Source of the DNA: Escherichia phage vB_EcoM_WFH
Sequence record: NC_048194.1
DNA: 64,000 nt
Reading direction: 5' to 3' (one strand)
A program made the translations under genes and the position numbers. The notes below the pieces were generated by a model. That model saw only the letters and a program-made list of their open reading frames with translations, was not told the DNA's origin and searched no databases. Shown here in pieces: positions 1 through 64,000 of this stretch (positions within the stretch are counted from its first letter, which is position 1; the number at the start of each line of letters is the position of its first letter).

Positions 1-135
1 ATTTTGAATTAATTTAAATTAATTTTTTTCTACATCCTCATACTTATACTAAACTTATATTTATACGTATTATCCGTAAGATATAAGTAAAAACAAAGAC
101 TTGCGGCAATACGGATGATACGTCATGATACGCTT
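1..135. repeat. AT-rich tract plus iteron-like ATCCGTA / TACGGATGATACG motifs; partial second copy of the element at 16040-16320
   Basis: Read directly: 1-60 is almost pure A/T; ATCCGTA at 72-78, TACGGATGATACG at 110-122, ATGATACG at 125-132; same 9-mer family as the 16-kb element. Confidence 0.5.
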
Positions 136-279
136 CAACCAGCCAGCAGCGGCTAAGTCATTGATTTGCATAACAAGCGGCGAAAGGGATGGATTTCTTT
201 TATGCGTATCAAACAGTACACCACGCACCACGGTCCGATATTCATTCAGCACTATGATTTATGTACTTTTACAGCCAAT

Positions 280-308
280 TTGAACATCAATCTGCACTTG
301 AATATAAT
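280..308 (+). promoter_or_regulatory. sigma70-like promoter upstream of CDS 361-834
   Basis: TTGAAC (280-285), 17-nt spacer, TATAAT (303-308). Confidence 0.4.
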
Positions 309-360
309 GTTCAATCATTGTATAATTCACACTATTAATTTGCACTATGGGATTTGCACT

Positions 361-834
361 ATGAGTCAAGATTATGTAGCAATGCCTGAAGACTTTGAAG
401 ACCCGCGATTTGCAGAGCATAATCAGGCATTATTCGATGAGTTCATTGACCTTGTTATTCAGGGCCATGACATGCGCGCAGCTTTTGCACTAGTATTTGG
501 CATGGAGGTTGCGACCGATAACTACACTGGCCAGCGAATCCTGTGCACTCAGCGCAACCCGTACTACAAGATGCGCTACAAAAAGCGCATGGAAGAAATG
601 CCATTGAAGGAATTGTGGAGCGTAAAAAGTTCCATCCACAATTTAGTGAAGCTTGTGCGTGATCCAGAAGTCGCGGCGTCAGCCAAGCTTAATGCCATTC
701 GTGAACTGAATATCATCTACGGCATCACGATGATTGATGAAAATGGCAATAGTAAAATGGGCCGTTCCATGGACGATTTCTACAAGGATTTTGGAGAGGC
801 AGCCAAAGAGGGTGAGCAATTCTCCCGCCACTAG
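361..834 (+). CDS. Hypothetical HTH-like DNA-binding protein, possibly small terminase-like
   Basis: ORF 166-834 trimmed to the ATG at 361, which sits inside an ATTTGCACTAT copy; segment FDEFIDLVIQGHDMRAAFALVFG resembles small-terminase N-terminal HTHs; function not established. Confidence 0.45.
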   Translation: MSQDYVAMPEDFEDPRFAEHNQALFDEFIDLVIQGHDMRAAFALVFGMEVATDNYTGQRILCTQRNPYYKMRYKKRMEEMPLKELWSVKSSIHNLVKLVRDPEVAASAKLNAIRELNIIYGITMIDENGNSKMGRSMDDFYKDFGEAAKEGEQFSRH

Positions 835-853
835 CCAATTTGCACTATAAAAC

Positions 854-887
854 GGCCCTAGAACACATTTTCTCCACTTCTAGGGCC
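854..887. terminator. Stem-loop GGCCCTAGAA / TTCTAGGGCC with 14-nt loop, candidate intrinsic terminator
   Basis: Perfect 10-bp inverted repeat; T-rich flank only when read on the minus strand. Confidence 0.35.
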
Positions 888-1262
888 GTTGGTAATACGA
901 CGGGGAAGGCTGCAACCATGAACGCGTTAGAAAGTGTATTATTATAAGTCATCTTTTAGTCACTTTACGTAACAATTTACGACCTTCCGCCGTCCAGTCG
1001 AACGACTCCACCAGCAGATTTGCACTATAACCTAAGACGATGCGCCCCTTCTCGTTATCGACCCGCCAACAAGTCTCGAATAGCATTCGATTTGCACTAT
1101 TAACTATCGCCGCAACGCGCGTTGGGTAAGCGCAATTTGCACTATGGTCGTAAAGGGATAAGGTGCGACCACTGCCGATGGACAACGTAGCGATGAGAAT
1201 AAGCGTATTCATAAGCCACCAATTTGCACTATGAAAAGCGACCCCGAAGGGCCGCCATTCGA

Positions 1263-1889
1263 TTAGATAATCTGGAAGGTGTAGGACTTGTTGCCGAACT
1301 CGAAGTTCAAGCGCCCAGCTTCCTTAAGCTTCATGCGGAAGCGAATATGTTTGCTATCCGGTAAGCCCAGCGCGGCGAACGCTACGCGGACCGATTTGAA
1401 CTCGCCTACACCCTCGACCATAACGGCGTTACGGGTGAGACGCTTTTGCGCCACTTCCTTGTTATCCCAACTTTTTGCAATACCTTCGCTATTAGAACGG
1501 CGATGGGAAGGAGTTCCATTTTGCACTACGCAATTTGCACTATCGTTTAGGCCGCTCTTAACGAAGGCTTCATACTCTTCGTCGGTCATCGCGTCGAGTT
1601 CTTCCTGAGTCGGCTCGGCCTTTTTAACGACCGCACGCGCCTTATGCGTTTTTACATCGCTGGACACTTCCTCGCGCGGCTTCGCGTCGGGGATGGGCAA
1701 TTCGTTGGACGGCTCATCGAGCGCGTTTAAGGACTCGATTAACGCGATGACGCGAGTCTCAGCGGTGCGACGGTCCACAAACTTCTTAATCGGTTTTGAG
1801 CCGGAGTTGGCATTATAGAATGCAACGAGGTCGGCGGTCTTAGTTGCGATAACGTCGCCGCTAGTAGAAAAGCGATTTAAGCTAACCAT
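1263..1889 (-). CDS. Hypothetical protein, first gene of the CG-rich island
   Basis: 208-aa ORF; consensus RBS AGGAG before the ATG at 1889; two ATTTGCACTAT copies lie inside it. Confidence 0.6.
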   Translation of the reverse strand: MVSLNRFSTSGDVIATKTADLVAFYNANSGSKPIKKFVDRRTAETRVIALIESLNALDEPSNELPIPDAKPREEVSSDVKTHKARAVVKKAEPTQEELDAMTDEEYEAFVKSGLNDSANCVVQNGTPSHRRSNSEGIAKSWDNKEVAQKRLTRNAVMVEGVGEFKSVRVAFAALGLPDSKHIRFRMKLKEAGRLNFEFGNKSYTFQII

Positions 1890-1969
1890 AATAAACTCCT
1901 ATTTGTTAGGGCGCTAGGCGCGAAAGAATTTTATTAAAGCGCCGCGCACGACGCTCTAAAAATCCTCTC

Positions 1970-2284
1970 TTACTCTTCGTCGTCTTCGATTAATTCGAAG
2001 GCGAAGGCATAAGCTTTGCTATCGTAATTAACTAAAACGGCGAGTTCGAACTCGTTAATAAACGCCGTTTTACCGCATAAATTTAATTCCGCATCGACTT
2101 CGAAGAATCCGTTTTCGTCGCGCTCTAAGCGAGAAGCAGCGAGTTGCTCGATTACCGTCGCGTCGTTAATTTCTTCGCCTAAGCGAACGCCGGAGAATTT
2201 CGCGAGAATTTCGCCGTAAGTAAGCGTAACACCCTGGACTTCGGCGGTTGCGTTTTCGAGGGTGAAGCGGGTAACGATAGCCAT
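1970..2284 (-). CDS. Small strongly acidic protein (paralog family member A)
   Basis: 104 aa, net charge about -15, ends ELIEDDEE; RBS AGGAG; driven by the minus-strand promoter cassette at 2353-2380. Confidence 0.65.
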   Translation of the reverse strand: MAIVTRFTLENATAEVQGVTLTYGEILAKFSGVRLGEEINDATVIEQLAASRLERDENGFFEVDAELNLCGKTAFINEFELAVLVNYDSKAYAFAFELIEDDEE

Positions 2285-2352
2285 TTTAAACTCCTAGTTG
2301 GGAGAGGCGTTAACGACCTATTCGTTAACTCATCCCGTCCCGATATGAGTAC

Positions 2353-2380
2353 ATTATAATATAGTGTAGAAAAAAGTAAA
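2353..2380 (-). promoter_or_regulatory. sigma70-type promoter cassette, copy 1 (leftward)
   Basis: On the minus strand TTTACT, 16-nt spacer containing CTACACT, TATAAT; leader hairpin GAGTTAACGAATAGGTCGTTAAC matches the leader of copy 3. Confidence 0.6.
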
Positions 2381-2424
2381 GCACTTTTTCGATAAAAATG
2401 CGATAAATTATTTTATCTTTTTTC

Positions 2425-2452
2425 TTTACTTCTTCGTACACTCGCGTATACT
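2425..2452 (+). promoter_or_regulatory. sigma70-type promoter cassette, copy 2
   Basis: TTTACT (2425-2430), 16-nt spacer TCTTCGTACACTCGCG, TATACT (2447-2452). Confidence 0.6.
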
Positions 2453-2508
2453 TGTTTATATCGAGACGGGCGATGGCCCTTTCTTCTACTAGCATCGGGA
2501 GCTTTATT

Positions 2509-2811
2509 ATGACTACTTTAATCTCTTCCATCCTTACTTACGACGAAGACCGCTTAACCGTTCGCTCTCTTATCGCCGCCGTTAACGCGGAACTAGAATC
2601 TAGCGCCATCAAGGTCCGTGCCGTTGCCTTCGTCGGCCTTTCCTTCGACGATATTAAGTATGCAGAGTATAGCGCCATTCGCGTTGTTACTACCGACGAT
2701 AACGCCGTTACCCTTATCGAGACGGTTACGCCGCGCGGCGAAGCGTTAATTATCGTCGAGTATATCGACGTAGAAGGCGATAAAGCTTATAAATATTTTA
2801 TCGCAGAATAA
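2509..2811 (+). CDS. Small acidic protein (paralog family member B)
   Basis: ORF 2452-2811 trimmed to the ATG at 2509 after GGGAG; about 100 aa, net charge about -8; C-terminal DKAYKYF resembles SKAYAFAF of member A. Confidence 0.6.
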   Translation: MTTLISSILTYDEDRLTVRSLIAAVNAELESSAIKVRAVAFVGLSFDDIKYAEYSAIRVVTTDDNAVTLIETVTPRGEALIIVEYIDVEGDKAYKYFIAE

Positions 2812-2821
2812 CGAAAAGTGC

Positions 2822-2850
2822 TTTACTTCTTCGTACACTAAGACTATAAT
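2822..2850 (+). promoter_or_regulatory. sigma70-type promoter cassette, copy 3
   Basis: TTTACT (2822-2827), 17-nt spacer TCTTCGTACACTAAGAC, TATAAT (2845-2850); followed by leader hairpin GGTAGCG-AATAGGT-CGCTACC and RBS AGGAGA. Confidence 0.65.
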
Positions 2851-2917
2851 GTTTTATATCGAGAGGGGATGAGGTAGCGAATAGGTCGCTACCCTCCCGA
2901 CTAACTAGGAGAATATT

Positions 2918-3208
2918 ATGATTACTTTAGCCGCTATCCGTTCCGCTCGCGTCGAAACTTCCGAAAACTCTAACGTATTTGGCGAAAAACTTAAAAACGT
3001 TTATCTCTTTAACGTAGATGCGACTATCGAAGAGCTTCATAGTCCTATCGATTTTAGCGAATTTACGGAACTCGAAGAGGAAGATATTACTACCTTCCGC
3101 GTTACTATCGAAGGTAAGGTTTATTTTGCTACGGAGTTCGGCGGCGAATATCTCGCGGTATCCGAAGGCGAAGGCCGTTACTCTTTCTTTAAAATCGTCT
3201 CCTTATAA
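2918..3208 (+). CDS. Small acidic protein (paralog family member C)
   Basis: 96 aa, net charge about -10 (ELEEEDITT); RBS AGGAGA. Confidence 0.65.
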   Translation: MITLAAIRSARVETSENSNVFGEKLKNVYLFNVDATIEELHSPIDFSEFTELEEEDITTFRVTIEGKVYFATEFGGEYLAVSEGEGRYSFFKIVSL

Positions 3209-3228
3209 TACCCTTCCGTTACTAATAG

Positions 3229-3254
3229 GCCGCGCTTAGTCGCGGCTTTTCTTC
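3229..3254 (+). terminator. Rho-independent terminator
   Basis: GCCGCG-CTTAGT-CGCGGC followed by TTTTCTTCG, immediately after the CDS ending at 3208. Confidence 0.6.
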
Positions 3255-3372
3255 GTCCCTATCTCGATGCGCTTCTCCGCGAAAACTCCTTTATCCTTCC
3301 CTTCGTCGTCGCATAATCTTCGTCGAGATGCGCCTTAGTTCGCATAACAGGTATTACGTTAAATGGAGAACA

Positions 3373-3448
3373 TCGCGTAAGTCCTTGTTTTATATAGACA
3401 CCTATATCGGACCGTTAGGGAGGGTCGCGCAAGTCGTTGTTTTATAAA
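3373..3448 (+). repeat. Imperfect 24-bp direct repeat pair in a non-coding region
   Basis: TCGCGTAAGTCCTTGTTTTATATA (3373-3396) and TCGCGCAAGTCGTTGTTTTATAAA (3425-3448). Confidence 0.55.
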
Positions 3449-3571
3449 GGCGCAAAACTTTCCCTTCGTTCCGAACTAAAACGAGAAATATGCCGACCCT
3501 TCGCCCGAAAATAGTACGCATGCGAAATTACATGTATCTAGAATAATCCCCACCGATATTATCCTACACGC

Positions 3572-3629
3572 AATCATTAGCTTTCGAATCATTATGCTTC
3601 ATACTATTATGCGTCGAATCATTCGCTTT
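3572..3629 (+). repeat. Three direct copies of a 14-mer, GAATCATT(A/C)NGCTT
   Basis: Copies at about 3572, 3586 and 3616. Confidence 0.55.
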
Positions 3630-3723
3630 CTAATTGTAACGCTGGAAACTGTAACGGCGATTGATTATTGCGTTCGTGTGGTTTTTAGGGCATGGGTCTT
3701 TTGGTGCGTTTTGGTACTTGATG

Positions 3724-3836
3724 AAATTTGCAGTACACTAATCAAAATACGACACATTTGGTCCACTAACTTTTCAAAGAAAAAGTCCTAGACAGTACCG
3801 TACTATTTTGTACCCACAGTAAATTTGCAGTACACT
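3724..3836 (+). repeat. Two identical 16-mers AAATTTGCAGTACACT, 97 bp apart
   Basis: 3724-3739 and 3821-3836; the GTACACT core also sits in the spacers of promoter cassettes 2 and 3. Confidence 0.6.
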
Positions 3837-3905
3837 CCTGCGCGGCAGGCAAAAGAAAGGGCCGCCACAGCGACCCACGATTCACGGTTAAATCAGCAAC
3901 ACCCA

Positions 3906-4286
3906 CTATTCACTCTTATGGGCATCACCAAAGCCATCCGCAATCTGGCTGATCAATGATTCAATGGACACAGTTTTACCAATTGATCGAGCGGTAATAG
4001 CAAGCATATTATCAATCAAACCATGATTGGATGCATATGGTCCAGGTTTTGAATCATCTTCATGACAACCAAAAAGCTGATCGCGAAGACTTTCAAGAGA
4101 ACGCTCAATATTTTCCAGCTTCTCTTCTAAATCGGATTGGCGACGTAAAACCCATGTTAAGTCGCGGTTGCCGACTTCCAATCCATCATAATCGCAAGAT
4201 GGAACGTTAATTTTGATACTTCCACCAAAGGCCATTCCGCTGCCTTTAGCACATGTGCCGTGAATGGAATCATTCTTATTTGACAT
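3906..4286 (-). CDS. Hypothetical protein with a coiled-coil segment
   Basis: ORF 3906-4316 trimmed to the ATG preceded by AAAGGT; segment DLEEKLENIERSLESLRDQL. Confidence 0.5.
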   Translation of the reverse strand: MSNKNDSIHGTCAKGSGMAFGGSIKINVPSCDYDGLEVGNRDLTWVLRRQSDLEEKLENIERSLESLRDQLFGCHEDDSKPGPYASNHGLIDNMLAITARSIGKTVSIESLISQIADGFGDAHKSE

Positions 4287-4320
4287 ATCATTACCTTTCA
4301 TGAGGGTGATTAACAATAAC

Positions 4321-4344
4321 TATAATAAAGCCGCGTAGCGCGGC
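4321..4344 (-). terminator. Candidate intrinsic terminator
   Basis: GCCGCG-TAG-CGCGGC; on the minus strand it is followed by TTTATTATA. Confidence 0.45.
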
Positions 4345-4395
4345 ATTCAAATCGGTTTATTAATTGTAACGATTGGATTCATCAATCGATACCAA

Positions 4396-4615
4396 CTATG
4401 CTGGGTCGCCGGATACGGTCGAGCCAATGATGCCCATCTGCTGAAAGAACTCTGAATAAACTTCCTTCCAGTATTTACGGGCTGCTTTCTGTGCTTGGCC
4501 TTTGCGCTTGAAGCTTTTACCTTTTACCTTGAAATATGAAACGGTCTTTTGGCGCGGAATACTCCACCACACCTTCCAGCCATTGTAAGAATGCTACTGA
4601 TTCATTTTGATTCAT
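4396..4615 (-). CDS. Small ORF split across two frames; possible frameshifted or recoded gene
   Basis: ATG at 4615 with RBS GAGGT gives a 32-codon frame ending at 4517; an overlapping frame continues protein-like (KGQAQKAARKYWKEVYSEFFQQMG) to 4396; A-runs at the junction. Confidence 0.25.
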
Positions 4616-4622
4616 GTTAACC

Positions 4623-5018
4623 TCAACATTTTAATAAGAAAGCACCCAACCAACTTTCCTCAACCTCGCGGCCAGTAGCCACACGGTCTGTCTTTGCTAT
4701 GGGTCTGGATTCGCCGCAAGGCAATCCGTCTTGTAGTTGTGTACTATTGCCAATTCTCACCAGAACCTTTCCATCAGGGTCGATATAAGCGCGGCAACCC
4801 ATGATTTCGAGTCGTTGTAGACACTGGCGAATCGTTTTCAGCCTTTCACCGGACCGGATAGAGCGCGGTCGCGACCGTTGACCATTCTTATTCACTGTCC
4901 GCTTCACAACCGGAATCTCATTGGTGCGCTGCGCTTTCGGTCGGTAGTAGGCTTCTTCGCCAGGAGTCGCACCTGGCGTCAATTCGCGCTTGAGAGCCTT
5001 TTCAATATCGATGATCAT
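4623..5018 (-). CDS. Hypothetical basic protein
   Basis: ORF 4623-5090 trimmed to MIIDIEK; the Cys-rich N-terminal extension of the long ORF looks non-coding. Confidence 0.45.
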   Translation of the reverse strand: MIIDIEKALKRELTPGATPGEEAYYRPKAQRTNEIPVVKRTVNKNGQRSRPRSIRSGERLKTIRQCLQRLEIMGCRAYIDPDGKVLVRIGNSTQLQDGLPCGESRPIAKTDRVATGREVEESWLGAFLLKC

Positions 5019-5111
5019 AATTATGCCGCTGCAGCGTAAACAATTGCATAAGCAATTCCAAACAGCGCAGCAATACATACCGTGCCCCAAAATGCAAAGC
5101 GTCGTGACTCT

Positions 5112-5321
5112 TTATCCATTGTCCACCGCTCCAATATCCTTCAAGAACTTGTGCAAGTCGCCTTTCTTATTAAGCTTTTGCATAGTTTTGATATCATCAA
5201 GTGATATGCCTTGATCGCTTTGTTGTTTGTCAATGCAGACAATGCCGCCTTTCTTAGCCTTGATTGTCATGCCTTTGGCTTCAATACTTTTTACGAAATC
5301 GGACAATAATTTAATTTCCAT
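5112..5321 (-). CDS. Hypothetical small protein
   Basis: ATG overlaps the upstream stop (TAATG coupling) at 5321. Confidence 0.5.
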   Translation of the reverse strand: MEIKLLSDFVKSIEAKGMTIKAKKGGIVCIDKQQSDQGISLDDIKTMQKLNKKGDLHKFLKDIGAVDNG

Positions 5322-5611
5322 TAGAATCTTCTCCCACATCCATAAAAATTAAACACTAATTTTGCCATGTCATCTTGTGAAACGACACCGTAGTGTTTAG
5401 GCAAATTGCTTTCTGACAATGCCTTCTGGGCTTCTTCTTCTGTCTCAAACAAAGGGATGCACCAATTAGCTGCGTCGCCAGAATCATTGCTATCAACTTG
5501 TTTCAAGAAAACCAAGCGGTTGTCTTCAGGATCAATTCCGCAAATCACATATTTAGGCAACGCTTTTGCTTTTTGGGCCTTATCGATGTCTTCAAATTTC
5601 ATTTCATCCAC
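5321..5611 (-). CDS. Hypothetical protein
   Basis: 96-aa ORF with an acidic centre; no recognisable motif. Confidence 0.5.
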   Translation of the reverse strand: MDEMKFEDIDKAQKAKALPKYVICGIDPEDNRLVFLKQVDSNDSGDAANWCIPLFETEEEAQKALSESNLPKHYGVVSQDDMAKLVFNFYGCGRRF

Positions 5612-5684
5612 CTCACTTGTTAACGTATAATGAGTATAACTTAATAGTGCATAAAGTAAAGGCGCTGAAAGCGCCTTGAGTGAA

Positions 5685-8009
5685 TTATTTCGCTTCCTTT
5701 AGCGCGGCTATCTCTGCCTCTAGTGACTCGACCTTCTTCATCAACTCCTGCACCACGTGCATCGTATCCAAAAGCATAGGTGTTGTGTCAAGTTCTTTTT
5801 GTTCAACAATTTCTCCTGGATTGCTCCCAACATATTTGCGCGTCTTAACATATAAAGGCTCAACACCCTCTGCTTGCTGTGCAATCACGCCGTGCCGAAC
5901 TCGATTTTGTTCGTCATTGTCATAAATGAACTCTACAAATTCCAGTCCTTTAATATTAGAGTATGATTTGTCAACTCCAACAGGGGCGATGCCATGTTTT
6001 ACACGTGAGTCAGAAGTGCCATTTTTTGTATAACTGAAGTTACCGTAATCGGTTGAACCATATATTTGACCATCAATGTCAAAAAAGTAACGGCAAAATT
6101 TTCCGTTATCTCCACCGATTACCACACAAGCTATGCCGAATGCAGCATTACCTGGTAAATACATATGGTATCCAACCTTGGTTGGGTATCCATTAGGTTT
6201 GGTGGCACCGATAGAATAGCCGCGCACCAGAGTATCTGATCCACTCGCGATGGCCACTCTGTCCATTCCGTTAGTGGTCAAGTTAGATACAGCGGCATCC
6301 GTTATTCCATTCCATGTGCCTAAAGGCGTATACATGCGGAATGGGTTGGTCTTCCCTGACTGTCGAAAGTCAACGGTGCCATCTTCATAGAATTTATAAG
6401 CGTGCTTGGAAGAACCCTCCGCCTCTACGACTGCATAACTAGAAGAACCCCATGAAGAACTTGAGTACAGGCGTGCAAACTGTGATGAACTAGGATTGCT
6501 ATATTTTGACTCTACTTTGCCGCCGACAACCAGTGCGCCTGCCACTGGTGCGCTTGAGTCTGCATTGATTACGCTCCAAGACGTATTCGCAGCAACAAAT
6601 CCACCCGATGCACGAATCACCCAAACGCCAACGAAGTTACGGCCCATGATTTCACTGTTTGAACGGCCATAAACTGGGCTTGATCGACTGGCGTCAAAGC
6701 TTACACGTTGAATACCAGACCCCATGTCGTAGTTCTGTACAGGAGCCTCTGACTGGAAATACAGGAAAGGACCAGTAGCACCGTACTGAATGACGCCACC
6801 GATATTACCGATGATGTTAGGCGCAGCAGAATCAAACACAACACCATCAGCATTGGCGTTTGCCGTTCCATTCCCTGCACCATCACCTCGCCCATAGAGA
6901 GCGGCTAATGAACCAACTTGAACGCCGTTTCGGTCAGGCACGCGGAAAGTCGTTGTACCATTACCAAGTGAATACTTTCCGCGTTTTGTAGGGTCTGCAA
7001 GCCAGTCAGCATCAGCAATAGGAGTCAACATCTGCGCATAAGCCCAAAGCTCAGGCCAGTCTGCACGGTTAAGCAATTGCCCGTCTGCCACAACTTCATA
7101 CGGCTGGATGTATGCGCGACTATCACGTAAGTGAAAATCACCAACACCATAGTTCATTACACCGTTCATGTTCGGTCCAACGGTGCCAGTGTTTATAAGG
7201 TTTTGAACCCAACGTTTAGTCGCAGCATCATAATCATTCACAGGGTCACCAGCAAGCGGAGTTGGGCCTGTCGGTCGAATATTCAACCAAGCCTGCGCAT
7301 TATCCCCTGATCCTGTGCCACCCATGGAAGTGGGAACGATATTTTGATCAGCGACTTGTCCGAATCCAAAAGCAGATTTCATGCCCTGAATGGTAGTCTG
7401 GCCTGTACCACCATTTGTGACTGGGATTACATCTTTGTCGGTGTATATTCGCACCCAATTAGACCAAGCCGATGATGCAGCGGTGTATCTTCTTTGGTGC
7501 AGCGTGTTATTGGAATAAGTTGTATATCTTTGGATGCAACTTTCTGTGGCAACGCCTGTTTGTAGCACCTCAAGAACTCCCGCTTGTTCCACAGGGTAGT
7601 TAAGGGGTGCCGATGCGCCAGCATTTGCTGATTGGTGATATTGACCAAACCATGAACCAGTCAACGCATTAAGGTTGATGCCTGAGGGAATCTCTCCAAA
7701 GTTTCGGACAGTACCCGTCAAAGTCGCAGCAGTTGTTCGAATGGAAAGTAAATCACCAGCCGCCCATGCACGCGCTGCAGTACCTTCCTGTGCACGCTGC
7801 ACGGTCAGGACGTTTCCAACCACGGCTGTTACTGTGACTATTTCAAATTGTAGGCCTGTTGCAGCGTCGACGATTGTCGCCACTACACGCTCGTTTGCGC
7901 CCAAGGTCGGAAAGTCTGACCCTGAGCGAATTGTGATTGTGGTGTCTGAAGTTGTCGTTGGTTGAGCCAGCGCGACCTCAAAGTTGTTTTTGAATATTAG
8001 CCTTGGCAT
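5685..8009 (-). CDS. Tail fibre / tailspike with C-terminal intramolecular chaperone (peptidase S74-like) domain
   Basis: 774 aa; fibre-type N-terminal domain; Gly/Ser/Thr-rich shaft; C-terminal GTSDSRVKHG cleavage-type motif followed by a coiled coil (ESLEAEIAALKEAK); RBS GAGGA. Confidence 0.7.
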   Translation of the reverse strand: MPRLIFKNNFEVALAQPTTTSDTTITIRSGSDFPTLGANERVVATIVDAATGLQFEIVTVTAVVGNVLTVQRAQEGTAARAWAAGDLLSIRTTAATLTGTVRNFGEIPSGINLNALTGSWFGQYHQSANAGASAPLNYPVEQAGVLEVLQTGVATESCIQRYTTYSNNTLHQRRYTAASSAWSNWVRIYTDKDVIPVTNGGTGQTTIQGMKSAFGFGQVADQNIVPTSMGGTGSGDNAQAWLNIRPTGPTPLAGDPVNDYDAATKRWVQNLINTGTVGPNMNGVMNYGVGDFHLRDSRAYIQPYEVVADGQLLNRADWPELWAYAQMLTPIADADWLADPTKRGKYSLGNGTTTFRVPDRNGVQVGSLAALYGRGDGAGNGTANANADGVVFDSAAPNIIGNIGGVIQYGATGPFLYFQSEAPVQNYDMGSGIQRVSFDASRSSPVYGRSNSEIMGRNFVGVWVIRASGGFVAANTSWSVINADSSAPVAGALVVGGKVESKYSNPSSSQFARLYSSSSWGSSSYAVVEAEGSSKHAYKFYEDGTVDFRQSGKTNPFRMYTPLGTWNGITDAAVSNLTTNGMDRVAIASGSDTLVRGYSIGATKPNGYPTKVGYHMYLPGNAAFGIACVVIGGDNGKFCRYFFDIDGQIYGSTDYGNFSYTKNGTSDSRVKHGIAPVGVDKSYSNIKGLEFVEFIYDNDEQNRVRHGVIAQQAEGVEPLYVKTRKYVGSNPGEIVEQKELDTTPMLLDTMHVVQELMKKVESLEAEIAALKEAK

Positions 8010-8047
8010 TTTACGGTCCTCGTTTTGTCGACAACCGTATTATAGCC

Positions 8048-8389
8048 TTAATTTCTTTTGAGAGGAATATGACGGTTGCTGTCATTATTTGGTTTAATAA
8101 TGAGCATAAAAACGATTAGAAAGATGATGGCTGATATACTTAATTCAATCAGCGCGGCCTGAGATATGGATTGATCTTCATGATACTGCTTTTGCATTTC
8201 TGCTTTCTTCTGAGCGCAAACTTCAGGCGATATATAATCACCTTTTGAGTTGCCATAATAAATCTCGCCATTTTCAGAAATAAGTCTGCCGCAAATATCC
8301 GTATCGGCCTTTGCACTCGACATCATAATAACGGTGCCGATGATAGCAGCAATTGTCCAGATTAGCAGTTGTGATAAAGTATTGTTCAT
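8048..8389 (-). CDS. Small membrane protein with two predicted transmembrane segments
   Basis: ORF trimmed to MNNTL after RBS AAGAGG; hydrophobic N- and C-terminal stretches. Confidence 0.5.
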   Translation of the reverse strand: MNNTLSQLLIWTIAAIIGTVIMMSSAKADTDICGRLISENGEIYYGNSKGDYISPEVCAQKKAEMQKQYHEDQSISQAALIELSISAIIFLIVFMLIIKPNNDSNRHIPLKRN

Positions 8390-8585
8390 GATAACCTCTT
8401 TAAATTCCCTTCCCATATCGGGAAGGGCGAATGTTATTTTAAGCGAAAGAATAGGCGAGTGCCACACAGAGAGTCCCAACGGCCTTCGCCGTCCCATATC
8501 GACCCAACACCAGCGGTGATTGGGCCAGCAGAATTGGCGGCATTGGCCCAGGCGAGACGTTTTAATTTCCAACTGCACCAACGAT

Positions 8586-8819
8586 TCACAGTTCATCTCC
8601 AGACTTCAAAATTAATCCCGCATAGATTATTGCCAAAGCTAAAGGCGCACCGCCGCCAGCCTCTCTATTCTCTTTGATTTGAAGAGTATCTTTTAGGAAT
8701 TGAAGCTGAACGTTGAATTCATTTTCAATTCCAAGCACTCCAGCTAATTCTTTTACAGAATCTGCATATGCCTTGTCTATCACTTCTTTTGGCACCGTTA
8801 AGGTTAATTCATTTGCCAT
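8586..8819 (-). CDS. Hypothetical protein
   Basis: Start chosen at MANELT with upstream GGAGTGGAAAG. Confidence 0.45.
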   Translation of the reverse strand: MANELTLTVPKEVIDKAYADSVKELAGVLGIENEFNVQLQFLKDTLQIKENREAGGGAPLALAIIYAGLILKSGDEL

Positions 8820-9030
8820 TTTCTTTCCACTCCACAAATGTACTGCTACTTGTTTCTCTATTTAGCAGGTATCTGCCGCGCATTCCACGAAGGCTGAACT
8901 CAACCGTCGATGGATTAGATTTTGAAAGCCACATCACTTGACCGTCGAACGGTCCGCCAACGCATGTGTATTTGGCCTTTGGCTCACTCCTTTTGGGCCT
9001 CTTTGCCCGCTCTTTGATTGATAGTCTCAT
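8809..9030 (-). CDS. Hypothetical basic protein
   Basis: 73-aa ORF in operon-like packing with neighbours. Confidence 0.4.
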   Translation of the reverse strand: MRLSIKERAKRPKRSEPKAKYTCVGGPFDGQVMWLSKSNPSTVEFSLRGMRGRYLLNRETSSSTFVEWKENGK

Positions 9031-9245
9031 CAGTCTTCACCTTGAGATTCAAGACAAGTAAGAACAAGCCACGTCATCGGAAGAATCAAAACCAGAGAAA
9101 TAAGTGACCAAATGGACCAACACAAGATGACAGACTTGAATGTATGAACGTCGCCAAACACAGCAGTGAAACAAAATCCCATCACGAAAGCAAGCGCGGT
9201 GGAGTGGTTGTCAATGGCTTTGATGGCACGGTCGATGAGTTTCAT
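9030..9245 (-). CDS. Small membrane protein
   Basis: 71 aa with two hydrophobic helices. Confidence 0.5.
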   Translation of the reverse strand: MKLIDRAIKAIDNHSTALAFVMGFCFTAVFGDVHTFKSVILCWSIWSLISLVLILPMTWLVLTCLESQGED

Positions 9246-9319
9246 ATTACCTCCGGTTTTGAGTTAATATGATTATAACGCAGAGTTTCAGAAAGGCAAA
9301 CTTTTTGTGAATTTAAATT

Positions 9320-9350
9320 AAAAAAATGGCCAGATTATTTCTGGCCAAAA
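9320..9350 (-). terminator. Hairpin with flanking A7/T7 tract; terminator-like on the minus strand
   Basis: AAAAAAA-TGGCCAGA-TTATT-TCTGGCCA-AAAG. Confidence 0.4.
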
Positions 9351-9422
9351 GATCACCCTTTATCCACTACTAAGCTGGAATCACAATTTTACTTGATATA
9401 GCTGTCGCAAGCAAACTATAAT

Positions 9423-10883
9423 ATGAATAAAATATTAACACATAATTGGAAAGTCATGTACCAGTTGAATCCTGCTTTAAGAGAAGTCTGGAAGACGAAA
9501 GCGCGATACAAAGTCATATACGGCGGTCGTGCATCTTCCAAATCGCACGATGCCGCTGGTTTTGCTATTTATTTGGCGGCAAACTTCAAATTAAAATTCC
9601 TTTGCGTTCGACAATTCCAGAACAAGATTTCTGAATCAGTATATACGCTATTAAAAGATAAAATAGAGATTTCTGATTTTAAAGACGAGTTCAACTTATT
9701 AAAAAACTCTATTGAACACAAAAGAACAAAATCTGAATTTTTATTTTACGGTATCGCACGCAACGTTGACGAAATCAAATCAACAGAAGGTGTTGATGTT
9801 CTTTGGCTTGAAGAAGCGCATGCACTGACTGAAGAGCAATGGGACATTATTGAGCCGACAATTCGTAAGGAAGGGTCCGAAATATGGATCATATTTAACC
9901 CTGATGAAGAGGCTGATTTCGTCTACCAGAACTTTGTTATGCGACCGCCGAAAAATGCCATCGTTAAGAAGATTAACTGGCAGGACAATCCATTCTTGTC
10001 GCAAACAATGCTGGATGTTATCGCTGGCATGTATGAGCGCGACCCGAAAAAGGCAGAACACGTTTATGGCGGAGTGCCGAAGACAGGTGGCGATAAGTCG
10101 GTCATCAACCGTGCATTCGTCAAAGCCGCGCTAAACCTCCACAAACACCCTACGCTGGGATGGAGCTTGTCAGGGTCTAACCGTATAGGCTTCGACGTGG
10201 CGGACGACGGCGACGACTTAAACGCCACAGCGTTTGTCACAGGCAACGTATTACGTGGCATCAAGACATGGGAAGGTCTGGAAGATGAATTGCTTAAGTC
10301 CGCAAGCGGAGTCTGGAAAGACGCATTGACATTCGGCGCATCAATCACCTATGACGCCATCGGTGTTGGTGCATTTGCTGGTTCAAAATTTGATGAGCTT
10401 AATGAGTATGCAATCCATGAAAATCCAACATTCCCAAGAATCGAATTTAATGCGTTCAACGCGCAAGGTGCTGTTGATGATCCTGATGACGTCTTCCTTG
10501 AGTTACCACACGTTGAAATACTCAATAAAGACCATTTCGCAAACATAAAAGCGCAAAAATGGACTGAGATTGCCGAACGATTCAGAAAGACATATGAGTA
10601 TGCGACAGGGCAAGCCGTATATCCGACCGATGAGTTGATTTCCATCGACACAGACGGCATCCCAGAACTTGGTATTCCCGCTTGGTCTGCGGAAGAAATT
10701 GAGACGTTTCTTTTTGAGATGTCAGCACCGCGCAAAGACACGTCTGTACTTGGCAAGTTCAAAGTTGAATCGAAAAAGGATATGGCAAAGCGTGGAGTCA
10801 AATCGCCTAACAAAGCGGACGCAGCAATCATGGCATTGATGAAACCAATTGTTGCAGCATCCGGCTTCTTCTCTAACCTTTAA
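9423..10883 (+). CDS. terL: Terminase large subunit
   Basis: Walker A GGRASSKSH near the N-terminus, Walker B-like VLWLEEAH, nuclease-type C-terminal half; 486 aa; portal follows. Confidence 0.9.
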   Translation: MNKILTHNWKVMYQLNPALREVWKTKARYKVIYGGRASSKSHDAAGFAIYLAANFKLKFLCVRQFQNKISESVYTLLKDKIEISDFKDEFNLLKNSIEHKRTKSEFLFYGIARNVDEIKSTEGVDVLWLEEAHALTEEQWDIIEPTIRKEGSEIWIIFNPDEEADFVYQNFVMRPPKNAIVKKINWQDNPFLSQTMLDVIAGMYERDPKKAEHVYGGVPKTGGDKSVINRAFVKAALNLHKHPTLGWSLSGSNRIGFDVADDGDDLNATAFVTGNVLRGIKTWEGLEDELLKSASGVWKDALTFGASITYDAIGVGAFAGSKFDELNEYAIHENPTFPRIEFNAFNAQGAVDDPDDVFLELPHVEILNKDHFANIKAQKWTEIAERFRKTYEYATGQAVYPTDELISIDTDGIPELGIPAWSAEEIETFLFEMSAPRKDTSVLGKFKVESKKDMAKRGVKSPNKADAAIMALMKPIVAASGFFSNL

Positions 10884-10886
10884 CAA

Positions 10887-11126
10887 TTAAAGCATTCCGT
10901 GCTGAAGGTCGAGCTTTCTTGCGGCAAACGACCTGGCACGGAATCGCTTACCCGCCCTTACTGCCTGTCGAATTTTCTTTTGCAAACACTTACGGTCAAA
11001 ATCGTTGCGGTCGACGGCTTCGAGTAAATCGCGACGCAGTGCACCCAGTGTCGACTTTTCGGAGACTTCAACGCCCAGCGCGGCTGCAACATCTTTCAAA
11101 ACATCGAGTTCGGTTAAAGTTCTCAT
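10887..11126 (-). CDS. Hypothetical protein
   Basis: 79-aa ORF with RBS AAGGGG. Confidence 0.45.
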   Translation of the reverse strand: MRTLTELDVLKDVAAALGVEVSEKSTLGALRRDLLEAVDRNDFDRKCLQKKIRQAVRAGKRFRARSFAARKLDLQHGML

Positions 11127-11539
11127 TTGATAATCCCCTTGATGTCTGATTCTGCCATAAAGATTGGAGTGCCGCCGCCAGGAACAATCGAGCGCGTGAC
11201 CTTGTCAAACATATCGTTTTCTTCAACTTGAATACGATAAAATTTATTTTTGGATGAAGATGGGCACAATCCCATAAATTTGCCGATGCCGCGAACGCAT
11301 TCATCTTCAAAGTATACTGTTTCACCTTGAATGGAGTCGATGTCGTCTACTGGATAGACCTTGCGACCCAATAGCCACTCATCCAAAGTCGCCTGCAAGA
11401 CGTTGCGCGCATCTAAAATCCACGGGTCAATAGTAGCACCTTCATATCGCGCAGCAGTGGCCTTTGCCAGTTCTTCATATTCGCATACGTTAACGACTTC
11501 GCCGTTGTGCAAGACGACAAATACAATTGTTGTGCTCAT
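11123..11539 (-). CDS. Hypothetical protein
   Basis: 138-aa ORF, stop/start overlap with the downstream gene. Confidence 0.5.
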   Translation of the reverse strand: MSTTIVFVVLHNGEVVNVCEYEELAKATAARYEGATIDPWILDARNVLQATLDEWLLGRKVYPVDDIDSIQGETVYFEDECVRGIGKFMGLCPSSSKNKFYRIQVEENDMFDKVTRSIVPGGGTPIFMAESDIKGIIK

Positions 11540-11634
11540 TTCAATCTCCTTTCGTTTGGTTAACTAAAATATAACTCAAAATGATACAAAAGCAAAATAT
11601 TTTATGAACTATTTATGATCACCATACATATCAT

Positions 11635-11663
11635 TTGCTTACAAACACATGAATATTTATAAT
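11635..11663 (+). promoter_or_regulatory. sigma70-like promoter for the portal operon
   Basis: TTGCTT, 17-nt spacer, TATAAT; about 40 nt upstream of the ATG at 11702. Confidence 0.5.
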
Positions 11664-11701
11664 ATAGATTGATTCCCTTTCACTGTCAGGTGGCGTTAAC
11701 A

Positions 11702-14077
11702 ATGAAAATTCTTGGCATAAAACTCTGGGAGAAGACGCAACCAGAAGCCGAACCAGCGGAGATGCCGCCAGGCGACCCATTGGCACCGTTTGAACGCCTT
11801 GAAAGGCGCGGCAGCGGTCAACGCTGGGAAAAGACTGAAAGCAATCGACCGACCTTTAAAACGGTTGATGACTTCCCTTTATATGAGCCTGATATTAATG
11901 GCGATGGTGTTGCAATCATAAAAGGTCGTTCAGTCGATTCCGCAACAGTATCCAAAAAGGTTATGGATAATGCCTTAAAGAACATCAGTTCAGAAGGGCA
12001 AGTCAACCCATACACAGTACCTATTCAACTTCAAAACTGGTATTTGTCACAGTCATTCATCGGCTATCAAGCTTGTGCCATCATCGCACAGCATTGGCTG
12101 GTGAACAAGGCATGTTCCATGGTAGGCCGCGATGCGGTCCGTAAAGGTTGGGAAGTCAAATCCAGTTCTGAGTCAGAATTGTCAGTACAGGCAAGCGAAC
12201 GCCTAAAGCAAATTGATAAAGAATTTAATATCAAAGAGCACTTAGTTGAAGCCGAACGATTCAAAAATATTTTTGGTATCCGCGTCATCATATTTGATGT
12301 GCGTAGCGATGACCCAGAATATTACAGCAAGCCTTTTAACATTGATGGCGTGACAAAGGGGTCTTATAAGGGAATCATTCAGGTTGACCCTTATTGGATG
12401 ATGCCGTTTCTGACGTCTGAAAACACCGCCGACCCTGCATCACAGCACTTCTATGATCCAGAATACTGGGTGATCAGCGGACAACGTTATCATCGCAGCC
12501 ACCTAATCATCTTGCGCAATGATGAGCCAGCTGATATTCTCAAGCCAACTTATATTTACGGCGGCATTCCTCTGACTCAGCAGATTTATGAACGCATCTA
12601 TGCCGCTGAACGTACCGCTAACGAAGCGCCATTGCTGGCAATGTCCAAGCGTACAACCACGCTGCGGACAGACGTTGACAAGGCGATTGCCAATGAGCGG
12701 TCTTTTGCAGAACGTCTGATGATGTGGATCAAGTACCGCGACAACTATGCAGTCAAAGTGCTTGGCCAAAAAGAAGAGATGGACCAGTTTGACATTAACT
12801 TGTCAGACTTCGACAGCATCATCATGAACCAGTACCAGCTTGTGGCCGCAATCGCAAAAGTTCCGTCGACCAAACTGCTTGGGACTTCGCCAAAAGGCTT
12901 TAACGCCACTGGTGAATTCGAGATGGTCAGCTATCACGAAGAGTTGGAAACGTGCCAGCAGCATGACCTGACAAAAATTCTCGACCGCCATTACAAAATC
13001 CTTCTCAAATCAGAAGGGGTGGATGTCGATGTTAAGGTTGCATGGGAACCAGTTGGCTCACTTACTGCTACTCAACTTGCAGAAATCAATGATAAGCGAG
13101 CCAACACTGGCAAAACTCTTATTGATGCTGGCGTCATTTCTCCTGATGAAGAGCGCGACCGCATCAAAGACGACAAAAACAGCGGCTACAACCGTCTGCC
13201 GGAAGACGCAGCAGAAGAAACCCCAGGGATGTCTCCAGAGAATATGGCATTGCTTGGCAAGTCTGCTGGTGAAGTCCTGCAAGGTAAGGCCGATATTGAA
13301 CAGGCGAAAGCTGATGTCGTTAAGATGGGCGGCCAGTTCTATAGCGAAACAGGTATTATGCCAGAGGGTGCCGCGCGTGGTGAGTTGGCGGAAAACCCTG
13401 ACAAAGCGCCTGTCGAAATCAACATGGACGATACCGATGATGAATCAAGCCATCAGGTTGATGTCCTAACGCAGTTGAAAGAAGGGCTGGAGGGTATTGC
13501 GGATTACTACCTGAAAGAAGGTCAGGATGTGGATTTTGACCCTCAAAAAGATTCACGGTCGGTGCAACCGTCTACCCTTCCAAGCGTTAAAGGACACGTC
13601 GTCAACTTACGCCACAACGTGGGTAAAATGGACGCAGCATCATTACCTAAGATGAAGTTGCACGGAATGATTCTTGGCATTGAGAATCCGCGAAACAGCA
13701 TTCGTAGAGGAAACAGCCTTGACGGTGAATGGGCCGTGAAGATGCCGCACCACTACGGATTCATCAAGGGCACCAAGGGCGCAGACGGTGATGAAGTCGA
13801 CTGCTTTGTGGGTCCAAATCTGAAGTCGCCGAAAGTCTTTATCGTGAACCAAAACGATAACTACTCTGGCGAGTTTGATGAACACAAGTGTATGCTTGGA
13901 TTCGATTCAGCAGAAGAAGCGAAAGAAGCTTATCAAGCATCATTTGGTAACGGTTGGAACGGATTCGACTCAATCCACGAATTAGATGTGAACTCATTCA
14001 AGGAGTGGTTGAAGGGTGATTGCTCTCAAGCATACGGAGCACTCAATAATCCTACTAATTCACCGAAGCAAGGTTGA
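11702..14077 (+). CDS. Portal protein with a C-terminal extension carrying an inorganic-pyrophosphatase-type signature
   Basis: Position between terL and MuF; ORF 11669-14077 trimmed to the ATG after AGGTGG; C-terminal about 150 aa contains YGFIKGTKGADGDEVDCFV (D-x-D-x-x-D pattern) and AEEAKEAYQASF. Confidence 0.7.
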   Translation: MKILGIKLWEKTQPEAEPAEMPPGDPLAPFERLERRGSGQRWEKTESNRPTFKTVDDFPLYEPDINGDGVAIIKGRSVDSATVSKKVMDNALKNISSEGQVNPYTVPIQLQNWYLSQSFIGYQACAIIAQHWLVNKACSMVGRDAVRKGWEVKSSSESELSVQASERLKQIDKEFNIKEHLVEAERFKNIFGIRVIIFDVRSDDPEYYSKPFNIDGVTKGSYKGIIQVDPYWMMPFLTSENTADPASQHFYDPEYWVISGQRYHRSHLIILRNDEPADILKPTYIYGGIPLTQQIYERIYAAERTANEAPLLAMSKRTTTLRTDVDKAIANERSFAERLMMWIKYRDNYAVKVLGQKEEMDQFDINLSDFDSIIMNQYQLVAAIAKVPSTKLLGTSPKGFNATGEFEMVSYHEELETCQQHDLTKILDRHYKILLKSEGVDVDVKVAWEPVGSLTATQLAEINDKRANTGKTLIDAGVISPDEERDRIKDDKNSGYNRLPEDAAEETPGMSPENMALLGKSAGEVLQGKADIEQAKADVVKMGGQFYSETGIMPEGAARGELAENPDKAPVEINMDDTDDESSHQVDVLTQLKEGLEGIADYYLKEGQDVDFDPQKDSRSVQPSTLPSVKGHVVNLRHNVGKMDAASLPKMKLHGMILGIENPRNSIRRGNSLDGEWAVKMPHHYGFIKGTKGADGDEVDCFVGPNLKSPKVFIVNQNDNYSGEFDEHKCMLGFDSAEEAKEAYQASFGNGWNGFDSIHELDVNSFKEWLKGDCSQAYGALNNPTNSPKQG

Positions 14078-14078
14078 T

Positions 14079-14930
14079 ATGGCTTTTAAAGCTTCGAAAA
14101 AACGTGAACGCCGCTCACCCGATAGAATCGGGCGCGGCAGTCCGATAATCCCATCAAACGCTATTGCGATGGCCTACCGTCGTGAGATGAAAGGTCTTTG
14201 CTATGCGATGATTGATGACTATCAGGCAGGAATTTCAGAGTGGCTTGAAAAGAAGCAGGTGCAGAAGTTCTTTGCGCAAGACTCTGCTGATTCAACATTC
14301 CAAACTCTTATGAAACGTCTGCAGCTGAAATGGGCAAAGGCGTTTGCTCGTGTTGGGTCGAAGATTGCCGCTGATTTTATCAAGTCGGTTGAAAAGGGTG
14401 CTACTTCTGCTACATTCGCCAGCCTTAAGTCCGCAGGCATAGAAGCGCCAAAGGCCACATATAACAAATTCGTTGAGAACACTCTTAGAACAAGCGAGAC
14501 GTTTAACACGACTCTAGTGACTAAGGTCGGCGAGGATATTCACAACAGAGTGTACGAAGCAGTCATGCTTTCGCTGACTTCGCCCGACCCAGCCCAGCAA
14601 GGCACGTCAGGCATTCAGGCGGCGCTGCGAAACGTAAAACACTTCTCTGCAAAGAGAGTCGACTTAATCGCTAAAGACCAGACAAGCAAATTGTATTGCG
14701 TTCTAAGCGATGAAAGGATGCGCCAGAATGGAGTTGAAGAATTTGAATGGGCGCACTCAGGAGCAGGAAAGGAGCCGCGAATCTCTCATGAACATGTCGA
14801 CGGAATGAGATTCAAACTTGATGACAAGCGTCTATGGGAAGTGGGCGGAGAGTTGAAGTTCAAAAAGGGTGACATCGGTCCTCCTGGATGGGCGATACAC
14901 TGCAAGTGCAGAAAAATACCAATCATTTGA
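14079..14930 (+). CDS. Head morphogenesis protein (Mu F / SPP1 gp7-like)
   Basis: Follows portal; C-terminal HEHVDGMRF ... PPGWAIHCKCR typical of this family. Confidence 0.75.
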   Translation: MAFKASKKRERRSPDRIGRGSPIIPSNAIAMAYRREMKGLCYAMIDDYQAGISEWLEKKQVQKFFAQDSADSTFQTLMKRLQLKWAKAFARVGSKIAADFIKSVEKGATSATFASLKSAGIEAPKATYNKFVENTLRTSETFNTTLVTKVGEDIHNRVYEAVMLSLTSPDPAQQGTSGIQAALRNVKHFSAKRVDLIAKDQTSKLYCVLSDERMRQNGVEEFEWAHSGAGKEPRISHEHVDGMRFKLDDKRLWEVGGELKFKKGDIGPPGWAIHCKCRKIPII

Positions 14931-14937
14931 GGTCATT

Positions 14938-15858
14938 ATGACGATACCAATCAGCACGTTTCCTCTATCTGGACAAACGCCAGTATTGCCTGCTGTATAT
15001 GCTAACGGTTTGGCGATTGTTTCGGAATTCACATCCGATAAAAACCTGATTGTTCCATTGAGTCCGCCATTGGCGTCTGGATACAATTCAGTTGGCCAGT
15101 TCTTTATGATCGGTAATGATGGCGATTCTACCAGCAAGCCGAATCTGACACTTTCAGTTCCCAAAATGAACATAACAGACGTGCAGACTGGTTTAACTGC
15201 ATCTACGATCACCATCGCTTTTGGAGAAGCAGTGATTATAGGCATGGAGTCTGGAGGGTCCAATAATGCTGTCGCCGTTAAGGTAGTCAAATCCAGCAGC
15301 AACCAATACACACTACCAGCGGCAACGGCTTCTATTCTCGGCGGCGTCAAAATAGGAAGTGGCATAAGCGTTGCAGGTGACGGTACAATTAGTGTGACTC
15401 AATACTCATTACCGATTGCATCAGCATCAACCTTGGGTGGCATAAAGGTAGGAACGACACTATCAATTGATGGTTCTGGCGTCCTTAATGCTGCTGCAAG
15501 TACTGTGCAGAACGCAAGCAACAGCGTAAGCAATCCTCCGACAACTCTGGTGAATCTGGCAACCTTAAACCTGCCTGCAGGGAAATGGCTTGTGACAGCA
15601 AGTCAGTTGACTGTCGCGACAGCAGGAGTTCAAGCGAATACCGGAATTACAGTCAAACTGTCAACAAGTAATTCAGATATTACGGATGATGCATTTACAA
15701 TGTCAGCTGGAATTCGGGCTGCAGGTCGTTTCGGCGGCAATATTCCAACAAAGATAATTACCCTTGCCGCGCCTGGCAACGTGTATCTAAACTATCAATG
15801 CACAGACGCATTGACATCTACCGTTTACGGACAGATCACCGCAATTAAGTTGAACTAA
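14938..15858 (+). CDS. Fibre-repeat protein inside the head module (candidate head fibre or decoration)
   Basis: Two copies of a fibre-like repeat (YTLPAATASILGGVKIGSGISVAGDGTISV and YSLPIASASTLGGIKVGTTLSIDGSGVLN); ORF trimmed to the ATG after GAGGT. Confidence 0.5.
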   Translation: MTIPISTFPLSGQTPVLPAVYANGLAIVSEFTSDKNLIVPLSPPLASGYNSVGQFFMIGNDGDSTSKPNLTLSVPKMNITDVQTGLTASTITIAFGEAVIIGMESGGSNNAVAVKVVKSSSNQYTLPAATASILGGVKIGSGISVAGDGTISVTQYSLPIASASTLGGIKVGTTLSIDGSGVLNAAASTVQNASNSVSNPPTTLVNLATLNLPAGKWLVTASQLTVATAGVQANTGITVKLSTSNSDITDDAFTMSAGIRAAGRFGGNIPTKIITLAAPGNVYLNYQCTDALTSTVYGQITAIKLN

Positions 15859-15868
15859 AGAGGAAGTT

Positions 15869-16006
15869 ATGCAAAAGATTATTCAGTCACGTTACGTTAA
15901 AGTGCGAAATATTAATTGCAACTCTTTGCTTTCTTGGAAATGGGCTGTTTACGACTCGATGCTGATTGGCGTTTTAGTTGCTGGAGTGCTTTTTAATATT
16001 CACTGA
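15869..16006 (+). CDS. Small membrane protein (45 aa), not in the supplied ORF track
   Basis: Strong RBS AAGAGGAAG 6 nt before the ATG; hydrophobic AVYDSMLIGVLVAGVLF. Confidence 0.4.
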   Translation: MQKIIQSRYVKVRNINCNSLLSWKWAVYDSMLIGVLVAGVLFNIH

Positions 16007-16039
16007 ATCGCCTGGCAATGGATTGCCGCAGGATTTTAC

Positions 16040-16320
16040 GCGTATAATGACGTATCATCCGTATCAAGTAAGTAGTTGTTTTCAAAAGAATCTTACGGAT
16101 GATACGGATGATACGCGTTGCCGCGATACTTTATAGGAATTCAAATAAATTAATTTAAAATTATATATCTAATTTAATTTTATTTTTTTATAAACTCTTA
16201 TATATGAAAAGTATCCGTATCATCCGTATCATCCGTAGCACACCAGTGATAGCGCGGCTTATACACCGATACGGATAAAAATACGCCTCATTTTATCCGT
16301 ATCATCCGTATCACACTAAT
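16040..16320. repeat. Origin-like element: inverted arrays of the 9-mer ATCCGTATC flanking a 70-bp AT-rich core
   Basis: CGTATCATCCGTATCA (16051-16066), inverted TACGGATGATACGGATGATACG (16094-16115), AT tract 16141-16210, GTATCCGTATCATCCGTATCATCCGTAGC (16211-16239), CGATACGGATA (16268-16278), TTATCCGTATCATCCGTATCAC (16293-16314). Confidence 0.65.
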
Positions 16321-16370
16321 TAAGGCGCGACTATATCGGTTGTTATACATATTCAAACCATAATTATTGT

Positions 16371-16399
16371 TTGCCTAAGTTTTTTTCATTAGATATAAT
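16371..16399 (+). promoter_or_regulatory. sigma70-like promoter for the head-gene operon
   Basis: TTGCCT, 17-nt spacer, TATAAT, about 30 nt upstream of the ATG at 16429. Confidence 0.5.
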
Positions 16400-16428
16400 A
16401 CACAATACTTATTTGAGGGTGGATGCGA

Positions 16429-17841
16429 ATGCAAACGGCACGCGAAATTGACAAAAATGGATTCTTGACGATTGTGGGTTGTCCCATTTCGTCATTTGGC
16501 ATTTTTGATTATTCTGCAGGTCAGGTTGGACTTGATGGTGATCCGAATCGCATCGTAAAAGTTTATCGCCCAGAGTCAGCGGTGAAAGACCCCGAAGCGA
16601 TAGATTCATTCAAAAATATCCCTTTCATCGACAATCACGAAATGCTTTCTGGATTCGAAGGTGATGAGGATAACACAGCACCCGAAGAGTATGGCGTTGA
16701 TGGCGTTCTAACTGGCAATGTTTATTATGACAAGCCATGGATGCGCGGCGACCTTAAAGTTTTTAGCCGTCGTCTGAAGAAGGCCATCGATTCTGGAAAG
16801 GTTGACTTGTCTTTGGGCTATGACTGTGAATTCATCATACAGTCTGGAGAGTTTGACGGGCAGCCGTATGAAGTGGTACAGACAACTCTTCGCGGCAACC
16901 ACATTGCTCTCGTGGACGTTGGTCGAGTACCAGGTGCACGGGTGCTGGATGGTCGTTGCTTTGACCATCTTTGTTTGACGACTGTAACACCATCCAACGA
17001 GGATTTAGACATGCCAAAACCGTTAAAAGGTAAAGCGCGTGATAATGCTGTTGAACAGCTGAAATCACTGATCCCTGCGCTCGAACAATTTCTGAATGAA
17101 GAGAGCACCGAAGCTGCTCATCAGGACGAAGTTGAAGTGAAAGCAGAAGAGAAGGATTCAACCGAAGAACGTGAAGAAGTGATGGTTGATCCAGAAGTCA
17201 AAGCAGAAGCTGAAGAGACTCCAGAAGGTGAAGAGAAGTTTGAAGTTGAAACTGAATCTCACGCTGGCGGCGAGCTTCCGCAACTGATCAGCCAAATCGA
17301 AGCACTTATTGCAAAACTGAAAGGTGGCGCGGTAGGTGATGAAGAAGAAGTTGAAGCCGAAGTCAAAGACGAAGAAGTTGAAGTCAAGGCTGAAGATGTA
17401 TCACCTTGCGACAAAGCTGAAGATGTGGTTAGCGGCCTGCAAAACAGCAACGTAAAGGGGGCTTCGGTCGAAAAAGATGACAAACCGACAAAAGCGGCGA
17501 AAGCGTCGCCAGGTCCAGCAAAAGGGGAACACTCAATGGCATCTGATTCAGCAGTTGCTGCTTTCTACGCTGATTCTGCTCGTAAGAATAGCCTCTACCA
17601 GCGCCTGTCTAAAGTTGTTGGTGCCTTTGATCATGCAACTATGGACTCCAAGTCCGTAGCGAAATATGGCGCTAAAAAGTTAGGCTTGAAGTGCGTTGAT
17701 GGTGCTGAGTTTGACGTGGTGGATAATTATCTGCGCGGCGTTGAACACGGTCAAAAACAGCGTGTAGTCGCAAAACAAAAGGCCGCTGCGGATTCTGCAG
17801 CAACTGACGAAGCATTTGAAGCTTGGTTGAAAGGGGAATAA
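16429..17841 (+). CDS. Prohead protease / scaffolding-like protein
   Basis: Conserved-looking N-terminal domain (RGNHIALVDVGR), then a long acidic Glu/Lys/Ala-rich coiled coil typical of scaffolds; directly upstream of the capsid genes. Confidence 0.55.
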   Translation: MQTAREIDKNGFLTIVGCPISSFGIFDYSAGQVGLDGDPNRIVKVYRPESAVKDPEAIDSFKNIPFIDNHEMLSGFEGDEDNTAPEEYGVDGVLTGNVYYDKPWMRGDLKVFSRRLKKAIDSGKVDLSLGYDCEFIIQSGEFDGQPYEVVQTTLRGNHIALVDVGRVPGARVLDGRCFDHLCLTTVTPSNEDLDMPKPLKGKARDNAVEQLKSLIPALEQFLNEESTEAAHQDEVEVKAEEKDSTEEREEVMVDPEVKAEAEETPEGEEKFEVETESHAGGELPQLISQIEALIAKLKGGAVGDEEEVEAEVKDEEVEVKAEDVSPCDKAEDVVSGLQNSNVKGASVEKDDKPTKAAKASPGPAKGEHSMASDSAVAAFYADSARKNSLYQRLSKVVGAFDHATMDSKSVAKYGAKKLGLKCVDGAEFDVVDNYLRGVEHGQKQRVVAKQKAAADSAATDEAFEAWLKGE

Positions 17842-17843
17842 AT

Positions 17844-18461
17844 ATGACTTTCCAAACTAGTGTAGGCCGTCAATATACAACTGGCTTTCCTGGCGACATC
17901 GTTCGCGACGGCCCACAGCGTGGGAAGCCAGGCCGAATTGCCAACGCTAACGAAGGCGCAAACGTAAACGCCATCAGCCGTGTGTTCGGTTTTAAGACTG
18001 ACGTATCCTTAATGGGTACTGGTCAAACCAAAACTTTGGGCGCGCAGGACTTTGAAGTTGAGCTGGGCGGCACCAACTACTACGGCATCCTCGGCAATAG
18101 CAAGCGTTACGCGCTGTATGGCAACTCTACTGGTCCTTTGGGTGCCAGCATGGTTCTGCCTCAATATAGCGAAGGCGAGTTCTATGATATGTGCACGGGC
18201 CTCGTAGTTGAAGTATTCAACCCAAGCACCAGTCCGCAGACGCTTAACTATGGCGACCTGCTTGCTTATGTACCTAAAGGCATTTCCAGCGGTAACAACC
18301 CGAACAACTTGCCTATTGGTGCAATTATCGCCTATACTGGCTCATTGCCAACTGGCATGGTTGCCATCCCAGGCGGTATTGTGATTGACCCGACGACTAT
18401 TGCCCTTTCCGGCCCAAGCGTCCAGTCTTCCACTTATACCATTGTACAATTGACTCGTTAA
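17844..18461 (+). CDS. Capsid-associated structural protein (decoration or minor capsid, uncertain)
   Basis: Lies between scaffold and major capsid genes; Gly/Ser/Thr-rich; RBS AAGGGG. Confidence 0.45.
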   Translation: MTFQTSVGRQYTTGFPGDIVRDGPQRGKPGRIANANEGANVNAISRVFGFKTDVSLMGTGQTKTLGAQDFEVELGGTNYYGILGNSKRYALYGNSTGPLGASMVLPQYSEGEFYDMCTGLVVEVFNPSTSPQTLNYGDLLAYVPKGISSGNNPNNLPIGAIIAYTGSLPTGMVAIPGGIVIDPTTIALSGPSVQSSTYTIVQLTR

Positions 18462-18475
18462 TAGGCAGGTGAATA

Positions 18476-19615
18476 ATGACTCGCATTAGCCAAACACACT
18501 CTCGCCTCCCAGCGAGCAAGGTGCGCCCTTTTGATATGCAATCCGTGACCGACGCGGCTGTTTCCCAGCTTGCGCGTATCGGTATTGTGTTTGATTCCGC
18601 GATTGTGCGTGATCAGATTGAGCACTTAAACCGTGCAGGTGCTTTCCGCGTAGGTGACGCCGCATTTACTGCGCCGCAAACCACGCCATCAATCCCGACC
18701 CCGCTGCAGTTCCTGCAACAGTGGCTGCCTGGCTTCGTCAAAATCATGACCGCTGCCCGTAAAATTGACGAGCTGGTTGGTATTGACACCGTTGGTCAGT
18801 GGGAAGATGCAGAAATCGTTCAGGGCATCGTTGAACCAGCTGGCACCGCAGTTGAATATGGTGATTTCACCTCTATTCCTCTGGCAAGCTGGAACGTGAA
18901 CTTTGAACGCCGTTCCATCGTTCGCGGTGAAATGGGCATGGCAGTCGGCATGCTGGAAGAAGGCCGCGCGTCTGCGATGCGTCTGAACTCTGCAGAGACC
19001 AAGCGCCAGCAGGCTGCTGTATCTCTGGAAATCATGCGTAACGCAATCGGCTTCTATGGTTGGTATAACGGGAACAACCGCACGTTCGGCTTCCTGAATG
19101 ATCCAAACCTGCCAGCGGCAATGACTTCAAACACCACTTCCGGCTGGGCTACTGCGACCTTCCAACAGGTGACTGCAGACATCCGTTTGATGGTTCGTCA
19201 AATCCGTGTCAACTCTCAGGACCAGATTGATCCAGAGAAGGTTGATATGACTCTGGCGCTGCCGACCAACTCTATTGATTGGCTGTCAAACACCACCGAC
19301 TTCGGTATTTCTGTACGTGACTGGATCACCCAGACTTATCCGAAGATGAAGATCAAATCTGCACCGGAACTCAACGGCGCACTTGGCAGTGACCCGACTT
19401 TCCTGAACGTGGCATATCTGTACGCTGATCACATCGATTCCTCAATTGATGGCTCAAGCGATGATGGTTCCGTATTCAGTCAGCTGGTCCAGACTAAGTT
19501 TATGACTCTGGGCGTTGAGAAACGCGCTAAGAGCTACGTTGAAGACTACGCAAACGCAACAGCAGGCGTTCTGCTCAAGCGTCCTTTCGCAGTCGTCCGT
19601 ATGACTGGTATCTAA
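18476..19615 (+). CDS. Major capsid protein
   Basis: 379 aa directly after the scaffold genes, RBS AGGTGA, followed by a hairpin; assigned by position and size. Confidence 0.65.
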
Positions 19616-19640
19616 TTGCTGTGATTACACAGTAAAACAC

Positions 19641-19670
19641 ATGGGGCGTGGTCGAAAGGCTTCGCCCCAT
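19641..19670 (+). terminator. Post-capsid hairpin, candidate terminator or RNA-stability element
   Basis: ATGGGGCG-loop-CGCCCCAT; no clear T-tract. Confidence 0.35.
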
Positions 19671-19730
19671 ATCAATAGACCTCAAGGGCTGTAGGGGCTT
19701 ATCTGAGGCTTATATAAATAGGACTACAAA

Positions 19731-20195
19731 ATGCCAAAATACATCGTTTCAACTATGTCTATGTCAGTCAACTACACTTTCTATACGGAAGTGAAAGAAA
19801 ACCCGAATGCAAAAGCTGGTTCAGGCGCTCTTCCAAATATTCGCAAACAGATTCTGATCAAGGGCGGTGCTGGTCTTACTTCGGCAACTTCCGGCTTTGG
19901 TGAAATGGCAAAAGGCGCTGATGGTGCACCTTTGTGGACTCCTGAAGGAATCGTCACCGTTGTAAGCGATGCTGATTTTGAACATTTAAAAGATCATCAC
20001 GTATTCAAGCAGCACCTTGAAAAAGGTCTGGTTAAAGTGGTTAACCACGACATCGTTGGCAATCATAAAGCTGTCGCCAAAGAAGTGCGCGGCATGTCAG
20101 ATGACCCGTTCGCACCTATGACGCGTGAGACGGCTGACAAGCGCATCAAGGTTAAATTGAGCGGCGAACAAGAAGATGATTTGTTCCGCGTTTAA
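19731..20195 (+). CDS. Hypothetical structural protein
   Basis: 154-aa ORF in the head-tail joining region. Confidence 0.5.
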   Translation: MPKYIVSTMSMSVNYTFYTEVKENPNAKAGSGALPNIRKQILIKGGAGLTSATSGFGEMAKGADGAPLWTPEGIVTVVSDADFEHLKDHHVFKQHLEKGLVKVVNHDIVGNHKAVAKEVRGMSDDPFAPMTRETADKRIKVKLSGEQEDDLFRV

Positions 20196-20209
20196 ATAAG
20201 GTGAATGCC

Positions 20210-20665
20210 ATGTCATTAGATTACGAAAAGTTCAGAATAAAATTTCCACAGTTTGCTGATCAGGTAAAATTCCCTGACACAACGCTTCAAGTATTCTATG
20301 ACATGGCATGTGAATTTATTGAATCACAAGACAGTCCTTGTCGTGTTTTAAATGGCAGTAAATTGGAGCTGGCATTGGAATATATGACGGCTCATCTTTT
20401 ATGCATAGCCACAGACCAACAGGTGTCTGTGTCTTCTGGTGACGGAGTTGAACAAGGCGGCTTCGTGACTGGTGCAACAATCGGTGACATCACCGTGAAT
20501 AAGGTAGCGCCGCCTGCAAGTGATGGTTGGGAATACTGGCTTTCAAGCACTCCTTATGGCATGGCGCTTTGGGCGCTTCTGCAAGCACTGGCTGTCGGCG
20601 GCTTGTCGTTTGGCGGTCTTCCAGAGCGCGAAGGATTTCGTAAAATTGGTGGGGTATTCTGGTGA
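20210..20665 (+). CDS. Head-tail connector / adaptor-like protein
   Basis: Position and size; RBS AAGGTGA before the ATG at 20210. Confidence 0.4.
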   Translation: MSLDYEKFRIKFPQFADQVKFPDTTLQVFYDMACEFIESQDSPCRVLNGSKLELALEYMTAHLLCIATDQQVSVSSGDGVEQGGFVTGATIGDITVNKVAPPASDGWEYWLSSTPYGMALWALLQALAVGGLSFGGLPEREGFRKIGGVFW

Positions 20666-21021
20666 GGATTCCTGGCGTAAACTTATATCGAGTTGCGACA
20701 AAGGTCATCGGTCGCCAACCGATTCAATATTACATGTACAAGGGGCGCACTCTTGATAAAATGCGCAACTACGTTACCACTTATGAAGAACCAATCACGC
20801 TACTTGCTTCGGTGCAGGCTGTTCTTCGAAATCAATACGTCGAGCTTGGATTGGAGCTTCAAAAGAACTATGTCAAAATCTGGGTAGACAAAGACATTGT
20901 TGACCTTGACCGCGACGCTTCCGGCGACTATTTGTGTTTGGTGGGAAAACGTATAAAATGGAAGATGAAACGACATGGTTTGACCAAGATGGTTGGACGA
21001 CTTGCCTTGCCGTGGAAATAA
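20662..21021 (+). CDS. Hypothetical structural protein
   Basis: GTG start overlapping the upstream stop. Confidence 0.4.
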   Translation: MRIPGVNLYRVATKVIGRQPIQYYMYKGRTLDKMRNYVTTYEEPITLLASVQAVLRNQYVELGLELQKNYVKIWVDKDIVDLDRDASGDYLCLVGKRIKWKMKRHGLTKMVGRLALPWK

Positions 21022-21239
21022 AACAAAGCTTTCCAGTGTCTACTTGAGGTGTATATGACAGATGTCGACCTGATTGAACATGCTGGCAACGCGAATTGAA
21101 GAAGGTCTGGCGGCGTATAGTCGTGCAGACCTTTCTGCTGTTCCGGTCCAGAAAAAGTATCAACCGACTCAACAGGGTATTCCGACTGGTGACCAAATTT
21201 GGTTTAACCTTTTATTCTCAGTTCCGTTTTGGATGGTCC

Positions 21240-21632
21240 ATGAGGAAAAGTGAATTTGTCAATGATGAGTCTCAATTTGTAAACGGAAAATTCAGAGATA
21301 TTGAAGATCAAATATACGCTACACGTTTTCAAATCAGCGGCTTATTTCCAGAAGTTCCTGGCAATCCAGAAAAGCCTACTGCTAATGACGTATTGACTTA
21401 TTTGGCAAGATTCATAACTCATAAAGCGAATTTGAGGGATTGGTTCAAAAAGCATCAGGCATCAGTATATCGAATCGACATGAATAATAATGAAAAGTTT
21501 TATGATGACATGTCGCAATTTGAATCATTCCCTTCTTTTGATTTGGTAATACTTCACAGAAACGCAATTTCAATTGATACTCCTGCTGTTGCAAGAGCTG
21601 TTAATAATGATTTGGGTGATATTCCGGTGTAA
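21240..21632 (+). CDS. Hypothetical structural protein (start uncertain; possible frameshift with a 58-codon upstream frame at 21080-21255)
   Basis: ORF 21096-21632 has a TTG start; a protein-like frame 21080-21255 overlaps it. Confidence 0.35.
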   Translation: MRKSEFVNDESQFVNGKFRDIEDQIYATRFQISGLFPEVPGNPEKPTANDVLTYLARFITHKANLRDWFKKHQASVYRIDMNNNEKFYDDMSQFESFPSFDLVILHRNAISIDTPAVARAVNNDLGDIPV

Positions 21633-21633
21633 T

Positions 21634-21783
21634 ATGACAAAATCAAAAATGATAGAAAAACAGATTAAGGCGCTTCAGTCTATGAAGGGGCTTACTGTTG
21701 AGGCAGGATGGTTTGATTCTACCAGATACCCTTCAGAAACTGGTGGAGAAGGAAATACTGGTGTCAGAAGTCGCGCGGCTTAA
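21634..21783 (+). CDS. Small hypothetical protein
   Basis: ATG overlaps the upstream stop. Confidence 0.35.
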   Translation: MTKSKMIEKQIKALQSMKGLTVEAGWFDSTRYPSETGGEGNTGVRSRAA

Positions 21784-21857
21784 CGAGTTTGGTCACATAG
21801 CCGTTTTGAAACTTTGGACAAGGACCAGTCAGGGTAGAAGTGCCACCCAGACCATTC

Positions 21858-22082
21858 ATGAGATATGCCTATGAATTATTCGTTAGTGAGCGCAGTGAAA
21901 TAGAGAATAAAATTGCTAAAAAGATTTTTTCCGGTAAAATAGACGCTAGACAGGCATTGGGTCAAATTGGGCTTGCGATGGAAGCAAAGATTGTCGAATC
22001 AATTAAAAACGGACCGTGGCAACCAAATGCCAGATATACTGTACGTGTGAAGGGGATTCGACAAGCCTTTGATTCACACTAG
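21858..22082 (+). CDS. Hypothetical neck / tail-completion protein
   Basis: ORF 21840-22082; immediately upstream of the sheath gene. Confidence 0.4.
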   Translation: MRYAYELFVSERSEIENKIAKKIFSGKIDARQALGQIGLAMEAKIVESIKNGPWQPNARYTVRVKGIRQAFDSH

Positions 22083-22134
22083 CCTCATGTGGCAATCTGT
22101 CAGCAGCCAAGTCATTAAATAAGAGGACACCGAC

Positions 22135-23673
22135 GTGATCAGTCAATCTCGTTATATTAAAATTGTATCAGGGGTCGGAGCAGGCGCGGCTGTTGCAGTT
22201 CGCAAACTGTCGCTTCGCGTCATGACTTCTAATACAGTTCTGCCGCCGGGCATTGTAGCAGAATTTTCAACGGCTGATGCTGTTGGATCATATTTCGGTT
22301 ATTCTTCCGAAGAATATAAGCGCGCAGCATTATATTTTGGATTCATCAGCAAGCAAATTAACTCGCCTGATTCAATCAGCTTCTCGCGTATTGTTTCAAC
22401 TGCGATTCCAGCAATGGTCATCGGTGATACTGAGCCTAAAGTGCTTGCTACGTTTCAAGCATTCACTGGCGCTATTTTAAGCATCACTTATGATGGCACA
22501 GACTACCTGACTGACGCAATTAACCTTTCAGCGGCAACAAGTCTGGCGAATGTGGCTGAACTTCTGGAAACGGCAATCAATACTAAATTTGCAGCAGAAG
22601 GGGGCACGTCGGTGCCTGCACTTGCTGATGCAGAAGTGTATTGGAACGCTAATACTCAGCAGTTCACGCTGGAAGCAGCGCCGTCGACCGCTGGCGCAGG
22701 CAATCTGTCTATCAACGTCACAGGCCAACCGACCGACCCGTCTCAAGCATTAGGTTGGACCACCACTGGCACCGTAACCGTTGCAGGCCAGGGCGTTTCA
22801 AGTCCGGTAGAAGCCATCGCGGCATCTGTGGAAATCTCCAACAACTTTGGCTCATTCCTTTTTGCTGGGGCTGACCGAACTCTGGAAGAAATTACCGCTG
22901 TGGCAGCGTGGACTCATTCGCAGAATAATATGTACATGTATTTATTCTCGACTTCGTTCGCTAATATCGGGTCATACTACACCGCTCTGAAAGGGTACTC
23001 AGGCGTTGGCATGATGATTCGCGCAACTAACCTTGCAAACGATTACATCGACCAAGCACCTGCTGAAATCCTTGCGGCGACAAACTATAATACTGTGAAT
23101 GCGACTCAAAACTACATGTATTATCAGTTTGATACTCGCAACGTGACTGTTTCAACTGACTCTCGTGCAGACACTGCTGATCAAAACCGTGCTAACTACA
23201 TCGGTGCAACTCAGCAGGCCGGACAAACCTTGGCATTCTTCCAGCGCGGCGTATTGATGGGCGGGTCTACCGCAGCAGTTGACATGAATACTTATGCCAA
23301 CGAGATGTGGCTTAAATCTGCTATCACTTCTCAGCTGTTCAGCATGTTCTTGAATCTTGGTCGCGTGCCTGCAAACGAAGAAGGTAAAGCGACTGTACAA
23401 GCCATGATTCAAGTTGCTGTTGACAATGCGAAGGTTAACGGCACCATCTCTGTTGGTAAGGCGCTGACTGAGATTCAGAAACAATACATCACGCAAACTT
23501 CCGGTGACAACACTGCTTGGCGGCAGGTTGAAACTATCGGTTACTGGCTGACTGTAGATTTTGATACTGAAACCACTTCAGATGGGCGCACCGAATACTA
23601 TGCAACATACACGCTAATCTACTCTAAAGATGATGCTGTGCGTCGCGTTGAAGGTCGTGACGTCCTTATCTAA
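22135..23673 (+). CDS. Tail sheath protein
   Basis: 512 aa, GTG start after AAGAGGA; followed by tube paralogs and tape measure. Confidence 0.6.
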   Translation: MISQSRYIKIVSGVGAGAAVAVRKLSLRVMTSNTVLPPGIVAEFSTADAVGSYFGYSSEEYKRAALYFGFISKQINSPDSISFSRIVSTAIPAMVIGDTEPKVLATFQAFTGAILSITYDGTDYLTDAINLSAATSLANVAELLETAINTKFAAEGGTSVPALADAEVYWNANTQQFTLEAAPSTAGAGNLSINVTGQPTDPSQALGWTTTGTVTVAGQGVSSPVEAIAASVEISNNFGSFLFAGADRTLEEITAVAAWTHSQNNMYMYLFSTSFANIGSYYTALKGYSGVGMMIRATNLANDYIDQAPAEILAATNYNTVNATQNYMYYQFDTRNVTVSTDSRADTADQNRANYIGATQQAGQTLAFFQRGVLMGGSTAAVDMNTYANEMWLKSAITSQLFSMFLNLGRVPANEEGKATVQAMIQVAVDNAKVNGTISVGKALTEIQKQYITQTSGDNTAWRQVETIGYWLTVDFDTETTSDGRTEYYATYTLIYSKDDAVRRVEGRDVLI

Positions 23674-23720
23674 ATAATTGCCGCCGTAACTGGCGGCCAT
23701 CTCTCTGAGAGGAATCTGTA

Positions 23721-24188
23721 ATGATTAACGTTTCCGGTTTTGGCGCTTCGATTCGTTTAGTGGCATCAAACACTTTTCCAAATGGTGTAACTCTTTCTGA
23801 TTTCGCAGATGATGCTGATCCGATTGACGCGCCTGATCTTCAAATCTCTGAAGCGGCAATGGGATTGAACGGTGACTTGGTAGTCTGGAACCGTGCCAAC
23901 CCTCTTGAAGTAGGCGTCAACATCATCCCTACTTCTGAAAGCGATGTAAACTTAGATGTTCTGGCAGCGGCTAACCGTGTAGGCAAGCGCAAGAACTCTG
24001 CGAAAGACGTGATCACCCTTATTCTGACCTACCCTTCTGGCATGGTCATCACACTGAACAAGGGAACTTTGACGACTGGTTCAGTGATTCCTGGCATCCA
24101 GTCTCAGGGTCGTGTAAAAACACGTCAATATCGCTTTAAGTTTGAGAACGTAGTCAAAACTGGCGTGAGCAACCAAGAGATTTTATAA
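23721..24188 (+). CDS. Tail tube protein (paralog 1)
   Basis: 155 aa after the sheath; N-terminus MINVSGFGASIRLVA matches the paralog at 25139. Confidence 0.55.
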   Translation: MINVSGFGASIRLVASNTFPNGVTLSDFADDADPIDAPDLQISEAAMGLNGDLVVWNRANPLEVGVNIIPTSESDVNLDVLAAANRVGKRKNSAKDVITLILTYPSGMVITLNKGTLTTGSVIPGIQSQGRVKTRQYRFKFENVVKTGVSNQEIL

Positions 24189-24517
24189 TGTATCAAATAC
24201 CACTTGACAGCGTACCTAACCAGAATATCAGCTTTAACGTTGACGGTGCTTATTGGCAGCTGCACATATTCGCCGCAATTGAGCACATGTGCGCAGATGT
24301 TTACCGCAATGGCGAATTGTTGATTCAGGGGGTACGTTGTTTTGGTGGTATACCAATGGTGCCTTATAAATATCTCATGATTGGGTACGGCAACTTTATT
24401 TTTGACAGCGTACCAGATTATGAGCATTTTAACTCTGGCGGCTGTAATTTATATTACATGTCAGAATCTGAGTTGGCTGAATTCCAGAAAACTGCTGAAG
24501 CGGAGTTTGCAATTTGA
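24188..24517 (+). CDS. Hypothetical tail protein
   Basis: 109-aa ORF, overlapping stop/start. Confidence 0.45.
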   Translation: MYQIPLDSVPNQNISFNVDGAYWQLHIFAAIEHMCADVYRNGELLIQGVRCFGGIPMVPYKYLMIGYGNFIFDSVPDYEHFNSGGCNLYYMSESELAEFQKTAEAEFAI

Positions 24518-24870
24518 CAACTCTAACGATTGAAGTTAATGATAACAATGACCTGTTTCTGCCTGATGGAAGAAATTTGAATATCCTGTCAGGAGAAAAG
24601 GCCATGGTACAAGTTATCAAGGCGGCGCATCAAATGCGACTTGGTGAAGACTTGTACGATGTTGAAAACGGAGTCGATTATTTAGGCACTGTTTTCAAAT
24701 CGCCCGTTGATGAAGACGGTGCGAGAAAGTCGATTGCAGATGCTATTCTGAAGAAAGCAGACGTTGCCGGAATCGACTCATTGACTGTCACCATCCAAAA
24801 CGGTATTCTTGGATTCACCGCTGAAGTGGTGACTATTTATGGCGAACGTATAAAGGTGAGTAATCAATAA
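24514..24870 (+). CDS. Hypothetical tail protein
   Basis: TTG start, coupled to neighbours. Confidence 0.4.
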   Translation: MTTLTIEVNDNNDLFLPDGRNLNILSGEKAMVQVIKAAHQMRLGEDLYDVENGVDYLGTVFKSPVDEDGARKSIADAILKKADVAGIDSLTVTIQNGILGFTAEVVTIYGERIKVSNQ

Positions 24871-25136
24871 TGGCACAAGTAATTCATTTTGCTAATGGCG
24901 TCATGAAATTTGGCGAAAAATTTGAAGACGCATCGGAATTATTCAAAAAGACTTCAAACCCTGTTGCGGAGAAGAAAGAACAGGTTGAAGAGAAGGCAGT
25001 AGAATCGAAAGTTGATTTCGATTCAATGAGCGTCTCTGAATTGAAGGCTTATGCAAAGGAACATGAGATTGACATTAAAGGTCTTTCTTATAAGGATGAA
25101 ATTCTTGCAGCAGTTAAATCTGCATCTGCGGAGTAA
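24870..25136 (+). CDS. Small protein with a Rho-N / HeH-like motif
   Basis: SMSVSELKAYAKEHEIDIKGLSYKDEILAAVKSA. Confidence 0.45.
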   Translation: MAQVIHFANGVMKFGEKFEDASELFKKTSNPVAEKKEQVEEKAVESKVDFDSMSVSELKAYAKEHEIDIKGLSYKDEILAAVKSASAE

Positions 25137-25138
25137 AC

Positions 25139-25636
25139 ATGGTCAATATTAGTGGATTTGGCACAAGCATTAGAATTGTCGCTCTCCAATCTTTTCCTGT
25201 TGGGCTGAATATCAGTTCTTTGTCTGATGACCAGGATTCGCTAATTATTGAGGAAGTTGAATCAGTAGGCTATCAACTTACTTATGACGGCGGCATTTGT
25301 ATTTATGACAAGGCCGCCGTCGTTCGCGTATCCATTGCAGTGATCCCAAACACTGAAGACGACATAAACCTAAAGCTTTTGCTTTCCGCTCGTAAAGGCG
25401 GATTCAAGTGGCTTCCTATACAGGATGTCACATCAATGCTTATTACATATCCTGATGGCGGCAGAGTAGCATTTTCGAACGGGACCATCATCAGCGGTCC
25501 GCTTGGCGACTCCATTGAGCAATCAGGTCGTCGCAAGACAAACAGATACACATTCGTGTTTGCCAGCTACGGCGGCGCACAGAGTACATCGCAAATTGCA
25601 AAAGGCGTGGTGCAGAGCATATTGGGGTCAATTTAA
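25139..25636 (+). CDS. Tail tube-like protein (paralog 2)
   Basis: N-terminus MVNISGFGTSIRIVA and shared C-terminal pattern with 23721-24188. Confidence 0.5.
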   Translation: MVNISGFGTSIRIVALQSFPVGLNISSLSDDQDSLIIEEVESVGYQLTYDGGICIYDKAAVVRVSIAVIPNTEDDINLKLLLSARKGGFKWLPIQDVTSMLITYPDGGRVAFSNGTIISGPLGDSIEQSGRRKTNRYTFVFASYGGAQSTSQIAKGVVQSILGSI

Positions 25637-26169
25637 TGGCTATCGATTTATTGTCATATAGTCTTTCAAACAGAAGCTTCAAAATAAGAAGCTTCAACCT
25701 TGGGGAAGTGTCAACGCTTGGTTGGGCTATTGTTAACGTAAAAATAAGACTCCAAGCAAAGATATTCAAAAACCAAAGGGAAGACGGAAGCTATATCGTC
25801 GATGGCAGAGTCAAAATGCCTAGAATATTGACTGTGACTGTAATAGCACAGACAAAAAGCGCGTCCGACGCAATCACAAAGATGTTGCAGAACAGGTCCA
25901 CGATATACACAATAAATTCTCGTGGGCTAATCTTTGAACGTATGGTGCTGCAAAATAACAATTTCAGCCAAGATGCTGACAATATAACCTCACAACCCAT
26001 ACAACTGGTCTTCCATGAGATATTAACACAGCAGGATGTGTCTATTCAAACAGCGCAAGCAGCCGACTCCACTGTCATTGAGCGCGGCATCGCTTATATA
26101 AAAGAGACTACTGCCAGCGTCACTGGCGTTGCAACAAAGGTGATGAATGGCATCAAGGGGATGTTCTGA
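25636..26169 (+). CDS. Hypothetical tail protein
   Basis: 177-aa ORF, ATGA overlap. Confidence 0.45.
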   Translation: MAIDLLSYSLSNRSFKIRSFNLGEVSTLGWAIVNVKIRLQAKIFKNQREDGSYIVDGRVKMPRILTVTVIAQTKSASDAITKMLQNRSTIYTINSRGLIFERMVLQNNNFSQDADNITSQPIQLVFHEILTQQDVSIQTAQAADSTVIERGIAYIKETTASVTGVATKVMNGIKGMF

Positions 26170-26729
26170 TGGACTTTGTTTCGATTCTGCTCTCTGGTCA
26201 ATCTCTGACCATAACGAATGAGTCAACAGGGATTCCTGTATGGGCAAAGCTTTCTCCAGTGTCTGCAGAAATAACATCACCAGCAGAAACTACTCAATTT
26301 CCACTTGCTGGAACGGCGATGCAGGTTGTGGAAGTATCAAGCACATCCTCAGTAAGCAATTTACAGGCGGCAAAAGTAATAATGCCAGCGCACATGGCGC
26401 TAAACGTAATTTGCAATGACCAATCGACTATTGAAAACATAATTAATACATTCGACAATGATGAAGTTACATTTTCAATAACTTCTCGAAGCATAATTGC
26501 AAGCAAAATGTCGATGTCTGATGTCGAAATAACTCAGTCAGAAGAAAACCTGAATGGAGTCTCAATTGTAATAACATTTGAACAGACGTCATTTAGTATT
26601 CAGGGAAGCTTTGACCCTAAACAGTCCGCAGATGAATCGTCAAATGGCGTGGCTATTAAAGAGCCAGTCAGTTTGACTACAACTGTGAGTTCGTTATATA
26701 ATAAAATAAAATCAACAGTAGGAATATAA
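26169..26729 (+). CDS. Hypothetical tail protein
   Basis: 186-aa ORF, RBS AAGGGGA. Confidence 0.45.
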   Translation: MDFVSILLSGQSLTITNESTGIPVWAKLSPVSAEITSPAETTQFPLAGTAMQVVEVSSTSSVSNLQAAKVIMPAHMALNVICNDQSTIENIINTFDNDEVTFSITSRSIIASKMSMSDVEITQSEENLNGVSIVITFEQTSFSIQGSFDPKQSADESSNGVAIKEPVSLTTTVSSLYNKIKSTVGI

Positions 26730-26730
26730 A

Positions 26731-27147
26731 ATGAAGATCACCAATAAACAAACTGGTCGCAAAGTAGAAATTAAAATCAGCAAAATGACTGCGATGGAAG
26801 GTTGGAACATACAGCGCCGATTCATCGAATTTGCAATGTCAAAAGACCCTGCATTTCGTTCAGAATATACAATGGAAGTATTAAGCTTTGCAAAGGTTGA
26901 ACTTGATGTAGGGCAAGAAATTCCTCTGAGCACTGGCGCACTTATTGACAACCATCTTGGCGACTGGGAAAACTTGAAATTGGTTTTCGAAGCGGTGTTG
27001 ATGGAAAACGGAATAAACCCAGAGACTCACGCTGAACGTGAAGGATACTGGGAACAGGCTGGCGGCGAAATGGCTGCAGCATTTATTGGCGAATCGATGC
27101 GATTAATCGCGCCATTCCTCAGCGGCGAGACTCCAAACAAGGGGTAA
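26731..27147 (+). CDS. Tail assembly chaperone-like protein
   Basis: 138 aa immediately upstream of the tape measure. Confidence 0.4.
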   Translation: MKITNKQTGRKVEIKISKMTAMEGWNIQRRFIEFAMSKDPAFRSEYTMEVLSFAKVELDVGQEIPLSTGALIDNHLGDWENLKLVFEAVLMENGINPETHAEREGYWEQAGGEMAAAFIGESMRLIAPFLSGETPNKG

Positions 27148-27150
27148 ACT

Positions 27151-29331
27151 GTGTCTGACTCATTAGAAAAATTTGTTCTTCAATATACGGTGGACTTGAA
27201 AGAGTCCATCAATCGTCTTGAGCAATTGCAAGATAAGGTTGATCAGACAAACAAAAAGGCAAAGTCAGCTGGCAAAGACTTCACTGGAGCATTCAAGGAT
27301 GTGTTTGGGGAGTTGAAGCCTCTCACAGCTGAACTGGGGTCTATTGACGGAATCCTTGCGCGGCTTACTTATCGCTTTGCCGCGCTCGTCCCTGTTGTCG
27401 CAGGATTGGCTGTCGTAGTCAAATCTATCGTTGATGTTCGAAAAGAATACGAAGCGCAAAGGAAGCTTGGATTTGAAGCAGGTCTTTCACCAATTGGCGT
27501 AGAGCAATTACAGCGACAATTGAATGAAAGTTCAGGCGGAGTTCTTGGTGCGCAAGGGTCAAGGGATTTAATCAGCAAGGCTTCTAATCTCGCATTCAAC
27601 GCATACACCAACCCCGATGTGATGAACAAGGATAACTTGCTGCTGAACAAGATGGGGACCAGTCCTTTCAACAGTAACGGCGGCATCAAAGACACAAACC
27701 AGCTGCTTGATGAAATTGGCACAAAGCTGAGAAGTGTGAATGAGCAAACCGCTCGTGCTATTGGTGCTCTGGCAGGTTTTACCGCCGATGAAGTCCGTGC
27801 GCTTCGTGAGCGAAATCAATCAGTCAAAGAAAGCACCCGTATAAGCGACGAAGAAACGGCGAAGCTGCAAAGACAGCAGGCTGCGCTTGAAACGATACGA
27901 AACAGCATGGGCCAAATTCAAGAAGACTGGCGACGCATTGAACTGGTAATCGGTGAGAACGTGATGCCTGCATTCTCGACGCTTGTCAGCAAGACTGCCG
28001 ATACAGTCGAAGGATTCCAGATGATGTTCCAAAGGATGTCTGATGGATGGTCTGAATTTGTCGACAATTTCATCGCTGATTTGAAACACCCGTTCGATAA
28101 ACAGGCAGCTGTTAACGAGCGTCACGAGCGTGCCGTTGATAGATGGATCACTCAGATGGCTGACGGCGATGTGAAACGCCAGAGGAACCAGGAGCAAAAC
28201 GCGGCTGAGCAACGTTCTGCTCAAGCACTTTTCACTCGCGATATAAACCTGTTTTCAAGCGCCGTTTCAACCTTTGCTGGTGTTATTGATGAGCGACAAG
28301 CGTGGGCTGCATGGGCTGGTGAGATAGGACGAAGCGCAGGCCAATCCGCAATGCCTGGCACGCCAGCACTAAGCACTGGCGCGACCGTAGGCAACAACTT
28401 GGGGTCAGGAAATCCGACTGCATATGACTCAATCTATGAGGAAGCCTCCAAGCGTTATGGAATCCCTGTTGCGATGATGAAGGCCGTCACAGAAGTCGAA
28501 TCTGGATTCAACCCTAATGCCGTAAGCGGAGCAGGCGCGACCGGATTGATGCAAATAATGCCTTCCAACTTCAAGGGACTTGGCATCACAGACGGTAACG
28601 ACCCAAGACAAAACATTATGGGCGGCGCTCAACTTCTCAAGGAATATTTAACTGCTGCCAATGGCGATTGGAATCTTGCGCTGACTATGTATCACGGCGG
28701 ATATGACCGCAGCGGATGGGGAAAGAACACCCGCGCATACCCTGGCAAGGTGATGGCCGCTCTCGAACGACAGGCGAATGGAGAATACGCCACGGGAGCG
28801 CCGCAAGGTGCACCAGTTACTCCAGTGCTTAGCGGTAGCGGAGCAGAAGCGCCGAAAGGAAGCTATGCACCAGTACAAGGCCAATCCCGCCAAACGGTGC
28901 AATACAGACAGTTGCAAGAAGCCATTGCAGGATACCTAAACGTGCCAGTTGAGCAGCTGATGCAAGGGCAAGTTAACAAAGGTGATATTGACTTTGCTCA
29001 AACTTACCTTAAACTTGGAACGCAAAGGGATTATATTAAAAACATGCAGCTGGCTTCAACTCCAGGCGTAAGACCGAACATTCAGGCCGAAGCGATGAAG
29101 AATGCTCGTCTTGCGGCATTCCAGCTTGAGGCGTTCCAGAAATACGGCGGCGACCTCTCCGCGAATAGTCGACCTGGTGGGCGTGATATTACTGTGGGTC
29201 AGAAAAACGTTGTCATCAACGTCAACGGCGCTCAAGACCCACGAAGCACGGCTATTGAGACTAAGCGCGTGCTTGAACAAGATGATATCAACGACATAAA
29301 CAACCTTACTGCTACACCTTTGAAGTGGTGA
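27151..29331 (+). CDS. Tape measure protein with lytic transglycosylase (SLT) domain
   Basis: 726 aa, coiled-coil N-terminal half; SLT motif EVESGFNPNAVSGAGATGLMQIM; GTG start after AAGGGG. Confidence 0.8.
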   Translation: MSDSLEKFVLQYTVDLKESINRLEQLQDKVDQTNKKAKSAGKDFTGAFKDVFGELKPLTAELGSIDGILARLTYRFAALVPVVAGLAVVVKSIVDVRKEYEAQRKLGFEAGLSPIGVEQLQRQLNESSGGVLGAQGSRDLISKASNLAFNAYTNPDVMNKDNLLLNKMGTSPFNSNGGIKDTNQLLDEIGTKLRSVNEQTARAIGALAGFTADEVRALRERNQSVKESTRISDEETAKLQRQQAALETIRNSMGQIQEDWRRIELVIGENVMPAFSTLVSKTADTVEGFQMMFQRMSDGWSEFVDNFIADLKHPFDKQAAVNERHERAVDRWITQMADGDVKRQRNQEQNAAEQRSAQALFTRDINLFSSAVSTFAGVIDERQAWAAWAGEIGRSAGQSAMPGTPALSTGATVGNNLGSGNPTAYDSIYEEASKRYGIPVAMMKAVTEVESGFNPNAVSGAGATGLMQIMPSNFKGLGITDGNDPRQNIMGGAQLLKEYLTAANGDWNLALTMYHGGYDRSGWGKNTRAYPGKVMAALERQANGEYATGAPQGAPVTPVLSGSGAEAPKGSYAPVQGQSRQTVQYRQLQEAIAGYLNVPVEQLMQGQVNKGDIDFAQTYLKLGTQRDYIKNMQLASTPGVRPNIQAEAMKNARLAAFQLEAFQKYGGDLSANSRPGGRDITVGQKNVVINVNGAQDPRSTAIETKRVLEQDDINDINNLTATPLKW

Positions 29332-29335
29332 TCAT

Positions 29336-30208
29336 TTGAAAAAGAGAATCCTTAAAGTCACCTTATCCATGCCGGATGGCACAAGCCAAGTGCTTGACGA
29401 AGGATTGATGCTTAGATGCCGAATCAAAAAGGCAGCACTTTCCGTTCAGAATAAGGCCACGATTGAAGTCGCAGGATTAACAGGGTACTTGAGAGAGTAC
29501 CTGCTTTCCAACTTCACGGCATTCAACAAACGTCTGCGTGATCAAGGCCAGCTGGCGGCGAACTACGTCAACGTGACTATTGAAGCTGGATACAGAGAAG
29601 GGAATGTAATCAGCAGCAACTTGGTATACAAGGGACAGGTGACGACAGTTGAGATAACAGCGCCGCCGCCGAATATTGTCATCAGAATCACTTGCTACAC
29701 CAACCAAATAAACAGAACTAAGTTCATCACTCAAGCTGCGCCATCCAACCCGACTTTCAAAGAGTTTGTGGAATGGTCTGCAAAACAAATGGACATCGAT
29801 ACTGTTATTTGTGATACGTCGATTAACAATCAGCGACTTGTGAATCCAGGAAGGACGACATATGTTGCTGCTGCGCTGCTGCTTGAGATCCAGAACTATC
29901 AACGCAACTCCATCGCGGCATACATTGATGACGATACGTTAATTGTCAAGGATAAAGACAAAATTCTAAATCCAGACCAGATTACGGTCATTGAGGAATT
30001 TGTCGGAATACCGATGTGGAATGAGTGGGGTGCAGACTTCACTTGTATGTATAACGCAGATTTGAAGCTTGCACAAGGTGTTAAATTCAAATCAGTCTTA
30101 AACCCAAGCTTGAACGACACTACATTTGTCATCATGCAACTTGAATATGATTTAGCAAGTCGTGATGATATATTTACGGTGACGGGCGGCGTTGCACCAT
30201 CGGCATAA
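29336..30208 (+). CDS. Baseplate / tail hub protein
   Basis: 290 aa directly after the tape measure; start (TTG 29336 or ATG 29369) uncertain. Confidence 0.4.
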   Translation: MKKRILKVTLSMPDGTSQVLDEGLMLRCRIKKAALSVQNKATIEVAGLTGYLREYLLSNFTAFNKRLRDQGQLAANYVNVTIEAGYREGNVISSNLVYKGQVTTVEITAPPPNIVIRITCYTNQINRTKFITQAAPSNPTFKEFVEWSAKQMDIDTVICDTSINNQRLVNPGRTTYVAAALLLEIQNYQRNSIAAYIDDDTLIVKDKDKILNPDQITVIEEFVGIPMWNEWGADFTCMYNADLKLAQGVKFKSVLNPSLNDTTFVIMQLEYDLASRDDIFTVTGGVAPSA

Positions 30209-30210
30209 AT

Positions 30211-30732
30211 ATGAGAAAGAATAAAGTAATTGACTTGTTTGGCGTTACTTATGAAATTCATCAATTCAGCGCAATAGATGCATTCGAAATGGTGGACGAC
30301 ATAAGCATATTAACTCCACTTGAATTATTGAGTGAATGTTATGTCATCAAATATGACGGGTCCAAAGTAAGGCTTAATTCTGAAAAAGTAATTAGTGAGG
30401 AAGTGAAAAGCATACCTAATCACTTGCCGCCTAATCTTGTGTTGAAAGTATTAATGGAAGCCGTTAAAAAGCACAACTTTGGATTCCTTAGCGATTGGAA
30501 AGGCACCAAGATTCCAAATAGATTCTTGGCGGATGCACCGACAGTAGAGCCTAATTATCTTGAGCCAATGGTTGCAAGTCTAATAAATAACGGCCTTGCC
30601 TCTTTAAAGGAGTTGGAAGAATACTATTCATTGCGTGATGCATTTGCCATGTTTGATGGTTTAATAGCAAAATCACTTAATGAAGCCTACTCAAACGAAG
30701 CTGCCATTAAAGAATCAAAGTCAAATCGCTAA
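30211..30732 (+). CDS. Hypothetical baseplate protein
   Basis: 173-aa ORF in baseplate block. Confidence 0.4.
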   Translation: MRKNKVIDLFGVTYEIHQFSAIDAFEMVDDISILTPLELLSECYVIKYDGSKVRLNSEKVISEEVKSIPNHLPPNLVLKVLMEAVKKHNFGFLSDWKGTKIPNRFLADAPTVEPNYLEPMVASLINNGLASLKELEEYYSLRDAFAMFDGLIAKSLNEAYSNEAAIKESKSNR

Positions 30733-30789
30733 AATATTGCTTATAGACTCCTTATAGATTATAATTTGTTGATCAGATATAAGGAGTCT

Positions 30790-31518
30790 ATGATGGCAGA
30801 AAAGTTAACCCAACTTACAAGCCCCAACCAAACTGACAAATCAAGTATGTTTGCCGCGCTTCAGGGAATGCTGGACCGTGGCAAGTATACCACTGATGGC
30901 ATGATTCCTGCGCAAGTAATATCTTATGACCGCAAGAAAAATTTAGCAGTCATAAAACCTGTTATTCATTTCGTAAGTCTTGATGATAAGCCAGTGGAGC
31001 GTCAACCTTTGGTGTCAATTCCGGTACTGGCAATCGGCGGCGGCGGATTCGTGATCAACTTCCCTTTGAAGGAAGGCGACTTGGGCTGGATATTCGCTGG
31101 CGACCGCGAGTTGTCGACATTCCTTGAAGAATTGAAGCCGACCGCGCCTACCAATGGCCGTGTAAAAACTTTCGCTGATGGACTGTTCATACCGGATGTA
31201 TTCCGAAAATACACCATAAGCGGAGAGGATGCAGGGTCAATGGTAATTCAATCCCTCAGCGGCGCTGTGAGAATTGCACTAAGCGATGACTCAATAAACA
31301 TAACTGCGTCTGCTGGAGTAAACGTCAAGACCCCGATAACCACTATCGATCAACAATTGATAGTAAATGGAAAGGCAACATTCAATGGTGGGATAGAAGG
31401 CAAAGAAGGAACGACGGCAACGCTTCCGACTGGCACAACGGTCGGCGGCATTGATGTATCCACTCACGGGCATATCGGTAACGGGCCTGGAAACAGAACT
31501 GGGAATATGATAGAATGA
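30790..31518 (+). CDS. Baseplate spike / gpV-like protein
   Basis: RBS AAGGAG; Gly-rich C-terminus (GGIDVSTHGHIGNGPGN); assigned by position. Confidence 0.4.
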   Translation: MMAEKLTQLTSPNQTDKSSMFAALQGMLDRGKYTTDGMIPAQVISYDRKKNLAVIKPVIHFVSLDDKPVERQPLVSIPVLAIGGGGFVINFPLKEGDLGWIFAGDRELSTFLEELKPTAPTNGRVKTFADGLFIPDVFRKYTISGEDAGSMVIQSLSGAVRIALSDDSINITASAGVNVKTPITTIDQQLIVNGKATFNGGIEGKEGTTATLPTGTTVGGIDVSTHGHIGNGPGNRTGNMIE

Positions 31519-32786
31519 GTGCACAATATTCTTACATAGTAAGCACTGGTGTGATCACCATTGACACGGCAGATTTATTGGCTGATGTTCAAGATGAATG
31601 GATTGAGTCTTTAGGGGTCGGGCTTGATGTTGATGCTTCGACGCCGCAAGGCACGCTAATCGCAACAGAAACGTTGGCAAGAACTTCAGTGATGAAGAAC
31701 AATGCCGAATTGGGAAGTCTCATCAACCCTAACTACTCATATGGAGTATATCTTGATGCAATCGCGGCGCTTCTTGGTATCGAGCGCACAAAGAACGTAA
31801 GCACGATGTTGAAAGGTGTGACTGCAGAGGGAGTGCCGCTGCTGGAAATTCCTGCTGGAAGTCTTCTTACTGATTCAAATGGTACATACTGGTATGTTCT
31901 GGAAGACGTTCAAATCACTTCGACTGGCAAGACAAGCAATATGACTCTTGCGTCAAAAGATTATGGATCATTCACTGTTGCGCCTGATGAAGAGTTTACA
32001 GTGGTGCAAGGTTATGATGTCATCGGATGGTCAAGAACTTATTCAACGTCGGCAACAACGACCGTGCCAGGAACACAATACATGAGCGACGGAGCATTAA
32101 AGGCCGCTCGTGTTAAGCGTCTTTACCAGCAGGGCATTGCATCGCTTGGTGCCATTCGCGCTCGCGCCATGTCGGTCGACGGTGTAGAATCTGTGATGGT
32201 CGTTGAGAACGACACAGGAGCGCCTGGAACGGTGCGCGGCATCACCTTCTCAACGCCTAACGGTGTTTGGGTGTGCGCAAGCGGAACATTTGACAAGCAA
32301 GTGTTTGCGGAGACGATATTCAAGGCGAAGATGGGCGGTCAACCTTGGGACTTTGGCGCTGCTAATCAAGGTGATCCGGTAAACTCGCCTGATGGAATCG
32401 AAGTGGTCGATGCAGAATCACAACTGTCTTATTTCGTCAAATTCAACACTGCAGTGATATATGATTTGTATGTTGATATAACCGTTTCAAGAGGAACGGC
32501 TACCGCTGATGCTGAGTCTATTATTGCCGCTGTACTGAATTACGGCAATGGCAATTTTAACGGTGAGCAGGGGTATACAGTAGGGCAATCTCAATCTTCT
32601 TTTGAAATTGCTTCAGCAGTATCCTGCGAATATCCAGGACTTTACATCAAAGATTGCAAAATTGCAGCAGTCAAAAGCGGACAGGCAGCGCCAACTTATC
32701 CTTCCGATTATGGCAGCGAGTGGATTGCCAATCCATGGGATAAGGCCAATACCATGCGCGGCTTCATCAACGTTAAATTTGTGTGA
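31515..32786 (+). CDS. Baseplate J-like protein
   Basis: 423 aa between spike and fibre genes; assigned by position and size only. Confidence 0.4.
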   Translation: MSAQYSYIVSTGVITIDTADLLADVQDEWIESLGVGLDVDASTPQGTLIATETLARTSVMKNNAELGSLINPNYSYGVYLDAIAALLGIERTKNVSTMLKGVTAEGVPLLEIPAGSLLTDSNGTYWYVLEDVQITSTGKTSNMTLASKDYGSFTVAPDEEFTVVQGYDVIGWSRTYSTSATTTVPGTQYMSDGALKAARVKRLYQQGIASLGAIRARAMSVDGVESVMVVENDTGAPGTVRGITFSTPNGVWVCASGTFDKQVFAETIFKAKMGGQPWDFGAANQGDPVNSPDGIEVVDAESQLSYFVKFNTAVIYDLYVDITVSRGTATADAESIIAAVLNYGNGNFNGEQGYTVGQSQSSFEIASAVSCEYPGLYIKDCKIAAVKSGQAAPTYPSDYGSEWIANPWDKANTMRGFINVKFV

Positions 32787-32792
32787 GGAACT

Positions 32793-35531
32793 ATGCAAAA
32801 GTTTGACACAAACCTGTTGCAAAACCTTAAGTGGATGCAGAACAACGCGCCAAACATCACATCTTTGGTTCAGAAGAAGAGCGACTGGTATGAGCGATAT
32901 CAAGATCAGTTTTGGATTGACTGGTACAAGAACATATTCAACATTGATACTTGTGATGCAATGGGCATCTATATTTGGTGTGACATCCTATGCATACCAA
33001 GGGATTTTGTTGACTTAAGCAACTATGAGCACAACTGGGCGTTTGGACCCACACGCGACAACTTCGAAGGGCCGGACAATATCGGCGGCAACTTCTTTGG
33101 TGCTGGCGGAAAGGTTGTGAAAAACATCGAAGAAGCCCGCATCCTTCTGAAGCTTCGTTATCTGACGCTTACAAGTGATGGCCGCATAGAAAGCATCAAC
33201 CGTATGCTTAAGTGGATTTTCAACCGTGGAGAAGATTGGGATTACTCTTCATCGCGCTACGCATATGTGACAGATAATACTCAAGGCGCGGTGTCTTCTT
33301 CTGAAGCCACAAACGGCTCATTCCTTCTGTACGACTGGCAGGGGTCAACTGAGATTCAGCACGATTATAAACAAGTTCTTTTGAGCCACGGCAACAACGC
33401 AGGACTTACCATAAGTGGGGTGGCAGGGACCGTTTCGCGAATGGCACACCCAGACTGGTATTCATGGGGCAATGGTTCCGGCGCTGGTATTGTCGGCGGC
33501 GATACACGACAATATGGCGGCCCTGACTATTACGGCCAACTGTGCGGTGACTACCCAGGAGAGGCCATAGAGAATTTCGCCAACGCAGTACGGGTCATCA
33601 AGACCGCTTCCAGCGGCGAGCCTGTGTATTCTTTGGCCAATAATCCAAGCGCCCAATCTATTGCGCTTCCTTCTCAGGCTGGTGTCAACGTTTGCTATAG
33701 CTTCTACATAAAAGTGCTTTCTGAAAACGTGGCTTCTGTTTCCGTAACAGAGAACAGTGATGCATCGAGTAATGGAAAACTTTTCGACCCAGTGACTGGG
33801 CAGTTCAATCTTGACTCTTCTTTGAGTTATTTCATCACAGGCAAGTTCGACGGTGTGAGAAGGGAATCAAACCGTGGTGGCATCAAGGCAATCGGCGGCG
33901 ATTGGTACAGAATCTGGATTGTAGAGCAAACTGCAAACGCGACGGCTGGGGTGAAAACAAGCTTTTCAATTGAGTTGAAAGCAACTGCCGCTGGATCAAC
34001 CCAGACTCGCGAATTGCCTGAAGGGTCTGATGCGCTTCTTTTTGGATACTCCATTTGTGTTTGCGACCCTGTTCAAAATCCTAATGGGCCTGAGCCTTAT
34101 TTCTATGGGACTCAAAATCCTCCTGCAGATGGAACGGCAATCCTGTCTGTTACGGCAGGAACGCTCAACAACATATCTTGCGCAAACGGTCCGTTGACCA
34201 CAAGGGATGGCGTGGTAGGTGAATCATTCATGCAGCCTGGTTCATCGCTTGCATACTCTGGTTCAATCGGCGGCTACCCGTACCCAGGAAACGCAACATT
34301 GATTGCAGAGACAGATGGAATCAGACGCTCATGGAACGTTAGCCGACTGGACGGCGTACCGCCGCCGCCGACCGCTGACTATTACATGGAATATGTCATC
34401 GGGCCTTATTTCGCCAACAACTTATCCGACAACTTTAAGACGCTAGTTGGCGACAGGAATGAAGGATTCTTGCCAGCAAATGCCGGAATACGTTGGCAGC
34501 TTTACCAAGAAGTCGCAGACTTATCTGATATTGATTTGACCGTCAGCAACATAACAGACACGCGAGTAGGATTCGAAACGGAAGGTGTCGCATGGATTAA
34601 CACTGACGGCATCATCAGAGTTGGCGGCATAAACGAGTGGCCGTTAAACAACTTCAAAGGTGTTATACGACAGCTTGAATCTTTGAAAGGTGTGAACCAA
34701 GTTATCGACGGCGCACTTGTCAACGACTATTCAATCTCAAAAGCATCAAGAGATGACTTTGGTCGTGAAATCCCACGTGCTGCGATCACAAACTACTGGC
34801 GATACACACAGCCCAATGACGGCACATCTTTTGGAAATATCGTCAAGGACGGAGATAACACGGTAACGGCGACGCCAATCAGCGGTGTGCCCAACCAGTT
34901 CCCATCATTCAAGCTTTCCGCTACAATAGGGACTGTGCCAGCGTCCGGCTATGCACGTGCTGTACTTGCTACTAAATACACTGGCAACCTGACTGGTCCT
35001 TTGTCATTTATCGCAATAGTTAAAAACAACACGGTAAACGGTCAAAAACTTTTCGTAACCGTACCGGATGGTATGGGCGGCTATATCCCTAAATTCTACA
35101 GCATAGGCGCAGGTGATTTGCAACGCATCGAAATTGACCTTGCCGCTGAGATTGTTGCAGGAACGACTTGGGATGGTTCGACAGGTGGAATCAGCATTGG
35201 TTTGATATCAGGGAAAGACTTGCCGACCGAAGTCGGTACGACTCTTGAACTTGATATTTTAAGCTTGATGCTTGTTTCTGGTAATACGATGAATGCGCTT
35301 GCGATTTCAACAAGCGAAGACTTTGCAAAGAAAACTGCAACTTCTATATACATCAAAAACCCAGGGTCACTGGCGACTGGAGTTCAATTGATAGCTTCGA
35401 ATGGGGATGTTGTAGCGACAGTAAACTTTCCAAGAAGTGCTGCTGGCGGTTATGTCTCAAGCATGAATATAACTGACTTAACTGGTGATTGGGCATCAAC
35501 CCTTTTATCAAAAATTAAATACATCGTGTAG
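32793..35531 (+). CDS. Large tail fibre / baseplate wedge protein
   Basis: 912 aa, Gly/Ser/Thr/Asn-rich repetitive shaft; RBS GAGGAA. Confidence 0.55.
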   Translation: MQKFDTNLLQNLKWMQNNAPNITSLVQKKSDWYERYQDQFWIDWYKNIFNIDTCDAMGIYIWCDILCIPRDFVDLSNYEHNWAFGPTRDNFEGPDNIGGNFFGAGGKVVKNIEEARILLKLRYLTLTSDGRIESINRMLKWIFNRGEDWDYSSSRYAYVTDNTQGAVSSSEATNGSFLLYDWQGSTEIQHDYKQVLLSHGNNAGLTISGVAGTVSRMAHPDWYSWGNGSGAGIVGGDTRQYGGPDYYGQLCGDYPGEAIENFANAVRVIKTASSGEPVYSLANNPSAQSIALPSQAGVNVCYSFYIKVLSENVASVSVTENSDASSNGKLFDPVTGQFNLDSSLSYFITGKFDGVRRESNRGGIKAIGGDWYRIWIVEQTANATAGVKTSFSIELKATAAGSTQTRELPEGSDALLFGYSICVCDPVQNPNGPEPYFYGTQNPPADGTAILSVTAGTLNNISCANGPLTTRDGVVGESFMQPGSSLAYSGSIGGYPYPGNATLIAETDGIRRSWNVSRLDGVPPPPTADYYMEYVIGPYFANNLSDNFKTLVGDRNEGFLPANAGIRWQLYQEVADLSDIDLTVSNITDTRVGFETEGVAWINTDGIIRVGGINEWPLNNFKGVIRQLESLKGVNQVIDGALVNDYSISKASRDDFGREIPRAAITNYWRYTQPNDGTSFGNIVKDGDNTVTATPISGVPNQFPSFKLSATIGTVPASGYARAVLATKYTGNLTGPLSFIAIVKNNTVNGQKLFVTVPDGMGGYIPKFYSIGAGDLQRIEIDLAAEIVAGTTWDGSTGGISIGLISGKDLPTEVGTTLELDILSLMLVSGNTMNALAISTSEDFAKKTATSIYIKNPGSLATGVQLIASNGDVVATVNFPRSAAGGYVSSMNITDLTGDWASTLLSKIKYIV

Positions 35532-35541
35532 AGGAACGGCA

Positions 35542-37326
35542 ATGCCAACACTTATTAACAGACCTTTCGCGCAAAGCGGTGATGTATCCGTGGTGCCGGA
35601 TGCAAGCCCAAGCGGTTATGTGAACTTCCAGCGCGGCTACACACCTGACTATGCGCTTGCCCTGGAGGCTGGAAACGTCGCCGCGAAAGCTGTTGAGCGC
35701 GAATCCATGAACTGGTTGCTGAATTTGATTACAGACAACCTTATGTTTATTCAAGATCATGGCGCTCAACAATATTTCTCTTCTGACTTGAAGCCGGATG
35801 GATACCCGAAAAACGCCATCGTAGTAAGCAACTCTGGAACGCCTTCAGCGCCTGAGTGGCGCATCTTTCAAAGCGTGGTCGACGGCAACACAAGCGCCGT
35901 ACCAGCCAACGGAGAAACGGAATCTTGGCAGGAATTAACGCTGCCCAGCGAAGCGCGAAAATACATTCCGATGCCTGCTGGCGGCGATGCGCAAAACCCG
36001 TACTTTGTTCGTGGATTGATTTCAAGTTTTGTGGACTTCGATAATATCACGACTTCCACAACTATCGTGATTCAATCCGATTCCGTCGCCGCTCTGTGCT
36101 CTAACATCCCGAATGCGGTTGGCGCAACGAAGGTTGCAGGTCGGCTGCAGGTCTGCGCTTGGCAGGTCGATGCGCAGACCTTTGCCTTGCAGCAATATAC
36201 ATCAATGAATGGCTATTTGTTTACTCGCTCTTATGCTTCTGGTGCTTGGAGTGCTTGGATTCAAAATGCCACTGTTCAAGACGTGCAAATTGGAACGCCG
36301 AATCTTGCATCAGGTAAAGGAGCGCAAGACATAATCCTTACCGTCCCAGCAGGTTATTCATGGCCTCCGTCAGCAGGTAGTCGCCTGACAATCGTCAATG
36401 ATGTAACGACTACCGGACCTGTCACAGTGACCATTGGTGTAAACAAAGTTGCCGTTCTTGGATTCGACGGCAGCGAGTTGCCAGCTGGCGCTATCGTAGG
36501 CCTGTTGCCATTCACCATCATCTATGACGGCACTGTTTGGCGTCTTCTTCAGGCATTCGGCGCGGCGCAAATCGGCGTTGATGCTACGGAGCCGCAGCAG
36601 TTTGTTACCAAAAGGCAACTTGACGCGCTTGCCGCGAAGTTGATTACCATGGGCGACGTATTCGAAGTTGGTGAGACTCGATTCCTTACCAACGGTACTA
36701 ACCCAAACACTAAACTGGGCGCTTACGGTCAGGTATGGACAAGGTTGCCTGATAACATGGTGATTCGCACGTCTGGCACGGCGCGAAACGGTCTTGATAC
36801 AGGCGGTGCAGACTCTGTTACTCTTACCGCTGCAATGCTTCCACTCCACAATCACAGTGTGAACATTACCACGCGACAAAGTGGTCCATGGTCAAATACC
36901 ACTGGAGACGCAGGCAACCATAACCATATAGGTGATACAAGCCAAAACGGTGCTCACTCTCACGGTATGGATGCGGCTGGCAACCACCATCACGACAGTG
37001 GATGGGGCGAGGCGTTTGCCGACCAAGCTCGATACGGAGTTTATGATGGAACAAACAACAACATTGGAAGCAGAAAGACGGATTATGATAACTACAAGTT
37101 CAACACTTCAACTAACGGCAACCATGTCCACAATATTCAATCTTCTGGTTCACACACCCATGGCTTGAATATTCAATTTTCCGGCAATCACAGCCACAGC
37201 TATACACTTCCCGCTCACACTCACGATGTGGTCGGTAACACTGGCGATGCAGGACAGTCCGTGCCGACGGCTGTTGCTACTTTGCCGCGATACGTTGTTT
37301 TGAATGGCTGGTACAGAAGCGCATAA
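35542..37326 (+). CDS. Tail fibre with His-rich receptor-binding tip
   Basis: Fibre-type N-terminus; C-terminal HxH boxes (NHNHIGD, GAHSHG, GNHHHD, HVHNIQ, SHTHG, NHSHS, HTHD) as in metal-binding fibre tips. Confidence 0.65.
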   Translation: MPTLINRPFAQSGDVSVVPDASPSGYVNFQRGYTPDYALALEAGNVAAKAVERESMNWLLNLITDNLMFIQDHGAQQYFSSDLKPDGYPKNAIVVSNSGTPSAPEWRIFQSVVDGNTSAVPANGETESWQELTLPSEARKYIPMPAGGDAQNPYFVRGLISSFVDFDNITTSTTIVIQSDSVAALCSNIPNAVGATKVAGRLQVCAWQVDAQTFALQQYTSMNGYLFTRSYASGAWSAWIQNATVQDVQIGTPNLASGKGAQDIILTVPAGYSWPPSAGSRLTIVNDVTTTGPVTVTIGVNKVAVLGFDGSELPAGAIVGLLPFTIIYDGTVWRLLQAFGAAQIGVDATEPQQFVTKRQLDALAAKLITMGDVFEVGETRFLTNGTNPNTKLGAYGQVWTRLPDNMVIRTSGTARNGLDTGGADSVTLTAAMLPLHNHSVNITTRQSGPWSNTTGDAGNHNHIGDTSQNGAHSHGMDAAGNHHHDSGWGEAFADQARYGVYDGTNNNIGSRKTDYDNYKFNTSTNGNHVHNIQSSGSHTHGLNIQFSGNHSHSYTLPAHTHDVVGNTGDAGQSVPTAVATLPRYVVLNGWYRSA

Positions 37327-37334
37327 GGTGATTT

Positions 37335-37979
37335 ATGATTAATGCAAACGTAATATCTAAAGGGACCGGATGCAGCATGGATGTTGCAGAGAAATGGGTG
37401 GACCATTTCAAGCAGGCTTGTGAGCACTACGGAATCAAAAGCAAGAATGCCATCGCGGCATTCCTTGCAAACGTAGGAGTAGAGACGGGCAGCTTGAAGA
37501 CCTTTGTGGAAAATCTCAACTACTCTGCTCAAGGTCTTGCCAATACATGGCCTAGTCGTTACAGCGTCAACGGTCGCTCTGGAAGTGCCCCGAACTCATT
37601 GGCCCTGTCGATTGCCCGTAAACATGTGGAAATCGCCAATAATACATATGCAAACCGCATGGGCAACGGTTCAGTAGCATCTGGCGACGGTTGGAAGTAC
37701 CGTGGCCGTGGTGCCATTCAGCTGACTGGAAAGGCCAACTATGCGGAATATACGCGTCAATCAGGCTATGATGCATTGAACAATCCTGATATTCTGACTG
37801 AACCAAAATACATTGCTGACAGCGCGGCATGGTTCTTTAAGAATAGCGGCTGTATTCCTCTTGCGGATGCAGGAAATTTTGATTCAACCGTTAAGCGGAT
37901 TAACGGGGCCGCGCCGAACGCAGCAAACCACGGCGAGTTGCGAAGAAAGCGTTACAAGGATGCATTAGCAGTTATGTAA
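37335..37979 (+). CDS. Endolysin, glycoside hydrolase family 19-like
   Basis: GH19-type motifs FLANVGVETG and KYRGRGAIQLTGKANY; RBS AAGGTGA. Confidence 0.8.
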   Translation: MINANVISKGTGCSMDVAEKWVDHFKQACEHYGIKSKNAIAAFLANVGVETGSLKTFVENLNYSAQGLANTWPSRYSVNGRSGSAPNSLALSIARKHVEIANNTYANRMGNGSVASGDGWKYRGRGAIQLTGKANYAEYTRQSGYDALNNPDILTEPKYIADSAAWFFKNSGCIPLADAGNFDSTVKRINGAAPNAANHGELRRKRYKDALAVM

Positions 37980-37984
37980 GAAAA

Positions 37985-38010
37985 AGGCCCATATGGGCCT
38001 TTGTTTATTT
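37985..38010. terminator. Bidirectional intrinsic terminator
   Basis: AAAAA-GGCCCATATGGGCC-TTTGTTTATTTT between convergent genes. Confidence 0.6.
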
Positions 38011-38235
38011 TACGGCTTCAACTTGGACGGGCGGAGCGGAACTTGTATCAATGTCTGGCAAGTCGAAGTAATACCCCGCCATACCAATTGCACCCACAAT
38101 CGCGGCCCGTGCCACCTTGTTGCTAATTGACTCCCCAATAAGCTTTACCAACAGGGATAAGATTTGAGACGTCAAAGCCTTTTTCAGCCTTTTGTTTTCT
38201 TCCAAATCTTTCTGCATAACTACCACCCATGTCAA
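38005..38235 (-). CDS. Small membrane-associated protein (holin or antiholin candidate, unverified)
   Basis: 76 aa, charged amphipathic N-terminus and one hydrophobic segment; adjacent to endolysin on the opposite strand. Confidence 0.4.
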   Translation of the reverse strand: MTWVVVMQKDLEENKRLKKALTSQILSLLVKLIGESISNKVARAAIVGAIGMAGYYFDLPDIDTSSAPPVQVEAVK

Positions 38236-38774
38236 CGCACTTCCTGTGTCTTAACATTACCTGAAGCATCTCTCAAGGGCAGTGGATAGTAGGCCATTTG
38301 GTAGTCTGATACGCCTTCAATGTGATAAAACACGATTACGTCTTTGCTGTTGATGAGCATGTTAACGACATCTGATTTATCTTCTGGAGTGAGTATTAGT
38401 GCGCCGCCTGTCCTGCTGTCTACTGCAACAGGGTATGTCTTGTCGACAAGGCCGCTGTCCAATGTATTATACCTGACAACGATTTCAGGGGCATCAACTT
38501 TTGCCATTGACATTCCGAACACAAACGACACGACCTGCCGACCGCGATCATTCATTACGCACATCTTTTCTTTGTCAAATCTTTCTTTTATTACGTCGTA
38601 TTTATTCCAGCAAAACTCAAATGACTGCCCATTGTTAAAATATCTTGTCAAAACTTTTGCACTTCCATTCGGCGGCGTAAACATATTTTCAGCCGATGCA
38701 GTCTTGGTGAAGAATATAACTGTCAGCATAGCCATGATGATGATCAAAACAATCTTTAATTTGTTCGCTTTCAT
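38232..38774 (-). CDS. Secreted / periplasmic protein of unknown function
   Basis: Signal peptide with ASA-EN cleavage-like site; no lipobox. Confidence 0.5.
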   Translation of the reverse strand: MKANKLKIVLIIIMAMLTVIFFTKTASAENMFTPPNGSAKVLTRYFNNGQSFEFCWNKYDVIKERFDKEKMCVMNDRGRQVVSFVFGMSMAKVDAPEIVVRYNTLDSGLVDKTYPVAVDSRTGGALILTPEDKSDVVNMLINSKDVIVFYHIEGVSDYQMAYYPLPLRDASGNVKTQEVR

Positions 38775-38858
38775 TATAATTCACCTTTTGATTATGAATA
38801 TTAATAGTATAGGCTTAAGGTTTTGAAAGTAAATACGCCGAAAGTAAATAAAAGAAAA

Positions 38859-38874
38859 GCCGGAAATTTCCGGC
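38859..38874 (-). terminator. Intrinsic terminator after the ligase operon
   Basis: Palindrome GCCGGAAATTTCCGGC; on the minus strand followed by TTTTCTTTTATTT. Confidence 0.55.
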
Positions 38875-38949
38875 TTTATGTATACACTGTATATTAAATT
38901 CTAGAAAACGGCGCGATAGATTATACGCAACAATTATTTATCCAGTGTG

Positions 38950-39927
38950 TTAAAAATACTCCATATCGGTAATATCACGGAAGCACTTATACAAGGCAGA
39001 GCGCGGCACGTCAACTATGCCAAAGTTAAAGAATTTATATGTCAAATACTTGTTTCGATAATTCTCGCGATTCTCCCAAAGCATTTTTCTCTCTGCCATA
39101 GGCATTGAACCAGCGGAGACGCGGAAGGGAATCATTTCACCTTTCTCATCAACATATTTTGGATTGACAACCACAAATGATCCAAGGTATCCTTTTGCAA
39201 CTAAGCCTTCAGCCTCTTTCGAACGCTTAGTGCGACCCAACTCATCAATGAATGCTTCGTTGTTATTCTCCATCATCTCAACGAAGTCTATGATCAGTCC
39301 TTCTTCATCGGTCCACGGCTTGTCCTTCCACACATCACGTGACTTTGGCGTCGCGCGGCCATGCTTGTATTTGCCCGTCCAAGACTTGCCATACAAGCCT
39401 TCATAGCCAAGCTGGTCTGCTTCGATTTGCATCGCCGCGTACTGTTCCATATTTTCGATGTTTCGATATTCGAGAGCGCGAAGGAATGGGCGTCGACCAT
39501 GGTTGATGAGGTGCTGATTGACTTCAGCAACTCTAGCGCGATAGTTTGCATAACGCTTTTCAAAAGGCAAATCAGGGTCGCTGAAGTCATCAAACACCCA
39601 CCATGTAAAGTTAGTGATTGCATCAGTGTTCATGCATGCAGTATAGGCCTGTTGCATGACGTTCTTGTCATTCGGATTACCGTCAATTAGCTCTCCATCA
39701 AGTCCGTGAATCAATTCACCCAAGAATAGGAACTCTTTTTTGATTTGAATGTTGCGCAGTGCCATGCCGGATGTGCCCATTGGCAAGTTGTCATACGCCA
39801 TCGCGCGTATTCCATCGACCTTGAAGGATAATCCGCAAGGCAGCGGCACATCTTCGCCGCGCTCGATGATTTGTTTACGCTGGCAACCTTTCATTGGTTT
39901 TAATGCTTTGATTTCTCCTGCCATCAC
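38950..39927 (-). CDS. ATP-dependent DNA ligase
   Basis: Motif I KVDGIR, motif III DGEL, motif IV VFDDF, motif V EGLI. Confidence 0.8.
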   Translation of the reverse strand: MMAGEIKALKPMKGCQRKQIIERGEDVPLPCGLSFKVDGIRAMAYDNLPMGTSGMALRNIQIKKEFLFLGELIHGLDGELIDGNPNDKNVMQQAYTACMNTDAITNFTWWVFDDFSDPDLPFEKRYANYRARVAEVNQHLINHGRRPFLRALEYRNIENMEQYAAMQIEADQLGYEGLYGKSWTGKYKHGRATPKSRDVWKDKPWTDEEGLIIDFVEMMENNNEAFIDELGRTKRSKEAEGLVAKGYLGSFVVVNPKYVDEKGEMIPFRVSAGSMPMAERKMLWENRENYRNKYLTYKFFNFGIVDVPRSALYKCFRDITDMEYF

Positions 39928-40517
39928 TCAAACTCCTTATTCATCACTTGTTCCAGCGCATAGGCATAAGCCTGATCAGTCGATTTAATAAACGTTCCGT
40001 TGTACATCACACCTTTACGGTCCTTGATGTCTTCATAGGCGGCTTGAGCGCAATCAGACAGTCGAAGTCCATAATCATGCGCTACGCCGGAAAGATAATC
40101 GACTGCGGCCATGATAGTGACATCAATATCCATGCTTTGATTTTTAGCAATGGCGTCACCAAGCCGTCCGAGAGTCTTCGCCAAGCGAAGGATAAAGGAA
40201 TGAGGGTGAGCGCCTTTGTCAGCGCAACCGCCTCCGTTGATGTCTTCGATTTTTGCACCATTTTGCGCGGCAAGAATAGTTAACACAACAAGGCAATCAC
40301 CGATGTCGTCCTTGATTGCGGCTTGCAAATCACAAATGGCCTGCTCTGTATATCCGATTTCAGGGTCAAAGAACACAAGGTCATGGAGTTGATCCACGTG
40401 GTCGGTCAACTCCCCAAACTCGCTAATAAGCTTCGGGTATTGGTCTTTAAGGCCGCAACCTTTGATGATGTTACGGTCAGAAGCCCATTGGCGAATGTTT
40501 GCATAAATCTGGTTCAT
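39924..40517 (-). CDS. mazG: MazG-like nucleoside triphosphate pyrophosphohydrolase
   Basis: All-alpha NTP-PPase pattern: EFGELTDHV and DDIGDCLVVLTILAAQNGAKIED. Confidence 0.65.
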   Translation of the reverse strand: MNQIYANIRQWASDRNIIKGCGLKDQYPKLISEFGELTDHVDQLHDLVFFDPEIGYTEQAICDLQAAIKDDIGDCLVVLTILAAQNGAKIEDINGGGCADKGAHPHSFILRLAKTLGRLGDAIAKNQSMDIDVTIMAAVDYLSGVAHDYGLRLSDCAQAAYEDIKDRKGVMYNGTFIKSTDQAYAYALEQVMNKEFE

Positions 40518-41032
40518 TTATTTTCCTTTGATGCGTTGAATTGGTCGATTTTAATTTTAGCCTGATTATAAGTATCAATCAAGCTATTAACTTTCTCTTT
40601 TAATCGGTTCGTTTCTGCGGCGAACTGAACAAGAAATCGGACATCCTCTTCTGATAGTCCACAGTTTCCTTCTGGGATAGAGAGGCGTCCAGTGGTCGCA
40701 GAGTAGGGCACACTCCTGAGTAATTCACGGGAACAGCTGAGTTGCTCGCGCAGCTTGATATTCCCAGACTTGTAACGAGCAATAGTGTCATCAGCAACCA
40801 GTTGCGCTTCCTGGCGACCCTTCTCATATGCCGATGCCGATTCAACCTGTAAAGATGCAATTTGCTCTTCGAGTGCATTTATCTTGTCCTTACGCTCATT
40901 AAGCGATGTCAGATATTGATTGTCCTTGGCCAGTGATGCGTTGGTTTGCTGAAGGTCTTCAACGTATGATCCAGCGGCGAACGCGCCAACAAGGGCCAGA
41001 ATCTTCAGTAGCGGTACAATTCTTTCTATCAT
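40514..41032 (-). CDS. Rz: i-spanin (Rz-like)
   Basis: N-terminal transmembrane segment then long periplasmic coiled coil; contains the embedded lipoprotein ORF. Confidence 0.6.
   Translation of the reverse strand: MIERIVPLLKILALVGAFAAGSYVEDLQQTNASLAKDNQYLTSLNERKDKINALEEQIASLQVESASAYEKGRQEAQLVADDTIARYKSGNIKLREQLSCSRELLRSVPYSATTGRLSIPEGNCGLSEEDVRFLVQFAAETNRLKEKVNSLIDTYNQAKIKIDQFNASKENK
40600..40827 (-). CDS. Rz1: o-spanin (Rz1-like) embedded in an alternative frame of the i-spanin gene
   Basis: MRRVARKRNWLLMTLLLVTSLGISSC: basic n-region, hydrophobic core, lipobox Cys, then Pro-rich segment; start could also be the downstream Met. Confidence 0.55.
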   Translation of the reverse strand: MRRVARKRNWLLMTLLLVTSLGISSCASNSAVPVNYSGVCPTLRPLDASLSQKETVDYQKRMSDFLFSSPQKRTD

Positions 41033-41089
41033 GATGCACCAGATAAATAAAAGGCCGCCAATCGGCAGCCTTGTTGATTTGATTGTCGA

Positions 41090-41950
41090 TTAAAACTCTT
41101 CTGCGTCGGTCGGAGTTTCATTGACAGGACCAGCGGCACCACTTGCTTCTTCCTGCTTGCTGCGGTCAATGTTAACGTTGCCGCCAACCACGTCGTTGTG
41201 GAATGCTTTGGCGACTTCGTACAGGCCTTTGTCCTGCACCAGACCTTCCAGCTCAAACTTCAGGACGGACCAGGTGTTGCCGTCTTTGGACTGAGACGCA
41301 GTACCCATGCGAACGATGTTCATGAAGGTCGGCGGCGTTTTCAGGCCCTGCGGAGTCTGAACTTTCTTCTGCTGCAGAGCGGTCATCAGCATGCGAGACG
41401 GCTTGATCATGGAAGAAGTCAGAGACAGCATTGCACTACCAAATTCACCAGTTTCTTCGTTCAACAGAATCACGAAGTGGTTACGTGTATCTGCGTAGTA
41501 AGGTGATTTCTTCTCGTGCACCTTGCCGTTTTCGTCTGGCACAAACACCTTACCGTTGATCTCAACAGCGCGGCCTGCCGCGACTTCTGCATCAACGTGC
41601 TCTTTGGTGAATTCACCTTTAAAGCCTTTATCGTCGGACTCGCGACCGCCCCAAAGGATGAAGGTGCGTTTGAATGCGCAAGGGATGATCTGCACGCCCT
41701 TCTTGCCGTCATACAATTCACCAGTAACGGTGTTGTACAGCATACCAGCTTTTGCGCCAGGAACGTGTTTTGGATCATCTTCGTCGACCATCGGAGACAT
41801 CTTTTGCAGTACGACGATAAAAGGAATGGCATAAGCGTCGGCATCGGCACCTTCAAAACCAGCGCCAAAATCGGTCATATCGACAAAATCAGCCATAGCG
41901 GACATCTGGGTGTTTTTTGCTGCAACTTCGGTAGTTTCTTTCTTAGACAT
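41090..41950 (-). CDS. Putative single-stranded DNA-binding / recombination protein
   Basis: 286 aa ending in an acidic tail that terminates in Phe (TDAEEF), a hallmark of phage SSBs; fold not verified. Confidence 0.4.
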   Translation of the reverse strand: MSKKETTEVAAKNTQMSAMADFVDMTDFGAGFEGADADAYAIPFIVVLQKMSPMVDEDDPKHVPGAKAGMLYNTVTGELYDGKKGVQIIPCAFKRTFILWGGRESDDKGFKGEFTKEHVDAEVAAGRAVEINGKVFVPDENGKVHEKKSPYYADTRNHFVILLNEETGEFGSAMLSLTSSMIKPSRMLMTALQQKKVQTPQGLKTPPTFMNIVRMGTASQSKDGNTWSVLKFELEGLVQDKGLYEVAKAFHNDVVGGNVNIDRSKQEEASGAAGPVNETPTDAEEF

Positions 41951-42009
41951 TTGGTGTTTTCCTATAGTATCAAGTTTCGTGGCAACCTGATTTCAAGATA
42001 AAGGTTAAA

Positions 42010-42567
42010 TTACTTTTTGCTTTTAGGCAAGGTTATTTTAGCTTCTTTATACTCAAAAACGCTAATATCTTCACTAACTGGATTACCCGCTTCCAGCTGT
42101 TCTTTAACAAATGACTTCAGTGTAGCAGAATGAACGCCTTGTTTCAACGTGGCTTCAACACCGTCTTCACGCAGCGCGGCAACAATCTCTTGCGCTTGCT
42201 CGATTTCTTCGCGACCGAACTCAGCCGTGACGCTGGACTTGATCAAGCCGCCGTAACCGTTGTTGACGAGCCAATCGAATACCTTCAATTCATTTTCTTT
42301 CTTGATTGAAGCATTTACTTTTGACTCGACCTTGATTTTGGTCTTGTCTTCAAGCTTGATTTCGGACACGCCAAGCTCATCCATGACGCCAGGAAGCAGA
42401 ACAGTTTTGATTTCACTGATGCGCTGCTTTTGCATATCAGCTTCATCTTCAAGCTCTGTCAAAGCTTCTTGGCGTTCTGCCAATTCCGATACTAAGCGCG
42501 CAAGGCGCTCTTGAATGCTCTCAGGAGCGACCTGCGGCAAATCATCTTCCCAATTAATATTGCTCAT
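42010..42567 (-). CDS. Hypothetical protein with N-terminal coiled coil
   Basis: 185-aa ORF in the replication module. Confidence 0.45.
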   Translation of the reverse strand: MSNINWEDDLPQVAPESIQERLARLVSELAERQEALTELEDEADMQKQRISEIKTVLLPGVMDELGVSEIKLEDKTKIKVESKVNASIKKENELKVFDWLVNNGYGGLIKSSVTAEFGREEIEQAQEIVAALREDGVEATLKQGVHSATLKSFVKEQLEAGNPVSEDISVFEYKEAKITLPKSKK

Positions 42568-42827
42568 ATTTTACCTTCTTGCATTAGCCCTTCAACACGG
42601 GTCATTTGATAACGTTCAGGTTTCCAAGCCGCCAAAGCCTTCTCAGCGCCTTTTAAAGTCTTATATGCCTTGATGCCAGGCATAATTACGGTATTCACCC
42701 CAGCACCGTTGCCATAATCAAACTCTTTTACAACGCGGAACATGCCGTCAATTTCTTTGACCAAAAGACGTTTGAACGCGATTGCGCCAGTAGCTTCATT
42801 TTTGTAACGTTCAAGGATGCGTACCAT
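42564..42827 (-). CDS. Hypothetical protein
   Basis: 87-aa ORF coupled to neighbours. Confidence 0.45.
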   Translation of the reverse strand: MVRILERYKNEATGAIAFKRLLVKEIDGMFRVVKEFDYGNGAGVNTVIMPGIKAYKTLKGAEKALAAWKPERYQMTRVEGLMQEGKI

Positions 42828-42901
42828 TTTGTATTCCTCTATTTCGTTTCGATGAAGTAATTATGACTCATCTTCCGTGACAAGTCAAATTATTTTTGAT
42901 A

Positions 42902-44425
42902 TTAATTCATCTTTTTGCCGTCGAGGATGTGATCAGCAAGCATTGACTTCATACTGAGTGAACGCTGAATTTCTTCGTCGATGGTATCAACACCAATAAA
43001 ATCAACATACAACACGCTTGATTTGGTGCCGATGCGGTGATTTCGGTCTTCGGATTGTTTGCGCAGCTCGTTGTCGTAGTTGCAAGAATAATAAATTGCC
43101 AAGTCAGCGGCGGTAAGCGTGATGCCGATGCCTGCCGCTGCAGCGTGGCAAACCAATACCTGTGTTCCACCATTCGCGACTGTGTTCTTCTGGAAGTCAT
43201 CAATTAAGAACTCGCGCTGCTCTTTGGACGTTTCACCGTTGTATACACCAGTGACCACGCCTTCAGACTCAAGCCAGTCCTTAATCTGGTTCATCTCTTC
43301 CTTAAAGATGGCCCAAACGATGAATTTGCGCTCTGGGTCGTCTTCCAGCACCCCTTCCACATAATCCTTAAAGGCCGTGAATCGTGGGTTGTCTTCCATG
43401 TAGACCATCTCATCATACACCTTAACAAAACCGGATGTCACCTGCTTCATCTTAGTGCGCGACGCGATCATCTCAAACTTGACGTTTTCTTCTTCGCCCT
43501 TGTATTCCATCAAATAGTTGTACTCATTCTTGAGTTCATCGTAAACATCGCGTTGTTTAGGCGACAACTCGAAGTCAATAAACTTGTACACCTTCTCTGG
43601 AAGGTCAGGCAAGTATTCTGCTTTTGTTGCACGAAAATAGTGCGGTTCCATCAGCCGGATAAGCTTGTCAAGGTTCTTGTACATCGGTCGGCCAAACTGG
43701 TCTTTGCGCGGCACTTGCGGAATCCCATAGCCATTGCCGCCGATTTTCTTGAGGATGGCTTGCATCTCTGGGTCGTGCGCTTCAAGCAGCACAGTGAATT
43801 CAGAGTTAAAGGCACGGAATGATTTGGTGCCGAGCAATCCTGCTTCAAGGAAGTGGTATTGCATGTAAATATCCGCAGGCGAGCGCGGCAACGGCGTGCC
43901 AGAAAGGATTCGACGGGCCTTTGCCAGCCGTCCCAATTCCACAACCTTGATGGAGCGTTTGGCTGTGTTATTCTTGATGCGCGTTGATTCGTCGATGATC
44001 ATCAGGCAGCGGTACTTCTTCAAGACCGACTCGATGTGTTGATAACCGACTGGTGTGTTGACAGTATCGATGTTGAATGAGAAGATGCGCGCAGGCACTT
44101 CGCCTTCGGGGTAGTGATCAGCAAACATCTTCTCCCAAAGCGCCTTGCCCTTTTTAGTTTTCATCTTGTCGTTGCCGCGCCAGTAGTGCCCAATCCACTT
44201 GATGGAAAGGTGCTCTGGCGCTTCACGACGAATCCAGTTTGAGTGGACACCGTTTGGAGCGATGACTACCATGGCATCGAACGCGCCAGCGTTGAAGTGC
44301 TTTTCAAACTCTGCCAAAGCGGTCCAAGTTTTACCAAGACCCTGTTCCATGAAATAGGCAAAGTATTTTCTGCGGCCTGCTTTATCAAGCGCCAGAAGCT
44401 GGTGGCGCATCCCTTGTGTTTTCAT
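42902..44425 (-). CDS. SNF2-family DNA helicase
   Basis: Walker A GLGKT, DEST box in MIIDESTRIKN, SGTPLPRS, C-terminal helicase motifs (EDRNHRIG). Confidence 0.85.
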   Translation of the reverse strand: MKTQGMRHQLLALDKAGRRKYFAYFMEQGLGKTWTALAEFEKHFNAGAFDAMVVIAPNGVHSNWIRREAPEHLSIKWIGHYWRGNDKMKTKKGKALWEKMFADHYPEGEVPARIFSFNIDTVNTPVGYQHIESVLKKYRCLMIIDESTRIKNNTAKRSIKVVELGRLAKARRILSGTPLPRSPADIYMQYHFLEAGLLGTKSFRAFNSEFTVLLEAHDPEMQAILKKIGGNGYGIPQVPRKDQFGRPMYKNLDKLIRLMEPHYFRATKAEYLPDLPEKVYKFIDFELSPKQRDVYDELKNEYNYLMEYKGEEENVKFEMIASRTKMKQVTSGFVKVYDEMVYMEDNPRFTAFKDYVEGVLEDDPERKFIVWAIFKEEMNQIKDWLESEGVVTGVYNGETSKEQREFLIDDFQKNTVANGGTQVLVCHAAAAGIGITLTAADLAIYYSCNYDNELRKQSEDRNHRIGTKSSVLYVDFIGVDTIDEEIQRSLSMKSMLADHILDGKKMN

Positions 44426-44844
44426 GACAATTCCTCTAAATACTTGATGATGTGATGAATAGTGCCCTTCACGATTATCTCACGTTGAACGTCTGCAATA
44501 TTATAACGCTTTAATTCAATCGAAGGGTGGACTAAATAAAACATCTTCTCAGAATCGACTTTAAGCAAAACAAATGATGGGTATTTCCAATCATTCCACG
44601 AAGAAAGAAAGCTGCACTGACCTTTCTCAAATGCATTTCTGAAAGGTGCAGTGGTGGCCCTTGCAGGCCACGATTCAAAGAACTTCATTTCAAGCCAAAA
44701 GCCGCGCCCTTTCCGGTTGGTGCCGATTACGTCCGGCACACCATCACCCGTCATTGATTCGATTCTTTGAAGCTTCAAGATTGATTCTGAATGCTTCTTC
44801 AAAGGCACGAATATGTATTTCTGTTCACGGTTATTTGTTGCCAT
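44422..44844 (-). CDS. VRR-NUC domain nuclease
   Basis: PD-(D/E)xK signature GVPDVIG ... FWLEMK; usual partner of SNF2 helicases in phages. Confidence 0.7.
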   Translation of the reverse strand: MATNNREQKYIFVPLKKHSESILKLQRIESMTGDGVPDVIGTNRKGRGFWLEMKFFESWPARATTAPFRNAFEKGQCSFLSSWNDWKYPSFVLLKVDSEKMFYLVHPSIELKRYNIADVQREIIVKGTIHHIIKYLEELS

Positions 44845-47728
44845 CTGGATACACCTGTTTGATCACGTCGACGATAAACATGTCAATACCTTCAAGCTTG
44901 CGGCCTTTCATCAGAAAGAATGCGCCGTTCCCGACGTTCTCTGCAATGTACTTACCGTATTTCTGGAACTTCTCTGGGCGAATCCTGAAGCGCATTGGCG
45001 AGTCGGTCGAATCGTCCTTGCACATAAGGTCAATGAACTGAGTCTCAAGCTTGTTTCCATACTGGTCAAACTCTGCGTAGCGGCCATCAGCTTGAAGACC
45101 CTTTTTAAGTTTGCCGTGCTTTGTATAAATGCCGCGCTCAAGACGTTTACGGATGCGTGTCGCTTCGTTCTCGTCAGCCAGCACTTTCTTGGTCAACTTG
45201 CCGATTACTATTGCACGCTCGTCATCGCCGACTTCCTTCATCTGGCGTATTGAAGCACCGGAAGTAACGCCAATCAGATAGGGGTCATTATACGCCCAGC
45301 CAAACTTGGTGTGCATCTCTGTAAGGTCGCCGTATTTGACTTCAGCATTGGCCAATGCATCCTTTTGTTTTTGCGTTAAGGTTCCGGCTTCACGCGCTTC
45401 GATGTACTTCATCGCCTTCACCATTCCGTACCCTTTGGCGTTCATTATGCCGCCGATTAGCTTTCCGTTAGCGATGGTCCAGTTCATTGAAGAGTGATCA
45501 GGGTCGATTGGCACATAATCCACGCCTTCCTTTGCAAGTTCACGTAATATCGCAATCGTCTGGTCTTCGTCCTTAGCAGCGCGTAAGCAAGCAGCGGCAA
45601 ATTCCAACGGGTAGTGTCGTTTAAGCCACAAGGTCCAGTAAGTCACGACCGCGTATGACACGGAGTGTGACTTGTTAAAGCCCCATGACCCGAACGTCGC
45701 CATCGCCTGCCAAAGCTTTCTTGCATCCGCTTCCGGTACGCCGTTATTTATTGCGCCTGCAACGAAGTCTTCGCCAAGCTTGTTAAAGTATTCCTCACCC
45801 TTACGACCTGACATCGCCTTACGCACAGCTGACGTTTTCGCCCAGTCGAATGAACCAATCTCTTTAACCACGGCCATGATTTGCTCTTGGTAAAGAAACA
45901 CGCCATAAGTCTCTTTTAAGTACGGCTCAAGCTGCGGCACGTCGTACTCAATCGGCGCACGTCCTGCCGCGCGTTCAATGTATTTCTGGGCCATACCGGA
46001 CGACAACGGGCCAGGTCGGCCAAGTGCTGTCAGGTTATCGATTTTGTTAAAGTTATCAACGTGCACAAAGTTGGTCACTGAGCGTACAGCGTCGCCTTCA
46101 AACTGGAAGATGCCTGACATCTTGTTTTCGTTAAGGATGTCAAGGACGCTTTGGTCATCAAGCTTGATTCCGTACAGCGTTTCAGCATCTATCACGCCAG
46201 TATCAGAAATGATTCCGAGGGTGCGAAGACCCAATGCATCAAGCTTCAAAAGGTTAAGGTATTCGCTGTCAGGCTTATCAATTTGTGCAATCCCTTCCGC
46301 CGTTACCGTACAGTAATCAGAGATTGGGTCATTACAAACGATGATTCCCGCTGCGTGAACGCCAGTGTGGGAAGGGTGAATCTCAAGGTCACCCATGCAT
46401 CGCGCGGCATCGGGATATTTAGCCACAAACTCTTGGCCCGTGGTCGTTGTTGCAAAGGTGTCCTCCAGGCCGTGGCCATAACGGGCGTCACCGGATGAGT
46501 ATTCAAGCAATGCGTTTTTAATGTTGGCCGTTTCGTGATATCCAATGTTGAATTTCTTACCAACCTGAGCCATTACTGAGTTGGCCTTAAGCGTGTTGAT
46601 GTTGCCAAGTTTTGCAACGTTCATTTCGCCGTATTTTTCTTTAAGGTAATCAAAAACCATATAGCGTTTGGTATCCTCAAAGTCAATATCAATATCAGGA
46701 AGGTCTGCGCGGCTTACGTCAATGAATCGGGCAAACAGTAGCTTATACGGGATTGGGTCAACCTCCGTGATGCCGAGGCAATAACAAACCAGTGAACCAG
46801 CCGATGAGCCGCGAGCGGGTCCGACGAGCATTTTTGTTTTTGCGAATCGTACAAGGTCCGCTACCACCAGAAAGTATGAGTCGAAATCTTTCAGCTGAAT
46901 CTGGTGAATCTCTTCGTTGAATCGGTCCTCATATTCCTGAGTCCATTCTTTGATGTGACCTGCCTTAAGGCGGTACTCCATCCCCTCACGAGCAAGCTTT
47001 ACCATGTCACCAGCAAGGTGGATAATCGGTGCCTTGCGCAGCTTCAGGTCAAGCCCAACGATTCCATTTGCAATATCAACCGCATTGGCCGTTGCTTGAT
47101 TCAACTCGTCTTCGGTCAGGATTCCTTTAAGCTGTTTGCGCAAGTCTTCCGCGTCAACGATGCAGTGCGGCTTAACCGTGTCTCGAACTTCCCATGCATA
47201 AGCAAAGTCAACGTGCTCAGGTGAAGGCATGTGGTTGTATCCGGTTAAAACCAGCGGCCTTCCGTTGCTGCGGTGAGCCAATACCTGGCGCTTGGCCAAA
47301 AGGAACGATGATGGGTTGACGTCTATATAATCATAGTCCTCTGGCCGCAGCAGCTCCACGGCCCCGCCACAGAATTTAACGACGCCATCGAGCGCCCCGA
47401 ACTCTGCACGGGTCAGTCCGCCGCGCTGTGTTGCAAGCGTGGTCGCGTTGTAAAAGGATTTCAGGTCAAGCGCCAATATCCAAGCCTTCGGTTTGAATCC
47501 CTTTTTCGGGTCCGCATCAGGGTCAATGATTGGAATCTCCATACCGAACATAGGCTTGATATCATTCTTCTGACATTCCTTTTCCCATCGAACGTGACCC
47601 CATGTATTGTTATCAACTAATGCCGCGACTTCGCAGCCCAACTCTTTGAGCCGTGCTATAATTTCAGGATGCCGTCCATATACTTCTTTGAACGTGTAAC
47701 CGCTGCGAACTCTCAATTGTGGAAACAT
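44831..47728 (-). CDS. dnaE: DNA polymerase III alpha-type (DnaE-like) replicase
   Basis: N-terminal PHP domain; polymerase signature GPARGSSAGSLVCYCLGITEVDP; 965 aa. Confidence 0.9.
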   Translation of the reverse strand: MFPQLRVRSGYTFKEVYGRHPEIIARLKELGCEVAALVDNNTWGHVRWEKECQKNDIKPMFGMEIPIIDPDADPKKGFKPKAWILALDLKSFYNATTLATQRGGLTRAEFGALDGVVKFCGGAVELLRPEDYDYIDVNPSSFLLAKRQVLAHRSNGRPLVLTGYNHMPSPEHVDFAYAWEVRDTVKPHCIVDAEDLRKQLKGILTEDELNQATANAVDIANGIVGLDLKLRKAPIIHLAGDMVKLAREGMEYRLKAGHIKEWTQEYEDRFNEEIHQIQLKDFDSYFLVVADLVRFAKTKMLVGPARGSSAGSLVCYCLGITEVDPIPYKLLFARFIDVSRADLPDIDIDFEDTKRYMVFDYLKEKYGEMNVAKLGNINTLKANSVMAQVGKKFNIGYHETANIKNALLEYSSGDARYGHGLEDTFATTTTGQEFVAKYPDAARCMGDLEIHPSHTGVHAAGIIVCNDPISDYCTVTAEGIAQIDKPDSEYLNLLKLDALGLRTLGIISDTGVIDAETLYGIKLDDQSVLDILNENKMSGIFQFEGDAVRSVTNFVHVDNFNKIDNLTALGRPGPLSSGMAQKYIERAAGRAPIEYDVPQLEPYLKETYGVFLYQEQIMAVVKEIGSFDWAKTSAVRKAMSGRKGEEYFNKLGEDFVAGAINNGVPEADARKLWQAMATFGSWGFNKSHSVSYAVVTYWTLWLKRHYPLEFAAACLRAAKDEDQTIAILRELAKEGVDYVPIDPDHSSMNWTIANGKLIGGIMNAKGYGMVKAMKYIEAREAGTLTQKQKDALANAEVKYGDLTEMHTKFGWAYNDPYLIGVTSGASIRQMKEVGDDERAIVIGKLTKKVLADENEATRIRKRLERGIYTKHGKLKKGLQADGRYAEFDQYGNKLETQFIDLMCKDDSTDSPMRFRIRPEKFQKYGKYIAENVGNGAFFLMKGRKLEGIDMFIVDVIKQVYPDGNK

Positions 47729-48270
47729 TATTTACTCCAGATGTCATATACGCCAATTTGTTGGCAGACTTTGTGCAGTAATATTACGTCGTCTAATGCA
47801 CGGTGTTTCTGTTCATATTTTCCGAAATATAATTCATACAGCTCTTGAAGCTTAACTCTTCGGCCAAAAATAGGCAAGGTTTGCTCGACTGTACAAATGT
47901 TTATTTCTGGAAAATTAACATCACCAAGTGTAAGACCTTCGCGCTGTAGTGCATAATCAAGAATGTTCTTATCGAACGCATGGTTGTGCGCGATAGTTGC
48001 ATCAGTCTTCTTGAAGATTTCTTTTAGCTGCGGAACGAAATTGATGAATGGTGGATTGCACTCAAGGTCTTCATTTGTTAATCCGGTAATCTTTGTGATG
48101 ATTTCTTCAATCACAATTTCAGGATTAATTATGAACTCGAAAGTTTCAAGAATCTCTTTTCCATCCGTCAACAGGCCTGCAAATTCAATAGGGCGCGGCT
48201 GCATCCCAAGCGGCGCTTTCGGGTGCACGGTTAATCCGGTTGTTTCGAAGTCATAAGGGAGAAATAACAC
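47728..48270 (-). CDS. dnaQ: DnaQ-like 3'-5' proofreading exonuclease (DEDDh)
   Basis: Exo I YDFETTGL, Exo II HNHAFDKNIL, Exo III HRALDDV; stop overlaps the dnaE start (TAATG). Confidence 0.85.
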   Translation of the reverse strand: MLFLPYDFETTGLTVHPKAPLGMQPRPIEFAGLLTDGKEILETFEFIINPEIVIEEIITKITGLTNEDLECNPPFINFVPQLKEIFKKTDATIAHNHAFDKNILDYALQREGLTLGDVNFPEINICTVEQTLPIFGRRVKLQELYELYFGKYEQKHRALDDVILLHKVCQQIGVYDIWSK

Positions 48271-48324
48271 ATTAGCCTCCTACAAAAAGGCCGCCCATTA
48301 GGACGGCCACAGATTCACGATTCG

Positions 48325-48876
48325 TTATACAGTGTACGGAGTACCGTCTTGATTCAACCGCACGATGAACTTAAGGTCGACACCAATGATTTCACGCGTA
48401 TCAAAGATCACATAGTTGTAACGACGCTGACCAGCAATGTTTGGGTTGGTGTGAGAGTCGGTCACAACTTCCTGCGCAACCTGAATGCCTTCTTCTTTAA
48501 AGAACTTGCGCCATTCAGCAAGTTCAGCGGCAGTCACGTGCATACCAAGATGGCTAACCTGATTGTCGTGCGCATCGATGTATTCGATGTTTTCGTGAAT
48601 CCAGTTGCAACCTTTTGTATAGTCAAGAATTTCAAGCTCAAGAGGCTTACCAGCTCCGCCATCGGTGCCGTTGCCAGCCTGATAGTTGAAGCGCAAGTCA
48701 GCTTCGTTGGTGCAATCGCCGCGCTGACCCTTAAAGACATCAGCTTCAAATACGCGACCAGTAGCAACAACGTGATCATGGAACCATTCTGTCAGGCCGA
48801 TTTTAGCCAGGAAATTCTGTGCGCGCTGAGCACCTGGAATTGACAGGGCGATTTGTTCAATTTTAAAATGTGGCAT
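48325..48876 (-). CDS. VOC / glyoxalase-fold protein (tentative)
   Basis: N-terminal FKIEQIALSIPGAQRAQNFLAKIGL and second-half HLGMHV pattern. Confidence 0.35.
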   Translation of the reverse strand: MPHFKIEQIALSIPGAQRAQNFLAKIGLTEWFHDHVVATGRVFEADVFKGQRGDCTNEADLRFNYQAGNGTDGGAGKPLELEILDYTKGCNWIHENIEYIDAHDNQVSHLGMHVTAAELAEWRKFFKEEGIQVAQEVVTDSHTNPNIAGQRRYNYVIFDTREIIGVDLKFIVRLNQDGTPYTV

Positions 48877-48966
48877 TTTGTTTCCTTAATTAAATATTAT
48901 TGATTAATTACTGTGTTGTCTTCGTCCTGTTTTTCAGGAGCAGCGACAACTTCAAATGTTCTTGAT

Positions 48967-49650
48967 TTATTTACCAAATGGAATATCAGTACCAGACATA
49001 AAGCGCCATGCGCCCGTAATTAAGATATGGCGAATGAAGTCAGCAATTACTTGCGGCTCAGTCTCCAATCCATTCATCAGCGCCTTTTTCTGGTATTCAG
49101 CAGCATACTCAGGAGTCCAGCCGCGAGTCGCGCAAACAGCATCTTCAATCTGTTTGGACATGCCAGTACCACGTAGCTTGTTAGGACTAATAGAGAATAC
49201 CGTGATCCCGTATTTAGGCGTAAGCTCGTGAGCCATCTGCTTGCTAATCATGAGCGCAGCAGCCTTGGAAGCATTATAACACAAGCTGGACGTCATAGGA
49301 ATATGCGCAGCGTTGGAAACGATGTTGATCACAAAACCTTTGTTGTCAATAAGACTTTTCAGCGCGGCCTGAGTCGTGTTGACGAAAGAGAAGGCGTTGG
49401 TGTGCATAACGCGATTGAACTCTTCGTAGTTAACATCTTCGAACCAGTTGTTGGAGTTGACGCCAGCGCAGTTGATCAAGCCTTCTACGTCGTATTGAGA
49501 GAGAAGCTCTTTCATCTGTTTCGCGTTACGGATGTCATAGCCGTTCTCCAAATCAATACCGACAACTTCATGACCGTAAGCGCCAAGGGTGTCAAAAATG
49601 GATTTACCAAGACCGGAATTGCAGCCAGTTACAACAATTACTTTTTTCAT
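48967..49650 (-). CDS. Short-chain dehydrogenase/reductase (SDR)
   Basis: Cofactor motif VTGCNSGLGKS, NCAG, catalytic Ser ... YNASK. Confidence 0.8.
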   Translation of the reverse strand: MKKVIVVTGCNSGLGKSIFDTLGAYGHEVVGIDLENGYDIRNAKQMKELLSQYDVEGLINCAGVNSNNWFEDVNYEEFNRVMHTNAFSFVNTTQAALKSLIDNKGFVINIVSNAAHIPMTSSLCYNASKAAALMISKQMAHELTPKYGITVFSISPNKLRGTGMSKQIEDAVCATRGWTPEYAAEYQKKALMNGLETEPQVIADFIRHILITGAWRFMSGTDIPFGK

Positions 49651-49715
49651 TTATTTATCCTTTTTGGACTTCGTTTCGATGAGATAAATATAACTCATCG
49701 AAACGCACAAGTAAA

Positions 49716-50588
49716 CTATTTATTGAAATTAATATTATGGGTGTTGACAAGACGTTCACACATGGCGCTGTAAACACCATCATCGTGTATTGAGTCTTCG
49801 TGCTTCAGGCCGCTGATTGCGAAGCGTGTAAGCTTGACAATCTTAAGCTCGAACAGATGCCACATGTGGTAGTCTTCCGGCGTTTTCAACGTCACGCCAT
49901 TAGGGAAAAGCACCTGCATAACCTGACCTACCATCACAGCGTTATCGCCATAGACAGCGTTGCGCTCACGGAAGGTTGCTGCCATCGCATCAAGAATATC
50001 GGCGGCAGTTGCCGGAGATTGTTCAACTTCCACAGCCTTAGTCTCTTCTTGCCCTGTTGCACTTGGATCAATTGCTAATTGTTGCACCACTTCACCTGCC
50101 TTGCAAAGATTAAATGTAAAAGCGATTTTATTTTGAGCAACGGAATTATAATACAATGCTTCATCTTGCATCCGCGCGAGTACGTCTTGTCGGTCGTCGA
50201 ATACATTGATGATTCGATAATCGCCGTGCCGCAATGCGTGCGACAGCCATGCAGATTTCATAATAGTTGATGGACGTTTGTCGCCATAGTCTCTCATCTT
50301 GATTGTAAATTCATCAAAAGGGAAAACATTGTCCAGACGTTCAAAAGTCACTTGTCTGTATTTTTCTGGCCTTGCAGTCCAATATTCAACCGCCTCACCG
50401 CGAAGAGATGCCGACTCTACTGCTGATGCAATGTGAGGATAGAACTGATCATAACCAATACCGCTGTGATAATCATCATAGTCTGACAACGGACCTGCCA
50501 CCTTGATGCGGTCTAAGCGCCAACGGTCATCAAACAGCGTTCCGTCAAGGTCGAATACGTTTAAGATTTCGCTGTTTTTAATGCTCAT
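49716..50588 (-). CDS. HAD-superfamily phosphatase domain fused to an uncharacterised C-terminal domain
   Basis: Motif I FDLDGTL, motif II WTARP, later Lys and FDDRQD; C-terminal about 140 aa unassigned. Confidence 0.6.
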   Translation of the reverse strand: MSIKNSEILNVFDLDGTLFDDRWRLDRIKVAGPLSDYDDYHSGIGYDQFYPHIASAVESASLRGEAVEYWTARPEKYRQVTFERLDNVFPFDEFTIKMRDYGDKRPSTIMKSAWLSHALRHGDYRIINVFDDRQDVLARMQDEALYYNSVAQNKIAFTFNLCKAGEVVQQLAIDPSATGQEETKAVEVEQSPATAADILDAMAATFRERNAVYGDNAVMVGQVMQVLFPNGVTLKTPEDYHMWHLFELKIVKLTRFAISGLKHEDSIHDDGVYSAMCERLVNTHNINFNK

Positions 50589-51388
50589 CCTTTTGATACT
50601 CCATCTTTAGCAACTGGATTGTTGGTGATTGGCATCGCACTCCAAAACTGGATGCGCAACTCTTCTTGCTGTGCCGTGGTATCCATCCAATCACGATACC
50701 AAGGGCAATGGGCTTTACCGTGACGAGGAAATGCGCACTTACCCATACCAATGCATTGCGGCTGCAGTAATGGATTCGCCCAAGGGTGCACCTTGAGGAC
50801 TTCCGCAACCATTGCGCGGAATACTTCTTGATACTCTCCTTGCGTGCGCGTGCACAAGCGGTTTGACGCCATCTGCTGCAGCGTGCGCAAGTTGAACTTT
50901 GCCATGATATGCGTTTGCATATTAGAAGGCAACACGGCACGTGCATCTTGAATCTCTGCGCCAGCCGCGCGAAGCTCTTGATACAAAGCGTCGATAGTCG
51001 CCATCGCATCATCCCACTTCTCTGCCAGTTCAGCTGCCTTCTCGTCATGGCGAGTCCATCCCTTTGGATCATCCTCTGGGTAAGTGAATTTAGCAGGACG
51101 AATCGCATCAAATGCAGACGACTCCTGAGCGCGGCTGGTGCGTTCTTGATATGCGCCTGTGCGTGTGCGTACCATCTGATGGGTCATGTTCTTTGATACA
51201 GCTGTGATATCAAAGATATAGTCCACAAAGTCAAAAGGCGACTTGATTGTATCAAGCATGTAGCGCCAATGCTCTTGCTTCTCTGATTCCGTCATCTCAG
51301 AGACAGGCTTACCAGTCATGCGCGTGTTCTTTGTTTCCAGCAAAAGGTCAAGTGCATCTTGGGTGTATCGAATTAATTCAACTTTCAT
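50585..51388 (-). CDS. ThyX-family (flavin-dependent thymidylate synthase-like) protein with divergent active-site motif and Cys-rich C-terminal extension
   Basis: ThyX-like N-terminus MKVELIRYT; HQMVRTRTGAYQERTSR where canonical ThyX has RHR-x7-S; C-terminal CIGMGKCAFPRHGKAHC. Confidence 0.6.
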   Translation of the reverse strand: MKVELIRYTQDALDLLLETKNTRMTGKPVSEMTESEKQEHWRYMLDTIKSPFDFVDYIFDITAVSKNMTHQMVRTRTGAYQERTSRAQESSAFDAIRPAKFTYPEDDPKGWTRHDEKAAELAEKWDDAMATIDALYQELRAAGAEIQDARAVLPSNMQTHIMAKFNLRTLQQMASNRLCTRTQGEYQEVFRAMVAEVLKVHPWANPLLQPQCIGMGKCAFPRHGKAHCPWYRDWMDTTAQQEELRIQFWSAMPITNNPVAKDGVSKG

Positions 51389-51401
51389 TTTAATTGTCCT
51401 A

Positions 51402-51848
51402 TTAACGGTAATTCACTAGTTGCTGATCACCAGAGAAGGTGCAATGATAAACGAATTGTGCGTTATAAAGCAACTGAAAACTTTTCTTTGGTTCATTATT
51501 AGAACTCATTGATGTAAAGATTTCTGCACCAGAACGGTTTTCACCAATCAGATTGATAAAGCCGCCAGTTGAACGAGGTTGAACGAAAGTGAAACGTTGC
51601 ATCCACGGAGTCCGGTTGACACCTTTTCCGGTGAATCCTTGAATCTGAATATTCAGACCTTCTTGCTCATTCACACCGATGTAAGTGGTAATCTTCGCAC
51701 CAGTCGTTGCTGCGGTCTTACCGTCCATCGCTTCGCAATCGTAAACAGCGATTGAATCGGAAGTACGGATGGCGGCTTCAGTCGCTTCCATATACATGGT
51801 GCCGAGAATAGCAGTTGCGGCAAGCGCGATTCCAGTGATTCGTTTCAT
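51402..51848 (-). CDS. Secreted protein of unknown function
   Basis: N-terminal signal peptide MKRITGIALAATAILGTMYMEA; 148 aa. Confidence 0.5.
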   Translation of the reverse strand: MKRITGIALAATAILGTMYMEATEAAIRTSDSIAVYDCEAMDGKTAATTGAKITTYIGVNEQEGLNIQIQGFTGKGVNRTPWMQRFTFVQPRSTGGFINLIGENRSGAEIFTSMSSNNEPKKSFQLLYNAQFVYHCTFSGDQQLVNYR

Positions 51849-51913
51849 TTTCGTTTCCTCTATGAGTTCTGCTTCAATGATTAAAGTATACGCCCATTGA
51901 AGCAGAAAGCAAA

Positions 51914-52909
51914 TTATTTATTAGCAATATAAGCAAATTTTTGATAGTTATTTGCTTTGATGAGTTTTTCGACTTCAACAAGGTCATGAGCGACGTCATC
52001 AAGCAAGATATTGCGCCAGGTCGCGAATCGACCGACACTAAACACGTTTAAATCCATAGTCAGCTGCAGGAGTAGGGCGTGTCGCAAGTCTTTCGGAATG
52101 TCGACAATCTTGCCATATTTCTGGTCGACCTTTTCAACTTCTTCAAGAGCAATGTCACTCCATGAAAGGCCAAAGGCCGTCAACACTTCGTCGACTTCTG
52201 CGCGCAGCTTCATGTCACGGTAACGAGTGATGCCGCCTGCGGCTTCAACTGCAGCTTCACTCACGCTGACCAAAGGAATTGTTTCAATGATAAGCGTGTC
52301 ACCAGTAATTGATGCGCGGTAAGTTCTGACGGAGTAGTCAGGGAAGTAAATTGTCTGATACAAATCACACTTACGTTTAATCTTAAAGCGGTAAACGCGA
52401 ATGTTTGCTTTATCAAATGAGAAATCAAGCTTTTGATCAATTCCAGCAAGCTTCATCATGACTGGCAGCGGCGACGTGTTGATGATTGGCGTCTCGCTAT
52501 AGCCGCAAAGAGTATCAACCGGAGTATTAAAGAATATGCGGTCACCCAGTTTGTCGACAAGCTGATCATAAAAGTCATCAGGCGCAATATAACGCGTTGC
52601 AGTCTTAAGCTTCATGATTGAACGGCTGCCAAATTGATTGGTGACCTTCATGGAATACATATTGGCAAGGTTGATTGGGCAATGGTCGTGATAGTAGTTG
52701 CCGCGAAAATACACAGCCTTGTCAACTGTCACGGCCTTAAAAGGGATTCCGGTAATACGGCTTACTTCTTCGCCGCGAAAGCGTAGCAGCGCCTTGTGCT
52801 GTTGCGCTCGTTCCCCTGCTTCGTACACAATAGAGTTCGGGAAGTGACACGCGGTGATAAGTCCTGCCAATCCGCCGCCGATAATCATTACAGGTTGTTT
52901 CATGTTCAT
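51914..52909 (-). CDS. FAD/NAD(P)-binding Rossmann-fold flavoprotein (UDP-galactopyranose-mutase-like or GidA/TrmFO-like, unresolved)
   Basis: N-terminal IIGGGLAGL with acidic residue about 20 aa later; C-terminal GRFATWRN resembles a mutase-type motif. Confidence 0.55.
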   Translation of the reverse strand: MNMKQPVMIIGGGLAGLITACHFPNSIVYEAGERAQQHKALLRFRGEEVSRITGIPFKAVTVDKAVYFRGNYYHDHCPINLANMYSMKVTNQFGSRSIMKLKTATRYIAPDDFYDQLVDKLGDRIFFNTPVDTLCGYSETPIINTSPLPVMMKLAGIDQKLDFSFDKANIRVYRFKIKRKCDLYQTIYFPDYSVRTYRASITGDTLIIETIPLVSVSEAAVEAAGGITRYRDMKLRAEVDEVLTAFGLSWSDIALEEVEKVDQKYGKIVDIPKDLRHALLLQLTMDLNVFSVGRFATWRNILLDDVAHDLVEVEKLIKANNYQKFAYIANK

Positions 52910-53042
52910 TTGTCCTTTGTGGGTGATATGAGAAGTATAATAGCTAAATTATTTTACAGCAACAAGTCATTTTATTTAGTACAGATGAAAAAAAGACCCA
53001 CAACAAGTGTGGGTCAATTACCGCTGCATAACCGTCCTAAGG

Positions 53043-53888
53043 TTATTCCGCTTGATCACCGTCTTCGGCATCTTCGTTGGGTTCAACATCGACAAACTCG
53101 ATGTGGCCCATCTCTTCCAGCTTGCTCAGGTAGGAGCGAACGGAAGCGCCAAACAGTTGATCTTTAACTTTTTCGCCCAGCTCATCGATAGACTGCGCCA
53201 CGCCAACTTCGCCTTCTTTGATCGCCGCCAGAACGCGTCCACGGGTGGAATGCTCTTGCGGCTGGCTCAGGCCATTGCCAGTGTAGATGAAGTGAGTAGC
53301 TTTTGCACGACGTTGACCGTTTGCCTTTTTAGCGGCCTTACGTTCTGCGATGGCTTTGCGACGTTCTTCAGCTTCTTTCTTACGCTGTTCTTTCTGTTGT
53401 TCTGCAGCTTCTTTCGCCGCAATCTTAGCAGCTTCACGCTCTGCCTTGCGTTTCGCTTTAGCTTCTTCTTTGGCCTTCTCTTTTTCGGCCTTCGCTGCAG
53501 CACGGGCTTGATCACGCTCTGCTTTCTTAGCAGCAGCTTGTTCAGCTTTCAGGCGCTTGGCTTCTTCTTTAGCCTTTGCCTTTTCGATTTCTTTTGCTGC
53601 TTTAGCGGCTTCACGCTCTGCTTTCTTAGCAGCAGCCTTTTCTGCACGCTCTTTAGCTTTCTTAGCTGCTTCTTCAGCACGCTTCTGAGCCTTCTCATCA
53701 GCAGCCTGCTTGCGTTTCAGGGCAGCTTCTTCACGCTTGGCTTGTTTTTCCTGCTCACGCTTCTGGCGTTTTTCTTCGGCTTCTTTCTTTTTAGCCAGAC
53801 GTTTTTCTTCAGCCACGCGACGGCGTTCTGCTGCAGCTGCTTGCTTTTCTTCTTTAGATAATACTTTGATTGCTTCGGCCATATTCAC
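53043..53888 (-). CDS. ER/K-rich single-alpha-helix protein with C-terminal winged-helix-like domain
   Basis: About 170 aa of Lys/Glu/Ala/Arg repeats then a globular C-terminus (RVLAAIKEGEVGVAQSIDELGEKV ... YLSKLEEMGHIEF). Confidence 0.6.
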   Translation of the reverse strand: MNMAEAIKVLSKEEKQAAAAERRRVAEEKRLAKKKEAEEKRQKREQEKQAKREEAALKRKQAADEKAQKRAEEAAKKAKERAEKAAAKKAEREAAKAAKEIEKAKAKEEAKRLKAEQAAAKKAERDQARAAAKAEKEKAKEEAKAKRKAEREAAKIAAKEAAEQQKEQRKKEAEERRKAIAERKAAKKANGQRRAKATHFIYTGNGLSQPQEHSTRGRVLAAIKEGEVGVAQSIDELGEKVKDQLFGASVRSYLSKLEEMGHIEFVDVEPNEDAEDGDQAE

Positions 53889-54041
53889 AGTCCTTAAATA
53901 AATTAGTTTATTTTATATTCCCCTTTTGGGATAACTTAATTATGCCTTCAGTCGCCGCCAGTAGCAACTAAAAACTCTGGCGGCAATGCCACTTTAATTA
54001 AACTGATTTTCAGTTTTATTTTTCGTAAATTTACGTCAACA

Positions 54042-55226
54042 TTAACGCGCTTTCAAATCACGGTACACGGTCAGATTCTTCTTAGCGCGGGTGATGGCTG
54101 TGTACATCATCTTGGCATACGGAACGCCGCGCAAGATTTCTTCTAGCACGCACACATTGTCCCACTCGCTGCCTTGCGATTTGTGCACCGTTATGACATA
54201 GCCATAGTCCATGCCTCCAACAGCGCGTTGAGCCTCTTTGCGCACTTCCTGATCAGTAGAGAAGGAAAGAGGATTTATCTTCACCTTTATATCTTTGCCA
54301 TCGGTAAGCGAGCGCAAATTGACATACATGATTTCATTAGACTCGTCTTCATCCCTTTCAAAGTCCGGTACTGGCTCATAACTAATAACAATCCCTTGCT
54401 CGCCATTACAGAATCCTGGACCGTGTTGATTGAATGTGCAAATAACTTTCTCGCCGATTCCTGGCATTGGCGTTATACGTCCGCTCACTTGGCGCAATAA
54501 TGAATTCCATTTATCTTTGGTGCTATTATAAGAGCAAATAATTTGATCATCTTCGCCCATGAATTTCTTCAGTGCGGTAACGCGCGGCGATTCAGCCAAC
54601 ACCTTTACGTCATCGTATTCACGCGGAGGAAGTCGGTTGCCCTGTCGCACGAAGAAGGAAGCGCGGATTATGTTTGACTCTTTCCCCTGCCGCATGATTT
54701 CGGTTAACAGTACGTCAACGGCATCTTCAGTGAAGTAGGCGGCGGCTTTTACCGGAGGGACTTGTCCAATGTCGCCTAATGCCAGGACAGGGATGCGGTG
54801 ATCAAGAAGGCGCTCTGTGTCCCACTCACCGACCATTGAAGCTTCATCAAGGACGACAAGGTGCGGCCTTTCATCAAGCGTTGACTTTCTTGCGAAGATT
54901 GGTTCATTGTCATCGTTAACGCCGCGCACGTTATAGATGAACTGGTGAAGGGTCTTAGCGCCACGACAACCTTTTTGCTTTAATCGGCTGGCGGCCTTTC
55001 CGGTCGGCGCAATATAAATGGCACCGTACTCACCGACACAACGGCGCACAATCTCACGCGCAATAGAGGTTTTACCTGTTCCTGCATAGCCAGCGATGAA
55101 AAACACGCGCTTCGTCGTTTTACCGTCCTGCAATCGCTTGTACCATGCAACGGCCTTTTCGATGGCATCAATCTGTTGCGCGTTGAACTGAATCACTGGC
55201 TCATTATTAAATTCTGGAATGTTCAT
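54042..55226 (-). CDS. dda: Dda / RecD-like SF1B DNA helicase
   Basis: Walker A GYAGTGKTS, Walker B VVLDEASMV, motif V/VI ITVHKSQGSEWDNV. Confidence 0.8.
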   Translation of the reverse strand: MNIPEFNNEPVIQFNAQQIDAIEKAVAWYKRLQDGKTTKRVFFIAGYAGTGKTSIAREIVRRCVGEYGAIYIAPTGKAASRLKQKGCRGAKTLHQFIYNVRGVNDDNEPIFARKSTLDERPHLVVLDEASMVGEWDTERLLDHRIPVLALGDIGQVPPVKAAAYFTEDAVDVLLTEIMRQGKESNIIRASFFVRQGNRLPPREYDDVKVLAESPRVTALKKFMGEDDQIICSYNSTKDKWNSLLRQVSGRITPMPGIGEKVICTFNQHGPGFCNGEQGIVISYEPVPDFERDEDESNEIMYVNLRSLTDGKDIKVKINPLSFSTDQEVRKEAQRAVGGMDYGYVITVHKSQGSEWDNVCVLEEILRGVPYAKMMYTAITRAKKNLTVYRDLKAR

Positions 55227-55552
55227 TATAACTCCACTACGCTTTCAAGGTCCAGATATACTGGAATAAAATGGCAATCTTCTTTTCGTTCAAACATCTC
55301 ACCGTCAACGTGACTGAAGAAAACAGTCGTGTTTGGTATCTTCCACCCTTTCTCGTCGCGCACCAGGTACGCCATGGATTCAACAGGGATGTAAAGCGAT
55401 ACCGGATTTGCGGCAAAGATGAATTTGATTCTGTCTGGTTGACCCAGGAATCGCATAATTGTAAGACTTGAATTCAGTCTTGTATTAAGAAAGGACTCAA
55501 CGATTCCGACGTGTGTCGCACGTTCGCGTTGCTTCGTATCTTTTTCGTTCAT
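55226..55552 (-). CDS. Hypothetical protein
   Basis: 108-aa ORF, stop/start overlap with the helicase. Confidence 0.45.
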   Translation of the reverse strand: MNEKDTKQRERATHVGIVESFLNTRLNSSLTIMRFLGQPDRIKFIFAANPVSLYIPVESMAYLVRDEKGWKIPNTTVFFSHVDGEMFERKEDCHFIPVYLDLESVVEL

Positions 55553-55655
55553 TTCAGGCGACCTTTGTTAGTGCGGAAATATTTTCTGATAGTATAATTG
55601 CAGATATAGTATAAAGCAAAGTAAATCGAAATTGTGAACTAAATGGTAAATATTG

Positions 55656-55683
55656 TTGACTTTGTATCACTCAATATTATACT
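55656..55683 (+). promoter_or_regulatory. sigma70-like promoter for the primase operon
   Basis: TTGACT, 16-nt spacer, TATACT, about 30 nt upstream of RBS AAGGAAAG. Confidence 0.55.
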
Positions 55684-55712
55684 GCAGGTATTGATCACCG
55701 AAGGAAAGAAAG

Positions 55713-56795
55713 ATGGCTAGTTTAAGAGAAGAAGCAAAAATAATCGAAGAGTTTTTGACGGAACTCCAAAGAGGCATTCCAGAAGATGAACGCGTCATGA
55801 CCGTGTTTGCTCCTGAAGCAACAGTGCAGACTGACGAGCGCGGCAAAAAGATTAACAGCAGCTTCTGGCCTAAGCCTTGGAAGCTTGGCAAGCCGCTGAT
55901 GCAACATCAGAACGGTTACGCCTGCATAAGTTCAATGCGTAAGTCTCCCAACCCAAAGACAGGCGAGATGCGATACTGGCGCACGGAATCGGCTTTCGGT
56001 CATGGCATGGCGATGATGGTCGACGACATCGGACACGGTAAAGGGTCCAAAGGCGATTTGGATTTGGAGTTCTTTTTCGAGCGCCTAAAACCAACCGTCA
56101 TTGTCGAGACTTCGCCGAACAACCACCAGCTGTGGTACTTCTTTAAAGACCCGATTGACCATCTTATCCAGTTCAAGGCATTTCTTGGGTCTTTCGTAAA
56201 CATGGTACTCAAGAAGGGCGGCGACAACACGATTAAAGATGTGACGCGCGTTGGCCGTGTTCCTGGGTGTATCAACAACAAACGTGTGACTCACGACGGA
56301 CCTTACAAATATGTCGATGAGAACGGCGACCCGTTCCGCTGCCGACTTGTTCATGCAGACTACTCTTTGCGCTACACAATCGAAGAGATTTGCCAAGCCT
56401 TCGGTTTCCACGTCGTTATGCCGCAAAAGCGTGAAATTCAAATCGACGTTGACGAATACAAATATGACGCTGTTTGGTATAAGATAGCCCAGCAAATCCT
56501 TGCGCGCAATAAGATGGGCGAAGGGTCCGATGGCGATGTGGTTGAAAACATGTCAGGTAAATGCCGCATCATCTGTCCTTGGGGTGAAGAGCACACCAAC
56601 GGCGACCCATACGGCGCTTATTTTCGCGGCCCAATCCCTGGCGCTGAACATGAATTCGTTTTCGGTTGCGCTCACGACTGCCACCGGAAAGGGGAAGGCA
56701 AGAAAGGATGGACCGCTTTTGTTGAAGCAGTAGTTATGCCTTATATTGAGAATCAACTTGATATGATAAATCGTCGCGCAGGTGGCATAAAATAG
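55713..56795 (+). CDS. DNA primase, RepB-prime / primase-polymerase-like, with C-terminal zinc-binding region
   Basis: MMVDDIGHGKG, ETSPNNHQLWYFF, RVGRVPGCINNK; C-terminal CRIICPWGEEH ... FGCAHDCH. Confidence 0.6.
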   Translation: MASLREEAKIIEEFLTELQRGIPEDERVMTVFAPEATVQTDERGKKINSSFWPKPWKLGKPLMQHQNGYACISSMRKSPNPKTGEMRYWRTESAFGHGMAMMVDDIGHGKGSKGDLDLEFFFERLKPTVIVETSPNNHQLWYFFKDPIDHLIQFKAFLGSFVNMVLKKGGDNTIKDVTRVGRVPGCINNKRVTHDGPYKYVDENGDPFRCRLVHADYSLRYTIEEICQAFGFHVVMPQKREIQIDVDEYKYDAVWYKIAQQILARNKMGEGSDGDVVENMSGKCRIICPWGEEHTNGDPYGAYFRGPIPGAEHEFVFGCAHDCHRKGEGKKGWTAFVEAVVMPYIENQLDMINRRAGGIK

Positions 56796-56853
56796 TTTGC
56801 TTTTATTTTTCTAGCAACTATAATCATTTTATGAACTGAAGCAGAGGTGATTT

Positions 56854-57000
56854 ATGCAAAGCGAAGAATTGAACATCGAGCTTGAAGGTCTGTTAAATTC
56901 GTTAGAACCTAAGCACGTAGAGCTTCCCACCCTTGAAGGTGTCATGGCTCACCACCAATCGGCTGCGGCCAAACACTACTCTGAATTTGTTAAGGAATAA
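56854..57000 (+). CDS. Small hypothetical protein (48 aa), not in the ORF track
   Basis: RBS AGAGGTG 6 nt before the ATG. Confidence 0.35.
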   Translation: MQSEELNIELEGLLNSLEPKHVELPTLEGVMAHHQSAAAKHYSEFVKE

Positions 57001-57001
57001 A

Positions 57002-57292
57002 ATGAACGAACCAAAAATGATGACCACTGAAGAAGCACAAAAACTTCGCGTGGAGAACGAGCTGAAGCTTGTCAATGAAATTCTTCCTCTGTTTAAAGGC
57101 TATGCGGTTGAAGAAGTCGTTGGCGCAATCCTTAATGTGTCGACTCACGTGGCGATGAATCTGAATGCAGAGCGTTTCAATACTTTGCTGACGATCAACA
57201 ACTTTACTGTCAGTGCGACATTTACCGTTGAGCCAGTCAATTTTGAAGAGGCTGCAGCCGCGATTCAACAACAGAGAAATCAAGAGGTGTAG
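57002..57292 (+). CDS. Hypothetical protein
   Basis: ORF 56933-57292 trimmed to the ATG after AAGGAA. Confidence 0.5.
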   Translation: MNEPKMMTTEEAQKLRVENELKLVNEILPLFKGYAVEEVVGAILNVSTHVAMNLNAERFNTLLTINNFTVSATFTVEPVNFEEAAAAIQQQRNQEV

Positions 57293-57293
57293 C

Positions 57294-57557
57294 ATTGGCG
57301 CTTTCCGCAACGAGTTCATTTGGAACGTTACAAGCAGTCTTTCGACTTGTCCTAACTGTACGAGCGATGTTATCAAGGTGCGGCAGCATCGCAATGCAGA
57401 GGAAGGTGCCTGGGAGGACGGCGACCTTGTAGAGTGCCAGTGCTGCTCTCACGAAGGCGTGGTGGAGCTTTACGCCGGAGAAGGTTGCCCACCAGCAGAC
57501 CGTTCAGCACGCGTTGAATGGGATGCGACAGACTCCATCGGTGATACTCAACAGTAA
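57294..57557 (+). CDS. Cys-rich small protein, putative zinc finger; start uncertain
   Basis: CPNC ... CQCC; no canonical start adjacent to the RBS. Confidence 0.3.
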   Translation: MGAFRNEFIWNVTSSLSTCPNCTSDVIKVRQHRNAEEGAWEDGDLVECQCCSHEGVVELYAGEGCPPADRSARVEWDATDSIGDTQQ

Positions 57558-57676
57558 ATTTAGGTATAGATACATATGAAAGCCGTAAAGAAATACACAT
57601 TAATCATTTCCCTTGTAATCATCCTGGGGCTATTATATGTATTGGATATGGCATATTATTTGGCAGGGGTGAGTAA

Positions 57677-57967
57677 ATGAATATTGTAATTCTTTATGGT
57701 GAGAATATCAGCGATGACGACATCGAAGTTGCCGTTGATGTTTACGGTATCGATGAGGTGAAACGTGTTGAAGAAATTAATGGCTCAAATCTTAATGAGA
57801 TTGCCAAAGAAGCTGGTTGCCCTTCTGAAGAGATTCTGGTGGTTACTAACGATGACCTGTCTTCTATGGATTGTTTGCGCCGCATCTTCACCGATTGCCA
57901 ATACCTTCATTCTGTTCAGTCAGTAAACAAATTGAGAAAGGCATACGCTGACCAATTTCCTTGCTGA
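57677..57967 (+). CDS. Hypothetical acidic protein
   Basis: 96-aa ORF followed by a terminator. Confidence 0.5.
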   Translation: MNIVILYGENISDDDIEVAVDVYGIDEVKRVEEINGSNLNEIAKEAGCPSEEILVVTNDDLSSMDCLRRIFTDCQYLHSVQSVNKLRKAYADQFPC

Positions 57968-58018
57968 TAGTTCACCAGTTATATTGCTTTAAACTGAGTT
58001 TTACTATATTAATATACA

Positions 58019-58045
58019 ACGCCAGATTTCTGGCGTTTATTTACC
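58019..58045 (+). terminator. Rho-independent terminator
   Basis: ACGCCAGA-TT-TCTGGCGT followed by TTATTT. Confidence 0.65.
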
Positions 58046-58103
58046 GCACCCTGAAAGGATATATCCATGCAACAATATAACAAAGCCGTATCAGGAGGAT
58101 TAA

Positions 58104-59774
58104 ATGTCAATTGAACATGACAATCTTCCAGAGGATACAGGTGATGAATTTGGTGCAATCTTTGACGAAATTCAAGACGCTGGTGTTTCAGAAGAAATGC
58201 AAGCGGCAGAGCAGCAAGGCACCAGAGCTAAAATCAGCCTACAGCACAAGGCTGTTGAGAAAGATGCAGAGCGCATGGAATGCTACGGTGAAGAAGACTT
58301 GGTTGAAAGAGCACGTTTGCTCGCCTCACTTCAGGTAATCAAGTTCCCTCATTATAAACCGACGAAAGATGATTTTGTTCTTCAGGCGGACCGGACGAGT
58401 GACATGAACCGTTATGCGGTTTTCGACGCGTTGTTTGATAAGGGAAGCGGCATCGTCCCATTCCCTCACAAAGATACTTTTCGTGGACGCTTAGTCGACC
58501 ATCGCGGCGAAACATTCACCGACCGGACGTTGGAAGTCACAGAGATAGTTGCCGCTGTCGATGCAGCAGGCCTGTCCAACCCAAACTCACGTCAGGTCGC
58601 TCAATCCTATAAGGAATGGGCCATGCGTTATCAGCGCGACGACCTGATGGACTTCTTCTACAAGAAGCTTCCTGAATGGGACGGTACTGCGCGCATTGAG
58701 AAATACCTTATCGAGCTATTCCGACCGTTCGATACAGAGTTAAACCGACAAATCGGTGTGTATTTTTGGCTATCGCTCTATAACCGCCTGACCAACCCTG
58801 GCTGTCAAGCGCCAATCTCCATCGCGCTCATCGGCGGCCAGAACGCAGGGAAGAGTTATTTTAGTAAGCTGCTTTGCGAAGCTATTATGAACGACCGCCA
58901 CGCAACACCGATTCCGTTGAACTTGGCCGCGCAGAACTTCAACCCGTTCTTGCGAGCTATTACGGGTCGCTCAATTATCGCGAACGTTGGCGAGATGACG
59001 GGCTTTAAAAAGGCCGACATCGAAAACATGAAGGCATTCCTGACTAAGACGGAAGATGACCTGGACTTCAAATTTGAAGACACGCAGGTCAAACCACGCC
59101 AGTGGATTGCTATCATGGACGGCAACGAATACGCAGGCATGCAGCGTGACGATACGGGCAACCGTCGTGTGTATCCTATCTTTGTTGGCCAACTCGCCGA
59201 CAAGGACGGGCAACCGAACTGGTCAAAAGACTTCCAAGCTGACCTTTCCACTTTGAAAGAAGACGTTTGGCAACTGATGGCTGAGTGTGCTGCGTGGATG
59301 GAGAAGCACGGCGAAGCAGGTTACAACGCGTTTGTCGGTGAAACGTCTCGCATGCTTACTGAGTTCAGTAAGAACGAAATGGAACGCGCTCGCGGCGTTA
59401 TCCGTGATGAGATGGTCGACAACGACCTTGTTGAAGTCGTCATTACCGCGCCTTATGACCGACATCACAGCGGACGCTGGCACATCACCAGTGGTGCAAT
59501 CGCTATGGGATTCAGAGCTAAGTGCGGCAAGTCGCCTTTCTCACGTACCCTTGCGCCGCACATGTCGAAGCTTGGATTTGAGCCTGCAACCTATCGCAAC
59601 CAGCGCGGCTACTTTACGCCGCTGATTAAGAATGAAGCAGGGGAATACATTTCTGACTTGATGACTATCTTAGCGTATCTTATTCGCGACGAGTCTGACC
59701 CTGAAGATATTGAATTCTTGAAGAAGGTTATTGAACGCAAACGTTCTTTAGGAAGAGATAAGGATGAATTCTGA
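58104..59774 (+). CDS. VirE / D5-like P-loop NTPase (putative replicative helicase or primase partner)
   Basis: Walker A IGGQNAGKS; strong RBS CAGGAGGA. Confidence 0.5.
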   Translation: MSIEHDNLPEDTGDEFGAIFDEIQDAGVSEEMQAAEQQGTRAKISLQHKAVEKDAERMECYGEEDLVERARLLASLQVIKFPHYKPTKDDFVLQADRTSDMNRYAVFDALFDKGSGIVPFPHKDTFRGRLVDHRGETFTDRTLEVTEIVAAVDAAGLSNPNSRQVAQSYKEWAMRYQRDDLMDFFYKKLPEWDGTARIEKYLIELFRPFDTELNRQIGVYFWLSLYNRLTNPGCQAPISIALIGGQNAGKSYFSKLLCEAIMNDRHATPIPLNLAAQNFNPFLRAITGRSIIANVGEMTGFKKADIENMKAFLTKTEDDLDFKFEDTQVKPRQWIAIMDGNEYAGMQRDDTGNRRVYPIFVGQLADKDGQPNWSKDFQADLSTLKEDVWQLMAECAAWMEKHGEAGYNAFVGETSRMLTEFSKNEMERARGVIRDEMVDNDLVEVVITAPYDRHHSGRWHITSGAIAMGFRAKCGKSPFSRTLAPHMSKLGFEPATYRNQRGYFTPLIKNEAGEYISDLMTILAYLIRDESDPEDIEFLKKVIERKRSLGRDKDEF

Positions 59775-60421
59775 TGAATAAAGCAATCAACATCGCTAAA
59801 TTCTTTCAACATCTCGGTGAACTGAACAAAGAGAGTGACGTTCACGGAGAAGAAATGAACCGGATGATTTCAACCGTGTTGCGTGGTTTTGGTTACGATA
59901 AGGACTCAATCACCTGTAAGCGCACGAAGCTTGTCGATGAGACATACCTTTACTACGTTGAATTGCGCGTAGGCAAAGATTTGATGATCATCGACCCTAA
60001 ATTGGAAGGGGCGCACTGTTTTGGCGCTCACCCTCGTGCGAGTGAATTCAAGGGTCGCGGTCGCAACCGACTCCAGAAGCTTGATGATGCAGGCGACCTG
60101 AACATCTCGATGTTCCTCAAAGAGTTCCTTGCTCTGCCGAAGGTTGCATCTTCAACGGGCCGTGATGACCTGTGCAAGATTGGATTCAGAACTAAAGATT
60201 TGCGCAATGCGCTACGCAAGAAGGGATTTGTGCCTTCTTATGATAACGTCGCCGCGCTGATGGCTTCCATGGAGGAAGCTGAAGCAATGGACAAGGTGCG
60301 CGGCTATTTCCTGAATACAGGCTACACAATGTATGAGTGGCACACCAAAGGATTGACGGTCGCCGACTTCATCTATTCATTAGAGCAGAAGTATGTACGC
60401 AATATGCAGGCCACAGGATAA
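59774..60421 (+). CDS. Hypothetical protein
   Basis: 215-aa ORF, ATGA overlap. Confidence 0.5.
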   Translation: MNKAINIAKFFQHLGELNKESDVHGEEMNRMISTVLRGFGYDKDSITCKRTKLVDETYLYYVELRVGKDLMIIDPKLEGAHCFGAHPRASEFKGRGRNRLQKLDDAGDLNISMFLKEFLALPKVASSTGRDDLCKIGFRTKDLRNALRKKGFVPSYDNVAALMASMEEAEAMDKVRGYFLNTGYTMYEWHTKGLTVADFIYSLEQKYVRNMQATG

Positions 60422-60460
60422 TTATCATCAAAATATTTGCTTTTCTGACGAGGTGATATT

Positions 60461-60685
60461 ATGATTAATTTAGACAGGATTGAGTTAGCACTTAGTACCT
60501 TAATCAAATATTACCAGTTTGCTTTTAAGGCTAGTTTATTTGGCTTGTTCAATCCTCATCAAGCAGCAAAGGCGCGAAGCAATGCCAACCGCCTGCGCTG
60601 CACTGGTATAGTCATCCACGACCGGATATTGACAGAGGGTAGATTCAGCCATGAATACACAAGGGAGAATAACAAAGCAACGTAG
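60461..60685 (+). CDS. Hypothetical small protein
   Basis: RBS GAGGTGA. Confidence 0.45.
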   Translation: MINLDRIELALSTLIKYYQFAFKASLFGLFNPHQAAKARSNANRLRCTGIVIHDRILTEGRFSHEYTRENNKAT

Positions 60686-60860
60686 GGCTTTACAAGTCCT
60701 CACCCACTACCTGACACGCCTTTATCCTACGGCGCACGAGCAGAATCCATCAACTGGTCACCTGTTTAAGCGCCGTAACCTTTCGTTGAAAACATTCGCT
60801 TTAATCCAATACGACCGATACCTGGACGGGCGCTACTGCGGCCCGAAGGACTCACTATGA
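60651..60860 (+). CDS. Hypothetical small basic protein
   Basis: Overlaps the 3' end of the previous gene. Confidence 0.35.
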   Translation: MNTQGRITKQRRALQVLTHYLTRLYPTAHEQNPSTGHLFKRRNLSLKTFALIQYDRYLDGRYCGPKDSL

Positions 60861-61135
60861 TTTCTACATACAAAGTGTTCTTTGTCAAGTGCACGTCATC
60901 GATTGATGACCAGTTTACTGCTGGAAAGAATTATCCCGTGATTTCTGAGTCAAGACTAGATATAATCTTGAACGATCATGAAATCTATGAGCCGATGCCG
61001 GCAACTGCGTTTGATGTTATCGGTCACGTTCGGATTAAGACGAATGTTGGAACGATGCATGACCCGTTGTTCAAGAAGCAAATTAAGAATGCCATGCAAG
61101 ACTTTTGCTCGGCTATGTTTAAATACTATAAGTGA
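60857..61135 (+). CDS. Hypothetical protein
   Basis: ATGA overlap. Confidence 0.45.
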   Translation: MISTYKVFFVKCTSSIDDQFTAGKNYPVISESRLDIILNDHEIYEPMPATAFDVIGHVRIKTNVGTMHDPLFKKQIKNAMQDFCSAMFKYYK

Positions 61136-61142
61136 GTTGAAG

Positions 61143-61364
61143 ATGAGAAAGAAAACTCTTAAGGCTGGGGACCGCATCCGTTGGATGTCAGGACAGAATA
61201 TGCGAGCAGGCACCATCCTTGAGCTGGATCAATACCTTACTGATTCGCGTGGTCGCAATCACTATCGCGTTCGAATCGATACGGTAAAAGAAGATGACAA
61301 GTCACTGGTTGGTGAAGTGGTCATCGTTACTCCACGTCAAATTAAGGCGGCTTGTGAAGCATGA
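61143..61364 (+). CDS. Hypothetical small protein
   Basis: ORF 60978-61364 trimmed to MRKKTLK. Confidence 0.45.
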   Translation: MRKKTLKAGDRIRWMSGQNMRAGTILELDQYLTDSRGRNHYRVRIDTVKEDDKSLVGEVVIVTPRQIKAACEA

Positions 61365-61516
61365 ATAAATTTCAGTTTAACGATAACAAAATCAATAAGG
61401 CAGATGCAATCAAGCAGCTTCGGCGCGTACTTGAAGCCAGCGGCCACACGAAAGAGCGTGCACGCGTCTTAGCCAAAGAACATTATAAACGTTTTGTGTC
61501 ACAAATCAGAGGTTGA
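61361..61516 (+). CDS. Small hypothetical protein (51 aa), not in the ORF track
   Basis: ATGA overlap with the upstream gene; basic, helical-looking. Confidence 0.35.
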   Translation: MNKFQFNDNKINKADAIKQLRRVLEASGHTKERARVLAKEHYKRFVSQIRG

Positions 61517-61518
61517 CC

Positions 61519-61866
61519 ATGGCTCATGTTAAAGACGAAGTGTTGTTTGGCGCAGAGATTAAGAAGCGTGTCAGAGAAATGGCAGGAGAAGAAAGAATGA
61601 AACCGCTGCGAAAAGGTTTTGATCACATCAATGGCGTATCCGGCACGAAGGAGATGGGCGTGTTGGTAAAAGACATTCGCATTGGGGATGTCATGGTCAT
61701 CGACCGACAAGCGCGAGTTGTTATCCAGGTGCAACCGAACGATGATGAAGGATGTGTCCTATTGAAGCTGAAGAAGCTTTCATCCAGCCCAGCAAAGGCC
61801 GTCATTAAGAAGGTCTGGCCCGAAGGATTACGCAAACTCATTCGTCGACCCGTGGAGAATGTATGA
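61519..61866 (+). CDS. Hypothetical protein
   Basis: RBS AGAGGT before the ATG at 61519. Confidence 0.5.
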   Translation: MAHVKDEVLFGAEIKKRVREMAGEERMKPLRKGFDHINGVSGTKEMGVLVKDIRIGDVMVIDRQARVVIQVQPNDDEGCVLLKLKKLSSSPAKAVIKKVWPEGLRKLIRRPVENV

Positions 61867-62102
61867 TGGAAGATTATATCAACGCAATGTACATGGCATT
61901 CTATGTCGTACAACTTCCCAATGGCGCGGTATTTTATGGCGAGTATACCTTTGACGTTCAATATGACGTCTCAGAGCGTACAGTGTTAACAAGGGAGTTG
62001 ATTGCGGACCTTAAGGACGACATCAAGCGCGTCGCGCGGCAGCAGTTCAATTTGGATGACACCGTCATCGTTCGAATTACCGGAATAACAGAGGTGCAGT
62101 GA
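61863..62102 (+). CDS. Hypothetical protein
   Basis: ATGA overlap. Confidence 0.45.
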   Translation: MMEDYINAMYMAFYVVQLPNGAVFYGEYTFDVQYDVSERTVLTRELIADLKDDIKRVARQQFNLDDTVIVRITGITEVQ

Positions 62103-62431
62103 TGACCCGTGATCAGATACTCGCCGCGCATGAGCGTGGGTTGATAAAGGAAGTGTGGAAGAAGGCCAATGCCTTTGCTGATTCTTATTACTTCTTAAAG
62201 AAGTGCATCAAGCAAAACGCAAAGATGGATAACACTGTATTGACATTCAACCTTTTGTCTAACGGAGCGAAGCTTGATGCAATATGCGGTTGCAGAATTG
62301 CCAGTGTGATGTTTGAACGAGGTGCTCACAAAGACTCTTTCTTCTATCAATTCTCTCACCGGACGGGTGATACAAAGATAACAAGGACGCGTGAAGAGCT
62401 GGAGATTGACCTACTCCACTATGTAAAATGA
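62099..62431 (+). CDS. Hypothetical protein
   Basis: RBS GAGGTG; start at 62099 or 62102. Confidence 0.5.
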   Translation: MMTRDQILAAHERGLIKEVWKKANAFADSYYFLKKCIKQNAKMDNTVLTFNLLSNGAKLDAICGCRIASVMFERGAHKDSFFYQFSHRTGDTKITRTREELEIDLLHYVK

Positions 62432-62434
62432 ATA

Positions 62435-62484
62435 TCAAAAAGGTGAGCTAAATGCTTGCCTTTTCTTTTATCAATACTTATACT
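62435..62484 (+). promoter_or_regulatory. sigma70-like promoter with a 26-bp upstream block repeated at the window end (63975-64000)
   Basis: CAAAAAGGTGAGCTAAATGCTTGCCT occurs at 62435-62461 and 63975-64000; here TTGCCT, 17-nt spacer, TATACT (62479-62484). Confidence 0.5.
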
Positions 62485-62516
62485 CTTTTCATCAAGACTA
62501 ACAAGTGAGGTGAATT

Positions 62517-62834
62517 ATGATTTACTTAGGCATCGACAAGGAACAAGACGAGCGGTTAGGAAGCGTGTTAAACGTAGACTTGAACACAGCTGTACATATC
62601 AAGCCTTGGCCAGATGGCCACCCCGACGTAGTTGTACCCGTTGCACCTTGGACGCGTTACGTGGCCATTGACGATGATGGCCTTGTCCATTGTTATTCAG
62701 AAAGGCCAACGTATTTCGAGCTTCACCGCGAATGGCTGATGACTGGATGGGCAAAGGTGCGCTGTTGCGGCGAAGTCGGTCTGGAATGCTGGGGATTCAA
62801 GGCTAGTGAATCGTGTGTCGAGGTGCAATTATGA
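62517..62834 (+). CDS. Hypothetical protein
   Basis: RBS GAGGTG. Confidence 0.5.
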   Translation: MIYLGIDKEQDERLGSVLNVDLNTAVHIKPWPDGHPDVVVPVAPWTRYVAIDDDGLVHCYSERPTYFELHREWLMTGWAKVRCCGEVGLECWGFKASESCVEVQL

Positions 62835-63049
62835 ATGCCGCGCTGGGTAAGCTGTCTTTCAACAAGCGCAATGAGCTGCGCATGGTGTCGCGCTTTCAAC
62901 AAACGTATTCATCACTAATAAAGATTGCAAATAAGGCCGACTCTAGAGCTTGCCATAAAGAAGAATGGGAAGCATTGAACGAGCGTCGTAAACAATTACA
63001 ACATGCTGCATTCAAGCTGCAGCAATATGCTATGGAGTATGCAAAATGA
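62831..63049 (+). CDS. Hypothetical small protein
   Basis: ORF 62813-63049 trimmed to the ATGA-overlap start. Confidence 0.45.
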   Translation: MNAALGKLSFNKRNELRMVSRFQQTYSSLIKIANKADSRACHKEEWEALNERRKQLQHAAFKLQQYAMEYAK

Positions 63050-63330
63050 AGGTGCAACGCTGCCCACATTGCTTGTCAACTATGCGACTTCCTGTTGAAG
63101 AATATTTACATCACGTTAACGTTTGTGAAGCTAATCCTGAAAATTCGACGCGTTACTATTATCACTATCACGCAGAAGCGGAAGATGGATCAGGCGCAAC
63201 AGGAATCGTTACCACGAAAGAAATGGTGATCACCAAAAAGGCGTATGAAAGCCTGCTGGATACAATAAAGGAAGTATCTGGAAAAGAAATAATCTGCATT
63301 AAATCTTTGTCTTTCTTACACGAGGTGTAA
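63046..63330 (+). CDS. Zinc-ribbon-like small protein (tandem paralog 1)
   Basis: RCPHCLSTMRLPVEEYLHHVNVCEANP; ATGA overlap. Confidence 0.5.
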   Translation: MKVQRCPHCLSTMRLPVEEYLHHVNVCEANPENSTRYYYHYHAEAEDGSGATGIVTTKEMVITKKAYESLLDTIKEVSGKEIICIKSLSFLHEV

Positions 63331-63331
63331 A

Positions 63332-63715
63332 ATGAGAATGAAACGTTGTCCGTATTGCCACGATGTGATGCATCTTCCACATGAAGAGTTTGTGCAGCAC
63401 ATGACTAACTGTGATAAGAATCCTAATAGCGAAAGCCAACTTGAAGAAAGAATGTTCTTGGTGTCATTCAAAGCTTCTGCTTATGAAGTGCAACGTTCTT
63501 ACGGCGCACCAAGTACGATTTACTGTCCAACGACATTGAGAAGCGACATCGACTCAATTCAGCTTGCGGCCTGGATTAACGTTAAGGAAGGAATCACGCC
63601 GCACTTTATCGCGCGCATCCAATCCCAGATTCTACAAATCAAGCGCGAATACAACCGTGACATCACTGAAGTGAAGGTGTTGTCTATCACACCGATGAAT
63701 AAGGAGTTGCCGTGA
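63332..63715 (+). CDS. Zinc-ribbon-like small protein (tandem paralog 2)
   Basis: KRCPYCHDVMHLPHEEFVQHMTNCDKNP, same C-x2-C ... H ... C spacing as paralog 1. Confidence 0.5.
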   Translation: MRMKRCPYCHDVMHLPHEEFVQHMTNCDKNPNSESQLEERMFLVSFKASAYEVQRSYGAPSTIYCPTTLRSDIDSIQLAAWINVKEGITPHFIARIQSQILQIKREYNRDITEVKVLSITPMNKELP

Positions 63716-63972
63716 ACAAGGGTCCGATGACTAAGTTAGCCGTTGCCGCGCGGAAGCTTCGACAAGCCGTTAATGGGTCGCGGCCCGTGGTGTTAACACT
63801 CGACGATGCAAAGGCACTGGTAGAGCTACTCGACGAGCACAACCGACGCAAGAATCTGGAGAACACATTACGCTGGCGCGTTACTCCGAAAGGGCGGGAG
63901 AGCGAGAAGAAAGCTTACTTGCGACGCAAACTAAGGTCAGTCGGCCTCCACGAAGAGGCGAAGAATATTTAA
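63712..63972 (+). CDS. Hypothetical basic protein
   Basis: GTG start overlapping the upstream stop; followed by the repeated promoter block. Confidence 0.4.
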   Translation: MNKGPMTKLAVAARKLRQAVNGSRPVVLTLDDAKALVELLDEHNRRKNLENTLRWRVTPKGRESEKKAYLRRKLRSVGLHEEAKNI

Positions 63973-64000
63973 TTCAAAAAGGTGAGCTAAATGCTTGCCT

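Follow-up and report, generated by a model that had tools for sequence, protein, structure and literature searches.

Twin iteron modules in Escherichia phage vB_EcoM_WFH and its relatives are candidate Rep-type origins, one of which holds the packaging cut

A 64,000-nucleotide stretch of the genome of Escherichia phage vB_EcoM_WFH (record NC_048194.1; this whole stretch is called the window below) contains two paralogous modules in which short repeats (iterons) are arranged on both sides of an A+T-rich core. Copy A lies at the left end of the window, upstream of the small terminase gene terS, and copy B is found upstream of the gene for the prohead protease. Taken together with their counterparts in related phages, they suggest that the modules are twin Rep-type origins, one of which (copy A) doubles as pac, a reading to which we assign a probability of about 0.5. 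The coordinates of the features are collected in Table 1.

Among the phages employed in therapy against Pseudomonas, Pbunaviruses belong to those used most often; Wifceviruses, which grow unusually fast, are candidates for use against O157. In the literature that we read on this family, genome ends are called "contradictory", no DNA binding is reported for the small terminase that has been solved, and origins have been placed by GC skew only. The present analysis pins the packaging cut to one base in a defined, conserved module, indicates that headful-type and exact-terminal-repeat members use a common site, and identifies an unreported twin of this site in front of the capsid operon; by analogy, both modules may be linked to a SaPI-Rep-type initiator. 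It also yields concrete DNA substrates for the biochemistry of terminase and Rep, a design rule for synthetic rebooting and engineering (both gaps should be left unsplit and undeleted), and a system for studying the coupling of replication to packaging and the making of long terminal repeats. The parts appear, by analogy, to be of known kinds: an iteron origin as used by SaPI Rep proteins, and a pac site built like those of P1 and SPP1. In the literature that we searched, there was no description of the iterons, of a twin module before the capsid operon or of the polar motif presented below, nor of a packaging cut in an origin-like core or of a site common to headful-type and terminal-repeat-type relatives.

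Table 1. Positions of the modules, their parts and the associated genes in the window
Feature	Position	Strand	Remarks
Copy A, right half	1..210		core remainder 1-60; iterons 65-80, 108-132, 202-210; GCGGCAA at 103
Direct terminal repeat	1..3701		3,701 bp; right boundary GGGCATGGGTCTTT/TGGTGCG
Sigma-70 promoters, near-consensus, two in tandem before terS	280..326	+	
Small terminase TerS	361..834	+	homolog of the E217 TerS decamer (PDB 7UXE), 9e-33; directly downstream of copy A
Copy B, whole iteron / A+T-core module	16023..16313		follows a 45-aa ORF (15869-16006), precedes the gene for the prohead protease (16423-17841)
Left outer iterons	16041..16066	+	three units, 10- and 9-bp spacing: gCGTATAa, aCGTATCa, cCGTATCa
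Left inner iteron arm TACGGATGATACGGATGATACG	16094..16115	-	perfect 22-nt inverted repeat of 16216-16237
Left polar motif TTGCCGCG	16118..16125	+	further TTGCCGC at 16023-16029
A+T core, candidate DNA-unwinding region	16131..16211		91% A+T, 81 bp
Right inner iteron arm	16213..16240	+	three tandem 9-bp units
Right polar motif GCGGC	16254..16258	+	complement orientation of left motif
Right outer iterons	16267..16313		one - unit (16268-16276), two + units (16295-16312)
CGTATCA units, copy B	+ 16041, 16051, 16060; - 16094 (half), 16100, 16109; + 16216, 16225, 16234; - 16267; + 16298, 16307
Sigma-70 promoter, near-consensus, TTGCCT-17-TATAAT	16371..16399	+	serves the protease-scaffold-capsid operon
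RepB-type primase	55713..56795	+	PF16793, 4e-36; upstream of helicase (pri-rep gene order)
SaPI-Rep-type (VapE-like, SF3) self-loading helicase	58104..59774	+	556 aa; C-terminal winged helix; candidate iteron-binding initiator

Copy B contains the 9-mer ATCCGTATC, which occurs seven times exactly in 16057-16312 and once more with one mismatch; a single exact copy, at 8297, is present in the rest of the 64 kb. With at most one mismatch, the window contains 19 matches, as compared with 9.8 ± 3.0 in shuffled sequences, none of 100 shuffles reaching 19. Counted by the core CGTATCA (≤1 mismatch), the repeat forms 11 units and a half unit in copy B, in keeping with the about ten copies in both orientations described in an earlier note on this DNA; five to six units lie to the left of the A+T core and six to its right. 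The two inner arms are 100 nt apart and inverted about the core, and the right outer part holds a 13-nt inverted repeat (16268-16280 / 16291-16303). The core, which had been described as almost pure A/T, is indeed the A+T-richest 80-nt stretch of the whole window, the second richest (position 7; 82.5%) being located inside copy A. The non-coding gap around copy B measures 416 bp (16007-16422), and not 565 bp as first given, because relatives annotate the 45-aa ORF that borders it. A promoter scan revealed no promoter of note in the copy B core, and an Rfam scan of 15800-16500 returned sub-threshold hairpin-like matches only and no known RNA.

The window is 93-99.6% identical to the Wifcevirus E. 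coli myophages WFH, FEC19, ECML-117, WFC, Mansfield and Bas98-101. Among 12 Wifcevirus genomes, 375 of the 421 columns of the copy B gap were invariant, and pairwise diversity amounted to 0.025 in copy B, 0.19 in the first 33 nt of the gap, 0.084 in the upstream gene and 0.015 in the protease gene. Judging from these sequences, copy B is under purifying selection. Exactly one whole 9-nt unit is deleted from its left inner arm in Bas101, indicating that the repeats behave as modules.

We considered the possibility that copy B is a selfish or neutral repeat without function, either an inserted element of the MITE type or a second copy of the terminus region that is decaying. The inverted arms about an A+T core, the size of about 300 bp and the presence of two copies would suit such an element, and a 47-nt block that is near-identical in copies A and B suggests gene conversion between them. 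Yet, within the genus, the conservation of copy B equals that of the protease gene next to it. Copy B is also found at the same place in the gene order of at least three genera and several metagenomic clades, where its sequence has been wholly replaced and its architecture kept. Furthermore, the 22-nt arm was found in IMG/VR in Wifcevirus contigs only, and there are no target-site duplications. A functionless repeat is in our view barely credible, and a mobile MITE-like element was rejected on account of the synteny, the turnover of sequence with kept architecture and the restriction of the arm to Wifcevirus contigs in IMG/VR.

At the window start, the earlier note had recognized the same motif family and an AT tract at 1-135. 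Both are present there, as iteron units and as the A+T-rich spot at position 7, but the copy is not partial, as had been thought: it is complete in the genome, its left half lying outside the window, where the unique sequence ends, as seen in circularly permuted records. The database records place the physical left end of the virion DNA at window base 1, inside the copy A core. Upstream of base 1, the 47-nt block (ATCTTACGGATGATACGGATGATACGCGTyGCCGCkATACTTTATA) is near-identical to 16089-16135 and is followed by the A+T core; copies A and B are collinear over about 300 bp, and in their alignment the copy B core is matched by the part of copy A in which the physical terminus falls. The terminus junction, …AATTAACTCC/ATTTTGAATT…, lies inside the copy A core and does not vary among 12 genomes. 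Three versions of the left arm of copy A, unrelated in sequence, were seen, and GATACG/CGTATCA units are kept in all of them.

Terminal repeats of about 3.7 kb have been reported for WFC and WFH (Korf 2019, PMC6563267), and positions 1-3673 are annotated as a PhageTerm-predicted direct terminal repeat in the record of Mansfield (D'Souza 2019, PMC6753283). Mansfield and a WFH-like record of 71,283 bp agree to the base on the right repeat boundary (3701), at which neither iterons nor an A+T core were found. The earlier note had pointed out that the element might be the assembly join of a terminal repeat. For copy A, such an artefact was rejected because five independent records, including the one analysed with PhageTerm, open exactly at window base 1, the repeat boundary, and agree with PhageTerm on a physical end. 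For copy B, it was rejected because this module is internal and present in 27 of 27 related records.

An end at the same place is indicated by data on Pbunavirus. In JG024, 36 of 161 long reads start at 59,376 ± 5, a sub-molar restriction fragment agrees with this position and a pac site was proposed (Ipoutcha 2024, PMC10913387). In the copy A core of JG024, position 59,376 falls on the base that separates the two blocks with iterons. The record of Pa193 opens at the equivalent base, and those of BrSP1, PaP1_EPu-2019, Ab27 and vB3530 begin no more than 2 nt away, at least five Pbunavirus records starting on this core base. The PhageTerm terminus of Serratia phage MTx is likewise inside the core of its copy A. 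In about 130 of 298 Pbunavirus records, homology breaks off some 20 nt left of the cut, as is also the case in Wifcevirus, which indicates that the cut coincides with a recombination boundary. Since the fixed DNA end of Pbunavirus (JG024 59,376; Ab27) falls exactly at the copy A core, we conclude from the records and, for the Pbunavirus orthologs, from the published read data that copy A is the pac or left-terminus site. One and the same module core provides the series-initiation end in a headful-type genus and, in terminal-repeat genera, the exact left end. A cut inside an origin core is without a well-studied precedent, which counts against twin origins. The earlier note had proposed an iteron-type origin or packaging site: packaging and terminus formation hold for copy A, which carries the DNA end, and an origin is, by analogy, best supported for copy B, whose architecture resembles that of SaPI-Rep origins in a phage that encodes the corresponding helicase.

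The pair of modules is also present in MTx, in Pbunavirus and in metagenomic relatives, with one module upstream of terS and the other upstream of the protease gene; there are two per genome, 16-20 kb apart, with A+T cores of about 80-100 bp. The location inside the morphogenesis genes, deemed unusual in the earlier note, is conserved across several genera. In MTx (Myosmarvirus), the protease is 54% identical, synteny is alike, terS is at the left end and PhageTerm gives a repeat of 3,566 bp; one of its paralogous modules extends across the left terminus and the other is situated in a 357-bp gap before the protease gene, the repeat being CGAAAAG/CTTTTCG. In Pbunavirus Pa193, two blocks that are 78-80% identical flank a core, and the Pbunavirus repeat is GTAATTTGG, in tandem at 9 bp. 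The layout of the iterons around the A/T centre in MTx and Pa193 is like that of copy B. Metagenomic relatives with 47-51% protease identity show a like design with other repeats (TATCCGAT x7, TCCGCAAC x7, CAAGATCGC x6 and AACTTACC x4); in the smaller contigs of relatives at about 40% protease identity, the design was absent.

De novo k-mer enrichment showed that the repeat is confined to the two modules. ATCCGTA/CGTATCA occurs 14 times in copies A and B, as compared with 6 times in the other 63 kb, and the corresponding figures were 5 versus 0 in 23 kb and 7 versus 0 in 26 kb. The two gaps shared 43-76 8-mers, versus 15-32 in controls, in all eight genomes with both loci, and local alignments between them were significant. 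Such lineage-specific iterons would be the pattern expected, at the level of sequence, from co-evolution with a specificity domain.

A polar motif is common to the modules: each GCCGC lies to the left of the core and each GCGGC to its right (15 and 16 occurrences, without exception, in six modules from three genera), and in several lineages the motif grows to TTGCCGC / GCGGCAA. Since these 5-mers occur throughout the genome at about 2 per kb, it is their polarity that is informative, not their count. The modules accordingly contain two repeat classes, either of which may belong to either protein (Rep or terminase), and this counts against twin origins.

The position of the DNA end raised the alternative that both modules are TerS recognition sites, similar to pac of P1 or to pacL-pacC-pacR of SPP1, at which rings on both sides would present the core to TerL, copy A being cut and copy B being bound and left uncut or only rarely cut. 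Copy B might then be a secondary loading or synapsis site, or a brake or sensor tying the expression of the head genes to the level of terminase. In P1 and SPP1, short repeats lie on both sides of the central zone of the series-initiating cut, beside or in the small-terminase gene, and copy A, with its repeats around a cut zone next to terS, follows this design. The physical end is within the copy A core in three genera. In every lineage examined, Wifcevirus with its distant rep included, copy A precedes terS by 360-620 nt, whereas copy B is not beside terS; the adjacency of copy A to terS everywhere fits a TerS-binding site equally well, a point against twin origins. The N-terminal region of TerS is divergent enough for lineage-specific recognition, and the record of Pbunavirus E215 opens inside the copy B core, though this is a hint only, the E215 paper describing no end mapping. 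Against TerS sites, no end at copy B was reported in the PhageTerm or long-read studies, and a second direct pac would lead to abortive 55-kb packaging in the exact-DTR genera, where copy B is nevertheless conserved. Unlike the present phages, P1 and SPP1 have a single pac, with no paralog elsewhere, and the end in Wifcevirus and MTx is the exact end of a direct terminal repeat of 3.6-3.7 kb, not that of a headful series. Finally, E217 TerS is reported to show no appreciable DNA binding in vitro (review PMC9611059). We hold recognition of both modules by TerS to be possible, though rather unlikely.

Some traits are found in copy A alone, namely longer GCCGC/GCGGC arrays and an upstream G+T-rich tract (0.64-0.80, as compared with a background of 0.50 ± 0.035), to which a C+A-rich tract downstream is added in MTx and Pa193. 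Copy B has no extended GCCGC/GCGGC arrays and no G+T- or C+A-rich tract. The local G+T skew at copy A runs opposite to the imprint of bidirectional replication from there, which is an observation against twin origins; presumably, it reflects protection of the end. Chi sites were considered as the cause of the G+T tracts and set aside as suggestive only, there being a single exact, correctly oriented Chi, 1 kb inside the left end.

The window encodes a plausible reader of the iterons other than TerS, the putative Rep-type helicase. This protein contains a VapE-like domain (PF05272, 1.6e-28) and matches SaPI1 Rep1 (7PDS) in phmmer (4e-11). An AlphaFold model built from a 45-sequence alignment (pLDDT 87.6) predicts a winged helix, a1-b1-a2-a3-b2-b3, for residues 436-504 (pLDDT 85-94 there). 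With Foldseek, its best matches were chains A-F of 7PDS, over about 480 columns (TM 0.60; E 3e-17, as compared with 2.6e-8 for the next family). Conservation among 44 homologs was 56% in the core and 18-23% in the C-terminal 115 residues, the least conserved part of the protein. From the model, the C-terminal winged helix is a candidate iteron-specificity domain.

In Rep origins, 6-12 iterons follow directly on rep and surround an A/T-rich centre, each side having two or more of them, in opposite directions; they are bound by the C-terminal winged helix, and hexamers self-load on either side (Qiao 2022, PMC9371898). Copy B fits this layout (6-12 iterons, two opposed sets, A/T centre), with a unit of 7-9 nt instead of 5-6 nt. 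Copy A comes straight after rep in Pbunavirus, in Myosmarvirus and in two of the metagenomic clades. In Wifcevirus, rep is 8 kb from copy A, and copy B was beside rep in no lineage examined; both facts stand against twin origins.

Other readers were considered. A general promoter factor is unlikely, since there are only two clusters per genome. For the host protein DnaA (boxes TTATCCACA), TTATCCGTA matches at 7 of 9 positions, yet the motif is unrelated in the Serratia and Pseudomonas relatives; DnaA was excluded because the motif differs between phages whose hosts share one DnaA box.

If the traits common to copies A and B serve a common role, and those of copy A alone serve end formation, the most economical view would be that both modules are Rep-type origins and that copy A is also the terminase site. 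The Rep-type helicase would read the iterons through its divergent C-terminal winged helix, and its hexamers would load themselves on both sides of the core and melt it, after which the RepB-type primase would prime synthesis. The terminase would make the initiating cut in the copy A core, at window base 1, and the GCCGC/GCGGC arrays, the G+T tract and the adjacency of terS would probably contribute to end formation. Twin origins would explain why copy B, which shows no ends, is nonetheless strongly conserved, also in exact-repeat phages, in which packaging would abort after a second cut; why the iterons turn over by lineage, in parallel with the winged helix of Rep; and why the cores are the most meltable DNA of the genome. 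Copy B is kept in headful-type as well as in exact-DTR-type members, in the latter of which a second cut site would be harmful.

More speculatively, an origin at the left repeat boundary could supply the local synthesis that duplicates the terminal repeat in concatemers. A stricter version, in which origin and packaging site are physically fused, is distinctly doubtful: the terminase would cut the core melted by Rep, in the terminal-repeat genera the origin would fire at concatemer junctions, thereby doubling the 3.7-kb repeat, the uncut twin would front the capsid operon, and the 9-mers would be read by the winged helix of Rep and GCGGCAA by the terminase. In the Banzai paper, Pbunavirus origins were put in the region of the replication genes by GC skew; we discarded this way of mapping origins, as skew tracks the direction of transcription and is uninformative.

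We also considered the possibility that the modules are devices of transcriptional control, a phage protein on the iterons activating or repressing the sigma-70 promoters 60-150 nt downstream, which serve the terS operon and the protease-scaffold-capsid operon. Near-consensus promoters on the + strand indeed follow both copies, both downstream operons are morphogenetic, and the records of LMA2 and LBL3 annotate predicted sigma-70 promoters in the copy B gap of Pbunavirus. The promoter next to copy B lies 3' of the module, outside the repeat architecture, and is invariant in 12 genomes. However, there are only two sites per genome despite several late operons, and the iterons are located about 95-370 nt upstream of the -35 element, around an 80-bp core without a strong promoter. 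Moreover, transcriptional control would leave the virion end in the core and the polar GCCGC/GCGGC arrays unexplained, and we consider it very improbable.

The proposed twin Rep-type origins resemble the Rep/PriRep origins of SaPIs in several respects. The phage protein is an SF3 helicase-initiator with a C-terminal winged helix, whose best structural match, over its full length, is SaPI1 Rep1; the iterons are short and form two opposed sets around an A/T-rich centre; the origin is directly downstream of rep (copy A, in most lineages) and the primase gene is upstream of rep. They differ in that the phage iterons are 7-9 nt long and partly in tandem at a 9-bp period, as compared with 5-6 nt in SaPIs, a difference that counts against twin origins. 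In addition, the phage has two modules 16-20 kb apart and the clade-wide polar TTGCCGC / GCGGCAA, one of its modules holds the terminase cut, its primase is of the RepB (IncQ) type, and it is a virulent myophage, not a satellite.

In phage P4, the primase-helicase initiator reportedly uses a winged-helix domain to read one short iteron at ori and crr, which are several kb apart, and this is a precedent for a single initiator reading two distant cis sites. Unlike the phage modules, which are full paralogs, each with an A+T core, crr differs structurally from ori, and a single origin requires the two sites together. In T7, repeat arrays are said to lie by the terminal repeat, and the origin to be linked to concatemer processing and packaging. 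The phage modules share with T7 the short repeat arrays adjoining a terminal-repeat boundary and a presumed functional link between origin and packaging, whereas there is no kinship in sequence or protein, T7 relying on promoters of its own RNA polymerase and having a repeat of 160 bp. As for oriV of IncQ (RSF1010), at which a RepB'-type primase works on paired ssi hairpins that lie on opposite strands next to iterons and an A/T tract, no initiator of the RepC type was found in the phage; a protein with a RepB_primase domain is present, and symmetric hairpin-capable sequences and the polar GCCGC face the core on opposite strands.

Copy A, the iteron and A+T-core module upstream of terS, holds the packaging cut in its core. 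Its left arm, immediately left of the cut and beyond the window, consists of hypervariable DNA (relatives' segments L002 1270-1500 and L004 4280-4583; Pbunavirus, L035 420-655). Three mutually unrelated versions of this arm exist in Wifcevirus, and homology is lost ~20 nt before the cut in about 130 of the 298 Pbunavirus records. Right of the cut, the DNA is conserved throughout. The pac cut thus falls on a recombination or mosaic boundary.

Upstream of copy A, G+T-rich tracts (0.64-0.80 on the cut-ward strand) were found in three genera (L004 4020-4320, L031 1690-1880 and L034 990-1230), and C+A-rich tracts lie downstream of it in the Serratia phage MTx and in the Pbunavirus Pa193. The right boundary of the terminal repeat (window 3660-3720) is also G+T-rich. 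Copy B, the internal module preceding the prohead protease gene, is devoid of both G+T-rich and C+A-rich tracts. These tracts could act in the manner of Chi, load RecA or protect DNA ends. The window contains four Chi sites, versus 1.2 expected, and the exact one near the left end has the orientation that RecBCD would read on coming in from there. The genes terS and terL are separated by 8.6 kb, including opposite-strand genes and a tail-fibre gene, a split that is also kept in MTx and Pbunavirus.

Coordinates of features in the window
Feature	Window position	Strand	Remark
terS	361-834		inside terminal repeat
Exact E. coli Chi, GCTGGTGG	1008-1015	-	1 kb inside left end
terL	9423-10883		
Divergent intergenic region	55552-55713		between leftward replication-gene block and rightward primase/early block

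The record of the Pbunavirus E215 (NC_042080.1) was opened inside the copy-B core, its start corresponding to position 183 of the Pa193 gap (L033 4265). Of 297 records, no other is linearized within this core, and the E215 paper gives no terminus mapping. Such a start may have arisen by chance, from a break in the assembly, or may be a sign of DNA ends at copy B.

Among Wifcevirus relatives, Bas101 is short of precisely one 9-nt iteron unit in its left inner arm, at the place matching window 16090-16098, and one unit of Mansfield carries a G-to-T change (L001 16120). The iterons therefore vary unit by unit, as expected for modular binding sites. In Pbunavirus, the core is flanked on each side by a 24-nt hairpin-capable palindrome, AAAGCCTACTGCCGCGAGGCTTT (L036 386-409 in phage goonie; L033 4160-4185 and 4375-4400), the two being mutual reverse complements. 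Some records annotate them merely as 'repeat_region'; they may serve as recognition sites for a primase or be recognized structure-specifically.

The divergent intergenic region, where an origin would conventionally be guessed, is among the more A+T-rich spots of the window (77.5% at 55578) and contains no iterons. The record PQ604604.1 (ECP_WGS_SA1, labelled 'UNVERIFIED') starts as the window does and is 99.6% identical to it; this phage may be WFH itself or a very close re-isolate.

Follow-up and report, generated by a model that had tools for sequence, protein, structure and literature searches.

The tail tube and baseplate tube paralogs of Escherichia phage vB_EcoM_WFH: an old gene pair with a predicted role in joining the tail tube to the hub

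Two related genes in the tail region of Escherichia phage vB_EcoM_WFH very probably encode the major tail tube protein and a baseplate tube protein that forms a single ring, with the latter joining the tube polymer to a symmetry-reducing ripcord layer and to the hub. The genes were analyzed within a window of 64,000 nucleotides from the genome record (NC_048194.1), where they lie on the plus strand at 23721-24188 and 25139-25636 and encode proteins of 155 and 165 amino acids, respectively. The stretch that contains them is the tail and baseplate-cap module of an E. coli myophage of the genus Wifcevirus (Lindbergviridae). A megablast search with positions 22000-27200 against a phage collection returned 27 records, nearly all from Escherichia and Shigella Wifcevirus phages and with Wifcevirus WFH as the top match at 99.8% identity, and the annotated relative, phage kaset, is classed as Lindbergviridae; Wifcevirus. 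The paralogy of the two proteins, their orthology to proteins of solved structure, the synteny of their surroundings and the age of the duplication are observed directly in the comparisons described below.

A first-pass annotation of this DNA had singled out the pair for near-identical N-termini and similar lengths, and both features are borne out. The proteins begin with MINVSGFGASIRLVA (23721-24188) and MVNISGFGTSIRIVA (25139-25636), in which 11 of 15 residues are identical, and their lengths differ by only 10 residues. That annotation had also allowed for the possibility that the likeness might be confined to a few N-terminal residues, but the pairwise alignment extends over 143 amino acids. 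In BLASTP, residues 1-143 of each protein, nearly the whole length, align without a single gap, with 47 of 143 positions identical (33%), 61% positives and E = 2e-32. Both proteins also belong to PF22764 (E217_Gp32), a Pfam family of tube-fold proteins from PB1-like myophages with a gathering threshold of 27 bits; the first copy scores 202.5 bits (23721-24185, profile positions 1-143 of 144) and the second 180.4 bits (25139-25633, profile positions 2-143). The E-value of the pairwise alignment, together with two family scores above the gathering threshold, rules out a chance similarity, and we take the two proteins to be true paralogs whose likeness goes far beyond coincidence. Each gene is preceded by a Shine-Dalgarno-like motif, GAGAGGA upstream of 23721, which would be a strong ribosome-binding site, and GGAG upstream of 25139.

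The 155-residue protein is assigned as orthologous to two tail tube proteins of known structure, gp32 of phage E217 and gp33 of phage Pa193. Its best matches in the PDB are the Pa193 tail tube (9b42_M, E = 1.9e-48) and E217 gp32 (8fuv_T, E = 5.8e-42), whereas its matches to the baseplate tube chains of the same phages, gp37 and gp36, are weaker (about 4e-25, the best being 3.4e-25). Identity to the two solved tube proteins is about 55%, and all three belong to PF22764 and are encoded immediately after a DUF3383 sheath gene. The sheath gene of this phage lies at 22135-23673, immediately before the tube gene, and the same order is found in four other genera. In the phylogenetic tree described below, the protein groups with the first copies (the A clade). 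It differs from Pa193 gp33 and E217 gp32 in being five residues longer at the C-terminus.

For the 165-residue protein the pattern of matches is reversed. Its closest PDB relatives are Pa193 gp37, described as 'baseplate tube' (9b45_M, E = 1.1e-52), and E217 gp36 (8env_I, E = 2.2e-49), and its similarity to the true tube proteins is weaker (E = 1.4e-21 for Pa193 and 3.2e-16 for E217). Identity to gp37 and gp36 is about 52% over the full length, and a C-terminal extension is common to all three. The gene lies downstream of the baseplate adaptor genes and directly upstream of the ripcord-1/ripcord-2 pair, so that its placement between a small gene and ripcord-1, with matching flanking genes, is the same as in Pa193 and E217. 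We assign this protein, a member of the B clade in the tree, as the ortholog of E217 gp36, or 'tail tube-B', and of Pa193 gp37. The differences lie in the host (E. coli and Shigella), in the genus (Wifcevirus) and in a two-residue insertion at alignment columns 94-95, which the second copy of PB1 has and this protein lacks; its place in the virion is predicted from gp37 and gp36, which have been seen in the virions of Pseudomonas phages.

These assignments bring with them a detailed structural context. The tail tube of E217 consists of 34 stacked hexameric rings of gp32 (204 copies) inside the sheath, and gp36, which superimposes on gp32 with an RMSD of 3.6 Å, forms a single hexameric ring of 6 copies that is concentric with gp32 (PMC10329688). 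Three gp37/gp38 heterodimers sit on this ring and convert the six-fold symmetry of the tube to the three-fold symmetry of the trimeric hub gp41 and the tip gp43, and the cap is still found on the distal end of the tube after contraction (PMC10329688). The account given for Pa193 gp37 is the same, with an RMSD of 4.2 Å to the tube protein gp33 (PMC11456595). Single-sequence AlphaFold2 models of the two proteins studied here had low confidence (mean pLDDT of 31.8 and 30.3). Because these models are uninformative, the fold and stoichiometry that we propose for both proteins rest on the solved orthologs, as do their positions in the virion; at 52-55% identity, the similarity to the solved chains should be ample for assigning the fold of both paralogs.

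The genes around the pair fit the same architecture. Upstream, the sheath gene (22135-23673, plus strand, GTG start) encodes a 512-residue protein that matches DUF3383 (E = 3.5e-120) and aligns over residues 1-512 with residues 1-504 of E217 gp31 and Pa193 gp32 (E = 8e-167). Exactly three open reading frames on the plus strand separate the two paralogs, in agreement with the first-pass annotation, and they appear to encode two baseplate adaptors and one protein of 88 residues. The first (24188-24517, 109 residues) is assigned as the helical-bundle adaptor of the baseplate, orthologous to E217 gp33 and Pa193 gp34 (9b45_A, E = 7e-26; 8env_G, E = 1.4e-25; Pfam Pam3_gp18, E = 4.8e-16), and the second (24514-24870, 118 residues) as the sheath initiator, orthologous to E217 gp34 and Pa193 gp35 (9b45_G, E = 4.6e-23; 8env_H, E = 1.3e-21; phrog_120). 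The third (24870-25136) occupies the position of E217 gp35 and Pa193 gp36 and matches phrog_10541, a group of unknown function.

Downstream of the second paralog, also on the plus strand, lie the genes for ripcord-1 (25636-26169, 177 residues), the ortholog of E217 gp37 and Pa193 gp38 (9b45_S, E = 4e-20; 8eon_A, E = 1e-19; Gp38_E217), and ripcord-2 (26169-26729, 186 residues), the ortholog of E217 gp38 and Pa193 gp39 (9b45_V, E = 8e-27; 8eon_D, E = 1e-26; Gp38_E217, E = 3.5e-72). A shared fold has been reported for tube-B and ripcord-1 in E217 (PMC10329688), although the pairwise comparison of the two proteins in this phage detected no sequence similarity (E = 11). The next gene (26731-27147) encodes a conserved protein of 138 residues, which had no match in a search of Pfam profiles and belongs to phrog_4627 (unknown function, E = 1.7e-64); judging by its position alone, directly upstream of the gene in the tape measure position, it is likely to be a tail assembly chaperone. 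The tape-measure-position gene itself (27151-29331) encodes a 726-residue protein with a lytic transglycosylase domain at residues 430-529 (Pfam SLT, E = 3.3e-24), labelled 'lytic tail protein' in related records, and is followed by the gene for the 290-residue baseplate or tail hub (29336-30208), the ortholog of E217 gp41 and Pa193 gp42 (8eon_E/9b45, E = 8.7e-86, residues 1-283 to 1-280). The sheath, helical-bundle, sheath initiator, ripcord-1, ripcord-2 and hub proteins all match solved parts of E217 and Pa193, and the order of their genes is identical.

This arrangement is conserved well outside Wifcevirus. The order of sheath, tube, three small genes, tube-B, ripcord-1, ripcord-2, a gene of the 138-residue type and the SLT protein is shared by Serratia phage MyoSmar, Xanthomonas phage XcP1, Pseudomonas phage PB1 and Burkholderia phage Karil-Mokiny-1; each of the four has a counterpart of the 138-residue gene in the same position, and the hub gene is next in line in MyoSmar and Karil-Mokiny-1 as well. 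By these comparisons, synteny with Pbunavirus, Myosmarvirus, Carpasinavirus and a Burkholderia phage extends over the whole block, from the sheath gene to the hub gene.

The 88-residue protein has no relative among the chains covered by a PDB sequence search, and a Pfam search found a sub-threshold SAP/Rho_N-like motif at residues 47-87 (a SAP/HeH-like end). Its gene is fast-evolving; what the counterparts at this position conserve is a short N-terminal motif alone (FANGVM in the alignment consensus), followed by a low-complexity tail. Its counterpart is not mentioned among the proteins built in the cryo-EM studies of E217 and Pa193 (PMC10329688, PMC11456595). We consider it quite improbable that this protein serves as a dedicated factor in assembly, absent from the virion itself, that limits the baseplate tube to one ring or prevents the paralogs from mixing. 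A scan for a terminator or attenuator that could underlie a difference in copy number between the tube genes found nothing convincing after the tube gene. The sole candidate was a GC-rich hairpin, GCCGCC-gtaact-GGCGGC (23680-23697), within the 47 nt that separate the sheath gene from the tube gene; the scan reported it on the minus strand only, and there is no T-run on the plus strand.

The divergence between the copies is unevenly distributed. Only 4 of 30 alignment columns are identical between the paralogs in columns 31-60, compared with 11 of the first 15 residues. In E217 gp32, an extended beta-turn at residues 35-56 makes most of the lateral gp32:gp32 hydrogen bonds (PMC10329688), and the poorly conserved columns overlap this element. 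We infer that the divergent beta-turn may keep the two paralogs from forming mixed rings, and that the conserved N-terminal strand probably serves a contact that both need, either in ring stacking or in the wall of the lumen. Residues that distinguish the B clade include G44, Y45, D50, D57, K86, G87, P93, T98, P121, D124 and N135 (numbering of the 165-residue protein). The five B sequences also extend about 12-17 residues beyond the end of the A sequences and share a conserved motif, GAQ...L. This C-terminal tail might make contacts specific to the baseplate. We put this forward tentatively because the accounts of E217 and Pa193 do not fully agree on the C-termini that the adaptors bind (PMC10329688, PMC11456595); the E217 paper assigns the corresponding contacts to the ripcords (PMC10329688).

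Taken with the solved structures, these features suggest how the two proteins would be used. By analogy with E217 gp32, the 155-residue protein would polymerize into hexameric rings along the tail, and the 165-residue protein would form one hexameric ring, coaxial with the tube, at the baseplate end. The tube-B ring would retain the surfaces for stacking on a tube ring, for which the near-identical N-terminal strand is a candidate, having diverged in the beta-turn of the lateral contacts and gained the C-terminal tail for contacts in the baseplate. Its distal side would be a platform for three ripcord-1/ripcord-2 heterodimers, which would lower the symmetry from six-fold to three-fold to suit the trimeric hub and the tail tip, and the helical-bundle protein and sheath initiator would link the cap to the sheath and the wedge ring. 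The only remaining variation for the pair is that Wifcevirus may use the tube-B ring differently from Pbunavirus.

The first-pass annotation had also raised a recent duplication. On this reading a tandem-like event, suggested by the similar lengths and almost identical N-termini, would have produced two redundant or alternative tube proteins, but the distribution of the pair and its phylogeny contradict this. A tblastn search with the 165-residue protein found 733 matching places in 378 phage records, about two per genome, with hosts that include Pseudomonas, Escherichia, Serratia, Xanthomonas, Burkholderia, Salmonella and others. More distant myophages, Bordetella phage IFTN1 and Burkholderia phage Bm1, have one detectable copy, which adjoins the sheath gene. 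We aligned 12 tube and tube-B sequences and constructed a neighbor-joining tree with 200 bootstrap replicates. All of the second copies, drawn from five phage genera, separate from the first and single copies in 200 of 200 replicates. Identity in the same alignment is 43-60% between orthologs and 26-39% between paralogs; for the two copies of this phage it amounts to 52-55% when each is compared with the matching protein of PB1 (Pbunavirus), as against 33% between the two copies themselves. Because orthologs are more alike than paralogs and the B clade has full bootstrap support, the duplication must predate the divergence of these genera. The tube/tube-B duplication is thus ancient; the tree refutes a recent origin, which is further opposed by the retention of the pair in about 370 genomes and to which we give almost no credence.

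The nature of the second copy and its part in assembly raise two further alternatives. The terminators of some tails have a tube-like fold, and on this ground the 165-residue protein could be imagined as a tube terminator at the neck end, another of the roles proposed in the first-pass annotation. Its solved orthologs, E217 gp36 and Pa193 gp37, are located in the baseplate and not in the neck, however, and E217 has a separate terminator-like neck protein, gp29 (PMC10329688); we reject a terminator role on these two grounds and regard its probability as negligible. In keeping with this, a candidate neck gene upstream of the sheath gene (about 21607-22119) is labelled 'tail completion or Neck1 protein' in the related kaset record. 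Returning to the baseplate tube assignment, T4, Mu/P2-type tails, pyocins and related injection systems build the baseplate first, and the tube then grows around the tape measure from a tube-like layer of the baseplate. By analogy with this general pathway for contractile tails, exemplified by T4, the tube-B ring may be the nucleus from which the tube protein polymerizes along the tape measure. The first-pass annotation had envisaged one copy as the tube and the other as its initiator; a tube and a baseplate tube-like ring are supported by the orthology to E217 gp32/gp36 and Pa193 gp33/gp37, and nucleation itself is proposed by analogy. The ring might instead serve purely as a structural adaptor of the cap, joined to a preformed tube without nucleating polymerization. 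The wording of the E217 study, in which the cap assembles 'onto' the tube, runs contrary to an initiator role (PMC10329688), and sequence does not settle the order of assembly. A hub-first pathway would agree with the gene order, in which the cap genes stand beside those for the putative chaperone and tape measure. Because the tails of T4, Mu/P2-type phages and pyocins assemble from the baseplate, we consider the later addition of the cap unlikely.

A tube-fold paralog that forms one ring per particle and joins the polymerizing tube to the hub is familiar from other contractile systems, namely gp48/gp54 of T4 and the Afp5/Pvc5 'tube-B' proteins of extracellular injection systems. The predicted tube-B of this phage follows the same logic, and the systems differ in the number of tube-like layers and in their symmetry adaptors. 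In the Wifcevirus lineage, unlike these others, the symmetry adaptors would be the ripcord-1/ripcord-2 heterodimers.

[quoted passage not shown] The finding is therefore real but ordinary, with little value as a discovery, and its practical use lies in annotation. The naming of these proteins is inconsistent even in the PDB, where E217 gp36 is called 'Ripcord' in 8env and its Pa193 equivalent 'baseplate tube'. Many records of Wifcevirus, Pbunavirus and related phages, and PHROGs 2420 and 2580 as well, give the name 'tail fiber protein' to the tube, the baseplate tube and both ripcords, and PF22764 itself bears the title 'Tail fiber protein gp32'. This mislabelling could mislead work on host range and receptor-binding proteins in these therapeutic phages.

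In the annotated Wifcevirus relative kaset, the start codons assigned to the sheath and hub genes appear, from the sequence comparison, to lie too far downstream (window 22135-22221 for the sheath and 29336-29368 for the hub; positions 6222 and 13369 of comparison locus L001). Read from the GTG at 22135, the sheath is 512 residues long, as opposed to the 483 annotated in kaset, and its alignment begins at residue 1 of the 504-residue sheath of Pseudomonas phage E217. Similarly, when the hub, annotated as 279 residues in kaset, is read from the TTG at 29336, its alignment begins at residue 1 of E217 gp41.

Upstream of the sheath, six single-base indels, at 20930, 21077, 21227, 21753, 21809 and 22052, set the window apart from Wifcevirus WFH and phage kaset alike. 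These break three neck-region genes across reading frames, whose kaset counterparts are labelled 'head protein', 'hypothetical protein' and 'tail completion or Neck1 protein'. The window and Wifcevirus WFH differ at 12 positions in 1.7 kb, a count that includes the six indels and the gaps at the alignment ends. Because the downstream tail genes are intact, the indels appear to be artefacts of sequencing or assembly and not biological.

The short gap that separates the sheath stop codon from the start of the tube gene contains a perfect 6-bp GC hairpin (23680-23697, GCCGCC-gtaact-GGCGGC), and a terminator is annotated at the same junction in Xanthomonas phage XcP1. No T-run was found 3' of the hairpin on the coding strand, and the element may act in mRNA stability or processing. 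Between the two tube genes, the 88-residue protein encoded at 24870-25136 shares only an N-terminal motif (alignment consensus FANGVM) with the proteins encoded at the corresponding position in MyoSmar, XcP1, PB1 and Karil-Mokiny-1; the remainder is a low-complexity, charged and variable stretch, with a sub-threshold SAP/Rho_N-like helix-hairpin motif at the C-terminus. A PDB search found no solved relative, and the main text of the two cryo-EM papers (PMC10329688, PMC11456595) makes no mention of the counterparts, E217 gp35 and Pa193 gp36. We suggest that this protein may be a non-virion assembly factor.

Two myophages more distant from the window differ from it in having a single detectable tube gene. 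At the search sensitivity used, Bordetella phage IFTN1 and Burkholderia phage Bm1 each yielded one PF22764-like copy and no second, directly downstream of a large gene annotated as 'hypothetical protein' in IFTN1 and 'tail sheath' in Bm1. In these two phages the baseplate tube layer may have diverged beyond detection, or may have a different construction.

The tube, baseplate tube and two ripcord genes (23721-26729, and in loci L001-L005) are labelled 'tail fiber protein' in RefSeq and Pharokka-style records, a name that goes back to PHROGs 2420 and 2580 and to the Pfam title 'Tail fiber protein gp32', and one that is at odds with the cryo-EM assignments. The adjacent ripcord-1 (25636-26169) and ripcord-2 (26169-26729) are themselves paralogs: each matches Pfam Gp38_E217, and pairwise comparison gives 23% identity (E = 1e-5). 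In E217 and Pa193, ripcord-1/ripcord-2 heterodimers convert six-fold symmetry to three-fold. With the ripcords as a second paralog pair beside the tube pair, the module therefore contains two adjacent duplications, both of them old.

Follow-up and report, generated by a model that had tools for sequence, protein, structure and literature searches.

The lysis genes of phage T4 (e, t, rI and pseT.2/pseT.3) are dispersed (Kongari 2018; PMC6139136), with spanin genes that lie amid unrelated genes and are separated from one another, and all components of the set are known genetically. In Pbunavirus (PB1, 14-1, JG024, E217), a GH19 endolysin gene ends the tail operon and is followed by a bidirectional terminator and a convergent LRP-family gene; nearby, a gp34-like gene, one further gene slot, MazG and ligase stand in that order. 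This slot is taken up by a membrane protein of 201 aa, to which three transmembrane domains (TMDs) have been ascribed and which has been proposed as a 'probable holin' (JG024 ORF52), and a u-spanin with an AWAC lipobox is encoded near the terminase gene. For the related phage MTx, the CPT announcement lists holin and spanin as not identified; indeed, the missing holin is already recognised for the PB1-like phage group. From Kylevirus, a 'lysis-related protein' of Pantoea phage PA1 (PA1-LRP) has been described as weakly membrane-permeabilising (PMC11538084, 2024). Over-expressed in E. coli from fusion and co-expression constructs and read over 6-24 h, PA1-LRP inhibited growth, caused leakage of beta-galactosidase and gave 24.65% versus 1.03% dead cells, and killing was stronger when it was co-expressed with endolysin; alone it lowered the OD by just 13-20% (PMC11538084). 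Such mild effects differ from the sudden lysis that a holin brings about when triggered.

Here we have analysed a 64,000-nt stretch of Escherichia phage vB_EcoM_WFH (the window), in which the locus is the lysis gene set of a PB1-like coliphage, a myovirus of the genus Wifcevirus. It is annotated already rather than new; Shigella phage CWP003 shows 100% identity across the 5-kb query (window 37000-42000). The endolysin, small ORF, secreted-protein and spanin genes reported by a first-pass annotation are all present at or near the coordinates given there, and all are conserved:

37335..37979, plus strand: GH19 endolysin (soluble), closing gene of the tail operon
37983..38002, both strands: bidirectional intrinsic terminator, AAAGGCCCATATGGGCCTTT, with T-runs on the plus and minus strands
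38005..38217, minus strand: 70-aa LRP-family protein (phrog_5165), from its probable start
38232..38774, minus strand: 180-aa secreted (periplasmic) protein with a signal peptide
38806..38833, minus strand: sigma-70-like promoter, TTTACT-N16-TATACT, of the 180-aa and 70-aa genes
38856..38877, minus strand: intrinsic terminator after the ligase gene
38950-39927, minus strand: ATP-dependent DNA ligase
39924-40517, minus strand: MazG-like pyrophosphatase
40514..41032, minus strand: i-spanin (Rz-like), 172 aa
40600..40827, minus strand: o-spanin (Rz1-like), 75 aa from its likely start
41051..41072, minus strand: terminator between a Pam3-gp34-like gene and the i-spanin gene

As in T4, the lysis genes are unclustered and the spanins sit amid unrelated genes, although here the two spanin genes are not separated and the endolysin is of a different family. 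The arrangement had been called atypical, a description that holds against the lambda cassette only: the dispersed layout is standard in the four PB1-like genera examined (4/4; Pbunavirus, Kylevirus, Myosmarvirus and Wifcevirus). Wifcevirus shares with Pbunavirus the position of the endolysin (55% identity), the convergent LRP-family gene with its terminator and the gene order around the slot. It differs in that Rz/Rz1 fills the slot, that a secreted protein of 180 aa is encoded in addition, and that there is no u-spanin in the window or in Bas99. We consider it most likely that this dispersed gene set carries out ordinary three-step Gram-negative lysis.

The endolysin gene starts 8 nt after the end of the tail-fibre gene and closes the tail operon, as the first-pass annotation had it. 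Its product matches Pfam GH19 (PF00182; 32.8 bits against a cut-off of 25.5) and phrog_181 'endolysin' (1.9e-69), and residues 3-212 align with the solved structure 8p8e at 4.5e-74, a full-length, globular match; the structure of the Salmonella phage SPN1S enzyme (4ok7) is matched at 7e-30. The GH19 core and the ...GVE(T/S)G... helix are shared with both structures, and nothing of note differs: the enzyme lacks both an additional binding domain and a signal-anchor-release (SAR) sequence. In the comparison with 8p8e, ANVGVETGSL aligns to ANIGVESGGL in a conserved helix whose Glu we take, from knowledge of the GH19 family, to be catalytic. A SAR sequence had been raised as a possibility, but a hydrophobicity scan of the N-terminal 80 aa found neither a SAR nor a signal sequence; the first 30 residues are polar, and the best window (KD19 1.15, dG19 +7.9) is an internal core helix within the solved globular fold. 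Without an export signal, the enzyme cannot reach the wall unaided. Mass spectrometry has shown it to be present when two Wifcevirus phages lyse their hosts' cultures (lysates; Necel 2020), and in synthetic vB_Eco4M-7 it is strongly expressed and tolerates a tag.

The lambda-type spanin pair lies 2.5 kb from the endolysin gene, on the opposite strand. Like lambda Rz/Rz1, it consists of a 172-aa type II inner-membrane protein with a Cys-bearing periplasmic domain and a 75-aa lipoprotein whose gene (40600-40827) is wholly embedded, in a different reading frame, in that of the larger subunit (40514-41032). Unlike lambda Rz/Rz1, the genes stand outside a holin/endolysin cassette and head a spanin-MazG-ligase unit, which the terminator after ligase closes; this terminator and the one upstream of the i-spanin gene are both annotated in phage Mansfield. 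The first-pass annotation had rightly recognised the pair on the minus strand, yet its placement 'after' ligase and MazG must be reversed: transcription runs from the spanin genes to MazG and on to ligase. The i-spanin stop overlaps the MazG start (ATGA), coupling the two translationally. In synthetic vB_Eco4M-7, a C-terminal tag on the i-spanin gave no plaques, for which disruption of the overlapping MazG start is an equally possible cause.

The i-spanin matches phrog_1327 (1e-26) and the Rz proteins of PY54, Mica and P840 (1e-6 to 4e-14), as well as LIET2; the nearest spanin relatives are Rz genes in phages of Yersinia, Pantoea and Burkholderia. Its N-terminal membrane anchor, IVPLLKILALVGAFAAGSY (KD19 1.80), is followed by a periplasmic domain with two Cys (LSCSRE and EGNCGL), in agreement with the published division, in which 24 aa form the N-terminal part and the other 148 aa a periplasmic domain with predicted coiled coil (Kongari 2018; PMC6139136). 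The o-spanin signal and lipobox, MRRVARKRNWLLMTLLLVTSLGISS, precede the Cys at which cleavage (GISS before C) leaves a mature lipoprotein of 50 aa, bearing the lipid-modified Cys and one more (SGVCP). Its start is likely at 40827, giving 75 aa as in Kongari 2018 (Table S1); GenBank records place it at 40878. Across 27 Wifcevirus records the embedded frame stays open, at 89-100% identity and with the Cys-containing region conserved, and the mature o-spanin has counterparts among ORFs nested within Rz genes of PY54, P840, LIET2 and Alexa (1e-7 to 2e-4). Homology and architecture thus mark the embedded pair as a two-component spanin, with outer-membrane disruption as its predicted role. Both subunits are already annotated in phage Mansfield (MK903282) and in BASEL phages, and the pair of ECML-117, whose i-spanin and o-spanin are 99.4% and 98.7% identical to those here, has been catalogued as lambda-type embedded two-component spanins, with both subunits sequence singletons in the clustering (Kongari 2018; PMC6139136).

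In Pbunavirus, Kylevirus, Myosmarvirus and a Burkholderia relative, the slot of Rz/Rz1 holds the 201-aa membrane protein, of which we found no trace in Wifcevirus, within the window or the full Bas99 genome. Since Rz/Rz1 occupies exactly this slot and has its nearest relatives in other phages, we infer that Wifcevirus acquired the pair by replacement of the 201-aa protein gene. The 201-aa protein combines a glycine-rich N-terminal region with a coiled coil and a TM hairpin. Given its exact replacement by Rz/Rz1, it might conceivably be a functional counterpart of the spanin rather than the holin that has been proposed.

As the first-pass annotation had noted, there is no clear holin: neither the complete Bas99 record nor the Mansfield lysis locus has one annotated, and the membrane-protein candidates match no holin family in Pfam, PHROG or NCBIfam. 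Holins are very diverse, so that an absent homology match is expected and uninformative. The candidate favoured by position is the small ORF convergent to the endolysin gene, which lies 25 nt from the endolysin stop and shares its terminator; a bidirectional terminator is annotated in Mansfield, 14-1 and MTx as well. The ORF had been drawn at 38005-38235. The gene itself stands, with 96-99% identity in 27 Wifcevirus records, whereas its start does not: because ATG 38217 has a GGTGG ribosome-binding site and is the annotated start in Mansfield and Bas99, the product is probably one of 70 aa, not 76.

The 70-aa protein matches phrog_5165 ('unknown function'; 1.4e-7). The LRP family is small, with only 7 representatives among 1.84 billion clusters; its members include PA1-LRP, E217 gp49 and 14-1 gp48. 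Homologues convergent to the endolysin gene occur in PA1, Kyle, E217, 14-1 and MTx, and the family lies next to that gene in every PB1-like genus checked (four genera). Those in the same position in other genera are 33-51% identical, with G28, E29, R37, G48 and Y50 invariant in the alignment. The homology with PA1-LRP (48% identity over 58 aa, 2e-14) is genuine, as the published primers fall on the PA1 counterpart of the 70-aa ORF. The two share position and orientation beside the endolysin gene, an upstream secreted-protein gene and two predicted helices; they differ in that the function data for PA1-LRP come from E. coli over-expression and fusion constructs only and the Wifcevirus protein is known by sequence.

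The short hydrophobic segment reported earlier is borne out, and by sequence this does not look like a canonical holin. On crude hydrophobicity scales only, the best window reaches KD19 1.23 (usual TMD threshold about 1.6), dG17 +4.5 and dG19 +7.4, comparable with a helix buried inside the soluble endolysin and below the i-spanin anchor. Two hydrophobic stretches of ~14 residues have conserved charged residues on either side, and the AF2 model is a helix-loop-helix (helices 2-30 and 34-51, the latter of 18 residues; pLDDT about 67) with a charged N-terminus (basic in other genera) and an acidic C-tail. The protein matches no curated holin family in Pfam, NCBIfam or PHROG. It does have holin-like traits in its small size, charged hydrophilic termini and a gene adjoining that of the endolysin. 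On balance, we tentatively name the 70-aa LRP protein the leading candidate for the inner-membrane permeabilising step.

The neighbouring 180-aa protein, earlier noted as an unexplained secreted product, has, by inspection, a signal peptide: MKANKLK, a strong hydrophobic core IVLIIIMAMLTVIFF (h-region dG15 -4.9) and TKTASA, with cleavage before E and no lipobox. The ASA motif becomes ARA or AKA in Wifcevirus-like homologues, and C55 and C72 are invariant among relatives. Homologues are found in Kylevirus (2e-35), and MTx has a secreted protein at a similar position with an ADA site, a likeness of position and signal; no gene stands at this position in the E217 and 14-1 loci. There is no family match in Pfam, PHROG or NCBIfam, and the AF2 model is poor (pLDDT 45). 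The protein probably acts in the periplasm as a partner or regulator, or else serves an unrelated envelope function.

The 180-aa and 70-aa genes would be co-transcribed from their own sigma-70-like promoter. The motif TTTACT-N16-TATACT recurs at 2353(-), 2425(+), 5633(-) and 55656(+), giving 5 matches against 0.17 expected, and allowing the spacer to vary in a looser search brings in 2822(+). The same promoter type is found in terminal-repeat and primase regions, a sign that the LRP gene may be expressed early or constitutively, not late.

These observations are consistent with a sequence of three steps. By inference, some small membrane-active protein would open the inner membrane; the soluble cytoplasmic GH19 endolysin, expressed from the tail operon's last gene, would then cut the wall; and, with the wall degraded, the Rz/Rz1 spanin that bridges the periplasm would disrupt the outer membrane. 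It is conceivable, if rather unlikely, that PB1-like phages do without a canonical holin and that the 70-aa helix-loop-helix LRP releases the endolysin, expressed from a host-type promoter and, here, with a periplasmic partner. Were this so, LRP would represent a new class of inner-membrane permeabiliser without a full transmembrane segment, and the ~10 min lysis that has been reported could stem from expression of an early, constitutive type.

Two further candidates for the inner-membrane step lie elsewhere in the window:

9030..9245, minus strand: 71-aa two-TMD protein, Wifcevirus-specific
8048..8389, minus strand: 113-aa Wifcevirus-only protein; signal/anchor at the N-terminus, TM segment with a basic tail at the C-terminus

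The 71-aa protein is the main alternative holin candidate, a possible but not a probable one. With it goes a broader reading, to which we give limited credence: the 71-aa holin came with the Rz/Rz1 turnover that removed the 201-aa protein and the u-spanin, the 180-aa and 70-aa unit serves an early envelope function (e.g., superinfection exclusion or protection against lysis from without), and the toxicity of PA1-LRP is an over-expression artefact. Two strong TMDs within 71 aa (KD19 2.32, dG17 -2.8) fit a holin, and the distribution of the protein, confined among phages to Wifcevirus (27 records), mirrors that of Rz/Rz1; its gene also shares a leftward row with a tail-fibre gene, a late function. 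However, the C-terminus is short and acidic (ESQGED) rather than basic, unlike most holins, the gene adjoins no lysis gene, and the protein has neither a family match (PHROG, NCBIfam, Pfam) nor a homologue with an assigned function. Timing lends no support, as a promoter-like TTGCCT-16-TATAAT (9299-9272) likewise precedes this gene. As for the LRP unit, its own sigma-70-like promoter and terminators, the apparent lack of a full TMD and the mild PA1 phenotypes agree with a role outside lysis, as does the 14-1 homologue, a separate, monocistronic low-GC unit that is moron-like according to the 14-1 authors. A dispensable moron is nonetheless hard to reconcile with a conserved core gene that abuts the endolysin gene in four genera, and the 70-aa LRP protein keeps its place as leading candidate. 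The 113-aa protein, encoded in the same leftward row upstream of the 774-aa tail-fibre gene, is a weaker holin or antiholin candidate and a doubtful one. What expectation remains falls to something other than these three as the inner-membrane opener.

We regard it as improbable that there is no dedicated holin and that the endolysin exits by general membrane failure late in a very rapid infection or by joint leakage via small membrane proteins (113-aa, 77-aa and peptides of ~30-37 aa). The failure of the membrane-protein candidates to match a holin family, the several tiny TMD peptides encoded and a Wifcevirus cycle reported at about 10 min would all fit; against this, the soluble endolysins of studied Caudoviricetes are known to depend on a holin or equivalent. 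Finally, a reading of the embedded o-spanin and the small ORF as products of chance, and of the dispersed lysis set as an annotation artefact, might draw on the weak o-spanin matches to phrog_4306 (5.8e-4) and Pfam O_Spanin_T7 (score 0.094), but is effectively refuted by an o-spanin frame and lipobox open in 27 genomes and matched in distant Rz genes, and by the LRP-family alignment with homologues in the same position in other genera, whereas a control chance ORF of 41 aa (36209-36334) loses its start codon and has an amino-acid identity below its nucleotide identity.

In a megablast search, all 5 kb of 37000-42000 align at 100% identity with Shigella phage CWP003 and Wifcevirus WFH. Other coliphages of the genus (ECML-117, Mansfield, vB_Eco4M-7, WFC and the BASEL phages Bas98-101) match at 89-97%, and Pseudomonas Pbunavirus matches more weakly; the locus therefore belongs to a known genus of PB1-like myoviruses. 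The four genes described in the first-pass annotation are present in the ORF table, and are arranged with their transcription signals as follows:

37335-37979, plus strand: GH19 endolysin, starting 8 nt past the tail-fibre gene
37983-38002: bidirectional terminator between the convergent endolysin and small-ORF genes
38005-38217, minus strand: small ORF
38232-38774: 180-aa protein with a strong signal peptide and two invariant cysteines
38833-38806: sigma-70-like promoter TTTACT-N16-TATACT, ahead of the 180-aa gene
38877-38856: terminator closing the i-spanin-MazG-ligase unit
40514-41032, minus strand: i-spanin (phrog_1327 'Rz-like spanin', 1e-26)
41072-41051: terminator ahead of the i-spanin gene

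This arrangement had been called atypical for a lysis cassette. The genes are indeed scattered, yet in the four PB1-like genera examined such a layout is standard, and it bears a conceptual likeness to T4, whose lysis genes are dispersed too. Gene identities, scattered layout and missing holin were all on record before, and GenBank and the 2018 spanin census (Kongari 2018, PMC6139136) already contain the genes and their dispersal. What is new here is the link between the small ORF and both 14-1 gp48 and the "lysis-related protein" of Pantoea phage PA1 (PA1-LRP), the negative SAR result for the endolysin, the exchange of a 201-aa protein and Rz/Rz1 at a single slot, and the naming of alternative holin candidates. 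As it stands the finding is of little import, the holin gap being already acknowledged for this phage group. The gap nevertheless has some value: Pbunavirus relatives rank with the most widely used Pseudomonas phages in personalised therapy, the Wifcevirus cycle is reported to be complete in about 10 min, an unusually fast lysis, and a synthetic-genome platform exists for one Wifcevirus (PMC11074155), making the three named candidate genes directly testable.

The endolysin assignment is supported by Pfam GH19 above threshold, a match to phrog_181 ('endolysin', 1.9e-69), and alignment of residues 3-212 with the solved structure 8p8e (4.5e-74); the SPN1S endolysin 4ok7 was also matched. The proposed check for a SAR sequence gave a negative result, in that the polar N-terminus and the alignment to a solved fold rule out a SAR or signal sequence, and the one stretch of mild hydrophobicity, NAIAAFLANVGVETGSL, corresponds to a conserved core helix in that fold. 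Judged from its sequence, the protein is a soluble enzyme that would need help across the inner membrane. The embedded Rz/Rz1-type spanin pair also holds: tblastn homologues of the i-spanin are Rz genes of Yersinia phages PY54 and P840, Burkholderia phage Mica and Pantoea phage LIET2. The embedded o-spanin ORF encodes MRRVARKRNWLLMTLLLVTSLGISS|C and then a mature lipoprotein of 50 residues, and its frame stays open in 27 Wifcevirus records at 89-100% identity. The mature part resembles ORFs lying within Rz genes of PY54, P840, LIET2 and Acinetobacter phage Alexa. The pair was already known, since Kongari 2018 (PMC6139136) lists that of ECML-117 as an embedded two-component spanin (i-spanin 172 aa; o-spanin 75 aa, lipobox GISS) and both proteins are annotated in GenBank records of Mansfield and BASEL phages. 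By homology and architecture, the soluble GH19 endolysin would perform the wall step and the Rz/Rz1 complex the outer-membrane step.

That there is no clear holin is borne out by annotation: none is given in the whole Bas99 record or the Mansfield locus examined, our literature search found no Wifcevirus holin by name, the CPT note on the related Serratia phage MTx states that holin and spanin were not identified, and the PA1 paper likewise reports no holin identified (PMC11538084). For the inner-membrane step we tentatively rank first the LRP-family protein encoded by the small ORF, because it is encoded by a core gene found invariably beside the endolysin gene and because it has some experimental support. 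This holin-like candidate had been placed at 38005-38235 with a short hydrophobic segment. The start is probably the ATG at 38217, which follows a GGTGG ribosome-binding site and is also where annotated relatives start, and the product is probably 70 aa. Its hydrophobicity is marginal. On two crude scales its best 19-residue window (hydropathy KD 1.23, insertion score dG +7.4) resembles the buried endolysin helix and is weaker than the i-spanin anchor (KD 1.80, dG +4.0) and than lambda S. The AF2 model (pLDDT about 67) has a helix at 2-30, a loop, a helix at 34-51 and a disordered acidic tail.

The 70-aa protein falls in a small family, phrog_5165 ('unknown function'), and an exhaustive HMMER search returned 7 representatives among 1.84 billion clusters, none informative. 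The family is represented in Pantoea phages Kyle and PA1 (Kylevirus), Pseudomonas phages E217 (gp49) and 14-1 (gp48) and Serratia phage MTx (gp058), and in every one of them the gene converges on the endolysin gene; G28, E29, R37, G48 and Y50 are invariant in the alignment. Published cloning primers map onto the PA1 homologue, which is therefore exactly the PA1-LRP of PMC11538084. PA1-LRP alone lowered OD by 13-20%; it raised beta-galactosidase leakage and gave 24.65% dead cells against 1.03% with vector, and a construct combining it with endolysin killed more strongly (PMC11538084). As evidence on the 70-aa homologue these data are genuine but weak, because the assays used fusion constructs and 6-24 h read-outs, without complementation of a holin-defective phage (PMC11538084); no follow-up study of PA1-LRP was found in the literature. 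In 14-1, gp48 forms a monocistronic unit of lower GC that has a start and a terminator of its own, and the 14-1 authors describe it as "moron-like".

The 180-aa gene abuts the small ORF, and its product is a secreted protein, as had been proposed, with a predicted signal peptide and an ASA|E site. Homologues are found in Kylevirus (2e-35), and MTx encodes a secreted protein at a similar position; the E217 and 14-1 gene maps have no gene there. The protein has no match in family databases, and its AF2 model (pLDDT 45) is unusable. The single functional lead is that it is co-transcribed with the 70-aa gene.

A membrane-protein scan of the whole window and of the Bas99 genes absent from it (0079-0092, none of which encodes a TMD protein) picked up, in addition to spanins and secreted protein, a 77-aa protein weakly hydrophobic at its C-terminus, three short peptides (about 30-37 aa) and two further proteins:

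8048-8389, minus strand: 113-aa protein, hydrophobic segments at the N- and C-terminus
9030-9245, minus strand: 71-aa protein with two TMDs

The genes for the 71-, 113- and 77-aa proteins share one leftward row, which includes a tail-fibre gene; those for the 77- and 113-aa proteins are low in GC (0.37-0.39). A holin role for the 71-aa protein ranks second and is the more doubtful proposal; in its favour, no other small protein in the scan has TMDs of holin grade, and the occurrence of the 71-aa protein follows the lineage-specific turnover of lysis genes. Both it and the 113-aa protein occur in Wifcevirus only and have no match in family databases, and homologue searches with the 70-, 180- and 71-aa proteins returned close relatives only. 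Were the 71-aa protein the holin, the unit of the 180-aa and 70-aa genes may instead serve an early envelope function. Overall, 8048-9245 (minus strand) holds five small genes between the terminase-divergent promoter and the 774-aa tail-fibre gene, three of them with hydrophobic segments. A holin-like 41-aa ORF inside the tail-fibre gene (36209-36334, plus strand; strong TMD, basic tail) was rejected as a chance alternative-frame ORF because its start is lost in Bas99, its 'TMD' contains Pro, and its amino-acid identity (75-85%) lies below the nucleotide identity (89-92%).

In Pbunavirus, Kylevirus, Myosmarvirus and one Burkholderia relative, a 201-aa protein (phrog_1544) with a glycine-rich N-terminus, a coiled coil and two C-terminal TMDs is encoded between a Pam3-gp34-like gene and MazG, at these positions in the relatives' loci:

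L007:8730-9335
L003:2054-2659
L013:2630-3235
L008:8913-9518 (Burkholderia phage Karil-Mokiny-1)
L011:4882-5487

Whereas all examined PB1-like genera other than Wifcevirus carry the 201-aa protein in this slot, Wifcevirus has Rz/Rz1 in exactly the same place with the 4-nt MazG overlap kept, and tblastn found nothing of the 201-aa protein in the window or the full Bas99 genome. The Pbunavirus protein (JG024 ORF52 = 14-1 gp51 = E217 gp52), described with three TMDs, has been proposed as a 'probable holin'. Membership of the Pbunavirus and Kylevirus proteins in GTA_holin_3TM lacks Pfam support, the sole near-threshold match being a C19orf12-like glycine-zipper region. Given the exact slot swap, the MTx annotators' statement that no spanin was identified in that phage, which keeps the 201-aa protein, and the lack of an annotated spanin within the Kyle locus examined, the 201-aa protein might be a spanin analogue, not the proposed holin. 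The spanin pair probably entered by replacement of an ancestral 201-aa gene, and the swap offers a natural experiment on which lysis functions can stand in for one another.

Pbunavirus phage E217 encodes a candidate u-spanin (single-protein spanin), gp09, with an AWAC lipobox and a C-terminal TMD (L009:3643-4026, minus strand), and, two genes away, the 145-aa multi-TMD protein gp11 (L009:4895-5332, minus strand), both within a leftward block flanked by the terminase gene and the gene for the minor head protein gp19. By inspection of gene maps, Wifcevirus has no counterpart of either, and the gp09-gp11 block may be the real Pbunavirus membrane-lysis cluster. The intervening gp10 has DUF2786 and DUF7168 domains and was therefore rejected as a hidden SAR endolysin. 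The remark that PB1 u-spanins accompany pinholin-SAR systems (Kongari 2018, PMC6139136) was not reproduced here. In Karil-Mokiny-1, two ORFs with lipoprotein signals (…LTSIYGC…, …LSSLAAC…; L008:6632-7460, minus strand) lie between the endolysin and MazG genes. The surroundings of the endolysin gene may thus be a hot spot for envelope-acting genes in general.

In the i-spanin-MazG-ligase unit, the i-spanin stop and MazG start overlap as ATGA, with ligase next. The promoter motif ahead of the 180-aa gene, TT(T/G)ACTT...N...TATA(C/A)T, is recurrent, with five intergenic copies in the window against 0.17 expected:

2353-2380, minus strand
2425-2452, plus strand
5633-5660, minus strand
38806-38833, minus strand
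55656-55683, plus strand

A looser, variable-spacer search added a sixth (2822-2850, plus strand). Apart from 38806-38833, the copies are located near the left end and in front of the primase block. Of all the copies, two are immediately 3' of intrinsic terminators. On these sequence features, the motif probably represents the phage's host-RNA-polymerase promoter class. At the terminase gene, the best promoter-like site (region 9393-9456, plus strand) ends at 9422, flush with the ORF's first ATG (9423), and the gene as annotated in Bas99 is shorter than the ORF by 11 codons; the true terminase start is therefore probably downstream of that ATG.

Follow-up and report, generated by a model that had tools for sequence, protein, structure and literature searches.

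A compact DnaE-type polymerase and an adjoining DnaQ-superfamily exonuclease in a Wifcevirus phage: probably the phage's own replicase and its proofreader

The window analysed here is the whole 64,000-nucleotide stretch of Escherichia phage vB_EcoM_WFH (sequence record NC_048194.1), which belongs to the genus Wifcevirus and is 99.9% identical to Shigella phage CWP003. On its minus strand an exonuclease gene is followed directly by dnaE, and then by a nuclease gene and a helicase gene. In the direction of transcription, the features are:

48289..48308, minus strand: terminator-like hairpin found by a consensus scan, with an 8-bp stem containing 7 G-C pairs and a T run after it
48276..48281, minus strand: Shine-Dalgarno sequence AGGAGG, 5 nt upstream of the exonuclease GTG, read from the sequence
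47728..48270, minus strand: exonuclease gene, GTG start, encoding a 180-aa DEDDh (DnaQ-superfamily) 3'-5' exonuclease with no C-terminal tail
47735..47738, minus strand: dnaE ribosome-binding site GGAG, within the 3' end of the exonuclease gene and 6 nt before the ATG, read from the sequence
44831..47728, minus strand: dnaE, ATG start, encoding a 965-aa DnaE-type (C-family) DNA polymerase
47009..47728, minus strand: PHP domain, residues 1 to ~240, with a degenerate metal site, placed by hhalign and MAFFT against E. coli DnaE
45524..47008, minus strand: polymerase core (palm, thumb, fingers), residues ~241-735, from Pfam PF07733 and PF17657
45218..45523, minus strand: helix-hairpin-helix and short linker, residues ~736-837, a shortened counterpart of the beta-binding domain
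44852..45217, minus strand: C-terminal OB fold, residues 838-959 with an insert at 866-896, from AF2 and Foldseek
44422..44844, minus strand: gene for a 140-aa PD-(D/E)xK-fold nuclease (D38...E52-x-K54; PHROG 2165), sharing 14 nt with the end of dnaE
42902..44425, minus strand: gene for a 507-aa SNF2-family helicase (Pfam SNF2-rel_dom 4e-22, Helicase_C 6e-11)

An earlier, sequence-only reading had placed a DnaE-type polymerase directly 3' of a DEDDh exonuclease, and the coordinates, the strand and the Pfam and PHROGs matches all agree with it. The 965-aa protein matches the PHROGs family 'DNA polymerase' (3.8e-271) and the 180-aa protein matches PHROG 192, 'DNA polymerase exonuclease subunit' (2.9e-37). 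The terminator-like hairpin lies directly upstream of the exonuclease ribosome-binding site; a terminator is annotated likewise in phage Mansfield, as is the ribosome-binding site of dnaE. Some public records (Bas99, Ro157lw) begin the exonuclease gene at Met23. We take the GTG at 48270 as the correct start, because the Exo I residues D7 and E9 lie upstream of Met23 and the homologues begin MLFxVFDxETTG. At the junction of the two genes, AGT AAA TAA TG, the stop codon's final A (47728) doubles as the A of the dnaE ATG, which bears out the one-nucleotide stop/start overlap that had been claimed.

The phage enzyme looks like an intact polymerase, both in its sequence and in its structural model. 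Pfam assigns residues 243-500 to DNA_pol3_alpha (PF07733, 3e-63) and residues 519-663 to DNA_pol3_finger (PF17657, 1e-37). The catalytic residues D345, D347 and D497, which align with the Pol-beta-like palm aspartates D401, D403 and D555 of E. coli DnaE, are invariant in 38/38 family members, together with D349, R306-G307-S308 and H688. The GFNKSH motif of the fingers is also present (GFNKSHS, 683-689), with G683, F684, N685, H688 and S689 invariant. PDB sequence matches include the Pol III alpha subunits of Taq, E. coli and M. tuberculosis (1e-78 to 3e-85), and hhalign aligns residues 1-783 to E. coli DnaE with a probability of 100%. The AF2 model (pLDDT 84.5) superimposes on full-length DnaE structures with TM scores of 0.67-0.75. 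The NCBIfam superfamily model TIGR00594 is passed (475.2 bits, cut-off 434.35) and none of the equivalog models is, the best being PRK05673 with 495.8 against a cut-off of 1002. At 965 aa the polymerase is indeed shorter than bacterial DnaE, as had been noted (1160 aa in E. coli), and this length is typical of its family: the full-length homologues listed are mostly ~930-1000 aa, with a few longer, two of them through likely inteins. A truncated pseudogene was considered and is ruled out by the invariance of all catalytic residues and by this typical length. The domain mapping that the sequence-only reading had proposed as a check thus returns a polymerase that is not truncated, with fingers, helix-hairpin-helix and OB fold in place.

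[quoted passage not shown] We counted conservation across the family at the nine metal-ligand positions, HHDHEH[C/H]DH (Table 1 of PMC3666897). In the phage, R6 and R8 replace HxH; the next positions hold E15, N40 (or a gap), E64, K81 and G122, and the family has no conserved His at position 9. A canonical ligand is retained at just two positions, as E64 and as an N/D at position 8; positions 1, 2, 4, 6, 7 and 9 are lost. So degenerate a metal site argues that the PHP domain is not a nuclease. Two papers connect the loss of PHP ligands with having a separate DnaQ proofreader (PMC3666897; PMC12926913).

At the other end, the alignment to E. coli and Taq DnaE extends through GGIMNAKGYG, to residues ~784-798. 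Beyond it, hhalign gives no sequence-level match to the OB domain of E. coli, stopping at ~783 (E. coli 857), and a Pfam search of residues 661-892 at E 10 returns noise only, so that the OB fold in the C-terminal 170 residues is identified by the structure model only. In that model, residues 838-959 form beta1-3, a helix and beta4-5, a five-strand barrel with an inter-strand helix, and local Foldseek matches are to the OB folds of RPA, Stn1, AsnRS and an OBody. The phage protein ends 6 residues past the last OB strand and E. coli DnaE runs ~85 residues further; because the protein stops directly after the OB fold, it has no tau-binding domain. Between the helix-hairpin-helix and the OB fold the phage protein is shorter by another ~85 residues, a stretch that in E. 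coli includes the region of the internal clamp motif. A regular-expression scan for Q-type clamp motifs (Qxx[LM]xF and QL[SD]LF type) found none in DnaE or in the exonuclease. As a side observation, a conserved GIDMF (947-951) resembles the end of QADMF in E. coli alpha, a weak lead only; the model places it where the last OB strand begins and not in a free loop.

The exonuclease domain itself appears complete. Pfam recognises the 180-aa protein as RNase_T (DEDDh; 9.7e-22), and in an alignment of 16 homologues with E. coli DnaQ the catalytic residues D7, E9, D100, H156 and D161 (Exo I-III) are present and invariant. The phage exonucleases end 8-12 residues past the last helix, and E. coli epsilon goes on for ~60 residues; the missing 60-aa tail is the alpha-binding segment with the clamp motif QTSMAF. 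Any complex between the exonuclease and DnaE would therefore need an interface other than the epsilon tail. The protein falls under every NCBIfam cut-off (TIGR01406 dnaQ_proteo 43.8 against 222.7; TIGR00573 dnaq 36.1 against 71.5), with PolC, DinG and epsilon models scoring alike, and judged by its sequence it is a generic member of the DnaQ superfamily. When 1.84 billion cluster representatives were searched with a profile, the best 150 matches, all of 147-285 aa, contained no exonuclease-DnaE fusion, so there is no Rosetta-stone support for the pairing from these matches.

The pairing is supported by conserved gene order. In 77/77 IMG/VR loci whose upstream DNA is long enough, spanning 34-69% DnaE identity, dnaE is preceded on its own strand by a homologue of the exonuclease, and this constant placement argues for a functional pair; that the pair is real and conserved is confirmed. 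The distance between the genes is far less constant. They overlap or lie <=30 nt apart in 42/77 loci, and are separated by >150 nt in 20/77, sometimes by whole genes: at locus L047 a Dda-like helicase and a FEN-like 5'-3' exonuclease stand between them. From the one-nucleotide overlap, the sequence-only reading had gone on to translational coupling and a two-subunit complex. As stated, that step is unsupported, since overlaps are commonplace, dnaE has its own ribosome-binding site, spacing is variable and the exonuclease is tail-less. In the annotated relative Mansfield 24/45 same-strand junctions overlap, 7 of these by 1 nt, and among relatives the exonuclease-dnaE spacing runs from -35 nt to >2 kb. 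With about half of the junctions overlapping and the spacing this variable, the overlap carries little information, and functional pairing is better supported by the conserved gene order and the degenerate PHP domain than by the 1-nt overlap.

The neighbourhood is rich in replication genes. The SNF2 helicase, whose gene overlaps the nuclease gene by 4 nt, is the last member of a conserved four-gene cassette and lies downstream of dnaE in 40/48 informative loci. The neighbours named earlier were largely recovered (SNF2 helicase, Dda-like helicase, RepB-type primase and VapE/VirE-like NTPase), apart from the 'VRR-NUC' protein. This 140-aa nuclease carries a PD-(D/E)xK motif and has no Pfam match even at E 10; Foldseek on its model, which is of modest confidence (AF2 pLDDT 75), ranks the RecU/PrfA resolvase best (E 2e-3), gives further matches to SPARDA nuclease domains and finds VRR_NUC (4qbn) at E 0.13 only. 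The replication module around dnaE also holds a ligase and ThyX, and the complete Bas99 genome (114 CDS) has no annotated DNA polymerase besides DnaE. No clamp or clamp loader is annotated and theta was also not found; several neighbouring proteins lack an assigned function. Two of them, of 331 aa and 281 aa, were considered as a possible phage clamp and gave no PDB sequence match and no Pfam match. In Mansfield, the annotation of the 331-aa protein is UDP-galactopyranose mutase-like.

Pairs of this kind are already known. GenBank records of relatives label the two proteins Pol III alpha and epsilon, and with such annotation in databases and genome papers the window holds no new kind of biology. 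Other Wifcevirus records, whose DNA is 94-99.9% identical, carry the same pair (Mansfield gp064/gp065, Bas99_0044/0045). Pbunavirus, the PB1-like Pseudomonas phages, has the orthologous cassette with gene order and strand unchanged and with stop and start codons that overlap: exonuclease, DnaE (58% identical in PB1), a nuclease-like gene of ~137-140 aa and SNF2 helicase. It corresponds to ORF86-89 of JJ01, where ORF88/ORF89 are the alpha/epsilon pair (PMC9583000). Against the family consensus, the DnaE of the window has a ~22-aa insert in the OB fold (866-896) and otherwise differs in nothing substantive. That such polymerases are uncommon among phages, as had been suggested, is supported by a DnaE homologue in 1264/50,697 phage records (2.5%); an earlier survey reported C-family polymerases in 28/808 dsDNA virus genomes (PMC3201878). 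On the biochemistry or interactions of phage DnaE-type polymerases, the literature yielded only genome annotations and that 2011 survey.

Like the phage, the E. coli Pol III core combines a variant, metal-free PHP domain with a separately encoded DEDDh proofreader, and the two DnaE proteins share the palm, thumb, fingers, helix-hairpin-helix and OB architecture. However, the phage alpha is 195 aa shorter than that of E. coli and has neither a tau-binding domain nor a QADMF-type clamp motif, and its gene adjoins that of the exonuclease, whereas dnaE (205 kb) and dnaQ (236 kb) are not adjacent in E. coli. The best overall structural matches are the DnaE1 enzymes of M. tuberculosis (7pu7, TM 0.73) and T. 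aquaticus (3e0d, TM 0.75), which keep the nine PHP ligands and edit through the PHP domain, whereas the phage has lost most of these ligands. PolC of Firmicutes is also a C-family enzyme relying on a DnaQ-type exonuclease, and the best solved relative of the phage exonuclease is the PolC-type exonuclease domain 2p1j (E 6.5e-6). In PolC a single polypeptide carries the exonuclease as an insertion in its PHP domain and has its OB fold at the N-terminus, whereas the phage has two genes and the domain order of DnaE. The DnaE-like polymerases of actinobacteriophages and Bacillus phages share the catalytic core at 28-37% identity, in matches that cover ~52-82% of the query, mainly the core.

Based on the above data, we propose that the pair is the phage's own replicative polymerase with a separately supplied proofreader, a reading to which we give a probability of roughly 0.8. 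The 965-aa protein would be a complete, compact DnaE1-like C-family polymerase, with an inactive PHP domain as a structural module followed by palm, thumb, fingers, helix-hairpin-helix and C-terminal OB fold. The absence of a tau-binding domain and of a recognisable beta-clamp motif suggests that it is not built for the host Pol III holoenzyme. With the PHP nuclease site dead, 3'-5' editing would have to come from the adjacent 180-aa exonuclease, whose gene lies just upstream and would share the dnaE transcript. The pair heads the conserved cassette of exonuclease, DnaE, PD-(D/E)xK nuclease and SNF2 helicase; this cassette, the Dda-like helicase, the RepB-type primase and the VapE-like NTPase may between them form a largely host-independent replication and recombination module. 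We infer that the exonuclease edits for the phage DnaE; the two proteins may bind each other, and their translation may also be coupled. A more specific proposal is tentative: a minimal C-family replicase that needs neither clamp nor tau, in which the tail-less proofreader would dock on alpha through an interface unlike that of E. coli, for example the surfaces bearing QPRxIEF and CTVEQ (both conserved and family-specific), and in which the compact OB and helix-hairpin-helix end, or coupling to the phage helicases, would supply speed and processivity.

The phage alpha could instead work within the host replisome, drawing on the beta clamp of its host and perhaps also on the host's clamp loader or epsilon, and would then not be self-contained; this would account for the lack of an annotated phage clamp or clamp loader, for the retention of the helix-hairpin-helix and OB modules, which are clamp-adjacent in bacterial DnaE, and for the likeness of GIDMF to the end of QADMF. 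We regard it as unlikely, because there is no tau-binding domain, neither protein carries a Q-type clamp motif, GIDMF falls at the start of a modelled OB strand, the ~85 residues with the internal clamp-motif region are missing, and the phage brings its own exonuclease.

Still less probable, in our judgement, is that the exonuclease is an independent nuclease that merely resides in the dnaE operon and serves host DNA or RNA degradation, the processing of recombination ends or counter-defence. A generic DEDDh domain without a tether would suit such a role, as would superfamily relatives of the DinG and RNase T types and the loci, L047 among them, where the genes stand well apart; however, the genes inserted between the two are themselves replication genes, the same-strand upstream placement holds at every locus down to 34% DnaE identity, and the PHP site is lost family-wide, a loss that in bacteria accompanies a separate DnaQ (PMC3666897; PMC12926913). 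Finally, the polymerase might be an accessory enzyme of the DnaE2 kind, serving repair or translesion synthesis, with host Pol III copying the phage genome. The NCBIfam 'error-prone DNA polymerase' model does score 331 bits and the elements for docking to the holoenzyme are absent, but the DnaE1 replicase models score higher (496 and 475 bits), and the gene sits in a full replication module (primase, helicases, ligase, ThyX), is paired with an intact proofreader, unlike DnaE2, and encodes the only polymerase annotated in a virulent phage, which makes this reading very improbable.

The phage DnaE family is large, and its members are a hallmark replicase of the ~65-73 kb myoviruses related to PB1 and Wifcevirus, which include Pseudomonas phages used in therapy. 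If the pair is the phage's own replicase and proofreader, a compact alpha with a 180-aa exonuclease and without tau or clamp modules would suit a minimal system for the study of C-family proofreading and processivity, and might itself be a useful enzyme. A very short infection cycle is reported for Wifcevirus phages, as cited in a passage of PMC11990801, and a clamp- and tau-independent replicase, if true, could help to explain it.

The window carries a DnaE-type polymerase gene immediately after a DEDDh exonuclease gene, as the sequence-only reading had proposed, and both ORFs were read from the sequence:

44831..47728, minus strand: DnaE ORF, 965 aa, ATG start
47728..48270, minus strand: exonuclease ORF, 180 aa, GTG start

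The 965-aa protein matches the Pfam families DNA_pol3_alpha (3e-63) and DNA_pol3_finger (1e-37), with a borderline match to the PHP domain (8e-6), and the 180-aa protein matches RNase_T/DEDDh (9.7e-22). The PHROGs assignments of both proteins are in accord with Pfam, and these matches therefore confirm the gene pair and exclude chance. The proposed one-nucleotide overlap can be read directly at the junction, AGT AAA TAA TG, where the exonuclease stop and the dnaE ATG share a base, the last of the one and the first of the other. An AGGAGG site lies 5 nt ahead of the exonuclease GTG, and dnaE has its own GGAG 6 nt ahead of its ATG. The records of the related phages Bas99 and Ro157lw begin the exonuclease at Met23 (a 477-nt gene), a difference that concerns 48205-48270 of the window. 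With such a start the protein would lack D7 and E9, its Exo I carboxylates, and homologues begin MLFxVFDxETTG; the GTG at 48270, which was the start originally chosen and has the AGGAGG site ahead of it, is thus the better one. A strong terminator-like hairpin (48289-48308, minus strand; 8-bp stem with 7 G-C pairs, and a T run) ends only about 8 nt ahead of the exonuclease ribosome-binding site. A scan of the interval between the two found no promoter-like site, so transcription must reach the replicase cassette by read-through, or start at a promoter of a type that the scan misses.

The gene pair is already known, being annotated and published at the level of genome announcements. Shigella phage CWP003 and Wifcevirus WFH match the 3.4-kb stretch at 99.9% identity, and about 25 further Wifcevirus E. 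coli myoviruses do so at 94-97%. In the related phage Mansfield, the pair shares a base and has ribosome-binding sites as in the window, and is annotated as 'DNA polymerase III alpha' and 'DNA polymerase III epsilon'; in Bas99, the labels are 'DNA polymerase' and 'DNA polymerase exonuclease subunit'.

The one-nucleotide overlap alone is weak evidence for a pairing of the two proteins. In an annotated 26-kb stretch of Mansfield, overlaps occur at 24 of the 45 same-strand junctions (one base at 7 of them, four bases at 15), and further one-nucleotide junctions occur within the window, for example at 55226 and 59774. Strong evidence comes instead from conserved synteny. Among 80 viral-contig loci with DnaE relatives at 34-69% identity, 77 had enough upstream sequence, and in every one of these (77/77) the strand of dnaE carries an exonuclease homologue upstream of it.

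Spacing in the 77 loci, from exonuclease stop to dnaE start
Overlap (-1 to -35 nt): 35 loci
Gap of 0-30 nt: 7 loci
Gap of 31-150 nt: 15 loci
Gap of more than 150 nt: 20 loci

In one distant locus (L047:1823-4029; 37% DnaE identity), the DEDDh exonuclease and dnaE are separated by genes for a Dda-like helicase and a FEN-like 5'-3' exonuclease. These are replication functions, and the module is therefore rearranged yet still devoted to replication. A profile search of 1.84 billion proteins gave no exonuclease-DnaE fusion among the best 150 cluster representatives.

The PHP domain was assessed at the nine metal-ligand positions of Table 1 of PMC3666897, with the phage family aligned to E. coli DnaE. 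The HxH pair is replaced by R6 and R8 (conserved in 37 and 36 of the 38 members, respectively), E64 is a canonical ligand, and other ligand positions hold E15, N40 or a gap, K81, and G122. N165 is invariant and sits beside a variable residue, and the 38-member alignment has no conserved histidine at ligand position 9. As judged from this alignment, the phage PHP site is no less degenerate than the inactive PHP domain of E. coli. Arginine is a typical substitution at these positions (PMC3666897), which R6 and R8 fit, and loss of PHP ligands has been linked to a separate or embedded DnaQ proofreader (PMC3666897; 2026 survey, PMC12926913). Together, the synteny and the dead PHP site lend good support to a trans-acting proofreader for the phage DnaE. 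Translational coupling of the two genes would be plausible, as would a stable two-subunit complex of their products.

The exonuclease retains D7, E9, D100, H156, and D161, which are invariant throughout the family, and consists of the catalytic domain only. Phage proteins end 8-12 residues past the last helix, whereas E. coli epsilon continues for about 60 further residues that carry the clamp motif QTSMAF and the tether to the alpha PHP domain. Epsilon tethering as in E. coli cannot apply to the phage exonuclease, and any binding of the latter to the polymerase would follow a mode for which E. coli is no model. Among solved structures, the best match of the phage exonuclease is the PolC-type exonuclease domain 2p1j (E 6.5e-6), and its scores fall short of the cut-off for all NCBIfam models, dnaQ_proteo among them. 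By its sequence matches it is a generic DnaQ-superfamily member, and thus not a recent copy of the host dnaQ.

Sequence searches align DnaE residues about 240-798 to the Pol III alpha of E. coli, Taq, and M. tuberculosis, and a profile-profile alignment pairs residues 1-783 with E. coli 4-857 at a probability of 100%. The catalytic D345, D347, and D497 are the counterparts of E. coli D401, D403, and D555; together with D349, the RGS loop (306-308), and H688 of GFNKSH, they are invariant in all 38 family members compared (57-86% identity). The idea of a truncated, non-functional polymerase is not borne out, as the polymerase is intact. An AlphaFold2 model built on the family alignment (mean pLDDT 84.5, pTM 0.76) superimposes on the full-length DnaE structures 7pu7, 3e0d, 2hpi, and 5fku with TM 0.67-0.75, and places the following elements past the fingers:

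DnaE residues about 759-768: helix-hairpin-helix motif GGIMNAKGYG, then two short helical segments (model)
DnaE residues 838-959: five-strand barrel with an inter-strand helix (AlphaFold2 model)
DnaE residues 866-896 (window 45041-45133): extra OB-fold loop (alignment and model)

The barrel has local Foldseek matches to OB folds (RPA, Stn1, AsnRS, OBody). This predicted OB fold settles a point left open by a 2011 survey of viral replicases, in which the region past the fingers of viral C-family polymerases was unassigned (PMC3201878). DnaE ends 6 residues past the OB fold and hence lacks the tau-binding domain of E. coli alpha. Between the helix-hairpin-helix and the OB fold, the phage protein also lacks approximately 85 residues, in a region that in E. 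coli alpha contains the internal clamp motif QADMF. A motif scan found no clamp motif of the Qxx[LM]xF or QL[SD]LF type in either DnaE or the exonuclease, the sole near match being GIDMF (947-951), which is conserved and opens the last OB strand. The domain mapping that had been suggested as a check thus returns a polymerase with a modelled OB fold and neither tau-binding domain nor clamp motif.

Compared with the wider-family consensus, the extra loop in the Wifcevirus OB fold is basic, about 22 aa long, and modelled at lower confidence. About 250 additional residues are present in some family members: P0115 (1232 aa) carries the intein-splicing Pfam domain PF14890, and P0096 (1215 aa) is equally long, with no PF14890 match on record. 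These long homologues suggest inteins inserted in phage dnaE genes. In Ro157lw (MH051335.1), about 130 nt of dnaE matching window 45344-45475, the helix-hairpin-helix region (residues about 751-795), occurs twice in tandem, and the gene is consequently split into annotated CDS of 795 and 197 aa. Phage AV128 has an additional 160 nt or so in the same region. The extra sequence in these two phages may reflect either a genuine duplication or an error of assembly; the window's own dnaE is intact across 45344-45475.

Downstream, a 140-aa protein overlaps dnaE by 14 nt and carries the motif D38...E52-x-K54. It has no Pfam match, and its model (pLDDT 75) is closest to the RecU/PrfA Holliday-junction resolvase (E 2e-3), the match to VRR_NUC standing at E 0.13. 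It is a predicted PD-(D/E)xK nuclease; VRR-NUC, its earlier label, is not established. The expected SNF2 helicase gene comes next, with a 4-nt overlap, and the Dda-like helicase, RepB-type primase, and VapE-like NTPase are likewise present in the window. Relatives with DnaE identities as low as about 43% still have the exonuclease-DnaE-nuclease-SNF2 cassette, and ORF86-89 of the Pbunavirus JJ01 form the same four-gene cassette (PMC9583000).

Directly upstream of the cassette lies a run of metabolic-type genes (48325-52909, minus strand), labelled in relatives as glyoxalase-family, short-chain dehydrogenase (FabG-like), HAD phosphatase/polynucleotide kinase, ThyX thymidylate synthase, and UDP-galactopyranose-mutase-like protein. 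These genes may form a module for the modification of nucleotides or DNA; the 331-aa and 183-aa proteins have no Pfam match. A 286-aa protein adjoining the replication module (41090-41950, minus strand) has a match (4e-86) to the Pfam family Pam3_Gp34, whose name comes from a cyanophage protein.

DnaE is indeed uncommon among phages, with a homologue (E below 1e-20) in 1264 of 50,697 phage records (2.5%). Coverage of at least 80% of DnaE is reached in 375 records, most of them from PB1-like phages of Pseudomonas with identities of about 58%. More than 5800 homologues occur in a metagenomic protein set, and many of the closest are encoded on 65-73 kb contigs from phages of Pantoea, Serratia, Luteibacter, Xanthomonas, and Burkholderia. 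Bas99, whose genome is complete, has no DNA polymerase annotated other than DnaE, and its annotation lists neither a clamp nor a clamp loader nor an SSB. We found no biochemical characterisation of any member of this phage DnaE family in the literature. The remaining interest of the pair lies in the compact C-family replicase that it would form, one lacking both tau and clamp modules.
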